A DNA stretch of 64,000 nt, from the NCBI GenBank assembly GCA_965200965.1, contig OZ241744.1, forward strand, positions 2,400,001 to 2,464,000. Direction: 5' to 3'. A program made the position numbers and the translations under genes. Positions 1-64,000 of the stretch are shown piece after piece. This DNA is from an uncultured Candidatus Binatia bacterium (GTDB lineage Bacteria > Desulfobacterota > Binatia > Bin18). The notes under the pieces were generated by a model, which was given only the letters and a program-made list of their open reading frames with translations, made no database searches and was not told where the DNA came from. Position 1 is the first letter of the stretch. Each line of letters begins with the position of its first letter.

Positions 1-1056
1 GTGCGGCGCGTCTGCGAGCAACTCAAAACCGATGCGCGCATTGTCGATTGGGAGGCCAGCCTGTTCTACGCAGAGCACCAGACGCTCTATCTGGCCGAAG
101 GCGGACAGACCCGACAGTGCCTGCGCTCTGTCGTTCCGATGCTGAGCGCCACCGCCAATGCCGGCTCAGACACCCAGATTCGGACCTTTGGCGGCCACGG
201 CTTCTGCCGCCAGGGCGGCCTCGAAGTCCTGGACCAGACCGGATTCCAGGCTGCCGCCCCCCGGATTGCCGACGAGGCCCTGCAACTGCTGGCCGCCCCC
301 AACTGTCCACAGGACAGGATGGATGTCCTGCTCGCCCCCGATCAGATGATGCTCCAGATCCACGAATCCATCGGCCATCCCCTGGAATTGGACCGCATTC
401 TGGGCGACGAACGCAACTATGCCGGGACCAGCTTTGTCACCCCGGACATGTTCGGCAGCTACCGCTACGGCTCGGACCTGCTCACAGTCACCTTTGACCC
501 CACCCGGCCCGAAGAGTTTGCCAGCTACGGCTTTGACGATGACGGCCAGCCGGCCCGGCGTGCCTGCCTGATTCGGCACGGCATTCTGCAACGCGGCCTT
601 GGCGGGCTGAGCTCGCAGGCGCGCAGCGGCCTGCCCGGCGTGGCCACCTCCCGCGCCCAGAGCTGGAACCGGCCCCCCATAGACCGCATGGCCAACCTGA
701 ACCTTGAGCCGGGCGAGTCCAGCTTTGCCGAGATGGTCGCCGCGGTCGAACGCGGCATCTACATGCAGACCAACACCTCGTGGTCCATAGACGACTCGCG
801 CAACAAGTTTCAGTTTGGCTGCGAGTGGGGCCGGCTGATTGAAAACGGGCGGCTGACCAGCGTGGTCAAAAACCCGAACTACCGGGGGGTGTCGGCAACC
901 TTCTGGCGCAACCTCACCATGGTCGGCGACCAGCTCCAGGTCCTGGGTACGCCGTACTGCGGCAAGGGCGAGCCAAACCAGACCATCCGTGTCGGCCACG
1001 CCACACCGCCGTGTCTGTTCGGCGATGTCGAAGTCTTTGGGGGTGTGGCCGGCTGA
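1..1056 (+). CDS. tldD: TldD-family metalloprotease (probably 5'-partial)
   Basis: IHESIGHPLELD (HExxxH) motif, PIDRMANLNL, C-terminal YCGKGEPNQ..VGH. Confidence 0.9.
   Translation: MRRVCEQLKTDARIVDWEASLFYAEHQTLYLAEGGQTRQCLRSVVPMLSATANAGSDTQIRTFGGHGFCRQGGLEVLDQTGFQAAAPRIADEALQLLAAPNCPQDRMDVLLAPDQMMLQIHESIGHPLELDRILGDERNYAGTSFVTPDMFGSYRYGSDLLTVTFDPTRPEEFASYGFDDDGQPARRACLIRHGILQRGLGGLSSQARSGLPGVATSRAQSWNRPPIDRMANLNLEPGESSFAEMVAAVERGIYMQTNTSWSIDDSRNKFQFGCEWGRLIENGRLTSVVKNPNYRGVSATFWRNLTMVGDQLQVLGTPYCGKGEPNQTIRVGHATPPCLFGDVEVFGGVAG
919..1045 (+). repeat. 127-bp direct repeat copy 1 (tldD 3' end)
   Basis: Near-identical to 3153..3279 (atggtcggcgaccagctccagg...gaagtct.tgggggtg). Confidence 0.95.
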
Positions 1057-1187
1057 TTGCCGATGTGGTGACGGGCCAGTGCGAGGTGCGGGGGGCGGTG
1101 ACGGGATTGCCTGAGGGAGCGGAAGCGTTTGACGAAATCGTTTCGCCAAGGTAACGCCAGAAAGACCCAAGCGAGCGAAGGGCGACT

Positions 1188-2225
1188 ATGGGGCTGAAAA
1201 GAATAGAACTGGAACATTTTACCGCGTTCTCACGCCTGGAATTGGACCTTTCGCCCGGCGTCAATGTGCTGGTGGGCGCAAACGGCACGGGCAAAACCCA
1301 CCTCATGAAGGTGTGCTACGCCGCGTGCGACAGTACCAGAACAGGCCAATCGTTTGCTGAGAAGCTGGTTAGGGTATTCCTTCCATCAGGGCGCGCCATA
1401 GGACGCTTGGTCAAACGGCAAAAGGTCAGCAACAAAGGAACCATACAGGTCTATCGCAGCGAACTGAGCATGAAGGGCGCACTGCGCCTGAAGGCTGCGT
1501 TCTCGAACCACACAAAAACGCCAGAGCGGGCAACCATCACGAGCGGGCCGTGGGCAGCAGCTCCGCCAATAGAATGCGCCTATATCCCGGTGAAAGAGAT
1601 GCTTGCCCATGGACCCGGGTTCTTGTCGCTGTATGCGGAGCGCGCAATCCACTTTGAAGAGGTCTACGCAGATATTCTGCACCGGGCCTATCGTCCGCCG
1701 CCGCGCGGTCCTGCGGGCACGCTGCGGAAGCGTTTGCTCGCCAAACTGGAAAAGGCTCTTGAGGGCAAGGTCACACACAGGAATGAGGAATTTTTCCTGC
1801 GCAACAAACGGGGCAATTTTGAGTTCACCCTGCTCGCCGAGGGAATGCGTAAGCTCGGGCTGTTGTGGCTGTTGATACAGAACGGCACCTTGCCGAAGGG
1901 CTCCGTTCTGTTCTGGGATGAGCCGGAGACCAACCTGAATCCAAAGCTGATTGGACCTGTGATAGATGTTGTACTGGAGTTGCAACGTGCCGGGGTGCAG
2001 ATATTTCTGGCGACTCACGATTACGTCGTCCTTGAGGAGCTTGACCTCCAAAAAAAGGACAGCGCCAAGGTGGCTTTTCATGCGCTCTACCGGGAAGAAA
2101 CGGGCGACATAGCCTGCAACACAACGGACAGCTATCTTGACATCCACCCGAACACGATTGCAGAAGCGTTCACCGACCTGTACGACCGGGAAATTGAGCG
2201 CAGCCTGAAAGGTGCCACAGGATGA
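1188..2225 (+). CDS. AAA/ABC-type ATPase (AAA_21/AAA_15-like)
   Basis: Walker A GANGTGKT, signature LAEGMRK, Walker B FWDEPE, H-loop ATHD. Confidence 0.85.
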   Translation: MGLKRIELEHFTAFSRLELDLSPGVNVLVGANGTGKTHLMKVCYAACDSTRTGQSFAEKLVRVFLPSGRAIGRLVKRQKVSNKGTIQVYRSELSMKGALRLKAAFSNHTKTPERATITSGPWAAAPPIECAYIPVKEMLAHGPGFLSLYAERAIHFEEVYADILHRAYRPPPRGPAGTLRKRLLAKLEKALEGKVTHRNEEFFLRNKRGNFEFTLLAEGMRKLGLLWLLIQNGTLPKGSVLFWDEPETNLNPKLIGPVIDVVLELQRAGVQIFLATHDYVVLEELDLQKKDSAKVAFHALYREETGDIACNTTDSYLDIHPNTIAEAFTDLYDREIERSLKGATG

Positions 2226-2368
2226 CGGTTCTCACGGAAGGGAAGCTGCAACTTACCATCAGCAACGCAGTTGCCGCGCGAAAGTTTGACGATGCCAGCC
2301 ATAAGCTGAGCCACTGCATGAAGGCCGTGGACTTCGTGGTTGAGCTTTCCGACCGCTATCTGTTTATC
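2222..2368 (+). pseudogene. Truncated partner gene of the ATPase (possible PD-(D/E)XK protein N-terminus)
   Basis: ATGA overlap with the ATPase stop; MTVLTEG..HCMKAVDFVVELSDRYLFI, then unrelated-looking sequence where an ExK motif would be expected. Confidence 0.55.
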
Positions 2369-2702
2369 TTACTGTTTTTGATGCCGCTGAATGCGCCGAG
2401 GAGGTTGGCATGCCGTATACGGACGCGATTGATAAAAGCGCAAATGACTATGGCGTGTTCGTCCGTCTCAGACGCTAGCCCCGTCCAATCGTGAGATTGA
2501 GTGTATTGGCAGAAACCCGTAACCCCGTAAGAGAAAGTGCGGACCTGAACCCCAAAGCGGAGAAGGTCGCCCTGTTTGATATCGTCAAGCTATATGAGGA
2601 CTGCGGGCTTCCCAATGTATACACTCTCGATCGTATGGATAGCAGGGTGAAGAAGCTGTTTGAGGTGTTCGGTTTGCGCACGAAGCTGTGGGGGGATCGG
2701 GT

Positions 2703-3035
2703 ATGAAGAGGGATATGGAACTCGTCAGGAAGATTCTGCTGAACCTGGAGGATCATGGCACGGCTTACGGATTTGAGGGCCCTCATCCTACGGATGAGGA
2801 GGTCGATTACCATCTGTGCCTCATGGAGGAGGGAGGGATCGTTCATTGTAATTACCGTGCGATGGGTGGATCGTCCTTTCGTCTTACATGGGAAGGCCAC
2901 GAATTCCTGGATGCGGCGAGAGACGAATCGAGATGGACCGAGGCGAAGAGAAAGGTGGGGCAGCGGCTCGAACTAATTCCCTTTGATATCCTCAAAAGCC
3001 TCTTGCTCGATCTGATCAAGAGATCAATTGGCTAG
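2703..3035 (+). CDS. DUF2513-like (YjcQ-like) protein
   Basis: MKRDMELVRKILL..YHL.LM..G..RLTWEGHEFLDAAR pattern. Confidence 0.8.
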   Translation: MKRDMELVRKILLNLEDHGTAYGFEGPHPTDEEVDYHLCLMEEGGIVHCNYRAMGGSSFRLTWEGHEFLDAARDESRWTEAKRKVGQRLELIPFDILKSLLLDLIKRSIG

Positions 3036-3050
3036 CTCGCAGGGAAAAGG

Positions 3051-3094
3051 AAAAGAAGCCCCGCCCCGTCTTTTGATGGAGTGGGACTTTTCTT
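3051..3094. terminator. Imperfect hairpin, possible intrinsic terminator
   Basis: aagaagccccgccccgtc-tttt-gatggagtgggacttttctt after the DUF2513 gene. Confidence 0.35.
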
Positions 3095-3152
3095 GTTAAA
3101 GCGGAAAAGCAATCGCAAGATTGACCGTATATGGTGAAAAATTAGCGTGAAA

Positions 3153-3279
3153 ATGGTCGGCGACCAGCTCCAGGTCCCGGGTACGCCGTACTGCGGCAAG
3201 GGCGAGCCAAACCAGATCATCCGCGTTGGCCACGCCACACCGCCGTGCCTGTTCGTCGATGTCGAAGTCTGTGGGGGTG
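3153..3279 (+). repeat. 127-bp direct repeat copy 2 (displaced, decaying tldD 3' end)
   Basis: Matches 919..1045 with a few substitutions; followed by a TGATG overlap with the tldE start. Confidence 0.95.
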
Positions 3280-3286
3280 CTTCGTG

Positions 3287-4612
3287 ATGCAGGAGTATTT
3301 TGCCGAAATCGCCGACACTCTCGGCTCGCTGCTCAGCGGGACCGAAATTTACACCTGTAGCTTCGCGGCTGAGGACTCGGACTTTGTCCGCCTCAACCAT
3401 AACGCCATCCGCCAAGCCGGCAGCGTGAGCCAGCGCACGCTGGCGTGCGAACTGATCGAGGGCCGGCGTCATGCCTCGGGCGAGCTCACGCTGTCCGGCG
3501 ACCTGGCCCGTGACCGCCCCCGGCTGGCCAGTTGTATTGCACACCTGCGCGAGCAGTTGCCCTATCTGCCCGAAGACCCGCATCTCCTGTACGCCACCGA
3601 GGTGCAGTCCAGTGAACGCCTGGGCGAGAACCACCTGCCCGAAGACAGCGGGGCGATTGTCTCCGCGGTCATCGAGGCCGGCCGCGGGCACGACCTGGTC
3701 GGCCTGTATGCCGCCGGCGGCATCTACCGCGGGTTTGCCAACTCGCTTGGGCAGCGCAACTGGTTTTCAACCTATCCCTGTAACCTGGACTGGAGCCTGT
3801 ATGTTGAGGCCGACAAAGCGGTCAAGAGCCGCTACGCCGGTTGTGTGTGGGACCAGACCGGGTTCAGCCACAAGATGGCCGCGGCCAAGGCGCAGCTGGC
3901 CGGCCTGTCCAGGCCGGCGCGGACAATTGAGCCGGGCGAGTACCGGGTCTATCTGGCTCCGACTGCCCTGGCTGAGATTATCGCCCTGCTGTCGTGGTCT
4001 GGTTTTGGCCTCAAAGACCACCGCACCAAGCACACCAGCCTGCTCAAAATGGCTGAGGAGGGCTTGAGGCTCAGCCCCCAGGTTACGCTCCGGGAAAACA
4101 CCGCCGCGGGGGTAGCGGCCAATTTTCAGGCCGCCGGCTTTCTCAAACCCGATCAAGTGACGCTGATCCGGGCCGGTGCCCTTGGCGAGTGCCTGGTCTC
4201 GCCCCGTTCGGCCCAAGAGTACGGCGTGCCAGGCAACGGGGCCTCGGACTGGGAAATGCCGGCGTCCCTGGACCTGGCCGCCGGCACCCTCCCGGAACGT
4301 GAGGTCCTGCGGAGGCTGGATACCGGCGTGTACATCACCAACCTGTGGTATCTCAACTACTCAGACCGCAGCGCGTGTCGCATGACCGGCATGACCCGCT
4401 TTGCCACCTTGTGGGTCGAACACGGCGAGATACAGGCCCCGCTCAATGTCATGCGCTTTGACGACAGCCTGTACCGGCTGTTGGGCGACAATCTGCTCGG
4501 GCTCACCGCGGAGCGCGATGTTCTGCTTGATCCCAGCACCTATCACGCCCGCTCAACCGACAGCTTCCGGGGGCCAGGCGCACTCATCGAAGGGTTCCGC
4601 TTCACCCTGTGA
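3287..4612 (+). CDS. TldE/PmbA-family protein
   Basis: DFVRLNHN, YITNLWYLNYSD, TGMTRFATLWVE.G motifs; start at MQEYF. Confidence 0.85.
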   Translation: MQEYFAEIADTLGSLLSGTEIYTCSFAAEDSDFVRLNHNAIRQAGSVSQRTLACELIEGRRHASGELTLSGDLARDRPRLASCIAHLREQLPYLPEDPHLLYATEVQSSERLGENHLPEDSGAIVSAVIEAGRGHDLVGLYAAGGIYRGFANSLGQRNWFSTYPCNLDWSLYVEADKAVKSRYAGCVWDQTGFSHKMAAAKAQLAGLSRPARTIEPGEYRVYLAPTALAEIIALLSWSGFGLKDHRTKHTSLLKMAEEGLRLSPQVTLRENTAAGVAANFQAAGFLKPDQVTLIRAGALGECLVSPRSAQEYGVPGNGASDWEMPASLDLAAGTLPEREVLRRLDTGVYITNLWYLNYSDRSACRMTGMTRFATLWVEHGEIQAPLNVMRFDDSLYRLLGDNLLGLTAERDVLLDPSTYHARSTDSFRGPGALIEGFRFTL

Positions 4613-4874
4613 CAGGTGGACGGATGAATACAGTATGTCCCTCGGAGGCTCTCAGCAGTGATGCTCCTTCCCGTGAGATTTCGCGGAGACGGGAGACAGG
4701 ATTTCGGTAGGAGAAACGCATGGCCAGTATCAAGCTCCTCAATCAAACCTAACGGTACTTGAGGCACTGGATAACATTGAGACATTCGTTGACCTGCGCC
4801 TCACGCGGCTTGTGCCCGAGCCCATTGCTCACCCGACCGCCTTTATCATGGCAGAATTCCACGGATTTATTCAC

Positions 4875-6430
4875 ATAGGCTGCTCCTTGCAAATCCTCCT
4901 GGAAGAAGCAAGCATGCCTGCATTATGAAATGGGAAGAATTCTCTCGGTGGTTTAATCGAGATTTTTGGAGAGCCTTCAAAAATAGTACTATCCCGATCA
5001 AAATTCCTCAAAAGCATGAGGACAAAGAGGCTAAAGTACGAGAGGTTTTCGAATCCGTACAGTCTTCCCGTTATGCCGTATCCATCCCTGAAACCGAGAT
5101 TGTGGATGACAAAGGGTATGGTGTCGCCCGCACTATTCCCGTTTTCTGCATCGAAGATTACATCGTTTATTACTTTTGTATAAAAGAACTCGAGGACATC
5201 ATTTCGGGGAACCATGCCGAGAACACCTTTGGGGGTTGGACACTTGGGGGAAAACTTCGGAGACAAGAAAATTGGGAGATTGAGAGCGATATGGGCTTCT
5301 CAGGCGCTCGCTATTCGTTCAATCCACGGGCTTGGACGGTGGCCTTCGGTGAATTCAATTCGCTCCTCTTCTCGCAACTTGAAACGGGCGCTTACACTCA
5401 CGTTTTACAGTTTGATCTCTCAAACTTTTATGACTGTATACGCCTCGACATTCTGGAACGGTTGATCCGAGAAGACAGCCAACCCGATAAAGGATGGATA
5501 ATCGCGCTCTTGTTCTACTTCCTCAATCAGTAGAACCGTCGAAACACGGGTCTTCACCCCCAAGGCGTCGGCATCCCCCAAGACGCTTTGGCCGATTGCT
5601 CACGTCTGCTGGCAAATTACTATCTCCAGAGATACGACAAGTTCGCCAATCGTATTTGCTCGGAAGTAGGCGCGAATTACTTTCGCTATGCTGACGATCA
5701 AATGCTCCTCCTCAACGACACAAAGCGCATTGAAGAATTGATGCTGCTACTCACTCGTAAGCTAGACCAGTACGGTTTGAGAGTGAACCAGAAGAAAGTT
5801 ATTCTGTGGAAGGTTGAGGACCTCAAACGGAACCGTTGCCAGGATATCCAATCGATTTTCGCAAAGCCGGGCGACAAAAAAGACCCAAAGCTCGTGCGTA
5901 GATTCGTTGAGGCCTATCTGAAGCTGTCCGACAAACAACTCGCGGATACCTGGAATGCAGGTTTGCCGCTCCTGAATCGCCTTCTCTGGGCAAAACTCGA
6001 ATCATTGCCCCCAAGGCCGTTCAATAGAATCCTCGCCCGCTACACTAAAGAACGCTATCTCCTCCAGGCGGATCAGAGCAAACTTGTCCGGGTACACGAA
6101 TTGAACCAGAGACGGAAGAGACCGCCCGATCTCGAACGGCGTCTCACCGATCTCGGCAGAGTGAAGGTCCATAACAGCTTTCACTATGAATGTCTGGGGT
6201 TCGCGCGCGCGACCAAAAACCGATCGCTGGAAAAGATTTTCTACAATCGCCTCAAAGAGATAAAAAAGTTGATGGAATCAAAACGCCTTTCGTCTTAGCT
6301 TTCCTGCCTCGCGTCAGGTCTGCCATTTGGATTTGATTATAGCAGGAGTATGCCCTTGAGCGTTTTTCGCTTGATGATATCCTCTCACGCAGGGCCTACA
6401 CCTGAGCAGGGAAGACATGGAGCAGCCTAT
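4875..6430. repeat. 12-bp inverted repeats flanking the RT gene
   Basis: ataggctgctcc at 4875..4886 and ggagcagcctat at 6419..6430. Confidence 0.7.
4925..6298 (+). pseudogene. UG/Abi-like reverse transcriptase with in-frame TAG at 5531..5533
   Basis: ORFs 4925..5533 and 5588..6298 share a frame; FDLSNFYD, GIPQD...SRLLANYYL, YFRYADD, GLRVNQKK RT motifs; lower GC than flanks. Confidence 0.9.
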
Positions 6431-6549
6431 CTAAAGTTAAACTGCAAGCGCTGACACACGAAGCCTATGTGCCGCATGGCACGCTGCTCGCTATGAGCAA
6501 ACGCGACGGCAGGCTGAGTGAACTGGAGCGGTGATGACAGCGGCCCGGC

Positions 6550-8265
6550 TCAGGCGGTGAAGAAGGCCAGGACGGTCCAGCAGACCGCGGCCAGACCGGC
6601 GGCTACCGAAGCCTGCGGAATCTGGGTTTTGACGTGATCCATCAGGTCGCAGCCGGTACACATGGCGCTCAGCACCGTCGTGTCTGATATGGGCGAGCAC
6701 TGGTCGCCGTATACGCTGCCATCCATCACCGCGGCAAAACACAGGGTCAGAAACAGCTCGGGGTGGGCCAGCTCATGCGCCCCGGCAATTGACCAGGCGA
6801 GCGGCATGGCCAGCGGAAAGGCGACCGCGTAGGTGCCCCAGCTTGTGCCGGTGGAAAAGGCGATAATCATGGTCAGGAGCTGGAGCAGGACCGGCAGCAG
6901 GAAATAGGGGATGCTCTGGCCGAGCAGCTCAACCAGAAAGACCGCGCCGCCGGTCTGGGTGTTGACCCCGCCGATGGTGATGGCCAGCAGCAGGATGACC
7001 GAGCCGAGCACCACGCCCCTGATGCCGTCGTGAAAGCCGGCCATGAGTTCCTTGAGCGCCATGCCCTTGGCCAGGGCCATGCCCGTCGCCAGGAGCAGGG
7101 CCGCGCCAAAGGCCCAATGCACATTGGGCGCGCCGGTGACGGCAAAGGTGCCAACGGCGATGCCGATCAGCGCGCCGAGGGGCAGGAAGAACTCCAGGAC
7201 GTGCGGCGTGTAGCCGGCCGGCACATGGCTGGTCTGCAATTCCTTGGCGCTCAGCGGCTCGGCCCGGTCAGCGTCGAGCTGGCCGGTGGTCCGGGCACGT
7301 TGCATGGCCGCGGCCAGGCCCGTGCCGAGGAACAGGGGCTTTTCGATGCTGAGCAGAAAGGTGCTGAGGACGGCGAAAATGGCGTAGAAACAGAAGGGGA
7401 CGCTCTGGAAGAAGAAGCTGATGCGGTCCGCCTCGGTCGCCAGAAAGCTGACCCCGGAGACAAAGATGAAGGCCTGCACATAGCCCGGCCAGGCGTTGAA
7501 GGCGAGCTGCGAGGCGATGGGTGAGGCGGTCGAATCGACGATGTAGGCCAGTTCTTCGTGGCTGACCTTTTCTGTGTCGGCAATCGGCTTGACGGTGGTA
7601 CCGACCAGGACGGTGCTCATTGTGCCGCCCTGAAAGAAGATCACCCCCAGCATCCAGGCCACCAGCTTGGCGGTCTTGGGACCGCGCACAAAGCGCCTGG
7701 TCATATACTCGGCAAACGCCTGGGCTGCGCCGGTGCGCGACCAGATGCCCATCAGCCCGCCGAGCAGCCACAGGTAGAGCAGCAGGATGCCGGCTACATT
7801 GGTCGTGGCCAGGGCAGGAATCAGGACTTGGCCGGTCAGGTCGTACTGGCCCAGAATCAGCGCCCCGGAGATGATCCCGCCCAGCAGCGCGGTCACGGGT
7901 TCTCTGGTGAGCCAGCACAGGAGGACGGCAACCACCGCCGGCAGCAGGGACCAGGAGCCCCAATGATACTGGGCGGTCAACTGGGAATAGACCGTGGCCT
8001 GGCCATCGCGCCTCACCGACACAAACTCCTGCGTGACCGCCGGCGCGACGCGCGCGCCCTCCAGCCGGGCCGGGTTAAGCTGCGCCTGGTCAAGAGGCGT
8101 GGCCTCAAAATAGACCGGCTCGCCCCGGGCGATGTAATACAGATGTCCGTCGCTGTCGGTGTGGACATCCAACACGGTCTCGGTCACGCTCCAGGTCGGC
8201 GGCACGGTCAGCCCCACGATCCAGGACACCAGCAGGGCGACGGAAAAAAGCGTGAAGTTGAGCAT
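6550..8265 (-). CDS. NhaC-family Na+/H+ antiporter-like transporter
   Basis: Many TM segments; [39 protein letters not shown] motifs. Confidence 0.9.
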
Positions 8266-8285
8266 AGGTGACTCGATCCCTGGCC

Positions 8286-8440
8286 TGAAAGACCATCTCC
8301 AACTGGGTGATCAGATTGTCGCGGTCGCGCAGAAAGCCGATGCCGTTGAACTGCCCGTTGATGGAGTTGTACTGGAGGGCCAGCCGAAAGGGGTCGCGGG
8401 TCAGGATGACCCCCGGCTGTACCAGCCACGCGCCCTGCCA
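8286..8440 (-). pseudogene. C-terminal fragment of a probable outer-membrane beta-barrel gene
   Basis: Start-less frame reads [39 protein letters not shown], an amphipathic barrel-like end (DUF1302-like). Confidence 0.35.
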
Positions 8441-8452
8441 GTCGTAGAAGAA

Positions 8453-8815
8453 CTACGCCTCCACCATCGGCACATCGTCAACCACAAACGTGACACAACC
8501 GGACAGGTCGAGAAAGCGCTGTTCGTCAGGTCGGATGACTTCCAGATAGCGAGGCTCGGTAAAGGCGGCCTGCATCTGCTCAACACTCTCGAACCACAGT
8601 TCGGCAATTCCGTCGTAGGGTGGAGTGGTCTGGGGCGGGAATAATGCGGCCAAATCCTGCACGGTATGGAACTGGACATAGCGGCGCAGATGGCGGCTGA
8701 ACCCGGTCACGCTTTTGACCAGGGGGCCGTGGGTGTCTTTCCAGTAGCGATGAAAGGCTTCCTCCGACATGCCGGGCTTGCGGCGTAAACAGGCCATGAG
8801 TTTCACCATCTTCAT
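8453..8815 (-). CDS. EthD-family protein
   Basis: RRKPGMSEEAFHRYW..HGPLV, YDGIAELWF, PDEQRFLD. Confidence 0.9.
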   Translation of the reverse strand: MKMVKLMACLRRKPGMSEEAFHRYWKDTHGPLVKSVTGFSRHLRRYVQFHTVQDLAALFPPQTTPPYDGIAELWFESVEQMQAAFTEPRYLEVIRPDEQRFLDLSGCVTFVVDDVPMVEA

Positions 8816-9049
8816 ATCTCCTTCTGATCTGAGTTCCGGCCCGTCGGCACAATCCCGGACGCGCCACACCCCCGGCTCAATCCGGAACGTCGCCCCGGAA
8901 CGTCGCCCACCTCTTCAGGTTTGAGGTTTTTTCGCAGAGGGGGGCAGCTCCCCGCACAGGCTGGAATGTGTCATCAGGAGTGTGTATTGTCAACGCGCGT
9001 CTCTGCGGGGCGGGCGGCAGCCTCGGATGCGCTTGCTGGGGGCTGGGGA

Positions 9050-9185
9050 CCAAGGCTGCCTTTCAACACCCACAGACGGCACGCGGGACATCTCCCACGG
9101 CCAGTATATGCTGACCTATGCTCACCCGGCGGAAGAATGGCGCGTCATCAGCAGGCACTTTGCGCCCCTGCCCGGCCTGCAATAG
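9050..9185 (+). pseudogene. NTF2/SnoaL-like C-terminal fragment
   Basis: HGQYMLTY..EEWRVISRHFAPLP ending without a plausible N-terminus. Confidence 0.35.
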
Positions 9186-9206
9186 CGTCCCGGTGGGGGG
9201 GTGTTC

Positions 9207-9770
9207 ATGGCAAGTCTGTCCTATCTGTCTCCCAAGACTGCGGTCCGGGACAGCCCCATTCACGGCCGGGGGCTGTTTGCCGCCGAGCCGATCAGGAAAG
9301 GCGAAATTGTGGCCGTCAAGGGCGGCTCCATCTTTCGCCGGCAAACCCGCGACGCGCTGGAAAAAACCATAGGGGCGGCTGAGATTCCGATTGCTGAGGA
9401 TATGTATATCGGCCCGCTGTCGGCAGAAGAGCGCGAAGGCAGCATGATTTTCAGCAATCATTCATGTGAGCCGAACATTGGCGTCCAGGGCCAGATTATC
9501 TTTGTTGCCATGCGCGATGTTGCCGCGGGTGAGGAGCTGACCCACGACTGGGCTATGACCGACGACGAACCGGACACGCTGGAGTGCTGCTGTGGGGCGG
9601 CCAGCTGTCGCAGAATTGTCACCGGTCGGGACTGGCGGCGCAAAGACCTGCAAGACAAATACGCGGGCTATATGTCGTGGTATCTGCTTGAAAAGATCAA
9701 ACGCCAGGCCCGGAATGATGCAAGCCCTAAACCAAACGAAAGGAGAACGACAAATGAAGAAAGCAGGTGA
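9207..9770 (+). CDS. SET-domain protein with post-SET cysteines
   Basis: SPIHGRGLFA, NHSCEPN, GEELTHDW, CCCGAASCR. Confidence 0.9.
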   Translation: MASLSYLSPKTAVRDSPIHGRGLFAAEPIRKGEIVAVKGGSIFRRQTRDALEKTIGAAEIPIAEDMYIGPLSAEEREGSMIFSNHSCEPNIGVQGQIIFVAMRDVAAGEELTHDWAMTDDEPDTLECCCGAASCRRIVTGRDWRRKDLQDKYAGYMSWYLLEKIKRQARNDASPKPNERRTTNEESR

Positions 9771-10257
9771 AATGAAAGAGTATAGAAGGGGTGAACTTAT
9801 CCCAAAGGACAGTTTTGGGAAAGAAAGTGATTTATTGGAGGACCTCCGCGCTGCTTTTGGCGAGGATTATGTTCTTTCAGTCAGTGCAAAGAGAGATGTG
9901 GGGGTGTTTGACACCTTTATCATTACAGAAGGAGGACTTGTTCCAGTTGAATTAAAATTGGAGCACGAGGCCCTTACTCGGTTTTGCCTTCAAGACAATC
10001 AACGTCGTTTTGCTTGGCTTTGTCAAGAAAAAGGTGTTCCATACTTGGTGTTGAAGGGTAAGGCCAAAACACAAGAATGGATAATGTTCAACGTGGACCG
10101 ACGCCGTTGGGGTGAGGATGTCAAATTGGAAGAAGGCAAAACAAGAAAGAAGCTTCGTGAACGCCTGCATGACCTGTACACCATTGCCTATGAAGGAGTA
10201 TGGCAACGGAAGAAGGAAGAGTGGCAAGAAGAAATGAGGAAGACAAACGGACAATAA
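9754..10257 (+). CDS. Putative PD-(D/E)XK nuclease (VRR-NUC/resolvase-like)
   Basis: GVFDTFII..GLVPVELK..LQDNQRRF motif; AT-richer; upstream AGGAGA. Confidence 0.55.
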   Translation: MKKAGEMKEYRRGELIPKDSFGKESDLLEDLRAAFGEDYVLSVSAKRDVGVFDTFIITEGGLVPVELKLEHEALTRFCLQDNQRRFAWLCQEKGVPYLVLKGKAKTQEWIMFNVDRRRWGEDVKLEEGKTRKKLRERLHDLYTIAYEGVWQRKKEEWQEEMRKTNGQ

Positions 10258-11005
10258 AACTGAACAACCGACGAGGGAGGCAGGACTGCCCAAGATGGGA
10301 AAGGGTTAGGAGTATGAAGGGTTCAGCACAATCCTTCACCCTGGCGTTGCTGATACTTGGCATTTAGAGGGGCATAGCGGATTGATGTTTGACATATTTT
10401 CGCTATCATGTGGTGTAATAGTCCTGTAAGGTCTTCATACACAACACTGATGAACGCGCCATGCCGGTCAAGCAGAAGATGGAAGCCTACCCGGGAAACC
10501 CTCCCCCAATACTTGGCATTGCTGTTTGGCATTCACCCCATCTATGGCCTGGGGGGGTAAGGCTTGGGGACCCCCGCTAGACCGTGGACATGCTTAGGGC
10601 GGAAGCCGACCGGCTCCGGGCCAAACTCCGGGATTTTGCCGACGAGCTCATCAGCAAGGCCCACGCCCTGAAAGAGAGCCTGGAAGATGCAGCAACGGAA
10701 GAGTAAGCGGCTCAACGCGGCTCTCCGGCTTATCGTCCTGGCGCTGATGTTGCCGGGGGGTGTCTCGGTTCGGCAAAGCCGTATCGAGCCGGGTATGAAA
10801 AAGGCGGTCCTGACTGCCGAGCTTGGCCCGACTTTGTCAGAGGTGCAAAACCCGGATAGAACGACGACAGCAACCTTTGGCTTTCCCCGGACAGCCCAAA
10901 CAGTCAAGGTCATCTTTGACGCAAACGGGAATGTCCTATCGTTTCCCCTCACCCCTAGCCCCTAACCCCGGCTCCGGCTGGATTCAAGACAAGAGAGGAA
11001 AATCT

Positions 11006-12445
11006 ATGACTTGGCTAATGCTGGCTTTGATGCTGGCTTTGAGTAGTCCGTCCGCCTTTGGGCAGCTTCCGACGGGCTATTATTCTTCCTTCTATGCCAC
11101 AAGCAGCCCGTCACAACGCGTTAGGGAATATCTAGCTAGCGGAACGACTACCCCTTTCTCTGTCATTCACTACCGGCGCGGACCTGGAGACCTGGAAATC
11201 TTACGGCAAGACGTGCTGGAAGAACCGTTCTACGGCACAACTGAATATATGGAGTACATCAACAGCTTTGCCCCCTGCTCACGAACTTCTTGCCCAGACC
11301 CCCGCCCAGAAACCCATTGCCCTATTATGCGAGGAGGCGACCCGACAAACCCCTTCATGCCCTCCGGTGTGTATTATTGGGGCGGGCCAAAATGCACAGA
11401 ACGCCTTGACCCTGACGGGCGAAACTTGACGTTCATTGTATGTTCAGAGTTTCCAGAGCACGCCGGCATTCACCTGCATTGCAAAAAAGACATGAACCTG
11501 CCCATACAATGCAGCAAGCCATTCGATCGGTTGTGTGATCCATACCCGGAGCCCGAGCCGGTTATTCCGCCCGCCTTTGGGCGGCTTCCGACGGGCTATC
11601 ATGCTTCCTTCTATGCTACCAGCAGCCCATTCAAGTCTGTTCGGGATTACCTGAGCGGAGTAACATCAACTAAGCCGTCTTCCCGCACAATTGAAGCCGA
11701 GGCTAATGAACTCATTTACAGCCTTCACCCGGTTAGTCAGCACTATTCCGGCTGTGGCTACAAAGTAGTAGGAAAGCGACAAACCTTTCCTCATGGGGTG
11801 TATTATCTTTCTTGCCTTGGCGGATACATTGCCGGGATTTATTGCAGTGAATGGCCGGAGCACCAAGGCATTCACCTGCATTGCACTAACGATTTACACC
11901 TTACCCCGCGGCGCATTATCCCGGAATGCTCGGCTCGAACCTGCCCACCATGCGCGACAAGCAGATGCCCACCTGCCCAACCCTGCCCCGACACAAACCC
12001 AAACCGATACACGGCTGAACCCGTGGGCAACCTGGAGGTCCCTAGCGACGGCTCATTCCAGAGCGGGATAGGCTATGTGTCGGGATGGGTATGTGAAGGC
12101 CGTTCTGTCTCAATCGTTATTGACGGCGGTCTGCACCTTCCGCCGGTAGCCCGGAATATCGCCCGCGGTGATACCGAAGCCGTATGCGGAGACCAAGACA
12201 ACGGGTTCATCTTGCAATGGAACTATAACTTGATGGGGGATGGAACCTATACGGCCGCCCTTGTCGTAGACGGACAGACCCTTCAAGAAAACCGCTTCAC
12301 CGTTACCACGCTCGGCGAGGAGTTCATTAGAGGGCTAGAGCGGGATGTTGATGTAACGGATTTTCCAGCCCCCGGAGAGATTACCCGGTTCAGGTGGCAG
12401 GAAGCCGTGCAAGGTCTTGTCTTGGTTCCAGGCTCGACGGACTAA
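11006..12445 (+). CDS. Secreted Cys-rich protein, two tandem variable N-domains plus conserved C-terminal domain (paralog 1)
   Basis: Signal peptide MTWLMLALMLALSSPSAFG; internal repeat LPTGY..SFYATSSP / CSE.PEH.GIHLHC; C-domain GNLEVP..GSFQSGIG..SGWVC. Confidence 0.85.
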   Translation: MTWLMLALMLALSSPSAFGQLPTGYYSSFYATSSPSQRVREYLASGTTTPFSVIHYRRGPGDLEILRQDVLEEPFYGTTEYMEYINSFAPCSRTSCPDPRPETHCPIMRGGDPTNPFMPSGVYYWGGPKCTERLDPDGRNLTFIVCSEFPEHAGIHLHCKKDMNLPIQCSKPFDRLCDPYPEPEPVIPPAFGRLPTGYHASFYATSSPFKSVRDYLSGVTSTKPSSRTIEAEANELIYSLHPVSQHYSGCGYKVVGKRQTFPHGVYYLSCLGGYIAGIYCSEWPEHQGIHLHCTNDLHLTPRRIIPECSARTCPPCATSRCPPAQPCPDTNPNRYTAEPVGNLEVPSDGSFQSGIGYVSGWVCEGRSVSIVIDGGLHLPPVARNIARGDTEAVCGDQDNGFILQWNYNLMGDGTYTAALVVDGQTLQENRFTVTTLGEEFIRGLERDVDVTDFPAPGEITRFRWQEAVQGLVLVPGSTD

Positions 12446-12502
12446 GCCCAGCAACGGACAGCCCCGGCTCTGCCCAGCACGGCCGGGTTCAGCAAGGAAG
12501 GA

Positions 12503-13561
12503 ATGGGAATGAGGCAGATTTTTATCTTGATGGTGGTGTTGGCCTTGGCTAGTCCGGTCTTCGGACAGATGGCCAACACACCCCCGCCCTATGACATAAC
12601 CACGGCCGCGGCGGCAACGGGGCGGCCAGTATTGATATCACCTTCGGAGACTGCCCCAAGTGTGGGGAAACCCTACCGACAGAACCAGACTACATGGCGA
12701 CGAGCTTGGCAGGGCATACCCCCGCCCTATGACATAACCGCGGCCGCGGGCTATCGGGAATGGGCTATCCGTTCGACAGTGGCTTTATGCAAAGACCCCT
12801 CGGCACCCAGTGGCCTAATTAGTCCCCCCTGGCTCTCTCCAGTAGATGACCTGTCCGACGCAAGGTTTATTTGGGAATTTGTCCACCAAAACGCAGGCTA
12901 TACCTTGCTGACTAGTTGCGGCGGCACCCTCTTTGTATGCAACACACAGCCCCCATACGGGGATGTCGCGGCGCTGGCGACTGCAATCGAAAGGCCGGGC
13001 TTTTCATGCGCTGACTATGGCTTGCCACCTACCGGCGCGACGGTGAACCGCGCGGCCCTCCCCGCTGGCTATAACCAGTATGGCGAGCCGGGGGCAGAGC
13101 CTGAACCCGAAACCCCACAAGAACCCGTGGGCAATCTCGAGGTGCCTGCTAACGGCTCATTCCAGAGCGGCATAGGGTATATCTCCGGCTGGGTATGCAA
13201 CGGGCGTGTGGAAATAGTCCTGAGCGACTATTCCTATAACGATGTTCAACGCCTTAATTCGGTGCCCCGTTGGGTGTACCGCGGCGATACCGAAGCCGCA
13301 TGCGGCGATATCGACAACGGGTTCATTACGCAATGGAACTGGAACCTGCTTGGGGAAGGGCAACACACCGCGCGGCTTGTCGTAGACGGACAGACCATTC
13401 AGAGCAACACGTTCACCGTTACCACGCTCGGCGAGGAGTTTGTCCGCGGTGTTGAGCGGGATGTAGTGGTGAATGATTTTCCTAGCCCCGGAGAGACTAC
13501 CCGGCTCCGGTGGCAAGAACCCGTGCAAGGCTTTGTCTTGGTTCCAGGCTCGACGGACTAA
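12503..13561 (+). CDS. Secreted protein with conserved C-terminal domain (paralog 2)
   Basis: Signal peptide ..LALASPVFG; repeated PPPYDIT; C-domain 13121..13561 homologous to paralog 1. Confidence 0.85.
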   Translation: MGMRQIFILMVVLALASPVFGQMANTPPPYDITTAAAATGRPVLISPSETAPSVGKPYRQNQTTWRRAWQGIPPPYDITAAAGYREWAIRSTVALCKDPSAPSGLISPPWLSPVDDLSDARFIWEFVHQNAGYTLLTSCGGTLFVCNTQPPYGDVAALATAIERPGFSCADYGLPPTGATVNRAALPAGYNQYGEPGAEPEPETPQEPVGNLEVPANGSFQSGIGYISGWVCNGRVEIVLSDYSYNDVQRLNSVPRWVYRGDTEAACGDIDNGFITQWNWNLLGEGQHTARLVVDGQTIQSNTFTVTTLGEEFVRGVERDVVVNDFPSPGETTRLRWQEPVQGFVLVPGSTD

Positions 13562-13688
13562 CGGATAGCCCAGCAAAAGCCGCCCACGTTGCCCTAGGAC
13601 GGGCGAAAAGCCTTCACCCCTAGCCTTACCCCTACCCTATTGTTTCTTACCCGGGGTAGGGCTAGGGCAAACAAGCAAGGAGGCTCGC

Positions 13689-13889
13689 ATGCCTATCAAG
13701 AAAAAGAAGACCCTCAACTTTGACGTGTCGGCCGACATAATCAACACCATCAAGCACATGGCAGTTGACCGGGAAACCAACGCCGCAACGTTGTATCGGC
13801 AGGCATTGCAAGAGTTCATAGAACGGCATAACCCCGGCGCTTTGAGCAAGCCACGGGGAAAGAAGGCGGCCGAAAGGGCGGCCGAGTAG
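13689..13889 (+). CDS. Ribbon-helix-helix (CopG/ParG-like) DNA-binding protein
   Basis: KTLNFDVS..IINTIKHMA..ATLYRQALQEFIE strand-helix-helix pattern; AAGGAGG RBS. Confidence 0.7.
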   Translation: MPIKKKKTLNFDVSADIINTIKHMAVDRETNAATLYRQALQEFIERHNPGALSKPRGKKAAERAAE

Positions 13890-13920
13890 GCAGGAACTCG
13901 CCCGGCCGTAAGGAAGACTG

Positions 13921-14343
13921 ATGAAGAAGGCCCTGATACTAGCCCTCGTCGGCTTAGCGACCAGATGCTCGGTTCAGAAGCCCCCGCTCACATATGAGAG
14001 CGTAACCCGCCCAGAGCTCGCGGAGCTTCGGAATCAGTCTCACGCGCCCTTATCCCCGGAATACACCAAGGCGGCCCGTGCCTATGAGCGAGAGCGGAGG
14101 GACGGGGAAGAAGCAGAACGGGCGGCAGGTTGGCCAAGGCTTACCCATGAAACGCTTGAACAAGCCTTCCAGGATGCAGAACAGAAGGCACAAGCACAGA
14201 AGCCTGAAATGGAACGGCAGAAGAAATGCGCGGATGCTTGGCAACGGGCTTACAGCCCTAACGCCCTAAGAATGCACACCGAAGCCGCTATGCGAAGCCG
14301 CATTCACTCCGGGCGATATTGGGTTCAGCATTGTCTCGACTAA
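13921..14343 (+). CDS. Hypothetical exported protein/lipoprotein
   Basis: MKKALILALVGLATRC signal; AAGGAAG RBS. Confidence 0.6.
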   Translation: MKKALILALVGLATRCSVQKPPLTYESVTRPELAELRNQSHAPLSPEYTKAARAYERERRDGEEAERAAGWPRLTHETLEQAFQDAEQKAQAQKPEMERQKKCADAWQRAYSPNALRMHTEAAMRSRIHSGRYWVQHCLD

Positions 14344-14393
14344 CCCCACTACCCCGGCTCCGGTCTGAGCCGGGTTCAGCAAGAGGAAACGGA

Positions 14394-14795
14394 ATGCACA
14401 AAACCATCTACCCCTTAGCCGCGGCCGTAGCGTTCAGCTTGGCAGGATGCGCTACCATCTTCACAGGAACGACAGAGACGATATCAATCAACACGGAACC
14501 GCCTGGGGCAAAGGTTGAGTTTTCGCATGGTGGAACCTGTATCACCCCATGCAACGAATCAGTCAAGAAGAAGGGCGACATTCAACTGACTATCAGAAAG
14601 GAAGGATGCCGCACTCATACAACGACGATGATTTCAACGCTTGGTACTATGGGCGGTGTTTCCCCGATGCTTACCCTTACGGGCGGGCTGATTGATTACA
14701 GCACGGGCGCTGTTTACGAGCACAAGCCTAACCCGCTCTTTGTTCACCTTGACTGCGAGCCGCCCGCGGCTTCGGCTTCCGGCTCGGAGGAGTAA
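14394..14795 (+). CDS. PEGA-like lipoprotein
   Basis: Lipobox LAGC; CATIFTGTT..I.INTEPPGAKV..C.TPC; GLIDYSTGA.Y..PNP. Confidence 0.75.
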   Translation: MHKTIYPLAAAVAFSLAGCATIFTGTTETISINTEPPGAKVEFSHGGTCITPCNESVKKKGDIQLTIRKEGCRTHTTTMISTLGTMGGVSPMLTLTGGLIDYSTGAVYEHKPNPLFVHLDCEPPAASASGSEE

Positions 14796-14798
14796 AGA

Positions 14799-15671
14799 AT
14801 GGCCCGGTTCTTTTCACTGGCTATCACCCTTTTTCTTTTCACCACCGCAACGGCCCAGGAATATGACCCATCAACACCGGAAGGCTACCGCGAGCATATA
14901 CGCCGTGCCTTTGCTCATTTTTGCACCGCCGGATGGGACTTTTTCGACGGCACGGAGATCCCTCTCTCTCCCATTCTTACCGTGTTTGAACCGGAATACA
15001 AATGGGAACTTGTATGGGAAAGCACCCCAAGTCAGGGCTTGGTGTTGGTGTCTGACTGTTTCAGGTCCTCCGATATCTGTTTTTCAGAGGAGGAAGCCTT
15101 TGGTTTTGGTGGTGGTAATCCGGGTAATACAGGAACGGCGAGAGACACGCACACCTGCCGCGAGCTCGACCTTCCGCCCCAAAGCGCAAACCTTACTCCC
15201 CCCGCTGGTTATAGCTACTGGGGGGAACTGCCGGGAACTTTCACCACCCCAGAACCAACCGGAAACCTTGAAGTGCCTGGCAATGGTTCCTTCCAGAGCG
15301 GGATAGGCTTCATGTCCGGCTGGGTATGCGACGGGCGGAATGTGGAAATAGTCCTGAATGGCGGTGCTCAACGCCTTTCGGTATCCCGTGGGGTGAACCG
15401 AGGTGATACCGCGGCCGCATGCGGCGATACCGACAACGGCTTTATCACCCTCTGGAACTGGAACTTGCTTGGGGAAGGGCAACACACCGCGGCGCTTGTG
15501 GTAGACGGACAAACCATTCAGAGCAACACCTTCACCATTACCACCTTGGGCGAGGAGTTCATCAGAGGGCTAGAGCGGGATGTTGTGGTGAATGACTTTC
15601 CAGCCCCCGGAGAGACTACCCGGTTCAGGTGGCAGGAATCCGTGCAGGGGCTTGTCCTGGTTCCAGACTAA
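14799..15671 (+). CDS. Secreted protein with conserved C-terminal domain (paralog 3)
   Basis: Signal peptide ..FLFTTATAQ; C-domain 15252..15671 homologous to paralogs 1 and 2. Confidence 0.85.
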   Translation: MARFFSLAITLFLFTTATAQEYDPSTPEGYREHIRRAFAHFCTAGWDFFDGTEIPLSPILTVFEPEYKWELVWESTPSQGLVLVSDCFRSSDICFSEEEAFGFGGGNPGNTGTARDTHTCRELDLPPQSANLTPPAGYSYWGELPGTFTTPEPTGNLEVPGNGSFQSGIGFMSGWVCDGRNVEIVLNGGAQRLSVSRGVNRGDTAAACGDTDNGFITLWNWNLLGEGQHTAALVVDGQTIQSNTFTITTLGEEFIRGLERDVVVNDFPAPGETTRFRWQESVQGLVLVPD

Positions 15672-15703
15672 AATAGCGGCCTTCTTGCCCTACTGGCGTA
15701 AGC

Positions 15704-15732
15704 CGCCATCAGCCGGGCTTGGGCTGATGGCG
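15704..15732. terminator. 11-bp-stem hairpin between convergent genes
   Basis: cgccatcagcc-gggcttg-ggctgatggcg. Confidence 0.5.
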
Positions 15733-15857
15733 TGGCCAAGGCGGGCTTAGGCAGTGAAAAATGACGCATAAAGCCAATCTTTGCGCCGAAAGGGGTGTCT
15801 ACGGCGTAAACGCTTCCCTTCTCCTCTTGCTGATCCAGCTCTAACGCTAGGGCGGGG

Positions 15858-16088
15858 CTAGGGGTTAGTCCTCACCGCGCCTGCTTCATCTTCATCATAA
15901 ATGCCGAAGTCAGACTCAAACTGCGCCATGATGTTGTCTGCCTCTGCATGATTGCCATTGTACATGGCTTCGTCATAGCTGGAATTGGCACTCTGCGCAC
16001 GCTCATAGCTTCTACACAAAGAGCAGGACTCACTTGTCAGCCCGCATTCTCTGTAGTAGTGCTCGGCCAAAAACATGATATTATTCAT
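15858..16088 (-). CDS. Small acidic hypothetical protein
   Basis: 76-aa ORF with upstream GGAGAAAGG RBS and a promoter-like element. Confidence 0.55.
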   Translation of the reverse strand: MNNIMFLAEHYYRECGLTSESCSLCRSYERAQSANSSYDEAMYNGNHAEADNIMAQFESDFGIYDEDEAGAVRTNP

Positions 16089-16161
16089 GGCAGAACCTTT
16101 CTCCCTTTCAGGGATTTGAGGGTTAATGAAAAACTAACCTATTGTTCATTGGGACGTATCC

Positions 16162-16190
16162 CCCATATCACAGGCGACTAGGCTTGTCAA
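16162..16190 (-). promoter_or_regulatory. sigma70-like promoter
   Basis: TTGACA-N17-TATGGG with an upstream TG on the minus strand. Confidence 0.45.
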
Positions 16191-16192
16191 GA

Positions 16193-16264
16193 ATGCACAA
16201 AACATTTAACCCCTTGGCCGCGGCCATAGCGTTCAGCTTGGCAGGATGCGCTACCATCTCCTAA
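16193..16264 (+). pseudogene. Isolated duplicate of the lipoprotein signal peptide of 14394..14795
   Basis: MHKTFNPLAAAIAFSLAGCATIS* vs MHKTIYPLAAAVAFSLAGCATIF; DNA nearly identical. Confidence 0.85.
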
Positions 16265-16366
16265 CCCCTAGCCCATAAAAAAATCCGCCCAGAATGCCCT
16301 AGAACGGGCGAAAACGCTTCACCCTTAAACCCCCATACCCTGCTTGACACGCTCCGGGGTAGTGGG

Positions 16367-16478
16367 GTAGAGCACCCGTGTAAGGATGTTCTTTCCTTGT
16401 GATGTTTTTTCATTTTGGCCGGCACTTACGCACGGCAACCTGTAGAGCATCCGTGTAAGGACATTCTTTCATTGTGAT
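16367..16478 (+). repeat. Two 37-bp direct repeats separated by 38 bp
   Basis: gtagagca(c/t)ccgtgtaagga(tg/ca)ttctttc(c/a)ttgtgat at 16367..16403 and 16442..16478 (33/37 identical). Confidence 0.9.
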
Positions 16479-16509
16479 AGCCTCGGCCTTCCCGGCCGGG
16501 GCTATTTTT
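16477..16509 (+). terminator. Intrinsic terminator
   Basis: atagcctcggcc-ttccc-ggccggggctat followed by a T run. Confidence 0.75.
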
Positions 16510-16555
16510 ATGGCGAAAATCCTGCTAGTTGGCCGGGTTAGACGCCGAGGAGGGC

Positions 16556-16652
16556 AAAAAAAGCCGCCGGGGAATCCATGCTAGGAAAACCCGGCGGCCT
16601 AACCCCTACTCTTACCCTAACCAAGAAAGGGTTTGTTCAAAAGGAACGAACA
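16556..16652 (-). ncRNA. Putative antisense (countertranscript-like) RNA 1
   Basis: Minus-strand TTGACA(16687-82)-N17-TATCCT(16664-59); terminator stem 16563..16598 followed by T7. Confidence 0.65.
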
Positions 16653-16709
16653 ATGAGTAGGATATCCCACTCTCAGACCGCTGTCAACACCGAAGCCCAG
16701 AGAGGGCAT

Positions 16710-16794
16710 AAAAAAAGCCGCCGGGCTGAACTTGTCAGAAAGCCCGACGGCCTAACCCCTACTCTTACCCTAACCAAGAAAGGGTTTGCGTTGT
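16710..16794 (-). ncRNA. Putative antisense RNA 2
   Basis: TTGACA(16829-24)-N17-TATCCT(16806-01); terminator stem 16717..16751 followed by T7. Confidence 0.65.
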
Positions 16795-16851
16795 ATGAGC
16801 AGGATATCCCACTCTCAGACCGCTGTCAACACCGAAGCCCGGAGAGGGCAT

Positions 16852-16945
16852 AAAAAAAGCCGCCGGGAAACCCTGCGAGGAACCCGACGGCTTAGAACCC
16901 TTACCCGTACCAAAGGAGAAAGGGTTTGTTCGAAAGGAACGAACA
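16852..16945 (-). ncRNA. Putative antisense RNA 3, covering the leader/RBS of the HTH gene
   Basis: TTGACA(16980-75)-N17-TATGAG(16957-52); terminator stem 16859..16891 followed by T7. Confidence 0.6.
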
Positions 16946-17404
16946 ATGAGCCTCATAACCAACTCTGCCCACACTGTCAATACCGACGCCCAACCCTTCC
17001 AGCCCGACGAGTACATCCCCGGCTATGCCAGTAACCTATTACGCCGGTCAGAGTATTTCTTTGCTCTCGGGGTGCTGACAACGGGTTCAGCCTCGTTCTT
17101 TCCTGGCCGGGCCAAGCTGGCCAAGGGCTTGGGGTGTTGTGAGCGGACAGTCAGCCGCGACGTGACACGCCTGGAAGCCCTCGGCTACTACCGACGAGGG
17201 GGGCAAGACTGCCCCCGGTTTGGAGAGTTTGGCGGGATGCTCATTCTACCCGGGCCGAAAATGTGGGGGCTGATACGGGATACGGTGGCGGCGCTCATAG
17301 ACCGGGGAGGCTTCCGAAAAAGCCCGAAAAATAGCGGCTCCGGCCGAGGGACACGCAAAGCCCACTATCCCCATCTTTATACAAAGATGGTTAGGAAGAT
17401 ATAG
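16946..17404 (+). CDS. HTH protein, replication-initiator-like N-terminus (possibly truncated)
   Basis: FFPGRAKLAKGLGCCERTVSRDVTRLEALGY resembles the HTH_36-type winged HTH of phage/plasmid Rep proteins. Confidence 0.65.
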   Translation: MSLITNSAHTVNTDAQPFQPDEYIPGYASNLLRRSEYFFALGVLTTGSASFFPGRAKLAKGLGCCERTVSRDVTRLEALGYYRRGGQDCPRFGEFGGMLILPGPKMWGLIRDTVAALIDRGGFRKSPKNSGSGRGTRKAHYPHLYTKMVRKI

Positions 17405-17494
17405 ATGGTGTCTGCCTCCACGAACGCGGGCGTTGCCAGCGTTGCCACGAACCCCATTGTTGCCAGAGCTTTCTTCATGTCGTTCCCTTTCTTG

Positions 17495-17952
17495 AAGGAA
17501 ATATCGCTGTCTTCATAGCCAGGAAACCGCTATCCTGAATAGGGCTCGCCGAGAACCTCTGAGACGGTGAATTTCTCGTAGTGGTTTTCGAGCTTCACCC
17601 GCACTGTGCGACTGCGGTATGAGGACCGGATTTTGAGTCGCCCAATACAATCCTCAAGCTCCTCTGTCAATTCAACCTTGTAGCGGTCTGCAAAGCGGGC
17701 CGTAACCCGGAATATCCCCCCGAACAGCCAGATGTCTTCCTCATGGTAGAACCGCATGAGCGAGAAAATACAGGGGCGATTGAATTGATCCCGTTCGGGT
17801 CGGGATTCTTGCCATTTGATCCATTTCGCCCGGTCCTCTACCCAATCGTCCAGCGGCTCTACCTTACGACCGCGAGGATTGCGGCGCGCGAAGTGGACCT
17901 TGTAATTCTCCGGGTTGTGACAAGGCCAGATTTCCTTGAGAAGATTCGCCAT
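17495..17952 (-). pseudogene. N-terminal part of a GIY-YIG-family nuclease gene, nonsense-mutated and truncated
   Basis: YKVHFAR..FNRPCIFSLM..WLFGGIF..IGRLKI; after TAG at 17530 the frame continues RFPGYED.DISF, then changes character. Confidence 0.6.
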
Positions 17953-17986
17953 AGCTTCACCTTTGAGGGCCGGAAATCTGCGCTGG

Positions 17987-19069
17987 CTAGGGCCGGACCT
18001 CATAGTAGGCGTTGATGGGGTTGTTGAAGTCGTGCCGCTTGAAGCGGCTGAAACCTGCCTCAGCAACCATCCTGCGGGCCACCGGCTCGGTAAAGCCGAG
18101 CGTGCCAAGCCCCTCGCCGTCCGGCTCGGACATGGCCGAGGACATGCAGCACAACACCGAAAAGCCGTAGAACATGGACGCCAGGGGGTTGTGCTCCAGG
18201 TTGTCTTCAAAGGTGGGCAGGCTGTGGATGTCGGCGATCAGCCAAGTGCCGTCCGGCTTGATGGCCTCGGAGATCGCGTGCATGACCGAGGTCGGGTTGG
18301 CCATGTCGTGCAGGCAGTCAAAGGTCGAGATCAAGTCAAAGCTGTGGTCGGCCGGCAGGGCATCGCCGTTGGCGTCGTGAAAGCTGACGTTGGCCAGACC
18401 TGCCTCGGCCTTTTTTTCTTCTGCCCGGGCCAGAGCGTAGTGTGAGATATCATAGCCGTGAAACTCGGAGGTGGGGTAGGCTGTGGCCATCTCAATCAGG
18501 GCGACGCCCGAGCCGCAGCCCACATCAGCCGCTTTTGCGCCGGCTTCAAGCTTGGCTACAACGCCCTCCAACTGGGGCAGGGCACGCGGCACCAGATGGG
18601 CCCGGAACCACGGCGCAATCAGCCGCTCCACCCCACGCGCGCCCTCCGGTCCAAAGGCGTCATACGGCAGGCCGAGGCCGGTCTTGAACGATTGGGGGAG
18701 TTTTTCCAACACCGCCATTTGCTGCGGCAGGGCGCAGAAACCGCCAGCGGCAAAGGCCGGGCTGTTCTCGTTGGCGAGCACCAGGGCGGCTTCGGGCGAC
18801 AGTTCAAAGCGCCCCTCGCCCCGGTATTCGAGCAGCTTGGCGGTGGCCTGTCCCTGGACCCACTCCCGAATCCAGCGCTCGTGCAGCCCCGTCTTATCGG
18901 CCAACTCCCGGCTGGTCATCGGTCCGGCGTCTTCGAGCGCCCGATACAGCCCCAAGCGGTCGCCCAGATAGACCATGCCGGATATCACCGCTCCGCCGAG
19001 CAGGCCAAAAACATGCTCGGCGATCGCCTGCACCTTTTCGCGGTCAATCTCTTTGTCGTATGCGGCCAT
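17987..19069 (-). CDS. SAM-dependent methyltransferase with N-terminal wHTH (Rv2258c-like)
   Basis: GDRLGLYRAL, ADVGCGSG, FDCLHDMANP. Confidence 0.9.
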   Translation of the reverse strand: MAAYDKEIDREKVQAIAEHVFGLLGGAVISGMVYLGDRLGLYRALEDAGPMTSRELADKTGLHERWIREWVQGQATAKLLEYRGEGRFELSPEAALVLANENSPAFAAGGFCALPQQMAVLEKLPQSFKTGLGLPYDAFGPEGARGVERLIAPWFRAHLVPRALPQLEGVVAKLEAGAKAADVGCGSGVALIEMATAYPTSEFHGYDISHYALARAEEKKAEAGLANVSFHDANGDALPADHSFDLISTFDCLHDMANPTSVMHAISEAIKPDGTWLIADIHSLPTFEDNLEHNPLASMFYGFSVLCCMSSAMSEPDGEGLGTLGFTEPVARRMVAEAGFSRFKRHDFNNPINAYYEVRP

Positions 19070-19209
19070 GTCCTGCCTCCGTCAGGTATTCTTTCCCGGC
19101 GTGTCCGCCCGTGGTCTCCTCTATCTGGCCTGCCGGCCCCTCCCTGTCAACGCAGTGGCGGCTTTCTTCCGGGGGCTCCTGACCGTCCCCCGATGGTCGC
19201 GATCGACGG

Positions 19210-19602
19210 TTATGACTGGAATAAGACCAGGCCCAGCAAGGCCACCGCGAAATAGCTGGCAATAACCACCGCGCCGGCATAATCCTGGGCCATGCGCTGG
19301 CCAAAGAAGAGACCCAGCAGGGCCACGGTGGCAACACTCACCCCCCAGATCGCCAGCTCGCCGCCGAGGCCAAACAGGACTTGCACAGCCCCAATAGCGC
19401 ACAGGACCCCGGCCGCAGACTCAATGACCGTAATCGCCCAGAACATCGGCGTCACCGTTCCGGCCAAGGGACTCTTGGAAAAATGGCCGGTCAGAAACTC
19501 GAGGTTGCCTGTGCTGTCCATCCACTTATCGGCCGCGGATTGCAGGAAAGCGACGGCAAAAAACGCGGTCACGGCAAACTGTCCAAACCACACAGGATCC
19601 AT
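19210..19602 (-). CDS. DoxX-like membrane protein
   Basis: FLQSAADK..GNLEFLTGHFSKSPL..FFGQRMAQDYAGA; 4 TM. Confidence 0.75.
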   Translation of the reverse strand: MDPVWFGQFAVTAFFAVAFLQSAADKWMDSTGNLEFLTGHFSKSPLAGTVTPMFWAITVIESAAGVLCAIGAVQVLFGLGGELAIWGVSVATVALLGLFFGQRMAQDYAGAVVIASYFAVALLGLVLFQS

Positions 19603-19615
19603 GCTGTCCTCCTTA

Positions 19616-20662
19616 TCAGAACCGGCTCAGCCTTGTCAGTACCTCGGACAGAAAAGCCTCGTACATGTGAGCTTCAGGGTATCCCGGAGTCTGGGCGAGG
19701 CCCTGCTCTTGCTTTGCGCACTCAAAATTGAACACCCGCAGCAGCCACAGCACCTCATACAACGCAAAGCTCAAAGACTCAACGATGTCCCGCCCCGCGG
19801 GGCCGTAGCCGTCGAGAAACGCGGCGAATAAATCCGGCTGTGGTGTGAACTGACCCTGCCTGTCCCTGGCCGTCCAGTACTTCATCTTCACACAATCGAG
19901 GGCCGGCGCGTCAACGACAGCGTTGTCCCAGTCAATAACAGCGGCCAGACGGCCGTCCGCAACCAGGATATTGCCTGGTGAAAAATCGTTGTGAATCAGA
20001 CACGCCGACACATTGAGGGTGTCGGGCAGACGCAGCCTGGTCGCCGCCGCGGCCAGGGCCGGGGGCAACCGCCGACGGGCGGCACCAAGCTCTCTGCTGA
20101 GGGCGCTGGGGAAGCGTTCGGACCAGCCCAGCGGCGCTTTTCCAACCGACGGGAAATCGGCGTACCAGGCTTCAAAGCGGACGCTGTGAATCTGGGCCAG
20201 GGCCCGACCCGCGGCGCGGTAGACATCTGCGCCAGACATATCCCAGAGTGGTACGCCGTCTACCCATTCATACACACAGTAGGGATGGGCCAGGACCTGA
20301 CGGGTCCAGTCGTAGTAGTGCATGCGCGGCAAGACGCTGTGTGTGCTGTCAAGTCTGCCGTGCCGGGCGCTCAGCAGGGTGTCAAACACCCGGGCAAGAG
20401 CGGTATCGGTGGACGGCCGGGCGTGGGGTTTGAGCAGGGCGCTGACAAAGGCTTCTTTGACCAGGTCTGGCTCATAGCGGTACACCTGCTCCCGGGTCCG
20501 CACCCGCAGCGCGTACGGCCGCCCGCCATACTCGACTTTGACAATCGTGTTGATATTACCGGACAGTACATCACGGATGTGCAGAGGCTGACGCCCGGAC
20601 AGCCGGGCAAAGACGCGCTCGAGCTGCCGGGTGGAAAAGGGCAGGCTGTGCGGCTCTGACAT
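19616..20662 (-). CDS. Aminoglycoside phosphotransferase-family kinase
   Basis: LIHNDFSPGNIL, AVIDWDNA. Confidence 0.85.
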   Translation of the reverse strand: MSEPHSLPFSTRQLERVFARLSGRQPLHIRDVLSGNINTIVKVEYGGRPYALRVRTREQVYRYEPDLVKEAFVSALLKPHARPSTDTALARVFDTLLSARHGRLDSTHSVLPRMHYYDWTRQVLAHPYCVYEWVDGVPLWDMSGADVYRAAGRALAQIHSVRFEAWYADFPSVGKAPLGWSERFPSALSRELGAARRRLPPALAAAATRLRLPDTLNVSACLIHNDFSPGNILVADGRLAAVIDWDNAVVDAPALDCVKMKYWTARDRQGQFTPQPDLFAAFLDGYGPAGRDIVESLSFALYEVLWLLRVFNFECAKQEQGLAQTPGYPEAHMYEAFLSEVLTRLSRF

Positions 20663-20679
20663 GCTGCCGGCTTGTCCCC

Positions 20680-21465
20680 TCACTCCCCCGGCCGGCTGGC
20701 GATTGACGAAGACAGCAGCCCGCCGTCAACGAGCAGGGTTTGTCCCCGAATAAAATCGGCGTCCTCGGAGCACAGAAAGGCCGCCGCGGCGGCGATATCG
20801 TCGGGTCGCCCAACCCGGCCGGCCGGGGTAGCGGGAATCACGTCCCGCTCGTACTGGGCGTAGGCATCCTCACCGCCGGCGTACAGCTTTGACGAGTCGG
20901 TTCTAATCAGGCCGGGGCTGATGCCGTTGACCGCTATCCCGTGGGGACCGAGTTCGTGGGCCAGGTACATGGTCATGTTTTCCAGGGCAGCTTTGGCCGC
21001 TCCCAACAGGCCGTGTCGGGACAGCACACGCAGCGAGTCAATGCCCGAGATGGTCACAATTTTGGCCCGGCGGCCGCGCATCAGCGGCACGGCCTCCTGC
21101 ACGGCCAGCAGCGAGCCGGTGATGGTGAGATCAAATGTCCGTCTCACATTATGCTCTTTCTGCTGCAACAGCGGCCGAAACGCCGTTGCCGCCGCGTTCA
21201 CGACCAGGATGTCAAGCCGTCCATAGTGCTGTCCGACCTGCCGGAACATGGCGCGCACCGCGTCGCTGTCGCTCATATCGGCCTGGACCGCGACCGCCGG
21301 CAAGCCGCACCGCTCGACCTCGGCGACAACCGCCCGGGCCTGTTCGGCGTTGCGGCGATAATTGATCACAATCCGCGCACCTTCCGAGGCCAGACGCAGG
21401 GCAATCGCCCGGCCAATGCCGCGCGAAGAGCCGCTAATCAGGGCCACCTTGTCTGTAAATCGCAC
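20680..21465 (-). CDS. SDR oxidoreductase (FabL-like enoyl reductase)
   Basis: SGSSRGIG, NAAATAFRPL, GAAKAALE, TPAGRVG. Confidence 0.85.
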   Translation of the reverse strand: MRFTDKVALISGSSRGIGRAIALRLASEGARIVINYRRNAEQARAVVAEVERCGLPAVAVQADMSDSDAVRAMFRQVGQHYGRLDILVVNAAATAFRPLLQQKEHNVRRTFDLTITGSLLAVQEAVPLMRGRRAKIVTISGIDSLRVLSRHGLLGAAKAALENMTMYLAHELGPHGIAVNGISPGLIRTDSSKLYAGGEDAYAQYERDVIPATPAGRVGRPDDIAAAAAFLCSEDADFIRGQTLLVDGGLLSSSIASRPGE

Positions 21466-21476
21466 GCCCGCGGTCC

Positions 21477-22238
21477 TCAGCCGGCCATAGTCAGGCCGCC
21501 ACTCACCGACAGGACCTGGCCGGTTACAAAATCCGCATCTGGCGAGGCAAAAAACGCCACCGCATTGGCGATCTCTTCGGGCTGACCCAGCCGGCGGAAC
21601 GGTACCGCCCGGGTCATGGCCTCAATCACCCGCGCGCCGCGTTCCCCCGAGGTGACTTGCTGGAGCAGCGCCGTATCGGTTGGACCGGGACAGACGACAT
21701 TGACGGTGACCTGTGAGCGAGCCAATTCGCGGGCCAGGGTTTTGGAAAACCCGATGATGCCGGCCTTACACGCCGAGTAGACGGCCTCGCCGGTTGAGCC
21801 GACCCGGCCGGCGTCCGAACTGATCGAAATGATCTTGCCCTGCTTGCGCTCTATCATCTGCGGGGCGATCGCGTGGCAGAAATTGATCGGGCCCCTCAGG
21901 TTAATCGCAATGACCTTGTCCCAGGTCTCGGGCGCGCTCTCAACAAATGGCTCAATTTTGTCCCAGCCGGCGTTATTGACCAGAATGTCGATCGGCCCCC
22001 AGGTGTCGGCCACACGCCGCACACAGGCCCGAACCTGGCTGAGCTGGGTCACATCGGTGGGAGTGGCCAGCGCCTGGCCTCCCGTGGCAGTGAGTTCATT
22101 AGCGGTCTGCCGGGCTTCGGGTTCCAGAATATCGGCAATCGCAACCCTGGCACCTTCTTCGGCCAGCCGCCGGCTGATCGCCCGGCCAATGCCCCGGCTG
22201 CCGCCCGTCACCAGCGCGACTTTGTCTGTGATACGCAT
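21477..22238 (-). CDS. SDR oxidoreductase (BadH/FabG-like)
   Basis: TGGSRGIG, NNAGWD, SSDAGRVGS, YSACK, PGPTDT. Confidence 0.9.
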   Translation of the reverse strand: MRITDKVALVTGGSRGIGRAISRRLAEEGARVAIADILEPEARQTANELTATGGQALATPTDVTQLSQVRACVRRVADTWGPIDILVNNAGWDKIEPFVESAPETWDKVIAINLRGPINFCHAIAPQMIERKQGKIISISSDAGRVGSTGEAVYSACKAGIIGFSKTLARELARSQVTVNVVCPGPTDTALLQQVTSGERGARVIEAMTRAVPFRRLGQPEEIANAVAFFASPDADFVTGQVLSVSGGLTMAG

Positions 22239-22396
22239 CCCTCTTCCTCCATAGCTGAGCCAACAAGACGGGAGCACAGGTAACATGCTGGTCCAGAAGG
22301 TTCAATCGCAAACAGGAACAAGGCAGGGAAACCGGCTCCCCCTCCCCTTGGCCGCGGTGGTCGAAGAGCTATAATGAGGGCCGTTCAGGAGGCTGC

Positions 22397-23410
22397 ATGT
22401 TGCCCGACAGCTACAATCGTCCGCTCAAAGACCTGCGTATCTCGGTGACAGACCGGTGTAATTTTCGCTGCACCTACTGCATGCCGCTCGACGAGTACGA
22501 GTGGCTGGAGAAGAGCGAAGTCCTGTCCTTTGAAGAAATTACCCGGGTGGTAGGCCTGTTTGTGCAGGTGGGCGTGGAAAAAGTCCGCCTGACCGGTGGC
22601 GAACCCCTGGCACGACGGGATGTGGAGAAACTGATCGGTCAACTCTCGGCCCTCGAAAATGCTCCTGAACTGTGCCTGACGACGAACGGCTCGCTGCTGG
22701 CCGATAAAGCCGCCGGCCTCAAAGCGGCCGGCCTGCACCGTATCAACGTCAGCCTCGACTCGCTCAAGCCCGGCCGCTTTCGTCGGATGACCAGACGGGG
22801 CGACCTCAACAGGGTCCTGGACGGCCTGTTTGCCGCCAAACGGGCCGGTCTGTCTCCGATTAAAATCAATGCGGTTGTTGAACGCGGGGTCAATGACGAC
22901 GAGATACTCGACTTGGTCGCCTTCGCGCGGGAGCACGGCTTTGCCCTGCGTTTTATTGAATTCATGGATGTCGGCAATGCCAACCGTTGGCAGTCTGACA
23001 AAATCGTCACCAAACAAGACATTCTCCAGACGATTCATCGCCGGTTTCCGCTGCGTGAGATTGGCCGGGACAAGGGCAGCGCGCCGTCGGTCGATTATAC
23101 GTTTGTGGATGGGGACGGTGATATCGGTGTGATTGCTTCGGTCAGTGAGCCGTTTTGTTCCAGCTGTACGCGGGCACGCCTGACCGCCGACGGCAAGTTC
23201 GTCACCTGCCTGTTTTCCAACACCGGCTATAATCTGAAAGCCCTGCTGCGGGGCGGCGCGGCTGAGGACGAGCTGCTGGCCGTCCTCAGCCACCTCTGGG
23301 GGAAGCGCCGGGACCGCTATTCAGAAGAGCGGCTGGCGGCGCTGCGGTCTGCGGCCGGCTACGACCCCAGAGAGCGCAAAAAAATCGAAATGATCAGTTT
23401 GGGCGGCTGA
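22397..23410 (+). CDS. moaA: GTP 3',8-cyclase MoaA
   Basis: LRISVTDRCNFRCTYC, CSSCTRARLTADG..CL, C-terminal GG. Confidence 0.95.
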   Translation: MLPDSYNRPLKDLRISVTDRCNFRCTYCMPLDEYEWLEKSEVLSFEEITRVVGLFVQVGVEKVRLTGGEPLARRDVEKLIGQLSALENAPELCLTTNGSLLADKAAGLKAAGLHRINVSLDSLKPGRFRRMTRRGDLNRVLDGLFAAKRAGLSPIKINAVVERGVNDDEILDLVAFAREHGFALRFIEFMDVGNANRWQSDKIVTKQDILQTIHRRFPLREIGRDKGSAPSVDYTFVDGDGDIGVIASVSEPFCSSCTRARLTADGKFVTCLFSNTGYNLKALLRGGAAEDELLAVLSHLWGKRRDRYSEERLAALRSAAGYDPRERKKIEMISLGG

Positions 23411-23984
23411 CCTGTAACCCGGTCGTCAACTCCGGCAGGGCGGCCAGGGTCTTGAGATCATACACGCTGACAGCCCCACCCCCGCGATTGTCTTCGAGTT
23501 GCAACACCCCAACTGTTCCGGGCTGCGCCGCATAATTGTGTGGGAATGTCGGGCTGCCGGGATTAATAACGAGCACCTCGCCGTGACGCTTCACGCCCTC
23601 GACGTGGGTATGGCCACACACAATCAGGTCGGTGCGCCCGTCAAAGTAGAACTCCATAGTGCGCTCAATGGGCCACCGGGGAAATTCATCGGGGTCCAGC
23701 ACATCGTGTACCAGCCCAATCCGATAGCCAGCCGCGCAGGTGACCGCGGCATCACGCAGGCGCGGATCTTCGGGCACCAGCGGGCGGCCGCCCGAGCCGT
23801 CGTCACCGTTGCCCCGACAGGCGAGCACCGGGGCAATTTCTTCCAGCCAATCGAGGACCTCAAGACAGTGCAGGTCCCCGGCGTGGAGGATCAGATCCGC
23901 TCCGGCAAAAATGGTGCGAACCTGGCTCGGCAGTTCGGGCATCGCTTCAGGAATATGGGTGTCGGCAATCAGGCCAATTTTCAT
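23394..23984 (-). CDS. Metallophosphoesterase (YfcE/MJ0936-like)
   Basis: ADTH, HAGD, RGNGD, GHTH, INPGS. Confidence 0.9.
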   Translation of the reverse strand: MKIGLIADTHIPEAMPELPSQVRTIFAGADLILHAGDLHCLEVLDWLEEIAPVLACRGNGDDGSGGRPLVPEDPRLRDAAVTCAAGYRIGLVHDVLDPDEFPRWPIERTMEFYFDGRTDLIVCGHTHVEGVKRHGEVLVINPGSPTFPHNYAAQPGTVGVLQLEDNRGGGAVSVYDLKTLAALPELTTGLQVSRPN

Positions 23985-24083
23985 CCGCCGCCTCGCTTTC
24001 TCCGGGCAACTCTATCGGCTGGACAGGAGTTTGGCAATGTGAGATGCAGGGAGGAAAGCTTCACGCAAGAAGGGAGTCGGAGT

Positions 24084-25247
24084 ATGTCCAGCACAGATAC
24101 GAGTCTCGCACTCACGACGCTGAGCGAAGAAGAGGGGCTGTTTCAGTCTATGGTCCGGGAGTTTGCCGAGGAGAGGGTCAAACCTCAGGTCATGGACATG
24201 GACCGGGCGGCAAAGCTCCCACGCGAACTGATTGACCAGTTGTTTGGCCTGGGGGTGATGGGCATTGAAATTCCGCTGGTGTACGGCGGGGCGGGGTCAA
24301 GTTTTTTCATGGCGATTCTGGCCATTGAAGCAATGGCCCAGACCGATCCCGCGGTGTCGGTGTGTGTCGATGTCCAAAACACCCTGGTCGTCAACGCCTT
24401 TCTGCACTGGCTCACGCCGGACCAGCAGGCCAGGTTCCTCCCCAGGCTGGCCAAAGACACGGTCGGAAGCTATTCGCTGTCGGAGTCCGGCTCGGGCAGC
24501 GATGCGTTTGCCCTGAAAACCCAGGCACGCCCGGACGGCGACACCTATGTGCTGAACGGTCGCAAGATGTGGGTCACAAATGGAGATGACGCGGGGCTGT
24601 ATATGCTGTTCGCCAACGCCGACCCCGACAAGGGCTATAAGGGGATCACCGGCTTTGTCATTGACCGTGAGATGCCCGGTTTCAGCGTCGGCAAGAAAGA
24701 GGACAAACTCGGCATCCGGGCCAGCTCGACCTGTGAGTTGCTTCTGGAAGATGTGCGGGTACCGCGCGAAAACGTCATCGGCCAGGTCGGCCAGGGCTAC
24801 AAGGTCGCCATTGAGGCACTCAACGAGGGACGGATCGGTATTGCAGCCCAAATGATCGGCCTCGCCCAAGGCGCGTTTGGGGCGGCCAAAGATTATGCCC
24901 TTGAGCGCCGGCAGTTCGGGCAGGCAATTGCGCAGTTCCAGGCTGTGCAGTTTCAGTTGGCCGAGATGGCGACCGAAATCGAAGCCGGCCGTTTGATGGT
25001 CTATAATGCGGCACGGCTGAAAGACTGCGGACAGCCGTTCCGGCAGCAGGCGGCGATGGCCAAGTATTATTGCTCGCAGATTGCCGAGCGGGTGGCCTCG
25101 CAGTCGCTCGAAATTTTTGGCGGCAACGGTTTCATCAAAGACTTTCCGGCCGAGAAGTTCTACCGCGACGCCAAAATCGGTAAAATCTACGAGGGCACGA
25201 CCAACATCCAGCTCCAGACGATCGCCAGGAACATGTTGGGGAGATAA
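24084..25247 (+). CDS. Acyl-CoA dehydrogenase (short/branched-chain-like)
   Basis: SLSESGSGSD, LNGRKMWVTNG, KLGIRASST, RDAKIGKIYEGT. Confidence 0.95.
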   Translation: MSSTDTSLALTTLSEEEGLFQSMVREFAEERVKPQVMDMDRAAKLPRELIDQLFGLGVMGIEIPLVYGGAGSSFFMAILAIEAMAQTDPAVSVCVDVQNTLVVNAFLHWLTPDQQARFLPRLAKDTVGSYSLSESGSGSDAFALKTQARPDGDTYVLNGRKMWVTNGDDAGLYMLFANADPDKGYKGITGFVIDREMPGFSVGKKEDKLGIRASSTCELLLEDVRVPRENVIGQVGQGYKVAIEALNEGRIGIAAQMIGLAQGAFGAAKDYALERRQFGQAIAQFQAVQFQLAEMATEIEAGRLMVYNAARLKDCGQPFRQQAAMAKYYCSQIAERVASQSLEIFGGNGFIKDFPAEKFYRDAKIGKIYEGTTNIQLQTIARNMLGR

Positions 25248-25251
25248 ACAC

Positions 25252-26129
25252 ATGGCACGACCGACCCGTATTGTCACCGACACCATGGCTGGGCTGAACC
25301 TGCCCGATTTCGATATCTGGAGTGGCTGGGTCTCGACCGTGCTCGGCCAGAATCCCGGCCCATTCACCGGTCCCGGCACCAACACCTACCTGGTCGGCAC
25401 AGGCAAGAGACCGATTCTGCTCGATACCGGAATCGGTCGTGAGGTGTATGACCCCCTGCTCAAGCAGGGCTTGGCCGAGACCAAGAACGGCGCGACCGAG
25501 TTGCAAGAAATCGTCATTACCCATGTCCACCAGGACCATATCGGCGGCACGCTCCACGTTCAGGCCCAGTTTGGCGACTTACGGGTGTCCAAAAAAGCCT
25601 GGCCGGGGAAAGACGAGGTTTACGACTTTCCGCTGACCTATATCGAAGACGGGGCCAGGATTGAGACCGACGGGGCCACGCTGCGGGCGATTCATACCCC
25701 GGGTCACGCCAAGGATCATCTGTGCTACTACCTGGAAGAAGAAAAAGCCTTGTTCACCGCGACCTGGTCCTTGGAGCCGGCACGACCGTGATTCCGGAAG
25801 AGGGTGGCGGCCTGATCGAATATCTGCCCTCGCTGCGGAAACTCCTCGCCCTTGACCTGTCGGTCATTTATCCGGCCCACGGCCCAGCCATCCGCGAGCC
25901 GTACAGGAAACTGAACGAGTATATTGCCCACCGGGAACTCCGCGAGCAGCAAGTGCTTGACGCCCTGCGGGCCGGGCTGAGTGAGATTCCGGTCATGGTC
26001 AGGCGCATCTATGTTGATGTGCCCGAGTTTCTGCACCAGGCCGCGGCCGGCTCAGTCCGCTCCCACCTCATCAAGCTGGAAAAAGAGGGGGCGGTGAAAC
26101 ACGATGGAGAAGAGTGGACGCTGAGCTAG
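25252..26129 (+). pseudogene. LACTB2-like metallo-beta-lactamase-fold hydrolase with a 1-base deletion near 25759
   Basis: NPGPFTGPGTNTY, THVHQDH, HTPGH in one frame; DLVLG..IYPAHG in another; ttcaccgcgac lacks one base of F-T-G-D. Confidence 0.85.
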
Positions 26130-26153
26130 CCTTGTATCCTGCGGAGGAGGCTC

Positions 26154-27371
26154 CTAATCGGCATCTTCGTCCGATGGAAGTTCCAGCAATTTAACCGTTG
26201 GAACGGTGTCTCCGGCTATCCCTTTTATGGAGTTGTACATATAGCTTGTATTTCGTAGAATCGCTTCTATTTGTTTCTCTCTCCTTTTCCATAGCCCCTC
26301 AATGGATTGTTTTTCCTGGGCTAAGTCCCGTTGCATGTTGGTAAAGCCTGTCACAATGGCTTCAACCTGCATGCGAAACTCGTTGCTCGTGACAAAATCG
26401 TAGACCATATTCTTTTTATCCCCTCTCTGTTCTTGTGACCCCTTCGCATCACTAAGTTTGATGATGGAATCACGAAGAACAGTGCATAGGCCCTTAAATT
26501 CGTCAAACGAACAGACCCAAACGCCTCCCATCAAATCAAGACGATCCTTGCCCTTTGGCATAGACTCTGTGACAAGCACCCCGATGTCTGCGTTCTTTTC
26601 CCGGATATCAGCCTGAAATTTCTCAATCCATTTCGGCTGAAATGACTTTGTGCGTTCGCTTTCATAATATATCAAGCCGACATTCCGGCGGGTGGGAGTA
26701 TTCACTCTCTGCAAGCAATCCGCTCCTTTCCGCCCCGGTTTTATTTCCTCAATAGTATCCAGAGGAAACTGCTCCTTCAGCCATGTTTCTATGGCCGACT
26801 GTTGCACGGCTCCCTGCAACTGTTGAGAGCCTTGTTCCGCTTTGCGTTGGGCTTCTTGAATTTGCTCTTGTAGTTGTTTGATTATTTTTTCTTTTTCGGA
26901 GAGTCGGAACTCAACCTTAGACTGTTCCGATGCACGAATCTGCTGTGTCTGTTCTCTCAGTTGTTCGGTGAGTTTCCTTTCCGTTTCCAACTGAATTTCT
27001 TCCCTGAGTTCTTCCTTTTCCCGCTTGAGTCTTTCAACATTGGCTTTCGCTTTGTTGAGATCTTGAACTTGGCGAGATTTTTCGTTGAGCTCATCCTGTA
27101 AAGATTTGATTTGATCGGCTTGATCTTCCTCAATCTTTTTCTTCAGACTTTTTTCGATCTCAGATCTTTCTTCTTGGCGTACTTTGACGAGCCTGTCATC
27201 ATATTCCTTTCTCAGTTCTTCAAGCTCAGATCTTTCTTCTTGGCGTACTTTGACGAGCCTGTCATCATATTCCTTTCTCAGTTCTTCTTCCAATTGGTGA
27301 GAAAGGACTTCGCCAATGTTTTCTGATATTTCTTTCCCACAATGCGGACAGTGGATTTGTTTTGAGTCCAT
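26154..27371 (-). CDS. DUF2130-like coiled-coil protein
   Basis: N-terminal CPHC, coiled coil, GSQQLQG, FPLDTIEEI, GADC, YYES.RTK; low GC. Confidence 0.85.
   Translation of the reverse strand: MDSKQIHCPHCGKEISENIGEVLSHQLEEELRKEYDDRLVKVRQEERSELEELRKEYDDRLVKVRQEERSEIEKSLKKKIEEDQADQIKSLQDELNEKSRQVQDLNKAKANVERLKREKEELREEIQLETERKLTEQLREQTQQIRASEQSKVEFRLSEKEKIIKQLQEQIQEAQRKAEQGSQQLQGAVQQSAIETWLKEQFPLDTIEEIKPGRKGADCLQRVNTPTRRNVGLIYYESERTKSFQPKWIEKFQADIREKNADIGVLVTESMPKGKDRLDLMGGVWVCSFDEFKGLCTVLRDSIIKLSDAKGSQEQRGDKKNMVYDFVTSNEFRMQVEAIVTGFTNMQRDLAQEKQSIEGLWKRREKQIEAILRNTSYMYNSIKGIAGDTVPTVKLLELPSDEDAD
27159..27287. repeat. Perfect in-frame tandem duplication (66-bp period)
   Basis: 63 identical bp at 27159..27221 and 27225..27287 (EELRKEYDDRLVKVRQEERSE x2). 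Confidence 0.95.
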
Positions 27372-27471
27372 CACTTTTCTCCCCTTTCGTTGTTTTTTAC
27401 TCCGCCAGCACGAAAGCGCCGAGGCTGTCAATGTGGATGAGCGCCACTAGCAGCCCCAATTGAGGCGGACG

Positions 27472-28332
27472 CTACCGAAACAACACCTTGGCCAGCTCGG
27501 ACCGGAAATGCTCGGCCAGTTCGCTGCGCGGCCCAATCACGTCAAACACCTCCAGCATCGCTTTGCGCGCCCCGTCGTCCCGAAACGCGCGGTCTTTCTT
27601 CACCACTTCCAGGTACTCGGTCAGCGCCTCTCTGTATTGGCCCGAGGCGGCCAAGGCCTGGGCGAGCTCAAACCGGGCCTCCAGGTCGTCGGGACTGGCT
27701 GCCAGCTTATCCCGATACTCTTGTGCATTGCCCACACCCTCCCCGCCCTGTTTGAGGTGAATCTGGGACATCAACTGCTGGGCGGCGTCCGATTCGGGAG
27801 CGTTGAGCGGGACCTTGCCCAATAGTGCCAGGGCATCGGTCTCCTCTCCACGCTCAATCAGCAGACGGCTCAGCCCAAGCAGGGCCAGGGGCTGGTTTTC
27901 TTCCCTGGAGAGGGCCGCCCGGTACAGGCTCTCGGCACCTTGCGCCTTGCCCTCTTCAGCCAGCCGCACACCCTCACGCGCCAAACTTTCGGCCTCGGAC
28001 GGCAGCAGATCTGCCACAAACTGGCGAATGGCCGGCTCCGGCTGCGCCCCCAGAAACTCCCCGGCAACGGCTCCGTTGCGGATCGCTTTGACGGCCGGGA
28101 TGCTCTGGATCGCAAACTCCCGGGCCAACATCGGGCTGTCGTCAACGTTGATCTTGGCCAGCACGAACTTGCCCTCCTGCTCTTCGGCCAGCTGTTCGAG
28201 CAGCGGCCCAATCGCCCGGCACGGTCCACACCACGGTGCCCAGAAATCCACCACCACCGGCACGGTGCGCGAGCGTTCCACGACCTGCTGCTCAAAATCC
28301 TGATCCGTGACCTCAATCGTCCACTGATTCAT
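27472..28332 (-). CDS. Thioredoxin-TPR chaperedoxin (YbbN/CnoX-like)
   Basis: DFWAPWCGPC followed by TPR helices. Confidence 0.9.
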   Translation of the reverse strand: MNQWTIEVTDQDFEQQVVERSRTVPVVVDFWAPWCGPCRAIGPLLEQLAEEQEGKFVLAKINVDDSPMLAREFAIQSIPAVKAIRNGAVAGEFLGAQPEPAIRQFVADLLPSEAESLAREGVRLAEEGKAQGAESLYRAALSREENQPLALLGLSRLLIERGEETDALALLGKVPLNAPESDAAQQLMSQIHLKQGGEGVGNAQEYRDKLAASPDDLEARFELAQALAASGQYREALTEYLEVVKKDRAFRDDGARKAMLEVFDVIGPRSELAEHFRSELAKVLFR

Positions 28333-28463
28333 CGGCCTTCTCCTTTGTCGGGCCGTCAGCCTAGCACAGCTTGCAACGCGCTTCCATCTGCTTCCATTTT
28401 GCCGCCCGATAGGATATCTGCGGGAGGGAAGACGCGCGAGCGCGGGAGTCAAAGGAGTAACAA

Positions 28464-29867
28464 ATGGCTGCCAGGACCATGTTTGAAAAAATCTGGGACG
28501 CGCACCTGGTGCGGACCGAGCCGGACGGGACGGCGTTGCTCTACATCGACCGTCATCTGGTCCATGAAGTGACCTCACCCCAGGCCTTTGAGGGTCTGCA
28601 CCTGGCCGGACGGTGCCTGCGACGGCCCAAAGCCGCCCTGGCCGTGCCCGACCACAATGTACCGACGACGGACCGCGACACACCGATCGCAGACCGGGTC
28701 AGCGCCAAGCAGGTTGAGACCCTGGAAGAGAACTGCCAGGCCACCGATATGCCGCTGTTCTCCATGAACGACATCCGCCAGGGTATTGTCCATGTCATCG
28801 GCCCCGAGCAGGGCTTTACCCTGCCGGGTACCACCATTGTCTGCGGCGACTCGCATACGGCCACCCACGGAGCGTTTGGCGCACTGGCGTTTGGCATTGG
28901 AACCAGTGAGGTTGAGCATGTCCTGGCCACCCAGTGTTTGGTCCAAAAACAGGCCAGGACTATGGCCGTCCAGGTTGAGGGGACGCTGTCCGAGGGCTGT
29001 ACGGCCAAAGACATTATCCTGGCCATCATCGGCAAAATTGGGACGGCTGGCGGTACTGGTCATGTGATTGAATATCGTGGCTCAGCCATCGAATCGCTGT
29101 CAATGGAAGGCCGCATGACGCTGTGCAATATGTCAATTGAGGCCGGTGCCCGGGCCGGCATGGTTGCGCCCGACCACAAGACCTATGACTATCTGCGTGG
29201 TCGGCCGCTGGCACCCCGGGGCGACCTGTTTGACCAGGCGGTTGCGGCCTGGAAACAGCTGCCGTCCGATCCGGGGGCGCGCTTCGATAGCAGCGTGGAG
29301 TTGCGGGCCGAAGACATTCTGCCCCAGGTCACCTGGGGGACGAACCCCGGTATGGTGACGGATATCACCGGCGCAGTCCCAAACCCCAAGGACATGCCGA
29401 CGCCGGAACTGCAAGAAGCCACCCAACGCGCTCTGGCCTATATGGACCTCAAGGCCGGTACGCCGATCACCGACATCACGCTTGATACGGTGTTTATCGG
29501 CTCATGCACCAACTCACGCATCGAAGACCTGCGCGCCGCCGCCGCGTGTATCAAGGGCAAACAGGTTGCTTCAAGTGTTCACGCTCTGGTGGTGCCGGGC
29601 TCGGGGCTGGTCAAGCAGCAGGCCGAAGAGGAAGGGCTGGATCAGGTCTTCAAACAGGCCGGTTTTGAGTGGCGCGAGGCCGGCTGCTCCATGTGTCTGG
29701 CCATGAACGCCGATGTGCTCCATCCCGGCGAACGCTGCGCCTCGACCAGCAACCGGAATTTTGAGGGCCGTCAGGGCAAAGGCGGTCGCACCCACCTGGT
29801 CTCGCCGACAATGGCCGCCGCGGCTGCGGTGGCCGGGCATTTTGTGGATATTCGGACCTGGAGTTAA
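28464..29867 (+). CDS. leuC: 3-isopropylmalate dehydratase large subunit
   Basis: [46 protein letters not shown]. Confidence 0.97.
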
Positions 29868-29910
29868 GCGTGCCTGCGGCGACCGGACCGGCCGCGGAGA
29901 GGAAAACGTC

Positions 29911-30534
29911 ATGGATACATTCACCCTTGTCAAAGGGCTGGCCGCCCCGCTGGATCGGGTCAATGTCGATACCGACCAGATCATCCCCAAGCAGTATCTC
30001 AAGACCATCAAGCGCACCGGGTTGCGCGAAGGACTGTTTTCAGACTGGCGCTATACGAGCAGCGGCGAAACCGACCCCAGCTTTTTTATGAACCAGCCGC
30101 GCTACCAGAATGCCGTCATCCTGGTCGCCGGCGACAATTTTGGCTGCGGCTCGTCGCGGGAGCACGCGCCGTGGGCCTTGCTTGACTATGGGCTCCGGTG
30201 TGTGATTGCGCCCAGTTTTGCCGACATCTTTTTTAATAACTGCTTCAAGAACGGTATGCTGCCGGTTGTGCTCACAGCCGCCGAGGTCGCCCAACTCATC
30301 AAAGAGATTGAGGCCAGCCCGGGCTATGAGCTGAGCGTTGATCTGGCCGTCCAGACAGTGACAACCCCGTCCGGAACGACCTTCCGGTTTGCGGTTGATC
30401 CGTTTCGCAAGGAGTGTCTGCTGAACGGGCTCGATGAGATTGGCCTCACCCTCCGGAACGAGGCCGATATCACGGCTTACGAGCAGCAACGCCGGCAGGC
30501 AGCACCGTGGTTGTTTTTGGAGGATATGGAATGA
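29911..30534 (+). CDS. leuD: 3-isopropylmalate dehydratase small subunit
   Basis: [28 protein letters not shown]. Confidence 0.97.
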
Positions 30535-31361
30535 AAGTTGGTGTGGTTATCCGCAATATGGGCCCCCAGGCGACCAAACAGATCATTGGCGACTGCGCCA
30601 AGGCGGCCGAGCAGGCGGGCTTTGATGCGGCCTTTGTGGTCGATCATCTCGCCATTCCGCCCGATCAGACCGAGGGTTCGGGCGGGCGCTATTTTGATCC
30701 CCTCATGACACTCGGCTATCTGGCCGGGATTACCGAGCGGATCAGGATCGGGATTTCGGTGCTGGTCATGCCCTATCGCCCCGCGGTGCTGACCGCCAAA
30801 CAGTTGGCAACCCTCCAGGAACTGTCCGATAACCGGGTTATTCTGGGGGCCGGGGTCGGCTGGCTGAGGCAGGAGTTTGAAGCCCTCGGTGTTGATCCGC
30901 GCAAACGGGGCGCGCTGACCAACGAAACCCTTGAGGTCATTCATAAACTGTTTGCTAACGACATCAGTTCGTATGCCGGCCAGCACGTCAAATTCCCCGA
31001 GTTTGTGTTTGCTCCCCGTCCGGCCCGGCCACCGATTTGGGTTGGCGGGGCTGGACCAAAGGCACTGGAGCGGACCCTCCGGTTTGGAGACGGGTATTAT
31101 CCGATCGGTCTCAAACCGCCCGAACTCACCGAGGTCAGAACCTGTCTGGCCGAAGAGGCGGAAAAACGCGGGCGGGCCACACCGGAGCTCATCACCGGCG
31201 GCATGATCCGGGACGATCCGGTGGCCATGCTCGACCGCATCAACATGGTCAAGGAAGCCGGGGCCGACTATTATGTGCTGGGTCTCGGGCGTTATGAGAA
31301 CGCCGACGCCTATACGCGCAGCATTGACAGGTTTGCGGCTGAGGTCATGCCCAAGCTGTGA
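30531..31361 (+). CDS. LLM-class (probably F420-dependent) oxidoreductase
   Basis: [31 protein letters not shown]. Confidence 0.85.
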
Positions 31362-31479
31362 GGCGGGGGGGGGGCACCGCCTACCCGGTCCGCGCTCCCT
31401 GCCTATGATCGAGCTCCAGCCTTTCAGTTCTCCTATGAACCGAATGGAAGAACTCGCGGCGAACGAGATTGGGAGAGAG

Positions 31480-32886
31480 TCAGACCATATCTTTACTGAC
31501 ATAATTGTCGTCAATATCCCGCTTTGGAGGGGAAGAAGGTGGGAGATCTTCTATCTCACCTGGAACTTCATATGCACCGATGTTGTAGCTTTGGTGGCTC
31601 AGCCCATATGCCACGGCGAGCCGGTGGTGAAAGTTGTCATCAATCTCTGCCGCAAGAGACTTTGGCTTCGGTAAATTGATCCGTCTTACTCCAGTCGGAG
31701 AACGACGGAACCAGTGTACCAGCCCAACCAGCCATTTCTCGATGTCAGACACGACTTCCTTATATATTGTCATTTCTTTAGCACCTCCACACAAAAATAT
31801 GGGAAAATCTTCTGACCAACGGCGGGAGTCGGGATCTCTCCGCTTCTTCAGAGCCTCGAAAGTCTTTTTGAGAAGTTCCACACATTTACCGACGAATTCT
31901 TTCTCGGCGATAGCAAGCTGTTCAGTAAGAGCATCGGGGGGAGGTATGTATGATTTTACATCATCCTCAATCACATATAATGGATCGGTCGGGTCGGACA
32001 GACTTTTTGCGTGATCTTCTATCGCTCTCTTCAACCCTTCGACCCGCTTGCCGTGCAGATGCTTTGCACCCAGCAATTTGACATCGGCAGTAAGTATGGA
32101 GTAATGGTCCTCGCCCCCCTCATCAGCTAGTCTGAACGAGCATACATCCAATGTACTTGCTCCAATATCCACCAGGAGATGGAGACCTTCATCTCGGAGC
32201 GGGGATCGGGCATAGCCGACTACCTCAGCGATAACTTCCGGGATTAGATTGAAATTGAAATCGCATTCATCTTCCTTCTCATTTTTGATGTCTTTGACAG
32301 CCTCTTCAGCACTGGCAAGCGTGGCTGATTGTCGTTGAGAGGCGAGCCAAGCAGCTTTGCCAACCAAAGCGAAAATTTCCCCAAGTCTGGGGTCGTTCTT
32401 GATTGCAGCGGGCAGCCCCAAGTTGAAAGATCAGTCAAGCCGTAAATCTACAAAGGCTTTTCTCTGAGTTTGCAAGAACCAGCGGCGGACGTAGCGTAAC
32501 ACCAACGCCAGATAAGCCGTTGCGACTGTAGCCGCTGACGCATCGCAAGGTGGACCGGAGACGGGGGCAATAATCTTATCCGGCTCTCCCATCAAACCGA
32601 TCTTAATATCGGTCAAAAGCGAAGCATCTGGAGCAGATTCTAGTGAACAGCAGCCATTCCGTTTCACAAACAGCTTTGTCGGCAGCAGGTATTTTGAATT
32701 CTCGTGAGCGAAGTTGCCAAACGGAACCGCAAACGCAGGCTCTCCAGGAAAATTGAAAACATGTACGACAGCCTTTGTTGATGATGTTCCAAAATCGAGC
32801 CCTAGAACAATTTCGATTTTCCCAGAGCCGTCCGTCCCGTCAAACTGTAAAGCGTCCTCTGGAGTACCATCAGTTTCGTTTTCCAT
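31480..32886 (-). pseudogene. Actin/Hsp70-fold ATPase with in-frame TGA at 32431..32433
   Basis: LGLDFGTSSTK, LIPEVIAE, LVDIGASTLD, FLCGG, AVAYGLS; both ORFs in frame (LD*SFNLGLP). Confidence 0.8.
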
Positions 32887-32898
32887 AAGCTCCTCTAT

Positions 32899-35800
32899 TT
32901 ATTCGATCAACACCAGCGCAACGAAAATGGCTTCACACCGATGTTTTACTTTCCGATGCTTATTGATTTCCGATTTCTGGAGTTCATACCTCTCTTCGAG
33001 TGCTCGCAAGCGTCCTTCGTTTGCGGGTATCAGTTGCGTTCGTCCGGTCTCTCGTAGTCTGTTTATCGTCCGCTGGATAACCCCACGTTGTTTTGAGACA
33101 TGTCTATCAAGATTTCTTTCTTGAATATCTGCCCGATCCGCGTTTTGGGCCTCCTCCTCTTTGACAAACCTCTCGAAACGTTTATCAAGTTCGCCGAGGG
33201 TATCGTTGGCAATATCGTGGGCACGGTTCAAATCGCATTGGGATCTCGCCTCCAGCCATCGATTTCCTTTGAAGGCGCAAAGACTGGCCATACGTTCCGC
33301 CTGGAGTTCTCCGAGGAGTTTATCGGGCCGCTCCAAATGAACAGCCTCATAGACAAGCTTCTCAATATCACGAAGACCTTGAACAGACCAGAGAGAAGCC
33401 ACTAGTACATAAATACCAGTCTCAAAGTCTCCCGCCGCCATCCTCACAGCTACCGCCGGTCGTGTCTGCTCAGCAGTTTCGGAGATCTTCTCGCTGATGA
33501 AGCGAACCAAGGGGTGGAATTGAGAGATGATTTCTTTCCTTGTACGAGTTTCGGGACGTACGAGATTTTCAAATCGGCATACCACAGGGCTGGAGGTGCT
33601 TTGCGTTAGCCGTGTTTGACCTGTTAGATGTTTTTGTCTCGCAAATTCTGACAAATCGTGCTTGGCCTGGGTGGTCAGCGAAAGTTGATATTCGTGGTTC
33701 TCATTTTCCCCGTCCGTTTTCAACAAACGGCAGCCAGGATAGTGAATGTTCAGAAAGTCAGTAACATAGGAGAACAGATCATCTCCGTCGATCCAACGAT
33801 TTGTCTCCTTCGCAGCCTGAACCTGCCGAAGAATATAGTCTCCGTATGCCACCAGATGGGCAGCTTCCGATTCGAGGCGCTCCTCTTCCTGTTTTTTTGT
33901 CTCTAGCGCCAGAGCCGTTTGGGCGATTCGGTCTTCCTGTTGAGCAGGCGTTAGATGGTCAGTGAAGAGATCGTGGACAAGTCTTTTTACTTCCTTGCCA
34001 AGAATTTCCTCAAAATCTCCCAGCGCGCTACGGCACAAATCCAACTTGTCGTATAGACACTCATATATTCTGGCGTCCACGGTTTCAGCATAAAAGAGGT
34101 TCCAGATCAGAACCTTGTCCGCTTTCTGGCCGATACGATCTATGCGTCCTATTCGTTGTTCGACTTGCATCGGATTCCACGGGAGATCGTAGTTAATCAC
34201 GACCCGGGAGAACTGGAGATCAACGCCTTCGCTACCCACCTCGGATGACAAAAGTACAGGAGGACCGTTAGACGATCTGAACTCCCGAATAATGTCATCC
34301 TTCGTTCTGTTCCCTCCACCCTGAAGGATGATGCTCTGAATCCCGTCCTCGCTAAGCCGCTCCTGAAGATGGGCAAGGGTTGCTCGAAACGTGGAGAAGA
34401 CAATAATCTTGTCCTTTGGATGAGCAGTGAAAAATTCTTGTAGGACCTCGTGCAGCCGCTTATATTTACTGTCATTCTCGACAAGCGCATCAAAGCCGGC
34501 AATATCATCTGAATGAGCCACATGAGCCACCAGTTTCTCCGTCAATGGGCCGAGTTGCTGGCGGTGCTTATCCTCATCCGTCGATGAAAACTCATCTTGG
34601 CTGATTTCTACTCGCCGTTTCTCCCATGTCTTCAGAGCGGCCGGCATACAGCTCGCCATCTGGCGCTGAGGTGTTACGAGAAGGAATGCTTCGTTGACAC
34701 CACGTTCCAGACAGTAGTCGATCACGATGTCCGTTACGGCCTTGTAGAATTTCCGTTCCACCTCCGTCATGAAGATGAATTCGGGTTTCGGGTCACGAAC
34801 GATCCGCCATTCCTGAACATCCCGCTTCCGGGTGCGGGTTACAGCATGTCCCAGGAGATTAATGGTCTCAAGACGATAGGCGATCTGGCTCCGCTCCGAG
34901 AGGGAGTCCAGTTTCCTGTCATCAATTCCCTCCAACAGAGTTTCGAGTTGTCGATTGCCCTCCAAGATACGGTTGCGCTTGGCCTCCCGGAGAAGGGATA
35001 TTAACTCTTGTGGCCCAGCTTCTCCTCCGAGCACTAAGTCTCGCGCGCGCACTAATGGCTCGTTGGCTTTCAGAATCTCAACAAAGTCCTCCTGTCGTTC
35101 AAATGTGTCGGGGTCGAGGAGCTGGAGTAGAGAAAAGATGTCACGGCTATGGTTGTGAATTGGTGTAGCTGTCAGCAGGACGAGGTATTCGGAAACGTTG
35201 CGCATCAATTGCCCAAGGCGGTTGGTTTGGGTTTCTGGGTTGCGCATATGATGGGCTTCGTCAATCACAAGCAGGTCCACTAGCCGTTCCTCGTTTTCCA
35301 TAGACCTGAGAAACCGGGCCAATTCAGCGGTGTTCGATTTTGTTTCATTGGGGTCGTCCTGGTGTCGAGGCGGACGCAACCCCTGTGTGCTTGCGATGAT
35401 CGTAAATCCCCTGGTTTGATCCTCGCTGCTCCTGAGCGTTCTCAGAGTTTCCTCTGGATCGCAAATGATTGGAGAAAGACCCATTTTGCCGGAGAGTTCG
35501 TCCCGCCACTTCTCTCGCAACGCAGCCGGACACAGCACGACAAGCCTGTTCAAATCAAAGCGACTTTTTAACTCGGTCCATATCAAGCCGGCCTCAATAG
35601 TCTTGCCAAGCCCGACTTCGTCCGCTATCAGAAGGCCGTTGGTCGGAGTCTGAAGGAGCTTCAGAACAGGCTTAAACTGATAGGCGTAGAAATCGGTGTT
35701 TGTCGCTTCCATGCTGTATATGATGTCCGCCAATCGCCCCGTAAGCCGGACATGGGTCAAGGTTCTCCGCAGGTTATCAGGCGTCCCCAACTTCCCCTTC

Positions 35801-36012
35801 TCAAGCAAATCAAGCGGGTCCATCTGCTCTTCAGGTTGGAGTTCGAGTTGGTCTTCATAGACTAGCGCAGTTTTGTCGGGAAAGCGGACCTGGAACAGAC
35901 GCCGGCCCTTTCTCATTTTGGGTTTCGCGTTCGTCAGCACACCGGTCCGCAACGGATCGTTGACTAGCCGAACCCGCGTTCCAGGCCGCAAATTTTCCTC
36001 AGTCGGTCGCAT
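32899..36012 (-). CDS. SNF2-family helicase (RapA/DrmD/ZorD-like)
   Basis: ADEVGLGKTIE, DEAH, TATP, EGVDLQ, YDLPWNP..EQRIGRIDRIGQ; lower GC. Confidence 0.92.
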   Translation of the reverse strand: MRPTEENLRPGTRVRLVNDPLRTGVLTNAKPKMRKGRRLFQVRFPDKTALVYEDQLELQPEEQMDPLDLLEKGKLGTPDNLRRTLTHVRLTGRLADIIYSMEATNTDFYAYQFKPVLKLLQTPTNGLLIADEVGLGKTIEAGLIWTELKSRFDLNRLVVLCPAALREKWRDELSGKMGLSPIICDPEETLRTLRSSEDQTRGFTIIASTQGLRPPRHQDDPNETKSNTAELARFLRSMENEERLVDLLVIDEAHHMRNPETQTNRLGQLMRNVSEYLVLLTATPIHNHSRDIFSLLQLLDPDTFERQEDFVEILKANEPLVRARDLVLGGEAGPQELISLLREAKRNRILEGNRQLETLLEGIDDRKLDSLSERSQIAYRLETINLLGHAVTRTRKRDVQEWRIVRDPKPEFIFMTEVERKFYKAVTDIVIDYCLERGVNEAFLLVTPQRQMASCMPAALKTWEKRRVEISQDEFSSTDEDKHRQQLGPLTEKLVAHVAHSDDIAGFDALVENDSKYKRLHEVLQEFFTAHPKDKIIVFSTFRATLAHLQERLSEDGIQSIILQGGGNRTKDDIIREFRSSNGPPVLLSSEVGSEGVDLQFSRVVINYDLPWNPMQVEQRIGRIDRIGQKADKVLIWNLFYAETVDARIYECLYDKLDLCRSALGDFEEILGKEVKRLVHDLFTDHLTPAQQEDRIAQTALALETKKQEEERLESEAAHLVAYGDYILRQVQAAKETNRWIDGDDLFSYVTDFLNIHYPGCRLLKTDGENENHEYQLSLTTQAKHDLSEFARQKHLTGQTRLTQSTSSPVVCRFENLVRPETRTRKEIISQFHPLVRFISEKISETAEQTRPAVAVRMAAGDFETGIYVLVASLWSVQGLRDIEKLVYEAVHLERPDKLLGELQAERMASLCAFKGNRWLEARSQCDLNRAHDIANDTLGELDKRFERFVKEEEAQNADRADIQERNLDRHVSKQRGVIQRTINRLRETGRTQLIPANEGRLRALEERYELQKSEINKHRKVKHRCEAIFVALVLIE

Positions 36013-36086
36013 GAATATCTCTCAATTTAGGTGATCGTCTATTAGGATTTATCGGGGCTTCGCACTGTCATGGACACTTCCCCCTC

Positions 36087-36878
36087 TCATCTTGCCCTGG
36101 CCGCCTCAAGCAGCCGGCCCGGAAAGTCGGACATGAGCCCGTCTACGCCGAGTTCCAACAAGCGTTCCATATCGGCTCGGTCATTGATCGTCCACACATG
36201 GACTTCCGCCCCAAGCTCGTGGATAGCCGCCACCGTCTGGGGCGTGACCAGGGCGACGCCCCCGTATTCGGGCGGGATTTGAAACGCCCGGGCGGGCGGG
36301 CGGTAGTCGCCGAGCTGCCGGCGCAAGACCCGCTGCATGAACGCGACCACCTCTCCGGACGAGCAGTTGGTGGCGATATCCGGGGCCAGGCTTCTGACCC
36401 GGGTCACAACCGCGTCATGCTCTGAGGCCAGAATAAGCGCGTCGGCCATGTTGCATTCCCGCACCACGGCAATCACCTGCTCTTCTATTGGCGGCTCTGT
36501 CTGTTTGATTTCAACCGTGAACCGGACCTGCGGGAAGCGGCGCAGCACATCGGCGAGGAGAGAGATGATCACGCCTTGGCCCCGAAACGGAAACGTGTTG
36601 CCGGCGTCGGGGGTAAAGTGATAGCCGGCGTCAAGCCTTTGCAGCTCGGCCAGGCCGTGTTCCCTGACCAGCCCGTGGCCGTTGGTCGTGCGCTCCAGGG
36701 TCTCGTCGTGGATGACCACCACATGGCCGTCCTGGCTCAGATGCACATCCAACTCCATGTAGACAGCCCCCAGAGCCGCGGCCCGCTCGAACGCCGGCAG
36801 GGTATTTTCCGGGGCCTCGCCACTCGCCCCCCGGTGGGCGAACAGCCGGGGGACAGGGCCGGTGAAAAAATCGCTCAT
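36087..36878 (-). CDS. Glycerophosphodiester phosphodiesterase
   Basis: AHRGASGEAPENTL, ELDVH, HD.TLERTT, VWTIND, SDFP. Confidence 0.93.
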   Translation of the reverse strand: MSDFFTGPVPRLFAHRGASGEAPENTLPAFERAAALGAVYMELDVHLSQDGHVVVIHDETLERTTNGHGLVREHGLAELQRLDAGYHFTPDAGNTFPFRGQGVIISLLADVLRRFPQVRFTVEIKQTEPPIEEQVIAVVRECNMADALILASEHDAVVTRVRSLAPDIATNCSSGEVVAFMQRVLRRQLGDYRPPARAFQIPPEYGGVALVTPQTVAAIHELGAEVHVWTINDRADMERLLELGVDGLMSDFPGRLLEAARAR

Positions 36879-36890
36879 CCAGCGCGCTCC

Positions 36891-38231
36891 TCAACTCGAT
36901 ACCGTCAGGCCCTCGAGCAGTACCGCGGGGATGAACAGCCGGCTCAGGTTGGGCTGATAGACATTGCCGCGCACACGGATGGCTTTGAGCGCGTCGAAAA
37001 AATTGCCGGCAATCGTAACGCTGTCAACAGCCTGTTTACGCTGGCCGTTTTCGACCCAGAAGCCCTGGACGCCAATGGAAATATCGCCGCTCAGCGGGTT
37101 ACAGCCGGCCGCGCCTTCAAGCTCAGTCACCAGCAGGCATTGTTCTGGCAGGCCGACGAGGGCGTCCAGGCTGTGCGAGCCGGTCGGCATGACGATATTA
37201 TGCCCTGATGTCACAATACCGCTGCTGTAGCTCCGCCCGGCGTGGCCGTTGGACTCGCGTCCGTCCCGACGCGCCGACTCAGTATGATACATGAACTCAG
37301 CAAACCGCCCTTGGGCAATCAGCGCAACGGGGCGGGTGGGGGTGCCTTCGGCGTCCATATAGCGCGAGCTGCCGGCCCCGACCCGGTGGGGCTCGGCGGT
37401 CAGACTGAGTAACTCGTCGGCGATCATCTCGCCCAGCCGGCCCTGGAGGCGGGACTGCCCCTTTTGGGCCGCCTCGGCCGAGAAGCAGCCCAGGTAGAGG
37501 CCGAGCAGTTGTGGAGCGCAGTACTCGTCAAGCACGACCGGCACCTGTCCGCCGGGCACAGAGCCAGCCGTCAGCAGGTCGGCGGCTTTGCGGACCGCGG
37601 TGTTGCCAATGATCGCGCTCTGGCCCGGGTCCCACCCCCGTTCGGCCCACATATGCCCGCCGCTCTTGCGGCGCTCGCCGTCTTCAAGCAGAGCCTGGCA
37701 ATAGGCCCCAACGCTGTTCTGGCGCTGCTGGTAATCAACCCCGTGGGTTGACACAATGCGGTACTCAGAGCTGGACCGCGACACACCCAGGTAGGGAATT
37801 GCGGTCACCCGGGCGTCAGCCTGACGGGCGGTCGCCTCAATGTCCAGACCAAAAGCGCCCAACTCGTCTACCGTCAGTCGCTCAATGGCAGGATTCAACA
37901 GCCCGAGTTGCCGGGGGTCGGGAAGGCTGGCGGCGGCTTGGGGCAGCATCACTTCGGTCGGATCGTTGAGCAGGGCGTTTTCCCTGGCCGATCGGAAGGT
38001 TTTTTCCAGGACCGCGGGTTCCAGACGCTCGGTTGAGGCGAGGCCGGTCCGGCCCTGATGGACCACCCGGATGCCGAGGCCCAGCGCGGTCGCCTGGTCA
38101 ACCTTCTCAACCTGGCCGTTCAGCACACGCAGCGACAACTGCTCGCTCCGCTCGATAATCAGGTCAACATCAGGCTCGCCGTTGTCGCGGGCCAGGGACA
38201 GCACATAGTCCACCGCGGCCTGCTGCTCCAT
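36891..38231 (-). CDS. pmbA: PmbA/TldE-family protein
   Basis: DAEG.PT, SNGHAGR, SGDISIG.QGFWVENG, TIAGNF. Confidence 0.85.
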   Translation of the reverse strand: MEQQAAVDYVLSLARDNGEPDVDLIIERSEQLSLRVLNGQVEKVDQATALGLGIRVVHQGRTGLASTERLEPAVLEKTFRSARENALLNDPTEVMLPQAAASLPDPRQLGLLNPAIERLTVDELGAFGLDIEATARQADARVTAIPYLGVSRSSSEYRIVSTHGVDYQQRQNSVGAYCQALLEDGERRKSGGHMWAERGWDPGQSAIIGNTAVRKAADLLTAGSVPGGQVPVVLDEYCAPQLLGLYLGCFSAEAAQKGQSRLQGRLGEMIADELLSLTAEPHRVGAGSSRYMDAEGTPTRPVALIAQGRFAEFMYHTESARRDGRESNGHAGRSYSSGIVTSGHNIVMPTGSHSLDALVGLPEQCLLVTELEGAAGCNPLSGDISIGVQGFWVENGQRKQAVDSVTIAGNFFDALKAIRVRGNVYQPNLSRLFIPAVLLEGLTVSS

Positions 38232-39604
38232 CAGCGGCCTCCGACCAGGATGGCGTCGACTTTCAGCGTCGGCTGGCCAACCGTGGTCGGCACCCAGCCG
38301 CTTGACGCGCCACACATGCCGGCGGCAAACTCCAGGTCGTTGCCGACCATTGAGATGCGCGGCAGGATTTCGTAGCCCTTGCCGATCAGGGTGGCCCCCC
38401 GCACCGGCTCGGCAATTATGCCGTTCCGGACGATGTAGCCCTCCTGCACAGCAAAGTTGAACTCGCCGGTCGAAGGGTCAACCGAGCCGCCGCCCATCTT
38501 TTTGGCGTACAGCCCAGAGTCAACCGAGGCGATCATCTCTTCGGGCGTATGCGGCCCGTTGTCAATATAGGTGTTACGCATCCGCGACACCGGCGCGAAC
38601 TTGTACGACTCACGGCGGCCCGAGCCGGTCTGGGGTACGCCGACTTGGCGGGCACCGATACGGTCGGCCAGATAGGCTTTGAGCACACCGTTTTCAATCA
38701 ACACCGTCCGTTTGGCCGGCGTGCCCTCATCATCAACGTTCAAAGACCCCCAGTGATGGCGAAGCGTACCATCGTCAATTGCCGTCAGCACGGATTGGGC
38801 GACGGTCTGGCCGACCTTGCCGACAAACGGAGAGGCGTTCTTGCGGATGGCTTCGGTCTCCAGCGGATGGCCGCAGGCTTCGTGGAAGATCACCCCGCCA
38901 AAGCCGTTGCCAATAATCACTGGCATCATACCGCCCTCAATATAGCCGGCCTTGGCCATACGGATGGCCCGCTGTCCGGCATCGTGGGCCAGGGCGGCTA
39001 AATCAAGGTCCTGAAAAAACTCGTAGCCGCCCAACACTCCGGGGCTTTCCATCGCCGTCTGCGGGCCGTCGCCATCCTCGGCAATCGCGCTGAGCCGCAG
39101 CCGGGAGTAGTGCGAGGAATCCTCAACCCACAGACCCTCACTATTGGCAATCAGGACCGAGCGTTGTTTCTCGGCCACCGAGGCCCCGACCTGACGAATG
39201 GCCGAGCCGGCCTGGCGGGTCAGGTCGTCGAGTTGACGCAGCAACTCAACCCGCTCGTGTTTGGACACGCTGGCTGGATCGATCATCACCGGATGTCGGT
39301 CGGCTACCTGTTCCTTGTGAAAGGCGGCCGGCAACCCGCCCGCCTTGGCCTCACGCACCAGATTCGAGGTCAGCCGCAGCAGCACATCTTCTGACACGTC
39401 ACTGCTGTAGCCATAGGCAGACTCATCGCCGAACAACAGACGAATGCCGACGCCAAAGGCGTTGCCGGAGTTAATCCGGTCGAGCTGCTGTTCCAGAAAG
39501 CCAATGGACGAGGTTTGGGATTCTTCGACAAAGACCTCGACAAAATCCGCGCCGCGGCTCAGGCCAAGGTCCAGAATCTTTCGGACGGTTGTTTCAGCCA
39601 GCAT
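38231..39604 (-). CDS. tldD: TldD metalloprotease
   Basis: FHEACGH.LE, VDDEG, GSGRRESY..PVSRMRNT, GMCG. Confidence 0.92.
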   Translation of the reverse strand: MLAETTVRKILDLGLSRGADFVEVFVEESQTSSIGFLEQQLDRINSGNAFGVGIRLLFGDESAYGYSSDVSEDVLLRLTSNLVREAKAGGLPAAFHKEQVADRHPVMIDPASVSKHERVELLRQLDDLTRQAGSAIRQVGASVAEKQRSVLIANSEGLWVEDSSHYSRLRLSAIAEDGDGPQTAMESPGVLGGYEFFQDLDLAALAHDAGQRAIRMAKAGYIEGGMMPVIIGNGFGGVIFHEACGHPLETEAIRKNASPFVGKVGQTVAQSVLTAIDDGTLRHHWGSLNVDDEGTPAKRTVLIENGVLKAYLADRIGARQVGVPQTGSGRRESYKFAPVSRMRNTYIDNGPHTPEEMIASVDSGLYAKKMGGGSVDPSTGEFNFAVQEGYIVRNGIIAEPVRGATLIGKGYEILPRISMVGNDLEFAAGMCGASSGWVPTTVGQPTLKVDAILVGGR

Positions 39605-39732
39605 AGCGATTCCTCCTGAAAGATGCCTCGTCTTGTCTTCCTCTCGAGTCGGTTAAGACGACGCCTCTTTGGGTACGACCCTATGCTTTAGCATAGCGGG
39701 CCGGGGAGGCGAAAGGCCGGGCCGATGGACAG

Positions 39733-40494
39733 TCAAACACTCCGCGCCTGCTTGATAGTCTCGTAGGCGAGTGAAAACTCCTTACATCGCTCTTCGGCAA
39801 AACGCTTCATCTCCTCTGGCAGACCCTTTGATTCCAGCTTATCCGGGTGGAAGTCCTTCATCCGGCTGCGGTACGCCTTCTGTATTTCGGCCTCAGAGGC
39901 ATCTCGCCTGACACCGAGCACTTCATAGGCCTCTTCAAGACTCGCATCGCCTGTGTCTTCGTGGCTCTCGGCACGAATCTCTGCTTCGAGCTTGTCAATT
40001 TGCGATTGGTCAAGTCCGATTCTGGACGCAATGTCGCCTAAGACGCTCCGTTCTCCAGTATCCATCAGATCATCGGCATACGCGACGCGCAGCAGTATCC
40101 AGAGAAAAAGGTTCAGCATGTCAGGGTCGTCGCTGCATTCACGGCGAAACTGCTGTAGAACATCGTCAAGCGGGAACCTGGGTGCCTTTCCCTCTCGGAA
40201 GAGATTTTTCGCAAACTCGCGTTCCTCCGAATTGAGTCCAAGTTCGCCCATCAGGGACGTTACAAAACGGATTTCTTCTTCAGAAATACGCCCATCCGCC
40301 TTGGCGACATAGCCCATTGTTGCGAATACGGTGCTGAAAAACACCGTTTGGATGCGTTCTTGTCCGTTTTCAGACTCAGCGTCGTCTTCAGACCGACCAA
40401 GCCCATAGCCGACTGCTGCCCCGACAATTCCCCCTATCGGACCGCCGATCGCCATGCCCAGGCCGGCACCCGTCAGTGTGCTGAACCATCCCAT
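39733..40494 (-). CDS. djlA: Co-chaperone DjlA (TerB plus J domain)
   Basis: Gly-rich TM N-terminus, VAKADGRISEEEI, HPDK motif. Confidence 0.88.
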   Translation of the reverse strand: MGWFSTLTGAGLGMAIGGPIGGIVGAAVGYGLGRSEDDAESENGQERIQTVFFSTVFATMGYVAKADGRISEEEIRFVTSLMGELGLNSEEREFAKNLFREGKAPRFPLDDVLQQFRRECSDDPDMLNLFLWILLRVAYADDLMDTGERSVLGDIASRIGLDQSQIDKLEAEIRAESHEDTGDASLEEAYEVLGVRRDASEAEIQKAYRSRMKDFHPDKLESKGLPEEMKRFAEERCKEFSLAYETIKQARSV

Positions 40495-40636
40495 CTCCTG
40501 CTCTCCTCGGTGTACAGTCGCTAGGCTGAACTTTTGACAAACCTGATCGGCAATTTCAACGGCAACGTGACCGAAAACTTGATCCGGGGCCGCGCCAGTG
40601 CTAGGCTCGCCTCGCTTTTCCTGGGGGTACACGACT

Positions 40637-41296
40637 ATGAACGGTCCACACGATATGGGCGGCATGACGTGTTACGGCCCGGTCGAACGAGAGGACAACG
40701 AGCCGTTCTTCCACGCCGACTGGGAGCGGCGGGTGTTTGCCCTGACCATGCTGTCGCTCGGAGGCGTGGCCAATCTTGACGAGTTTCGGCACGCCATTGA
40801 GCGCATGGACCCGGTTCACTATCTGGCGTCGAGCTACTACGAGCACTGGCTGGCCGCCCTGGAAACGCTGGCTGTGGAAAAAGGGGTGCTCGCTCCGCAA
40901 GAGCTGGCATCAGGAAGGCTCCAGGGCCGAGCGGCTGAGACGCCCGGGCCGCTGCCGGCCGGGGTCGTGGCCGAAGTCGTCCGTCGGGGGGTCTCAGCCG
41001 GACGCGACAGTGGCCGCCTCACCCCACGCTTTGCCCCTGGCGACCGGGTGGTGGCCCGCAATATCAACCCCAGTGGTCATACCCGGCTGCCGCGCTATGC
41101 GCGTGGCAAGCCGGGCCGTATCGAGCGCGCCCACGGCACGTTTGTGTACCCGGACAGCAACGCCCACGGCAGCGGCGAACAGGCCCAGCCCTTGTATTCG
41201 GTCTGTTTCGAGGCCCAGACCCTGTGGGGTCCTGACACGCCGAGCCGCGACAGGGTGTACATTGACTTATGGGAAGATCATTTGGAATCCGCATGA
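40637..41296 (+). CDS. nthB: Nitrile hydratase beta subunit
   Basis: [39 protein letters not shown]. Confidence 0.95.
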
Positions 41297-41306
41297 GGAC
41301 AAGCCT

Positions 41307-41966
41307 ATGAGCAACGATCGCCATCAGGCTCCCCCCGACCCCAGGCTCGAAAAGCGCCACACGCCCGAGCAAACCCAGGCCCTGGAAGAACGGGTCAAGG
41401 CGCTCGAGTCGATGTTGACCCAAAAGGGTCTGGTCGCTACCGACTCGCTCGACAAGATCGTCGAGCTGTACGAAAACGACCTCGGGCCGCTCAAGGGGGC
41501 CAAGGTTGTTGCCCGAGCCTGGGTTGACCCGGCCTATAAACGGCGCTTGCTGAGCAAGGCCACTGCGGCCATTGAAGAGTTGGGCTTGGGGGGGTTGCAG
41601 GGCGAACATATGGTTGTGGCCGAGAACACGCCAACGACCCATAATGTTGTCGTGTGTACGCTGTGCTCGTGTTACCCCTGGCCGGTCCTGGGCCTTCCGC
41701 CGACCTGGTTCAAGAGCGCCCCGTACCGCTCGCGGGTGGTCATTGACCCGCGTAGTGTGCTCCGCGAATTCGGCCTGGATCTGGACGAATCGGTCGCCGT
41801 CCGGGTGTGGGACAGCAGCGCCGAGATTCGGTATATGGTGCTGCCCGAACGGCCGAGCGGGACAGAAAACCTGACCGAGGAAGAGTTGGCCCAGCTTGTT
41901 GACCGGGACTCCATGATTGGCGTGACCAAGGTCGGCTTTGAGCCCATCCACGAAGGTGAACGATGA
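41307..41966 (+). CDS. nthA: Nitrile hydratase alpha subunit (Co-type)
   Basis: [10 protein letters not shown] metal-binding motif. Confidence 0.96.
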
Positions 41967-42331
41967 TGACCGATGGATATGAGAAGAACTCATCATTCAC
42001 CTTTGCACGCATGACAAGAACCGCTCAGCCGGCAATTGCCGAAATGCCCGGCCAGGCTTCGCTGCCCCGTCGCAGCGGCGAGCTGGTATTCCACGAGCAG
42101 TGGGAACGCCGGGTGTTTGCCCTGGCCGTGTCGCTGTGTGAGCGGGGCTATTACTCGTGGAACGAGTTTCGTCAGCATTTGATCGCCGAGATCGCCGCCG
42201 CCGCCGACCAAGCCGCACCCTCTCAGCCGACAGGCCGGCCGCGGCCCTACTACGAAAGCTGGCTGCTCGCGTTGGAAAAACTCCTGGAGGAGAAAAACCT
42301 CTCCGGGCTGCCCGAACGCAATCAAGAATAA
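41963..42331 (+). CDS. Nitrile hydratase accessory protein
   Basis: [27 protein letters not shown]. Confidence 0.88.
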
Positions 42332-42344
42332 TGAGGAGCGCGCC

Positions 42345-43508
42345 ATGCAGAAAGAAGCCTTTACGATTGATGCGTCGCAAGATGTCCTGACCGACCTGCA
42401 CCAGCGGCTCGACAAAGCCCGGCTGGCCCGGGACTTTGCCAATACCGGCTGGGAGTACGGGACCAACGGGGCCTACCTGCAAGAACTCGTCGCCTACTGG
42501 CGGGATGAGTACGACTGGCGCAAACACGAGCGGGAGATGAACGCCTTTGCCAACTACAAGACACGAATTGACGGCATTCCGATTCATTTCATTCATGAGC
42601 CTGGCAAAGGCCCTGACCCGACCCCGCTGATTTTGAGCCACGGCTGGCCGTGGACCTTCTGGGATTTTCATAAGGTCATTCGGCCGCTCAGCGACCCGGC
42701 CGCGTTTGGCGGAGACCCCGCGGATGCCTTTGATGTGGTCGTGCCGTCGCTGCCCGGCTATGGTTTTTCCACGCCGCTGACCACCCCCGGTATCAACTTC
42801 TGGCGCACCGCCGACCTGTGGGTCAGCCTCATGCAGGATGTGCTGGGCTACGACAAGTTTGCCGCCCAGGGCGGCGACTGGGGGGCGATTATTACCGCCC
42901 AACTCGGCCACAAACACGCCGACAAGCTGATCGGCACGCACGTCAACCTCATGGTCCCGCTGTCCGTTTTTATTGATGGCCTGCCCGACGAATCGCAGTA
43001 CGGACCGGGCGAAGAAGGCTGGTACGAAAAAAACGCCCATTTTTTCACCGCGGAGAGCGGCTATTCGGCCTTGCAGACGACCAAACCCCAGACCCTGGCC
43101 TTTGCCCTGAACGATTCTCCGGTCGGGCTGTGCTCCTGGATTCTGGAAAAACGTCGGGCCTGGAGCGACTGCAACGGCGAGGTGGAAACACGTTTCAGCA
43201 AAGATGAGCTGCTGACCACCATCATGATCTACTGGATCACCCAGAGTTTCGGCACCTCGGCCCGCTACTACTACGAGGCAACCCATAACCCCTGGCAGCC
43301 CTCCCACAACCGCCGGCCGGTGGTTGAAAGCCCGATGGGCGTAGCCGTATTCCAGAAAGAAGTCATTCTCATGCCGCGCAAGTGGGCTGAAAAGTATTAC
43401 AACCTCAAACGCTGGACGCTCATGCCCTCGGGCGGCCACTTTGCCGCAATGGAAGAGCCACAACTGTTCGTTGATGACGTGCGCACGTTTTTCCGCTCCC
43501 GGCGCTAG
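42345..43508 (+). CDS. Epoxide hydrolase (EHN plus alpha/beta hydrolase)
   Basis: HGWP, PSLPGYGFS, GGDWG, GGHFAAMEEP. Confidence 0.93.
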   Translation: MQKEAFTIDASQDVLTDLHQRLDKARLARDFANTGWEYGTNGAYLQELVAYWRDEYDWRKHEREMNAFANYKTRIDGIPIHFIHEPGKGPDPTPLILSHGWPWTFWDFHKVIRPLSDPAAFGGDPADAFDVVVPSLPGYGFSTPLTTPGINFWRTADLWVSLMQDVLGYDKFAAQGGDWGAIITAQLGHKHADKLIGTHVNLMVPLSVFIDGLPDESQYGPGEEGWYEKNAHFFTAESGYSALQTTKPQTLAFALNDSPVGLCSWILEKRRAWSDCNGEVETRFSKDELLTTIMIYWITQSFGTSARYYYEATHNPWQPSHNRRPVVESPMGVAVFQKEVILMPRKWAEKYYNLKRWTLMPSGGHFAAMEEPQLFVDDVRTFFRSRR

Positions 43509-43523
43509 CCGGCAGGAGCAGCC

Positions 43524-44780
43524 ATGTCTACAGAAGCCCCTCGGGCCCTCCGCCGGCTGGGTGCCATATTCGCCCTCCTTGCCTTTCCCCTTCCCTGCTG
43601 GGCCCAAGCCTCCCTGGAAAATCCTCAGCCCGGTTCTTTTCAGAGTGGCATCGGGCTGATTTCCGGCTGGGTGTGTAAGGCCGGTTCCATTGAGATCATC
43701 TTTGATGATGATTGGTCCAATCCGTTGCTGGCCGCCTATGGGACTCCCCGGGGCGATACCAGAGACGTATGTCAGAATGACGGCACCAACGGCTTTGGGC
43801 TGTTGATGAATTGGAATCTGTTGGGCAACGGCGAGCATAGCGTACAAGCCCTGGCTGACGGGGTGGAGTTCGCCGATGTGTCGATCACCGTGACTACCTT
43901 GGGGGGCGAGTTCTTACGCGACGCCAGCGGAGAGTTTGTCCTGGAGGATTTCCCCGAACTGGGGACGGATGTTGTGCTGCGATGGCAGGAGGCGCAGCAG
44001 AATTTTGTCATCAGCCAAGTCATTGACCTTGCCGCCCCGGTCACCGGCCCGACCACTCCAGCCGGGCAGACTGCCCGGGTCAGCGAGGTCCTTGACGGGG
44101 ATACGGTCCGCCTCAGCACTGGGCAGACCGTGCGCTATTTTGGGCTGAATACCCCGGAAGACGGTCAGCCATTCGCCGAGCAGGCAAAACGCTACAACGA
44201 ACAGCTGGTACTCGGCAAACAGGTCCGGGTGGTGGCCGCCAGACCCGAGCCCGACGGCTATCAACGCCGACTGGCCTATGTGTATGTCGGCGACAGTCTG
44301 GTTAACACCCGCCTCATCCGTGCCGGCTGGGCGCATGTCTTTATTCTTGACCCGCTTGACCAGGCCGAAGACTGGCTGCGCTTGCAGCGTGACGCCCAGG
44401 CCGCCGGCCGGGGCATATGGCAGGCCGTGGAGGGACCGCTGAAAATCACCCTGGTGCGCGCCGACGCCCCGGGCGACGACCGTGTCAACCCAAACGGCGA
44501 GTATGTCCGCATCTGCAATGTCAGCCCCCAGCCGGTTGAGTTGACCGGCTTTGCCGTACAGGATGACCAGAATCATCGCTATGTGTTTCCCAGCGGCCGC
44601 CTGCGGCCCGGGTATACCGCCCTGCTGTCCAGCGGCCCCGGTCGGAACAGCGTCCAAGACGGCCTGCATCGCTTTCACTGGGGCAGAGGGCCGGTGTGGA
44701 ATAACTCCGGGGATACCGCCTTTCTGTTTGACCCGCGCGGCAGGCTGATCGACTCCTGGACCATCCGGCCACGCGCTTGA
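43524..44780 (+). CDS. Secreted protein: conserved 'GSFQSGIG' domain plus thermonuclease plus lamin-tail domain
   Basis: Signal peptide; LENP..GSFQSGIG..SGWVC; VLDGDT, TPE, RRLAYVYV, A..AGRGIW; EYVRICN..VWNNSGDTA. Confidence 0.85.
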   Translation: MSTEAPRALRRLGAIFALLAFPLPCWAQASLENPQPGSFQSGIGLISGWVCKAGSIEIIFDDDWSNPLLAAYGTPRGDTRDVCQNDGTNGFGLLMNWNLLGNGEHSVQALADGVEFADVSITVTTLGGEFLRDASGEFVLEDFPELGTDVVLRWQEAQQNFVISQVIDLAAPVTGPTTPAGQTARVSEVLDGDTVRLSTGQTVRYFGLNTPEDGQPFAEQAKRYNEQLVLGKQVRVVAARPEPDGYQRRLAYVYVGDSLVNTRLIRAGWAHVFILDPLDQAEDWLRLQRDAQAAGRGIWQAVEGPLKITLVRADAPGDDRVNPNGEYVRICNVSPQPVELTGFAVQDDQNHRYVFPSGRLRPGYTALLSSGPGRNSVQDGLHRFHWGRGPVWNNSGDTAFLFDPRGRLIDSWTIRPRA

Positions 44781-44832
44781 CGCCCCCGCGCCAAGCGCGA
44801 TAGTTTCCCTCCCGCAAAGGAGCGTGGGTTCC

Positions 44833-46668
44833 ATGAAGACCATTGTCTTGATTAAACAGGTTCCTGTGGTTTCGGAAATGAAACTTGACCCCGAGACCAA
44901 GACGCTGCAACGCGAAGGCCTTCGTTCCGAAGTCAGCGCATTTGATATTCGCGCCCTGCTCAAGGCCACCGAACTGCGCGAGGCCAACGGCGGAGAGGTC
45001 GTAGCCATGACCCTCGGCCCCCCCCAGGCGAGCGACGCCCTCCGCCACTGCCTGGCGCTCGGCGCAGACCGTGGGGTGCATATCACCGACCGCGCCTTTG
45101 CCGGTTCGGATACACTGGCCACGGCCCGCGCCCTGGCCCTGGCCCTCAAACGCGCGGGCTATGACCTCATCCTGTGCGGGCGTCACAGCACCGACGCCGA
45201 GACCGGCCAGGTTGGCCCCGAGGTCGCAGAGTTGCTTGATATTCCGCAGATCACCGCCGCTCGTAGCCTCAGCATCAACGGACGCACGCTCAGCGCAGAA
45301 CGCGAGACCGATAGCGGCTTTGAGACGCTTGAGTGTTCCTTGCCGGCGCTGGTATCGGCCACCGAAGACCTGGCACCCGAACGCTTCCCCAAAAGGGCCG
45401 AGCGGGAGGCGGCCAAGGCAAAGCCGATTCAAGACATCAGCGCCGCCGAACTGTCCTCAGACCTGTCTCTCTTTGGCACCTCGGGCTCACCGACCTGGGT
45501 TGAGTCGGTCGAAACGGTTGAAGATATCCGCGACAAGAGGGTGCTGGAGGGCGAGCTGTCGGACCAGGTCAACACGCTCGTCGAATTTTTGCTGGAACGT
45601 GGCCTGTTTGGCACATGGGCGGATGACGCCGAGGCGGAGAACAGCGGGCCGCGAGAACGCCGGCCAGGCGGCGGCAAAGCTGTCTGGGTTGTTGCCGAAA
45701 CCTTTGGCGATGTGCTGCGTCCGGTGACGCTTGAACTGCTGGGCAAGGCGAACGCACTGGCCGAACACTACAGCGGTGAGGTCGGCGTCCTGCTGGCCGG
45801 CAGCGGGGTGGCTCAACACACCGCCACCCTGGCCGTTCATGGAGCGGACGTGGTGTATGTGGCCGACCACAAACGCCTGGCTGCGTACACAACCGACGAG
45901 TACAGCGCCCTGCTAAGCGCTGCCATTCAGGCCCACACACCCGGCGTTGTGCTGCTCGGCTCAACCGCCATTGGCCGTGACCTTGCCCCACGGGTGGCCG
46001 CCCGCCTGGGGCTCGGCCTGACCGGCGACTGCGTTGACCTGAACGTCAACGACCGCGGCCAGCTGCTCCAGTACAAGCCGGCCTTTGGCGGGAACATTGT
46101 CGCCCCGATTCTGTCCAAAACCACTCCCGAGATGGCGACCGTCCGGCCCGGCATGTTGAAACAGGCCAGGGCCAACCCCGCCCGTCGGGCCCGCATCGAA
46201 CTGCTCCAACCGGGCGAAGCAATCCCCGACCGAGTGCGACTGGTGTCACAGACGGGCAGAGAAGCGGGCAAGGCCGCGGCTCTGGATTCGGCCGAGATCG
46301 CAATCGGCATTGGCAAAGGCATCCAAGGGCCGGAAAACCTGCCGGTGATTGAAGAGCTGGCCGCAGCCCTCGGTGGGGTGCCGCTGGCCGCAACCCGCGA
46401 CATTGCCGATATGGGCTGGCTGCCCAGGCAACACCAGGTCGGCCTGACCGGACGGGCGATTTCTCCCAAGCTGTACTTCGCGATCGGCATCCGCGGTGCC
46501 TTTGAACATACGGTGGGCATTCGCCGAGCCGGCACGGTGGTCGCCATTAACAAGAATCAGAAGGCACCACTGTTTCAGAACGCCGATATCGGGATTGTCG
46601 GGGATTATGCCGAGGTCGTGCCGCTGCTGACCAACGCGCTCAAAGAAGCCAGGGCGGAGCAAGGCTGA
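44833..46668 (+). CDS. Fused electron transfer flavoprotein beta-alpha
   Basis: LIKQVP, GSDTLATA, DAETGQVG (beta); GLTGDC, PAFGG, QVGLTG, GIRGAFEH, INK (alpha). Confidence 0.92.
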   Translation: MKTIVLIKQVPVVSEMKLDPETKTLQREGLRSEVSAFDIRALLKATELREANGGEVVAMTLGPPQASDALRHCLALGADRGVHITDRAFAGSDTLATARALALALKRAGYDLILCGRHSTDAETGQVGPEVAELLDIPQITAARSLSINGRTLSAERETDSGFETLECSLPALVSATEDLAPERFPKRAEREAAKAKPIQDISAAELSSDLSLFGTSGSPTWVESVETVEDIRDKRVLEGELSDQVNTLVEFLLERGLFGTWADDAEAENSGPRERRPGGGKAVWVVAETFGDVLRPVTLELLGKANALAEHYSGEVGVLLAGSGVAQHTATLAVHGADVVYVADHKRLAAYTTDEYSALLSAAIQAHTPGVVLLGSTAIGRDLAPRVAARLGLGLTGDCVDLNVNDRGQLLQYKPAFGGNIVAPILSKTTPEMATVRPGMLKQARANPARRARIELLQPGEAIPDRVRLVSQTGREAGKAAALDSAEIAIGIGKGIQGPENLPVIEELAAALGGVPLAATRDIADMGWLPRQHQVGLTGRAISPKLYFAIGIRGAFEHTVGIRRAGTVVAINKNQKAPLFQNADIGIVGDYAEVVPLLTNALKEARAEQG

Positions 46669-46704
46669 GCGTATCGAAAACCGGAAAACAAGCTTTCTGT
46701 TCAC

Positions 46705-48051
46705 ATGCAGAGGAGCACCGCTCAGCCCAACCTGTTCAGCCTCCCCGCCGGGGGCGCAAAGGCTCTTTTCAGCGATCCGGCCTTTGCCGGCAACAAACGC
46801 CTGCCGGTTCATCGCTGGATACCCTGGATAGCCGGCTTCTCCCGGGAGTTTGTCCAGGACGCGATTGATCGCCATCTCGATACACAAGGCACGGTTCTTG
46901 ACCCCTTCGCCGGTGTGGGAACGACCCTGGTTGAAGCCCTGTTAGCGGGACACAATGCCGTCGGCTTTGAGATCAATCCCTACGCCGCGCTTGCCTGCCG
47001 CACCAAGCTGAGCGCCTGCGAGCTGAAAGACCGGGTAGTGCAAAGAGGGATTCACGCCTTTGAGGAGTTTTCCACGCAAACCCTCCGGAATGGCTATACG
47101 CCACAGTCCAGTCCGCCGGCCGGCTTCAAGACCCGGACGGATTTTTACAGCCCCAAAGTGCTGTCCAAGGTCCTGGCCGTTCAGGATTTCATCTCCAGCC
47201 GGGCGCACAGCCCTTTATACGAGCTCTACCGGCTCGCTTTTGCCTCAACAATGGTTGCCTACTCGAACTATTCCTATGAGCCGAGCCTAGGCCGGCGGGC
47301 GGCTGCCGGCAGAGAAGAGATTGAGGATTTTCCGGTGGCCGAGACGATCCTCAGCAAACTTCGAGAAATGGCCGATGATATTGCGTGGATGAGGAGCCGG
47401 CTGAGCGGGAGCCGGCCGAGCGGCCGAGTGCTGAACGAGTCTTTTTTCAGCGGTGCAGAAAAACTCTCGGCCGGCTCAATTGATGTCCTCATTACCTCGC
47501 CGCCCTACCTCAACAACTACCACTATAACCGCAATACCCGGCCACATCTGTACTGGCTAGGCTTTGCTCAGGCCCCCTCCGACCTCAAGCGACTCGAGGA
47601 GGAAAACTACGGCAAGTTCTGGCAGACCGTGCGCGAGTTGGACCGTATAGACCTCGATTTTCCCTGTGAGGACAGGGCACTCACAGACTCCCTCCGCTTG
47701 CTGCGGGCACAAACCCCCGAGAAGGGGATATACGGGGGCAAGGGCTGGGCGAATTATGCGGCGTCGTATTTCAACGACTGCTATCGCTTTGCCAGGGCGG
47801 CCAGATATGTCTTGCGCCAACGGGGGACCGCCCTGATTGTCATCGGCAACAGCATCTTGCAGGGGGTGATGATTCCGACCGACAGGTTTCTGGCCAGTAT
47901 TGCAGAATCGGTGGGTCTGGAGCTGGTCAACATCCACCTGCCGCGCTCAACACGGGTCGGCAACAGCATCATACAGTCAGGCGTCCGCGTTGCTAAAGCC
48001 AGGAAATCCGACAGACTCTACGAAGCCGTCGTGGAGCTACGCAAGCGCTGA
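46705..48051 (+). CDS. DNA amino-methyltransferase (probably m4C)
   Basis: VLDPFAGVGTT (motif I) before ITSPPY (motif IV). Confidence 0.88.
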   Translation: MQRSTAQPNLFSLPAGGAKALFSDPAFAGNKRLPVHRWIPWIAGFSREFVQDAIDRHLDTQGTVLDPFAGVGTTLVEALLAGHNAVGFEINPYAALACRTKLSACELKDRVVQRGIHAFEEFSTQTLRNGYTPQSSPPAGFKTRTDFYSPKVLSKVLAVQDFISSRAHSPLYELYRLAFASTMVAYSNYSYEPSLGRRAAAGREEIEDFPVAETILSKLREMADDIAWMRSRLSGSRPSGRVLNESFFSGAEKLSAGSIDVLITSPPYLNNYHYNRNTRPHLYWLGFAQAPSDLKRLEEENYGKFWQTVRELDRIDLDFPCEDRALTDSLRLLRAQTPEKGIYGGKGWANYAASYFNDCYRFARAARYVLRQRGTALIVIGNSILQGVMIPTDRFLASIAESVGLELVNIHLPRSTRVGNSIIQSGVRVAKARKSDRLYEAVVELRKR

Positions 48052-48228
48052 CTTATGGCGCGCTATTTTCTCGACGATACTCTGAAGCCCTGGAGGTGGA
48101 CCCGTGAGCCGATCTGCCCACTCACGACCGGGATGGAGGACATCCCACTCTGAGCGCGCTTGGTTATAGCGTCCCTTGCCAGGGTCATGGTTGCCAAATC
48201 CATCAACAAATGAGTTCCAAATAGGAAC
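48037..48228 (-). pseudogene. C-terminal remnant of an Eco29kI-family (GIY-YIG) restriction endonuclease
   Basis: PIWNSFVDGFGNHDPGKGRYNQARSEWDVLHPGREWA; N-terminal part absent. Confidence 0.8.
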
Positions 48229-48306
48229 AGATTGCCGGTCGGGCACGAATGGAACAGGTTGGCCGTCTCTCCCTCAGCGCAAGCGGTCCGAGAAGCTGTT
48301 TTGCCA

Positions 48307-49089
48307 GTGAGCGAACTTCCCATCTCCTGTATTGCGCCCCTGGCTTTTGTGTGTGGCGCGTGCGTTGGCAGCTTTCTGAATGTGTGCATCTACCGCGTTC
48401 CGCTTGGGCGGTCGGTGGTTGCCCCCCGGTCACAGTGTTTGCACTGCTCAGGCCAACTGGCCTGGTACGACACTCTTCCGCTCGTGAGCTATATGGTACT
48501 GGGGGGGCGGTGTCGGTCGTGTGGGGCGCGGTTTCCCTTCCGCTACGTCTTTGTGGAGGCCCTGACCGGGCTGTTGAGCGCCCTGATTGTGTATCGCTTT
48601 GGGCTGAGCCTGACCGGCCTGGGCTTTTTTGTGTTGAGCGCAGCTCTCGTGGTCGTCAGCTTCATTGACCTGGACCATCAGATCATTCCAGACGCGATCA
48701 GCCTGCCCGGCGTGCCGCTGGGCGTCATCTTTGCTGGAGTCAACCCCGCTGTCGGCTGGCAAAGCGCGCTGATTGGAGCGGCCCTCGGCGGCAGTATTTT
48801 ATTCGCCGTCGCCCTCGGCTATCAGACCTTGACCGGCAGACAGGGCATGGGCGGCGGCGATGTGAAGCTGTTGGCCATGATCGGTGCCTTCCTGGGCTGG
48901 CGAGCGGTTCCGTTTACCCTGCTGCTGGCGTCATGCCTCGGTTCGGTGGTCGGGCTTGGCATGATGATTCGTCAGCGCAGCGACACCAGGCTGACGCTGC
49001 CCTTTGGGCCGTTCCTGGCTTGTGGCGCGCTCAGTTATGTCTTTTTTGGAGAGGCGCTCGTTGCGTGGTATTTTGAGGTCCTGGGTTAG
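48307..49089 (+). CDS. pilD: Prepilin peptidase
   Basis: GSFLNVCIYR, CxxC pairs, FIDLDHQIIPD, GMGGGDVKL, PFGPFL. Confidence 0.92.
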   Translation: MSELPISCIAPLAFVCGACVGSFLNVCIYRVPLGRSVVAPRSQCLHCSGQLAWYDTLPLVSYMVLGGRCRSCGARFPFRYVFVEALTGLLSALIVYRFGLSLTGLGFFVLSAALVVVSFIDLDHQIIPDAISLPGVPLGVIFAGVNPAVGWQSALIGAALGGSILFAVALGYQTLTGRQGMGGGDVKLLAMIGAFLGWRAVPFTLLLASCLGSVVGLGMMIRQRSDTRLTLPFGPFLACGALSYVFFGEALVAWYFEVLG

Positions 49090-49140
49090 ACGGCCGGGCG
49101 GCATTCAGCTGTCATTCAATCTGTTCGCTGAGAGCTGGTC

Positions 49141-50958
49141 TTGAAAAACACTCCCTTCCCGCCCGCTTCTGCTCAGGTCCACACCGAGTATACCCGCCGC
49201 CGCCGCGCCCGGCAGACAGTCGTCAAACGTTTGACCATGTATGACCGGCGGACGGGTACGGCGCGGCTTGGGGTGTTTGTTGCGGGTGCTGGCATGGCGT
49301 GGTTCGTGTGTCACCCGGGCCTGCTGGCGTGGTGGTGGCTGATTGGGCCGGCCCTGCTGTTTGTCGGGCTGGTCGTGGTGCATGAACAGATGAGACGCCG
49401 TCTGCGTTTGGCCGAGCGGAGCGTCGCCTTCTATGACAGGGGCCTGGCCCGCCTGGAGGACCGCTGGGCGGGCAGCGGGGAAGCCGGTCTGGATTTTCTT
49501 GAGGAGGGCCATCCGTATGCGACAGACCTTGACCTGTTTGGAGCCGGGTCGGTGTTTGAGTTGTTGTGTACCGCCCGGACACGCGGCGGGGAGCGCACGC
49601 TGGCGGCCTGGTTGCAGACACCGGCAGAACCACAGGAAGTTCAGGCCCGTCAAGCCACGGTTGAGGAACTCCGGCCTCAACTCGATTTACGCGAAGAGCT
49701 GGTCCTGCACGGGGCAGAGGTGCGGGCCGGCATTGACCCGGATGTGTTGGTCAACATTGCCGGGCAGAGGGGCATTCGCCTGGCCTGCCTGTTTCAGGCG
49801 CGTGTGCTGGCCGCAACGCTGGCGGCCAGCTCAGTCGTGTGTCTGCTGGGCTGGCAGTTAGCGTATTGGGGCGGCCTGCCCTTTCTCATTGCGGCCAGCC
49901 TGGCTGGGGTATATGCGCTTGGCCTTCGGCCTCAGATCAAGCGGGCCACGGCCGGCATTGAACGTTTGCTCCACGACCTGTCGGTGCTGTCCGATATTCT
50001 CGTCTGTCTTGAAAACCAGCAATTCAGCAGCCCACGCCTGAGAACACTGCAAAACCGGCTGGCGAGCAGCACGCGTCCCCCATCCCGCCAGATTCTTCAG
50101 CTTCGCCGGCGTGTTGCTCTCCTCGAATCGCGCAAAAATCAGTTTTTTGTCCCGCTCGCGGCACTCTTGCTGTGGACCACCCAGGTGGGGCTGGCGATTG
50201 AAGCCTGGCGCAGAACTTCCGGCCAGACTATTGCGGCATGGCTGAGGGTAGTTGGCGAGTTTGAGGCCCTGTCTGCCCTGGCCAGCTATGCCTACGAGCA
50301 CCCCGCCGACCCGTTTCCAGAGATTGTTCCAACAGGGCCGTATTTTGAAGGTTTGCGGCTGGGGCATCCGCTCCTGCCCGAGACGAGCTGTGTCAGGAAC
50401 GATGTACGGCTGGGCGATCCGCTCCGGGTCCTGGTCGTGAGCGGATCGAACATGTCGGGCAAGAGCACCCTGCTCAGAACGGTCGGGACCAATACCGTGT
50501 TAGCACTGGCCGGTGCGCCTGTCCGCGCCCAGTCGCTGCGGCTGTCGCCGCTGATGCCAGGCGCAAGCCTGCGCATTCAGGACTCATTACAGGCCGGCAG
50601 CTCGCGTTTCTATGCCGAAATCACGCGGCTGAGTCAGATCATGGCTCTCACCCGGGCCGACGTTCCGGTCCTGTTTCTGCTGGACGAGCTGTTACACGGC
50701 ACCAACTCCCACGACCGCCGCCGCGGGGCCGAAGCCCTGGTCCGCGGCCTGCTCGAACGCAACGCGGTCGGCCTGGTGACCACCCACGATCTGGCCCTGA
50801 CCAATGTAGCCACAGCCCTGGCTCCCCGGGCCGCCACAGTCTGTTTTGAAGATTTTTTTGAGGATGGCCGGCTGCATTTTGACTATCGGATGCGCCCGGG
50901 TGTTGTTGCTAAGAGCAACGCGCTGGCGCTGATGCGTTCGGTCGGTCTGGAGGTCTGA
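49141..50958 (+). CDS. Membrane-anchored MutS-domain-V ATPase
   Basis: TM segments; SGSNMSGKST, S.FYAE, LDELLHGTNS, TTHD. Confidence 0.88.
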   Translation: MKNTPFPPASAQVHTEYTRRRRARQTVVKRLTMYDRRTGTARLGVFVAGAGMAWFVCHPGLLAWWWLIGPALLFVGLVVVHEQMRRRLRLAERSVAFYDRGLARLEDRWAGSGEAGLDFLEEGHPYATDLDLFGAGSVFELLCTARTRGGERTLAAWLQTPAEPQEVQARQATVEELRPQLDLREELVLHGAEVRAGIDPDVLVNIAGQRGIRLACLFQARVLAATLAASSVVCLLGWQLAYWGGLPFLIAASLAGVYALGLRPQIKRATAGIERLLHDLSVLSDILVCLENQQFSSPRLRTLQNRLASSTRPPSRQILQLRRRVALLESRKNQFFVPLAALLLWTTQVGLAIEAWRRTSGQTIAAWLRVVGEFEALSALASYAYEHPADPFPEIVPTGPYFEGLRLGHPLLPETSCVRNDVRLGDPLRVLVVSGSNMSGKSTLLRTVGTNTVLALAGAPVRAQSLRLSPLMPGASLRIQDSLQAGSSRFYAEITRLSQIMALTRADVPVLFLLDELLHGTNSHDRRRGAEALVRGLLERNAVGLVTTHDLALTNVATALAPRAATVCFEDFFEDGRLHFDYRMRPGVVAKSNALALMRSVGLEV

Positions 50959-51024
50959 GCGCCGCTGGCGAGCAGGTCCGATTTTCGCTATGCTCCACCA
51001 TGCGGATACGCAGTGAGGAGGGCG

Positions 51025-51681
51025 ATGGCTGGATTTTTTCTCACCTTTGAGGGCGGTGAGGGCGGTGGCAAGACAACCCAGGCCTCTCTCTTGGCCGAGG
51101 CGCTGCGGGAGCGGGGCCACACGGTCCTTGTCACCCATGAGCCCGGTGGCTCTGCGGTCGGAAAAGTCCTGCGCCGGCTGGTATTAGAACCCGACGGGCT
51201 GCGGCTGGCCGCGGAGGCGGAAGTGCTGCTGCTGCTGGCCGATCGGGCACAGCACATCCATGAAGTCATCCTGCCCGGACTGTGTACCAACACGGTCGTC
51301 ATCTCCGATCGGTTTGTGGATTCCACCCTCGCCTACCAGGGTTATGGACGAGGCATTCCGCTCGATTTGCTGAGCCGCTTGAACAGCTTTGTGTGTCGCG
51401 CCTGTATGCCGGCCCTGACTTTTCTTCTCGATGTATCGGTGACAGTCGGTCTTCAGCGGGCAAGCCAATACCGGGAAACGGCCCAGGCAGACATCTTTGA
51501 AGCCCAGACGCCAGATTTCCACCACCGTGTCCGGGCCGGCTTTCTGGCCGTGGCCCGGGAACATCCCCAGCGGGTGTGTGTGATCGACGCCGACCGGTCG
51601 GTGGACTGTATTCATCACCAGATTGTGCCGATTGTGCTGGAGCGGATGGGGCAAGCGGCACACATCACCCGGCAGACTTGA
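51025..51681 (+). CDS. tmk: Thymidylate kinase
   Basis: FEGGEGGGKTT, EPGG, DRFVDSTLAYQG. Confidence 0.95.
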   Translation: MAGFFLTFEGGEGGGKTTQASLLAEALRERGHTVLVTHEPGGSAVGKVLRRLVLEPDGLRLAAEAEVLLLLADRAQHIHEVILPGLCTNTVVISDRFVDSTLAYQGYGRGIPLDLLSRLNSFVCRACMPALTFLLDVSVTVGLQRASQYRETAQADIFEAQTPDFHHRVRAGFLAVAREHPQRVCVIDADRSVDCIHHQIVPIVLERMGQAAHITRQT

Positions 51682-51732
51682 CAGCCGGAGATTCCCCTTT
51701 ACGTTTGACCTTGCAGTCCTTACCCTGCCTGC

Positions 51733-52770
51733 ATGTCCTTTGCCGCGATTCAAGGCCAGTCCGCCGCGTTGAGCACGCTCCGCAACGCCCTGGCCACCGA
51801 CCGCCTGGCCCATGCCTATCTCTTTGTGGGGCCGTCCGGGGTGGGCAAAAAGCGGACGGCCCTGGCGCTGGCCCAGAGCCTGCTGTGTACCGAGCAGGCC
51901 GGGGCTGGCTGTGAACGCTGCGCGGCGTGCAGGACGGTCGCCAAGGGCGCTCATCCCGACCTCAGCCTGGTCAGGCCACAGGCCGGCAAAACAACGCTGG
52001 TCATCGATCAGGTCCGCGACCTCCAGCGCTTTCTGGGGTTTCAGTCAGCGCGTGGCAATCGCAAAATCGGGCTAGTCGAAGAGGCCCAGGCACTGACGCC
52101 CCAGGCTCAGAGCGGCCTGCTCAAAATCGTCGAAGAACCGCCCGGCAACGCGCTGCTGATCCTGCTGTCGGTCGGTGCCGCCAGCCTGTCACGACCGCTG
52201 CTGTCCCGCTGCCAGCAGGTGCGGTTTGCCGCCCTGCCGCTCACCACGGTCGAGGCAATCCTGGTCCAGGAGCACGACACACCGCCGGCCGAAGCGCGTG
52301 CGATGGCCCTCTACAGTCGGGGCAGTATCGGCCGGGCCGTATCGCTCAACGCCAAGGTCTTCACCGAAGAGCGTCAATACCTGATTGAAGAGTTGACCCG
52401 GCTCGAGCGCGCCCCGTTTGGCCAAGTGTCGGCCCTGGCCGAATGGCTGGTGGCCAATCGCAGCAAGAAATCCCGGACCAAGACAGACCGGGCGGATCGG
52501 GAGGCCGGTGGGGATCGTCTGGAGTTAGCCCTGAGTTGGTACGAAGAACTCCTGCGCTATGTGTTGCTGGGTCAAGACGGGGTGGTACGCTATGCAGACT
52601 GTCTGCCCACACTCACCCAAACGGCTCAAGGCTTGAGCGTGGAAGAGGCCCTGCGACAACTCAGCCTGGTCTATGATACGATAGGAGCACTGGACCGCAA
52701 CGCCAACGCACGGCTTGCGGTTGAAGACATGCTGCTCCAGCTTGCCGCCCGGGAGAATGGCCAAGGCTGA
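51733..52770 (+). CDS. holB: DNA polymerase III delta' subunit
   Basis: [31 protein letters not shown]; follows tmk. Confidence 0.92.
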
Positions 52771-52819
52771 TGCCCAAGCGAATACGAAGAGATCACCACT
52801 CGCCTGTGAGGAGAAAGAC

Positions 52820-54583
52820 ATGAGCCAGTCGCGGAACATCCTCGTTGGCGTTGCCTGGCCGTATGCCAACGGCGAGCAACACATCGGTCATATTGCCGGC
52901 GCGTATCTGCCGCCGGATATCTTTTCGCGCTACCAGCGCATGATCGGCAATGCGGTCTTGATGGTGAGTGGTTCAGATACGCACGGAACGCCGGTCAGCG
53001 TGCGGGCCGAGGCGGAGGGCAACAGCCCGGCCACGGTGGTTGAGCGCTTTCATGCCGGTTTTGTAGAGAGCTATCAGAAGCTGGGGCTGACCTTTGATCT
53101 GTTTACCCATACCGACACCCAGAACCACTGGGATGTGACGCAGCAGATGTTTCGCCAGCACCGGGACAAGCACTATATCTACACCGATACCCAGCAGCAG
53201 TTGTACGACCCCGAGGCCAGGCGTTTTTTACCCGACCGGTATGTTGAGGGCCGGTGTCCGTTTTGCGACAGCTCTGAGGCTCGGGGGGACCAGTGCGACG
53301 CCTGTGGCCGGACCTACGAGGCCGTTGAGCTGAAACAGCCGCGCTCGCGGCTCACCGGCAATACCCGTCTTGAGGTTCGCCAGACCGAACACTTTTTCCT
53401 GGACCTTGGCAAGCTCCAGCCCGCGCTCCGCAACTGGTTGCAGCAGGGCAAAGAGCACTGGCGGCCAAACGTCATCCGGTTTTCCCGCACCCAGGTTGAA
53501 CAAGAGGTGTTGCGCGGCCGTCCCATCACGCGTGATCTGGAGTGGGGGATTACGATTCCGCTCAAGGGCTATGGGGATAAGCGCATCTATGTCTGGTATG
53601 ACGCGGTGATTGGCTATTTCAGCGCCGCTATTGAGTGGGCCACGCTGAATCACACCCCCGACAAATGGCGCGAGTGGTGGGACCCGACGGTGAACACCGA
53701 CGCCCGGGCTTACTATTTTATCGGCAAAGACAATATTCCCTTCCACGCCATGATGTGGCCGGCGATGCTTATTGGCTACGGCGGGCTGCACCTGCCCTAC
53801 GATGTGCCGGCCAACGAATACCTCAACATGTACGGCCGCAAGTTCAGCAAGAGCCGCGGCCATGTCATCAGCATCCACCGCGCCCTGGAACGCTACCAGG
53901 CCGATGCCTGGCGCTACGCTTTGACCGCCATAGCACCGGAGGGCAGCGACGTTGACTTTACCTGGGATGACTTTGTGGAACGGGTCAACAATGAGCTGGT
54001 CGCCAACTGGGGCAATCTGGTCAACCGGGTGCTGGGCTTTGCCCACTCGCGCTTCCAGGGGCTTGTGCCTGAGCCTGGCCGGCTGGACGACGCCGACCGG
54101 GCCATTCTGGCTGAAATCACGGCCGGGTTTCAGAGCGTTGGCGATTTGTACGCGGCGGTCAAGCTCAAAATGGCGCTGGGCGAAGTACGCCGGCTCAGCC
54201 AGCAGGCCAACCTGTATTTTCACGACAAAGCCCCGTGGAAAACCATCAAGACCGACCCCCGGCGAACGGCCACAACGGTCTATGTGGCCCTCCAGCTCAT
54301 TGACTGCTTGAAGCTGCTGTGGGCACCTATTCTCCCCCATACCAGTCAACAGCTCCATGCCCTGCTCGGCTATGAAGGGCAGTTGTTTGGCCGCCAGTAT
54401 ACCGAAACGGTCAAGGACGGGCGGGGCTCGCACCTGGTCCTGCGCTACGACCACCGCGGCGCGACCGGCGTGTGGCAGCCGACGACCCTGCCGCCGCAGC
54501 AAGCCCTGCGGAAACCCTCCCCGCTGTTCATCAAGCTTGACGAGGATGTGCCGGAGAAGGAACTCCAGGGCCAGGCCGAGTGA
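52820..54583 (+). CDS. metG: Methionyl-tRNA synthetase (no C-terminal tRNA-binding domain)
   Basis: [29 protein letters not shown]. Confidence 0.96.
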
Positions 54584-55365
54584 CCGCTATGCTGATCGAC
54601 TCGCACTGCCATCTGACCGACGAACAGTTCGATCCCGACCGGCCGGCGCTGCTTGACCGGGCCCGGGCGGCCGGGGTGTCGGGTTTTGTTGTGATCGGCG
54701 CAAGCAGGGCCTTTGTGCATAACGAAAAAGCCCTGGCTCTGGCCCGGCAACAGGTCGATGTCTTTGCCGTGCTCGGCGTCCATCCCCACGAGGCCACCAC
54801 CATCACCCCAGAGACCTATCGCCGTTTGCGCACCCTGGCCCGGCAGCCGGAAGTCGTTGGGCTGGGCGAGACCGGGCTGGATTTTTACTACCAGCACTCC
54901 CCCCGCGCGGACCAGCGCCGGCACTTTCGGGCGTTTATCCGTTTAGCCCAGGAGCTTGACCTGCCCCTGTCCATGCACATCCGTGACGCCTACGACGAAG
55001 CCGCCCGGCTGCTGCGGGAAGAGGGCGACGGGCGGCTGCGCGGGGTGATGCACTGCTTTACCGGCACTGCCCAAGAAGCCCGCAGCCTGCTTGAGCTGGG
55101 GCTGTATCTTTCGTTCAGCGGTATTGTCACGTTTAAGAGCGCCGGGGCGCTGCGCGAGGTTGTCCGCCAAGTGCCGCTCAATCGAATGCTGGTGGAAACA
55201 GACTGCCCGTTTTTAGCTCCCGTTCCGTTCCGTGGCAAACGGAATGAGCCGGCCCGTGTCGTCCGGGTGGCGCAAACGCTGGCCCGGGTGAAAGACAGGC
55301 CACTCAACGCGATCGCCGAGGCAACGGCCAGGAATACCCGGAGCCTGTTCCGGCTCCCGGTCTAG
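54580..55365 (+). CDS. tatD: TatD-family DNase
   Basis: DSHCH, GVHPH, GETGLD, H.R, HCF, ETDCP. Confidence 0.92.
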
Positions 55366-55826
55366 GCCGGCAGGTGGCGCTCCCGCGTGGTCTGGCGGCC
55401 TTCACGACACTCCTGACAGATGCCGTAGATCTCCATCTTGTGGCTGGTGGCCACAAAACCGAAGCGATGCGCCATCTGCTCCTGGAGGGCCTCAATGTCC
55501 GGGTCCATGAACTCAATAATACGACCGCAGCGCTCGCAGATCAGATGATCGTGGTGGCGCTCTGCCTCAACTTTCTCGAAGCGCGCCTGCCCGTCGGCAA
55601 AATGACGCTCCGCGGCAAGGCCACACTCCTTGAGCAGTTTAAGGGTCCGGTAGACGGTGGCGTAGCCCACCCGGGGGTTGATATGGCGGACTTCGTTACA
55701 CAACTCTTCCACGCTGATATGGCGGTTGGACTCAAAGAAGACCTGGGCAATATCGTCGCGCTGGGCGGTCGTCTTCAGGCCCTGCTCCTTGATCCACAGG
55801 TGAAAGGTTTCAAGTCGATCGCTCAC
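55362..55826 (-). CDS. fur: Fur-family regulator
   Basis: T.QR, ATVYRTL, HHDHLIC..CG, G.C..C. Confidence 0.9.
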   Translation of the reverse strand: MSDRLETFHLWIKEQGLKTTAQRDDIAQVFFESNRHISVEELCNEVRHINPRVGYATVYRTLKLLKECGLAAERHFADGQARFEKVEAERHHDHLICERCGRIIEFMDPDIEALQEQMAHRFGFVATSHKMEIYGICQECREGRQTTRERHLPA

Positions 55827-56110
55827 AGCCCGACTCCTCCGGGAAGGATGCGGCGCAGGAGCGGGGAGAGGCTGTCGGTTTTGATGCCCCGCCCGCACAG
55901 TTCATCAAGCAGCAACTCAAGCCTCTCGGCCGGCGGCATATTTCTGTCGAGGAACACCGTATCTTTCCCGTACACCCGACAGCCGCCACTTCGCACTCGA
56001 TAGCCGGCCCCACAGAGCAGCTTTTCCTCGCGGACCCGAATCCCCTGCTGTTCGGCCAGCGTCTTGAGTTCTTGCAGCAGGACGGCAGCCTGTGCCCGTT
56101 TGCGCACCAT
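55823..56110 (-). CDS. Conserved hypothetical protein
   Basis: GIRVREEKL..RSGGCRV.G pattern; overlaps the fur start. Confidence 0.7.
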   Translation of the reverse strand: MVRKRAQAAVLLQELKTLAEQQGIRVREEKLLCGAGYRVRSGGCRVYGKDTVFLDRNMPPAERLELLLDELCGRGIKTDSLSPLLRRILPGGVGL

Positions 56111-56234
56111 GCCGCCATTGTGACCAAGCTATCCGGTCTTGTAAAGCGTGGCCCATAGGCTGGAGGCCGCTTCTCTTGCCAGATTGGGCCAGCGCCGATA
56201 GTATGGGCCGATATTATGATCGGGGGAGGAGAGG

Positions 56235-57233
56235 ATGCGGCTTCCACTGCACATCGCCACAGACATGATCAAATGGCAGTTCAAAAACAAGCTGCGGGGC
56301 AGACAGCGCTACCCGGTCGTCCTGATGCTGGAACCACTCTACGCCTGCAACCTGGCCTGCGTCGGCTGTAGCCCGGAACGCCACCTGGGTGATCTGAAAG
56401 ATCGGCTGAGCCTGGAACAGAGTCTGCAAGCGGTTGACGAGGCCGGCGCTCCGGTCATCTCGATCTGTGGTGGCGAGCCGACCATCTATCCTGAGTTGCC
56501 GGAACTGGTGACCGGCAGTATCAGACGCAAACGGCACGTCTACCTGTGTACCAACGGCCTGTTGCTGGACCGCTTCTACGCCAAGAGCGTCCCCCACAAA
56601 CGGCTGACCATCAATGTCCACCTTGACGGACTGCGCGAAACGCACGACTCCGTGTGCGCCCGGCAGGGCGTTTTTGACCAGGCCATCGCCATGATCAAGC
56701 GCGGCAAGCAACTCGGCTACTCGGTGTATACCAACACAACCATCTTCCGCAAAACCAGCATGGACGAGATTGAGCAGATGTGCGAGCTAGTGACCGGGCT
56801 GGGCGTTGACGGCCTGATGATCTCGCCCGGCTACCACTATGAGAAGGTCGCCCAAGACTATTTTCTGTACCGCGATGATATCCACCGCAAATTCGAGACT
56901 GTCCTGGAGTTGTCCAAACGCTATCCCATTTCCCTCACCCCGCTGTTCCTGGAGTTTGCGGCCGGCAAACGTGACTATCCGTGTACGCCGTGGGGCAACG
57001 TCACCCGCACGCCGTTTGGCTGGAAAGACCCGTGTTATCTGATTGGCAAACGCTACTTCCAGACCTGGGACGAGTTCTGGAACGGGGTGGACTGGGACTA
57101 TTGGGAGAAGCGCGAGGACGCCCTGTGCCAGAACTGCTTTATGCACTCCGGCTTTGAAGCCTCGGTGGTCCGCAAGCTGCCCGAAAGCCCCAGAGATATG
57201 CTGACTATTGCCAAGTGGATGGTGTCGGCATGA
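56235..57233 (+). CDS. hpnH: HpnH-like radical SAM (adenosylhopane synthase family)
   Basis: LMLEPLYACNLACVGC, CTPWGN.TR..FGW..PCY, C.NC.MHSGFE. Confidence 0.8.
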   Translation: MRLPLHIATDMIKWQFKNKLRGRQRYPVVLMLEPLYACNLACVGCSPERHLGDLKDRLSLEQSLQAVDEAGAPVISICGGEPTIYPELPELVTGSIRRKRHVYLCTNGLLLDRFYAKSVPHKRLTINVHLDGLRETHDSVCARQGVFDQAIAMIKRGKQLGYSVYTNTTIFRKTSMDEIEQMCELVTGLGVDGLMISPGYHYEKVAQDYFLYRDDIHRKFETVLELSKRYPISLTPLFLEFAAGKRDYPCTPWGNVTRTPFGWKDPCYLIGKRYFQTWDEFWNGVDWDYWEKREDALCQNCFMHSGFEASVVRKLPESPRDMLTIAKWMVSA

Positions 57234-58261
57234 AAGTCGCCCGACTGTATACGTCGTCTGATATCCGCTTTGAGGAGGAGCCTGTCCCCAGCCTTGGGCC
57301 GGGCCAGGCCCTGGTCAAAACCCGGGCCTGCGGCATCTGCTCGGGCGACGTGATGGCGTGGTATATTGAAAAAAAAGCCCCGGTGGTGTTTGGCCACGAG
57401 CCAGCCGGAGAAATTGTCGAGGTCGGGCCGGATGTGTCAGATTTTCAGCCCGGCGACCGGGTCTTTATTCATCACCACGCCCCCTGCTTTGGCTGTCGGG
57501 CCTGCCGGCGGGGCGACTTTGTGCAGTGCCCGACCTGGCGCGCCTCGCGTATTATTCCCGGCGGTATGGCCGAGTATTTCCTGGTTCCCAGAGAGAACCT
57601 GTCGGGTGACTGCCTGCGCCTTCCTGCCGACATGTCGTTTGCCGACGGCTCCCTGATTGAACCGACGGCGTGTGCGGTAAAAGCCCTGCGTCGCGCCCGG
57701 CTCCAGGCCGGAGACCGTGTGTGTGTGATCGGCCTTGGCATCATGGGTCAACTCAATGTCGCCCTGGCCCGGCACGCGGGCGCGGGCGCGATCATGGGCA
57801 CCGACTTTGTTGCCTACCGTCGGCACAAAGCCCTTGAACTTGGGGCGGACGCGGCGTTTGACCCTGCCGACGGCCCGGTCGAAGAGGCGATTCGAGACCA
57901 TACCAAAGGCGGGATGGCTGAACTCGTCATCGTTGGACCAGGGACAATCGAGGCCATGCAGCTCGGTATCCGCTGCGCGGCCAGGGGTGGGACCGTACTG
58001 CTCTTCACCACCAGCCGTCCCGATGCCAGGCTACCGATTGCGCCGCACGAGTTGTATTTCAACGAAATCAGTCTCATCCCCAGCTATTCGTGTGGACCGA
58101 ACGATACCCGCCAAGCCTTGGAGCATGTCCGCACCGGCGTTATTCCGTCTGATCGCCTCATCACCCACCGATTCCCCTTTGCCGCGATCCATAACGCCTA
58201 TCACAACGCGGCCGCGGCCCGGGATTCGCTGAAAACGATTATCGAGTTCCCACCTGGCTGA
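57230..58261 (+). CDS. Zn-dependent alcohol dehydrogenase
   Basis: CGICSGD, GHE, C..C..C......C, G.G..G. Confidence 0.9.
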   Translation: MKVARLYTSSDIRFEEEPVPSLGPGQALVKTRACGICSGDVMAWYIEKKAPVVFGHEPAGEIVEVGPDVSDFQPGDRVFIHHHAPCFGCRACRRGDFVQCPTWRASRIIPGGMAEYFLVPRENLSGDCLRLPADMSFADGSLIEPTACAVKALRRARLQAGDRVCVIGLGIMGQLNVALARHAGAGAIMGTDFVAYRRHKALELGADAAFDPADGPVEEAIRDHTKGGMAELVIVGPGTIEAMQLGIRCAARGGTVLLFTTSRPDARLPIAPHELYFNEISLIPSYSCGPNDTRQALEHVRTGVIPSDRLITHRFPFAAIHNAYHNAAAARDSLKTIIEFPPG

Positions 58262-58277
58262 AAAGAGTGGGGGAGGC

Positions 58278-61202
58278 ATGGAAAATCCACTGCTGAAGGT
58301 CCATCAACTCGGCCAGAGCATTTGGTACGACAATATCCGGCGCGGCCTGATTACCTCGGGCGAACTGCGCGCCCTCGTCAAACGCGACGGCGTGTGCGGA
58401 ATCACCTCCAACCCGGCGATCTTCGAGAAGGCCCTGTCCAACACCGCGGATTACGACCAAGCCATGCGGGCTCTGGTTGAGCAGGGGGTTGGAACGAACA
58501 AAGACATATATGAACGGCTGGCCATCCAGGATATTCAGATGGCCGCCGACCTCTTAGCCCCAATCTACCACGACACGAACCGGCGGGACGGCTATGTGAG
58601 CTTTGAGGTCTCGCCCCATCTGGCCCATGATACGCGCGGGACAGTCAAAGAGGCGCGGCGGCTGCGGTCGGCGGTTGACCGTGAAAATGTCATGATCAAA
58701 GTCCCGGCCACCCAGGCCGGTATCCCGGCCATCACCCAACTTGTCAGCGAAGGCACAAACATCAACGTTACCCTGCTGTTCGCAGTAGATGTCTATGAGG
58801 CTGCCGCCACCGCCTATATGGCCGGTTTGGAACGGCTGTGCGCCAGCGGTGGGGAGTTGGCCAAGGTCAGCAGTGTGGCCAGCTTTTTTGTCAGTCGGCT
58901 CGACTCCCTGATTGACGAGCGGCTGAACACGGCCCTTGACGTGGCTGACCCGGCCCAGCGGGACCACATCAGGGGGCTGCTCGGCACCGCGGCCATTGCC
59001 AACGCAAAGGCCGCGTATGCCGCCTACCAGAACATTATCGCCAGCCAGCGCTGGCAAAGCCTGGCCGCCCGTGGAGCCAAGCCCCAACGCCTGCTGTGGG
59101 CCAGCACGAGCACCAAGAATCCGGCCTATCCGAAGACCAGGTATATTGATGCGCTGATCGGGCCGGATACGGTCAGCACCCTGCCGGATGAGACGCTGCG
59201 CGCGTTTCGCCAGCTCGGTCGGCCTCAGCAGCCCCGTCTGACCGAAAACTGGCCTGAAGGGCTTGAGCAAGCCCAGGCCAGGCTTCGCAGCCTGGGTCAG
59301 CTTGGCATTTCTCTGCGAGAGGCGACCGATCATCTGCTGACCGACGGGGTCAAAAAGTTTGGCGATTCGTTCGACGCCCTGCTGAGCGCCATAGAACACA
59401 AACGCCAAGCCCTGCTCGGACCGGACTTGGCCCGGCAAGACTCCAATCTCGGAGAAGCCAGCCCCGCGGTTGAGGCGGCGCTCAAAGAGTGGCGCGCCTC
59501 GGGCAAAGTCCGCCGTCTGTGGCAGGGCGATACCTCCCTGTGGTCGCGGACAGACGAGGACAGGTGGCTCGGCTGGTTGTCGGTCGTTGAGCGGCAGCGG
59601 GAACACCTTGCCGAGCTGCGCCAGATTGCCGACGAGCTCCGCGCCAGTGGCATCCGCCACCTTGTGCTGCTGGGGATGGGTGGCTCAAGTCTGTGCCCCG
59701 ATGTCCTCCGGGCCAGCTTTGGCAAGAAAGCGAACGATAAGAGCCACTATTCAGGAAGAGGGCAGCGTTCGCTCTCTCAGGGCGGCTTTCCTGAACTGCA
59801 TGTGCTTGACTCGACCGTCCCCGCCCAAGTTCAGGCCACGGTCAAACGCATAGACCCGGCCCGGACCGTGTGCATTGTCTCCTCAAAATCGGGCGAGACG
59901 ATTGAACCGCAGGTCCTCAAGGACTACTTCGCGGACGCGATACAAAGCGCCATCGGTCCAGAACCAGTCGGGAGCCGTTTCATTGCCATTACCGACCCTG
60001 AGACCGCCCTCCACCGGCTGGCCCGGGCAGAGGGTTTTCGCCACATTGTCCACGGCAGCCCCGACATAGGCGGGCGGTTTTCCGCCCTGTCGCCGTTTGG
60101 TCTGCTGCCAGCCGCCCTGATGGGAGTCGATGTCGAGCGTTTTCTTGACAGCGCAATGCGGATGGTCCAATCCTGCGCCGCCAGTGTTCCGCCCGATGCC
60201 AACCCCGGCGTCAGCCTGGGGATCATCCTGGCCACGTTCGGCCAGCAGGGGCGGGACAAGCTCACGTTCATCACCTCACCGCCAATCGGGAGCCTGGAGA
60301 CCTGGCTCGAACAACTCATTGCCGAGTCAACCGGCAAAAACGGGCGGGGCCTGATTCCGGTTGCTGGCGAACCGCTCGGACCGCCCGAGGTGTACGGCCA
60401 CGACCGGCTGTTTGTCTACATCCGCCTCAACACAGCGCCCTCAACCGAACAGGACGCCGCGGTCGCTGCCCTGGAACGCGCCGGCCAGCCGTCGGTCCGG
60501 ATTACGCTTGAGCAGACAATTGATCTGGGCCAGGAGTTCTTCCGCTGGGAAATCGCCACCGCGGTGGCCGGTTCGCTCTTGGGCGTCAATCCCTTCAACC
60601 AACCCGATGTCGAAGCCAGCAAGCGGGCAACGCGGACCTTGATGGATCGCTACCAGCAAGAAGGTGGCACTCGGCCAGGCGCGTCTGCCATGCTGGAGGA
60701 GGCCGGGCTTCGGCTGTGTACCGACGCGCGAAACGCCGACTCCCTGCTGTCCGCGGCTCCGGCCTGGACCCTGGAAGCAGCCCTGGCCGCCCATCTCAGC
60801 CAACTGCGGGCCGGCGACTATCTGGCCATCAACGCCTATCTCGACATGAGCCCGGCCAACGGCCGGATACTGCAACAGCTCCGCCAGGCCATTCGTGACA
60901 AAAAACGGGTTGCCACTACCCTCGGCTATGGACCGCGCTTCTTACACTCAACAGGTCAGTCGCACAAAGGCGGGCCTGACACCGGGGTCTTTCTCCAGCT
61001 CACGGCCGACGACAGCCCGGATATCGCCATCCCCGGCCGACCCTACAGTTTTGGCGTCCTGAAAAATGCCCAGGCCCAGGGTGACGCCGAGGTCCTGGCC
61101 GAACGCGGCAGACGGTGTGTCCGCATCCATCTTGGTGCAGATATCCACGCCGGCCTGGCCCATCTCCACACCGTGGTCCAGCGTGCTCTGGGGGAAAAGT
61201 GA
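58278..61202 (+). CDS. Bifunctional transaldolase/glucose-6-phosphate isomerase
   Basis: TSNPAIFEKA, MIKVPAT, WASTSTK; GMGGSS, SKSG.T.E, GGRFS, EQLIAESTGK, HSTGQ.HKGG. Confidence 0.95.
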   Translation: MENPLLKVHQLGQSIWYDNIRRGLITSGELRALVKRDGVCGITSNPAIFEKALSNTADYDQAMRALVEQGVGTNKDIYERLAIQDIQMAADLLAPIYHDTNRRDGYVSFEVSPHLAHDTRGTVKEARRLRSAVDRENVMIKVPATQAGIPAITQLVSEGTNINVTLLFAVDVYEAAATAYMAGLERLCASGGELAKVSSVASFFVSRLDSLIDERLNTALDVADPAQRDHIRGLLGTAAIANAKAAYAAYQNIIASQRWQSLAARGAKPQRLLWASTSTKNPAYPKTRYIDALIGPDTVSTLPDETLRAFRQLGRPQQPRLTENWPEGLEQAQARLRSLGQLGISLREATDHLLTDGVKKFGDSFDALLSAIEHKRQALLGPDLARQDSNLGEASPAVEAALKEWRASGKVRRLWQGDTSLWSRTDEDRWLGWLSVVERQREHLAELRQIADELRASGIRHLVLLGMGGSSLCPDVLRASFGKKANDKSHYSGRGQRSLSQGGFPELHVLDSTVPAQVQATVKRIDPARTVCIVSSKSGETIEPQVLKDYFADAIQSAIGPEPVGSRFIAITDPETALHRLARAEGFRHIVHGSPDIGGRFSALSPFGLLPAALMGVDVERFLDSAMRMVQSCAASVPPDANPGVSLGIILATFGQQGRDKLTFITSPPIGSLETWLEQLIAESTGKNGRGLIPVAGEPLGPPEVYGHDRLFVYIRLNTAPSTEQDAAVAALERAGQPSVRITLEQTIDLGQEFFRWEIATAVAGSLLGVNPFNQPDVEASKRATRTLMDRYQQEGGTRPGASAMLEEAGLRLCTDARNADSLLSAAPAWTLEAALAAHLSQLRAGDYLAINAYLDMSPANGRILQQLRQAIRDKKRVATTLGYGPRFLHSTGQSHKGGPDTGVFLQLTADDSPDIAIPGRPYSFGVLKNAQAQGDAEVLAERGRRCVRIHLGADIHAGLAHLHTVVQRALGEK

Positions 61203-61255
61203 ACAATGCCCTCTCCCTGACCGAGCTGGGTATCAGCGTTCATTTTGAGACAGGT

Positions 61256-61939
61256 ATGGCCCAAGACATTACCGAACACGCGCTCAGCCTTATTGACAAC
61301 GGCACCATCGTCGGGCTGGGCTCGGGGCGGGCGGCGCGGGATTTTGTGCGTGCCCTAGGCACCCGCGTCCAGGCCGGCCTCCAGGTCCAAGGCGTGCCAA
61401 CCTCCCGAACAACCGCCGGCCTGGCCCGGAGCCAGGGGATTCCTCTCTTTGGACCGGACGAGGTTGACCGGATTGATATTGCGGTTGACGGCGCAGACGA
61501 GGTCGATCCATCGCTCCAGCTGATCAAGGGCTATGGCGGGGCGCTGGTCCGGGAAAAAATTGTGGCCGCCTCGGCCAAACGCTTTGTCGTTCTTGTCGGC
61601 CAAGAGAAACTCGTACCGGTCCTTGGCTCGCGCGGCAAACTCCCCCTCGAAGTCCTCCCCTTTGGTGCCGCCCTGTGTTTGCGGCTGCTGGATGAACTCG
61701 GCTGGCAGCCACTGCTGCGCCAGGAAACCGGCACGCCATGTACCACCGACAACGGCAACTATCTGGTGGACTGCCACATCCCCCTCCTGCCTTCTCCCGC
61801 GGTCTGGGAGCGACGCTTGTCAGCCATGCCCGGCATCGTGGGCACCGGCCTCTTCATTGACATGGCCCACACGGTCCTGATCCAGACTGGCGACACCGTA
61901 CAGGTCCGCCAGCGAACCCCCACCATACTGCCCCCATGA
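61256..61939 (+). CDS. rpiA: Ribose-5-phosphate isomerase A
   Basis: GLGSG, DGADEVD, IKGYGGAL.REK, TDNGN. Confidence 0.95.
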   Translation: MAQDITEHALSLIDNGTIVGLGSGRAARDFVRALGTRVQAGLQVQGVPTSRTTAGLARSQGIPLFGPDEVDRIDIAVDGADEVDPSLQLIKGYGGALVREKIVAASAKRFVVLVGQEKLVPVLGSRGKLPLEVLPFGAALCLRLLDELGWQPLLRQETGTPCTTDNGNYLVDCHIPLLPSPAVWERRLSAMPGIVGTGLFIDMAHTVLIQTGDTVQVRQRTPTILPP

Positions 61940-62000
61940 AAGACGCCACGCCCAGGTGCTTCTTTACTCCCCCGCCTGGACAAGCGCGCAAGGATGAACA

Positions 62001-63095
62001 ATGCCCAACATACACCCCTCCACTATGGCTCCCCTGACGACCTGGGCGCGCCTCTTATGGGAAAACCGCGGTGTGGCCCCGCCCTACTGGGGAAAACTGG
62101 CCGGCATTCTGCTGCTCAGCAGCCTGGCCAGCCCCCTGCGTCTCGCCGAGCGGCTCCGCTACGGTCGGCACGTCACCCACACGCCAATCGCCCCCCAGCC
62201 GCTCTTCATCCTGGGATTTGCCCGCAGCGGCACGACGCATTTGCACAACCTGTTGCAGCATGATCCCCAGTACGGCACGGTCTCAACCTTTCAGGCAGCC
62301 GTGCCGACCTTCTTCCTGATCGGACGCGGCTGGCTCAAACGCCAGATGGCAAAATCCCTCCCAGCCACCAGACCCGGGGACAATGTGCGTGTGTCCCTTG
62401 ACGCGCCACTCGAAGAAGAAGTCGCACTCAGCAATACCTGTGCGCTCTCCCCTGTCCATCACCTGTCGTTTCCCCAGCAGACCCGCGCCTATCTGGACAA
62501 ATATCTCACCATGCAGGGATGCACGAACAAAGAGCTGGCCCGCTGGGAGCAGGTCTATCTGGATATCCTGCGCAAGGCGACCCTTGCCCACAACGGACGC
62601 CCCCTCGTCCTGAAGAGCCCGAACAACACCAGCCGGATTCCCCATCTCCTGCGCCTCTTCCCCGAGGCAAAATTCATCCACATCGTCCGCAACCCCTACC
62701 GCGTGTATGGCTCAATGCTGCACCTGTATCAGACCATCCTGCCTCTCTTTCAACTCCAGGACATCGCCGGCGACGACATAGTTGACTACGTCCTGCACGG
62801 ATACACGCTCACTATGCGGGCCTATCTGCACGACCGGGCCTTGATTCCCAAGAGGAATCTCGCCGAAGTCCGTTTTGAAGACCTCGAACGGCAGCCACTC
62901 GCCGAACTCGAACGCCTCTACACCGAGTTGGCCCTGCCGGGCTGGCAGCAGGCCCAAGGCCCGATACGCGAGTATCTCCACACCCTGTCCGGCTATCAGA
63001 AAAACCGCCTCTCGCTGGACCATTCCGCCATCAAGCGCATCGAGCAGGAGTGGCAATTCGTTTTGGATGTCTGGCCCTACCCACTCCCCAACTAA
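62001..63095 (+). CDS. Sulfotransferase
   Basis: RSGTTHLH, LKSP, IHIVRNP..S, FEDL..P. Confidence 0.9.
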   Translation: MPNIHPSTMAPLTTWARLLWENRGVAPPYWGKLAGILLLSSLASPLRLAERLRYGRHVTHTPIAPQPLFILGFARSGTTHLHNLLQHDPQYGTVSTFQAAVPTFFLIGRGWLKRQMAKSLPATRPGDNVRVSLDAPLEEEVALSNTCALSPVHHLSFPQQTRAYLDKYLTMQGCTNKELARWEQVYLDILRKATLAHNGRPLVLKSPNNTSRIPHLLRLFPEAKFIHIVRNPYRVYGSMLHLYQTILPLFQLQDIAGDDIVDYVLHGYTLTMRAYLHDRALIPKRNLAEVRFEDLERQPLAELERLYTELALPGWQQAQGPIREYLHTLSGYQKNRLSLDHSAIKRIEQEWQFVLDVWPYPLPN

Positions 63096-63119
63096 TCATT
63101 CAGCCGAGGAGTCGAGCCC

Positions 63120-64000
63120 ATGCTACGCTTTGCCGAAGAGATTCTTCTTCTGTTGTTCAACGAAGGATCCGGGGCAATCCACCCCTCCTTTCCCCCGCGC
63201 TCATTAGATATCGTTCTCGCCGGTGCCGTGCTGATGGACCTGGCTCTGGAAGGCCGCATTGATACCGATCTCGAACACCTGACCGTGCTTGATGCAAGGC
63301 CACTCGCAGACGATATCCTCGATCCCACCCTGGCCGATATCGTCAGCGATCAGCCCCACGCGCGCGACATCGGTTTCTGGCTCACCCGGACAGCCAAACG
63401 CGGCGGCGAAATCCGTGACCACGGCGTGGCACGCTTGATCGCACACGGCATTCTCGAAGGCGAGGACGACAGCCCGCTCTCCCTGTCGTCCGTGGTGGTC
63501 CGCTCCCGACGCTATCCGCTCAGCGACGGAGAAAGAGTCGAGGAAGTGCGGCTGCGGCTCATGCGCGTGCTGTTCACCGAAGAGATTCCCGACCAGCGCG
63601 ATATCGTGCTCATCTGCCTAGCGGATGCCTGCGGCATTTTCGAGGCCATCCTGTCCAAGTCGGAACGGGCCGAGGTGCAGGAGCGCATCGAGATAGTGCG
63701 GAAACTGGACCTGATCGGGCAGGCACTGACGCAGGCGGTGCAGCACCTCGAGTCGGCCCCCCGCCCAGCCCCACACCGGCGCAAGGACATACCGCAGGCC
63801 CCCGGGCTGCCGCTCATCGGCAATGCCTTCAGCCTGCGATACAACCTCCCCAGCTTTCTCGCACAGCAGTACCACGCCCTAGGGCCGGTTTTCCGCACCC
63901 GCGCCTTCAACTATCGCTTCATCGCCCTCGTCGGCCCGGAGGCCAATCGTTTCCTGGCACGGGACACGCGCCATTTTCGGAGTTATGAAACATGGGTTCC
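63120..64000 (+). CDS. GPP34 (GOLPH3/Vps74-like) domain fused to a cytochrome P450 N-terminus (3'-partial)
   Basis: Read manually: MLRFAEEILLL..AGAVLMDLALEGRIDTD..RRYP, then PQAPGLPLIGN..LGPVFR..LVGPEANRF; open to the window end. Confidence 0.8.
   Translation, partial: MLRFAEEILLLLFNEGSGAIHPSFPPRSLDIVLAGAVLMDLALEGRIDTDLEHLTVLDARPLADDILDPTLADIVSDQPHARDIGFWLTRTAKRGGEIRDHGVARLIAHGILEGEDDSPLSLSSVVVRSRRYPLSDGERVEEVRLRLMRVLFTEEIPDQRDIVLICLADACGIFEAILSKSERAEVQERIEIVRKLDLIGQALTQAVQHLESAPRPAPHRRKDIPQAPGLPLIGNAFSLRYNLPSFLAQQYHALGPVFRTRAFNYRFIALVGPEANRFLARDTRHFRSYETWV

Follow-up and report, generated by a model that had tools for sequence, protein, structure and literature searches.

The analysed window, a 64,000-nucleotide stretch of genome G000 (one contig, 3.62 Mb), carries three tandem units of about 145 bp in front of a gene for a small winged-helix protein. 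We propose, with a probability of about one half, that these units are countertranscript cassettes of a likely initiator gene, and that the array arose when the leader was duplicated once and its units then exchanged content with related replicons. In textbook systems, replication and incompatibility are controlled by countertranscripts present as a single copy. The DNA records that hold the stretch are sponge metagenomes, and the carrier would be a small mobile element of sponge Binatia.

The units occupy positions 16550-16699, 16700-16841 and 16842-16992, with a start-to-start spacing of 142-154 nt, in line with the three tandem units of about 150 bp reported in the initial annotation, and their identity of 67-82% across the predicted RNA excludes chance. 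All three minus-strand TTGACA-N17 promoters that had been claimed are present, at 16659..16687 (TATCCT, within a 15-codon stub, MSRISHSQTAVNTEA), 16801..16829 (TATCCT) and 16952..16980 (TATGAG, without a T at -7 and inside codons 3-12 of the HTH gene). Their -35 boxes lie at 16687-16682, 16829-16824 and 16980-16975, and each -10 box starts 6 nt past the A of an ATG on the plus strand, so that every promoter falls in codons 3-12 of its own ATG; a consensus promoter scan scored units 1 and 2 only. Taking the base that precedes the ATG as +1, the predicted minus-strand countertranscripts measure 97 nt (16556..16652), 85 nt (16710..16794) and 94 nt (16852..16945), which agrees with the RNAs of 85-97 nt that were said to cover the leader and ribosome-binding site (RBS). 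Countertranscript 1 ends in a terminator with a C-family loop and combines an RBS-complementary 5' hairpin common to unit 3 with a middle hairpin common to unit 2. Countertranscript 2 carries a B-family loop and is 93% identical to the first unit of the copy at a second locus of this genome, L001, while countertranscript 3 is cognate to the RBS of the HTH gene. The terminators consist of a GC-rich hairpin and a U-run; the stems and U-runs are as originally described, and the ctga/tcag apex given for unit 2 was not recovered, RNAfold lengthening the stem instead. As had also been noted, only unit 3 runs on into the 152-aa HTH open reading frame (16946-17404). Upstream, the plus-strand left flank of the first unit (16524..16549) is conserved at all three loci of G000 and holds microhomology matching the unit junctions, and a terminator-like hairpin with a T-run (16485..16510, plus strand), comparable to one that precedes the L001 copy, would shield the leader from upstream read-through. 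A 37-bp direct repeat (16367-16403 and 16442-16478; 89% identical, 75-bp spacing) was also observed upstream of the array; it is missing at the other two loci and possibly represents protein-binding sites.

All six units in G000 folded better on the minus strand, by 5-12 kcal/mol, and the minus-strand folding z-scores of window units 1, 2 and 3 were -4.1, -3.6 and -4.9. In four of the six, the terminator stem contains a U-G pair whose plus-strand counterpart is mismatched. Among the six units, mean pairwise identity was 100% for the -35 box and the U-run and 94/96% for the stem arms, and it was 61% for the -10 box, 59% for the spacer, 43% for the 5' RNA and 42% for the apex. TTGACA-N17-TA is the enriched spacing in this genome (85 sites; eight other spacings gave 37-64), and the most frequent base at -7 is T (32 of the 85 sites); the upstream TATCCT boxes fit this host consensus better than the cognate boxes, which lack the -7 T and read TATGAG, or TGTGAG in two loci. 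The upstream box itself loses the -7 T in three samples, the final T of the unit 2 box being a G (TATCCG) in runs X8, X9/X11 and X12. At the sequence level, the rep leader is thus opposed by a promoter and an intrinsic terminator of the unit's own, with a cognate -10 box that lacks the -7 T. The predicted RNAs of the units measure 82-116 nt and form 2-4 hairpins. Regarding the structure-preserving loop variation that had been described, the stems were kept (94-96%). Covariation was weak, with double changes in 3 of 24 pairs, a value equalled in 74 of 500 shuffles. A covariance-model check had also been suggested: model R1 scored strongly on its six training units only, and its weak hits in seven of the 55 other genomes of the order were terminator-driven, six coming from an unrelated sRNA. 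No Rfam family reached its gathering score (best E in the window, 0.88), and sub-threshold matches to Thr_leader occurred in a single locus of G152, a genome from another genus of the same Binatia family. A two-state switch of the RBS under control of the upstream flank was not supported, as the accessibility of the Shine-Dalgarno sequence was unchanged, and a C4-like element or attenuator was discarded, there being no Rfam match and no sense-strand terminator. The folding asymmetry, the conservation of the -35 box and stem and the layout in G152 described below support the countertranscript reading of the initial annotation, and the sum of the sequence evidence supports the interpretation of these units as countertranscripts.

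An assembly of strain variants had been named as an alternative source of the array. We compared 8 of the 15 listed runs, all as contigs; X1 is possibly the source sample, and X9 and X11 represent one sample. In X7, a run of another study, a 219-nt contig spans the loop of unit 1 into unit 2, contigs of X1 and X3 bridge units 2 and 3, and X5 contains a stub followed by a B-type loop. With the unit junctions crossed by contigs of X7, X1 and X3, an assembly chimera is unlikely; the array is real.

The number of units, which had been put forward as a point to check, proved variable, with one, two or three units observed among the copies of G000 and in other sponge samples and a maximum of three. 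At L001, a two-unit copy adjoining tRNA genes precedes a gene of 149 aa, and at L002 a one-unit copy precedes a frameshifted gene. The L001 locus has one unit only in X8 and X9/X11, with a skip of 137 bases and 16 ambiguous bases. In other records, the predicted read-through peptides P0006 and P0038 read as two-unit arrays, and P0039 and P0040 are of the three-unit type. The P0038 array, whose two C-family loops are near-identical, lies on a 14,174-bp contig, and in run X12 a contig of 7,460 bp bears two units, the first of which differs from that of L001. The X12 contig has the same length as that of the full-length Rep P0002, and the P0038 contig the same length as that of P0010, a match of length only; if these contigs are the same, arrays accompany intact genes too. 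Some additional features were seen at the borders of the copies. In X9/X11 at L001 8840-8847, about 87-93 unaligned bases, possibly a further divergent or partial unit, lie between the flank and the B unit, and X8 likewise has unaligned bases of this possible kind at window 16543-16710. The one-unit copy at L002 (8780-9008) begins abruptly within a gene fragment in every run compared; we take this fragment to be part of a DNA methyltransferase gene from the look of its motifs.

The gene downstream of unit 3 (16946..17404, plus strand) encodes a winged-helix, Rep-like protein of 152 aa that is shorter at the C terminus, by about 35 residues, than its relatives of 186-189 aa; the model of the 186-aa form shows a winged helix and a disordered tail. 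The top PDB matches of the protein are MarR regulators, its viral matches mix HTH and initiator proteins, and a Pfam HTH_36 match fell below the cut-off. Among 13 family members, 7 match phrog_8102 and 4 match phrog_428, both annotated as replication initiation protein, with weak scores (best E 2.5e-6). One of the G152 copies has an excisionase-like gene upstream of it, and a second lies about 1.7 kb from a dif-like site. The HTH gene is a likely candidate replication initiator. Two of the chromosomal copies in G000 show 5 synonymous and 10 non-synonymous codon differences over their first 110 codons, with no clear purifying selection, which counts against the proposed role. Near its 3' end, an AT-rich palindromic stretch (window 17345-17400) follows an RGT-x-SH/AH motif shared by several family members, and by analogy this stretch is possibly an origin inside the gene.

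A profile search retrieved 20 relatives of the window protein. The distant members P0020, P0022, P0025 and P0026 have bodies that are only 27-46% identical, yet they keep M-x9-VNT at a fixed spacing. GTC-AAC, which encodes VN, spells the antisense -35 box, so the fixed spacing in distant homologs is what a -35 box encoded in this way would impose. Three more distant homologs were found in G152 (profile-profile probability, 98.9%), and all three have a minus-strand terminator, a second hairpin and -35/-10 boxes, with predicted RNAs of 81-85 nt; these copies are 85% alike and count as one lineage and one independent case, and strand asymmetry in folding was seen in 1 of the 3. At L158 8100-11000 in the same genome, two Rep-like modules 2.2 kb apart each carry a single antisense cassette, with differing terminator loops, and one of them follows an excisionase-like gene.

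Wider searches placed the family in few genomes. The DNA of the array was found among 41 genomes in G000 only, apart from one 30-bp match elsewhere. Protein profiles matched 14 and 21 of 401 genomes of the class, strongly only in G000, G152 and G233, the G233 match being a leaderless fragment. None of 85 pattern matches in metagenome contigs and none of 37 in genome contigs was a relative of the window protein, and viral contigs yielded none either, the lone match there (L160) being spurious; tblastn searches of plasmids and phages returned no matches to the window protein, and the DNA patterns gave 0 matches in viral sequences. The 119 loci with the terminator pattern in metagenomes were set aside as generic, as 2 of 121 matches had a downstream TGTCAA and none was array-like beyond the hairpin. 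A separate observation concerns a conserved intergenic small-RNA candidate at L200 1501-1614 (G000:2537823-2537936), which also occurs at L204, L205, L206, L207, L209 and L210 and thus in 7 genomes of the order. It has a promoter-like -10 box, a CTCCCC motif and a terminator loop, CCCTCCTT, that resembles an anti-Shine-Dalgarno sequence, and none of the five loci scanned matched Rfam at E<=0.1.

To trace the origin of the array, we compared the unit junctions and contents. The three junctions examined all fall at the same point just past the -35 box, where a run of 5-8 bases in codons 14-16 is similar to the flank that precedes the first unit. Because all of the junctions are identical and share this microhomology, one illegitimate duplication of the leader is indicated, and the array likely began in this way. 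The contents were likely swapped after the duplication. Unit 1 is a mosaic, matching unit 2 in the middle hairpin (37/37) and promoter (28/29) and unit 3 in the 5' tail (16/17), and its loop belongs to the C family of unit 3. In addition, the stubs match the N terminus of P0020 at 11/13 and 12/13 residues, compared with 4-8/13 for unrelated pairs, while the whole P0020 protein is 38% identical to the window Rep family, and no close relative of P0020 was found. P0022 and P0025 similarly share 11/13 N-terminal residues with bodies 33% identical, and P0020 and P0025 share the residues after VNT and not those before it. From this comparison, which covers protein N termini only, leaders seem to be exchanged between Rep lineages through crossover at the -35 box. 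The initial annotation had proposed a record of serial replicon-leader capture; the exchange of leaders between lineages agrees with that proposal, whereas serial insertion does not, every junction being the same.

We therefore consider a model in which microhomology between the left flank and codons 14-16 would have mediated the duplication, recombination in the stretch from the conserved terminator stem to the -35 box would have replaced the contents of units, and unequal crossover would have yielded one to three units. In this model, the RNA of unit 3 would directly repress translation of the adjacent HTH gene, and the upstream units, whose promoters are better than that of the cognate unit, would repress the resident gene further and, as a by-effect, extend incompatibility to replicons carrying B-type or S-type leaders. 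The anatomy of the units, their varying number and their mosaicism were seen directly in the sequences; that the units are transcribed, that the gene is an initiator, and that repression and exclusion take place are predictions. The predicted binding energies of cognate RNA-leader pairs ranged from -109 to -147 kcal/mol. RNA 1 was predicted to bind leader 3 at -52 kcal/mol, with a perfect run of 15 nt in the RBS region, and since units 1 and 3 have a common RBS-binding tail, RNA 1 would back up repression of the resident gene. RNA 2 was predicted to bind weakly to leader 3 (-29 kcal/mol) and at -93 kcal/mol to the B leader of L001, and it would therefore address a different class of leader; for the L002 RNA on other leaders, the predicted values were only -8 to -13 kcal/mol. 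The earlier suggestion that the terminator loops set specificity is not secure, as units 1 and 3 share one loop family and are predicted to cross-react. The 5' bodies of the units differ as much as the loops, and no more than three loop families were observed, with variation of 1-2 bases inside the C family.

The array forms the end of an island of about 7.7 kb whose GC content is lower. Its cargo (10687..15671, plus strand) comprises three predicted secreted proteins, a PEGA protein and small ORFs, including a 66-aa ORF at 13689 with no Pfam or PHROG match. The three predicted secreted proteins (window 10883-15671) share a C-terminal domain of about 135 aa. This domain has no Pfam match and Atlas neighbours that are partly Ig-like Big_7, and it was found by tblastn at more than 40 places in G000, many of them in low-GC islands that have a hairpin motif in common downstream. 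At the left edge of the island lies a low-GC nuclease-like ORF (9754-10257), and at the right edge a truncated ORF (17533-17946), neither with Pfam or PHROG support. There is no tRNA in the window, and no dif-like site was found around the island; at other copies, L001 adjoins tRNA genes and one G152 homolog is near dif. Dif-like sites were observed at the GC-skew maximum at L006 ~5790-5821 (G000:874.8 kb) and L157 8519-8550. Island remnants lie beside the dif-like site in both genomes, that of G152 with a Rep-like gene and a leader, an arrangement suggestive of Xer-mediated integration in some relatives. Near the dif-like site at L006 and L157, we also noted a palindrome, TTGACTATAGTCAA, which with close variants occurs about three times per genome upstream of a cytochrome-like cluster and is likely the site of a regulator.

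An alternative explanation, which we consider rather unlikely, is that the array is neutral debris, in which a cassette that was once a countertranscript was duplicated by slippage in decaying integrated elements, the extra units having lost any importance. Several observations fit this view. The three chromosomal Rep copies of G000 are all truncated or frameshifted. No integrase and no 10-bp flanking direct repeat were found around the island. A unit is absent in some strains via a 16-nt repeat, conversion homogenises units, and the -10 base of unit 2 drifts. However, the two-unit arrays on contigs of 7,460 bp and 14,174 bp (P0038) share the sizes of the full-length-Rep contigs of P0002 and P0010, a match of length only, and the distal B unit is more similar between two loci (133/145) than the proximal units are (121/155), its differences sparing both promoter boxes and the terminator hairpin.

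Another explanation, which we consider unlikely as well, is a selected exclusion array, in which collected countertranscripts would silence the rep genes of competitors in trans while the resident rep answers to only one unit, giving one-way incompatibility. The match of the stub to the distant Rep lineage of P0020, the strong cognate and weak RNA 2-leader 3 and L002 RNA binding predicted above, the upstream promoters nearer to the host consensus and the recurrence of arrays in samples of several studies speak in favour of such an array. On the other hand, there are only three loop families, P0038 carries two near-identical C-family loops, and the maximum is three units. No orphan array away from Rep was found in G000 or in the 55 other genomes of the order. 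In addition, one promoter box drifts and the window Rep is truncated, which speaks against a library of specificities, and no free B-type replicon was found. In an extended form of the idea, equally improbable, the -35 box and the terminator stem would play the part of fixed "repeats" and the body of the RNA that of a "spacer" that varies, in an expandable array fed by recombination from competing replicons that the host kept after the decay of Rep as a protein-free, sequence-programmed, one-way exclusion. Such a dedicated exclusion library is possible and is not our leading reading. A third explanation, that the HTH protein is a transcription regulator or that the units are type I toxin-antitoxin repeats unrelated to replication, agrees with the MarR-family proteins among the top structural matches and with the tandem antisense repeats with variable loops of type I systems, but it is highly improbable because there is no short hydrophobic ORF opposite the RNAs, three-frame translations of the units contain no conserved hydrophobic toxin peptide, the frames after the stubs differ among copies, the family profile matches are replication initiators, and the G152 copies follow an excisionase-like gene, with one near a dif-like site.

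Under the preferred reading of duplicated and swapped countertranscript cassettes, the natural series of one, two and three cassettes, the mosaic units and the leaders swapped between Reps of about 35% identity show how the specificity of incompatibility may be reshuffled in modules that have the -35 box as their boundary. Should the upstream RNAs work in trans, the 145-bp cassette would provide a minimal form of defence against related elements; should they be silent, the locus would still be a clear record of how replicon leaders recombined in an uncultured symbiont of sponges.

In E. coli, Sib/Ibs and Ldr/Rdl likewise form tandem series of antisense-RNA units in which the stems are constant and other regions vary. 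Each of those units has its own toxin ORF, whereas a single downstream gene is common to the window units, none of which has a toxin-like ORF. Phage and satellite HTH initiators (phrog_8102, phrog_428, phrog_270; RepL-like) resemble the Rep-like protein in their N-terminal winged helix, small size and, in G152, excisionase-like neighbour, but the matches are weak (best E 2.4e-7) and the window island has no helicase, primase, integrase or packaging genes. No tandem countertranscript array appeared among the papers listed in our open-access literature searches. According to PMC4485353, RNAII of pMV158 is, like the units, a small countertranscript directly upstream of the rep start with a GC-rich intrinsic terminator, and it is reported to inhibit rep translation and cause incompatibility; the loop is described there as secondary, and changes in the 5' tail would create new incompatibility groups. 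RNAII is 48 nt long, with one hairpin and one copy per replicon, and belongs to the copG-repB operon of a rolling-circle plasmid, whereas the RNAs here are longer, with more hairpins and up to three in tandem, and the protein is a small winged helix; it has no HUH Rep_2 Pfam match, and no ORF lies directly upstream of the array. The repABC/repC ctRNA (PMC10194956, PMC3155836) is also encoded upstream of the initiator gene, acts as an incompatibility determinant in trans and belongs to replicons with an origin inside the initiator gene, and incompatibility is treated in PMC5703833 as well. That ctRNA is a single RNA of 55-59 nt that induces termination (PMC10194956, PMC3155836), whereas no sense-strand terminator precedes the ATG here; no repA or repB was found upstream, and the window protein had no RP-C match, the only such match being to one G152 homolog (E 0.047). 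By analogy, the units would work like pMV158 RNAII or the repABC ctRNA while belonging to neither replicon family.
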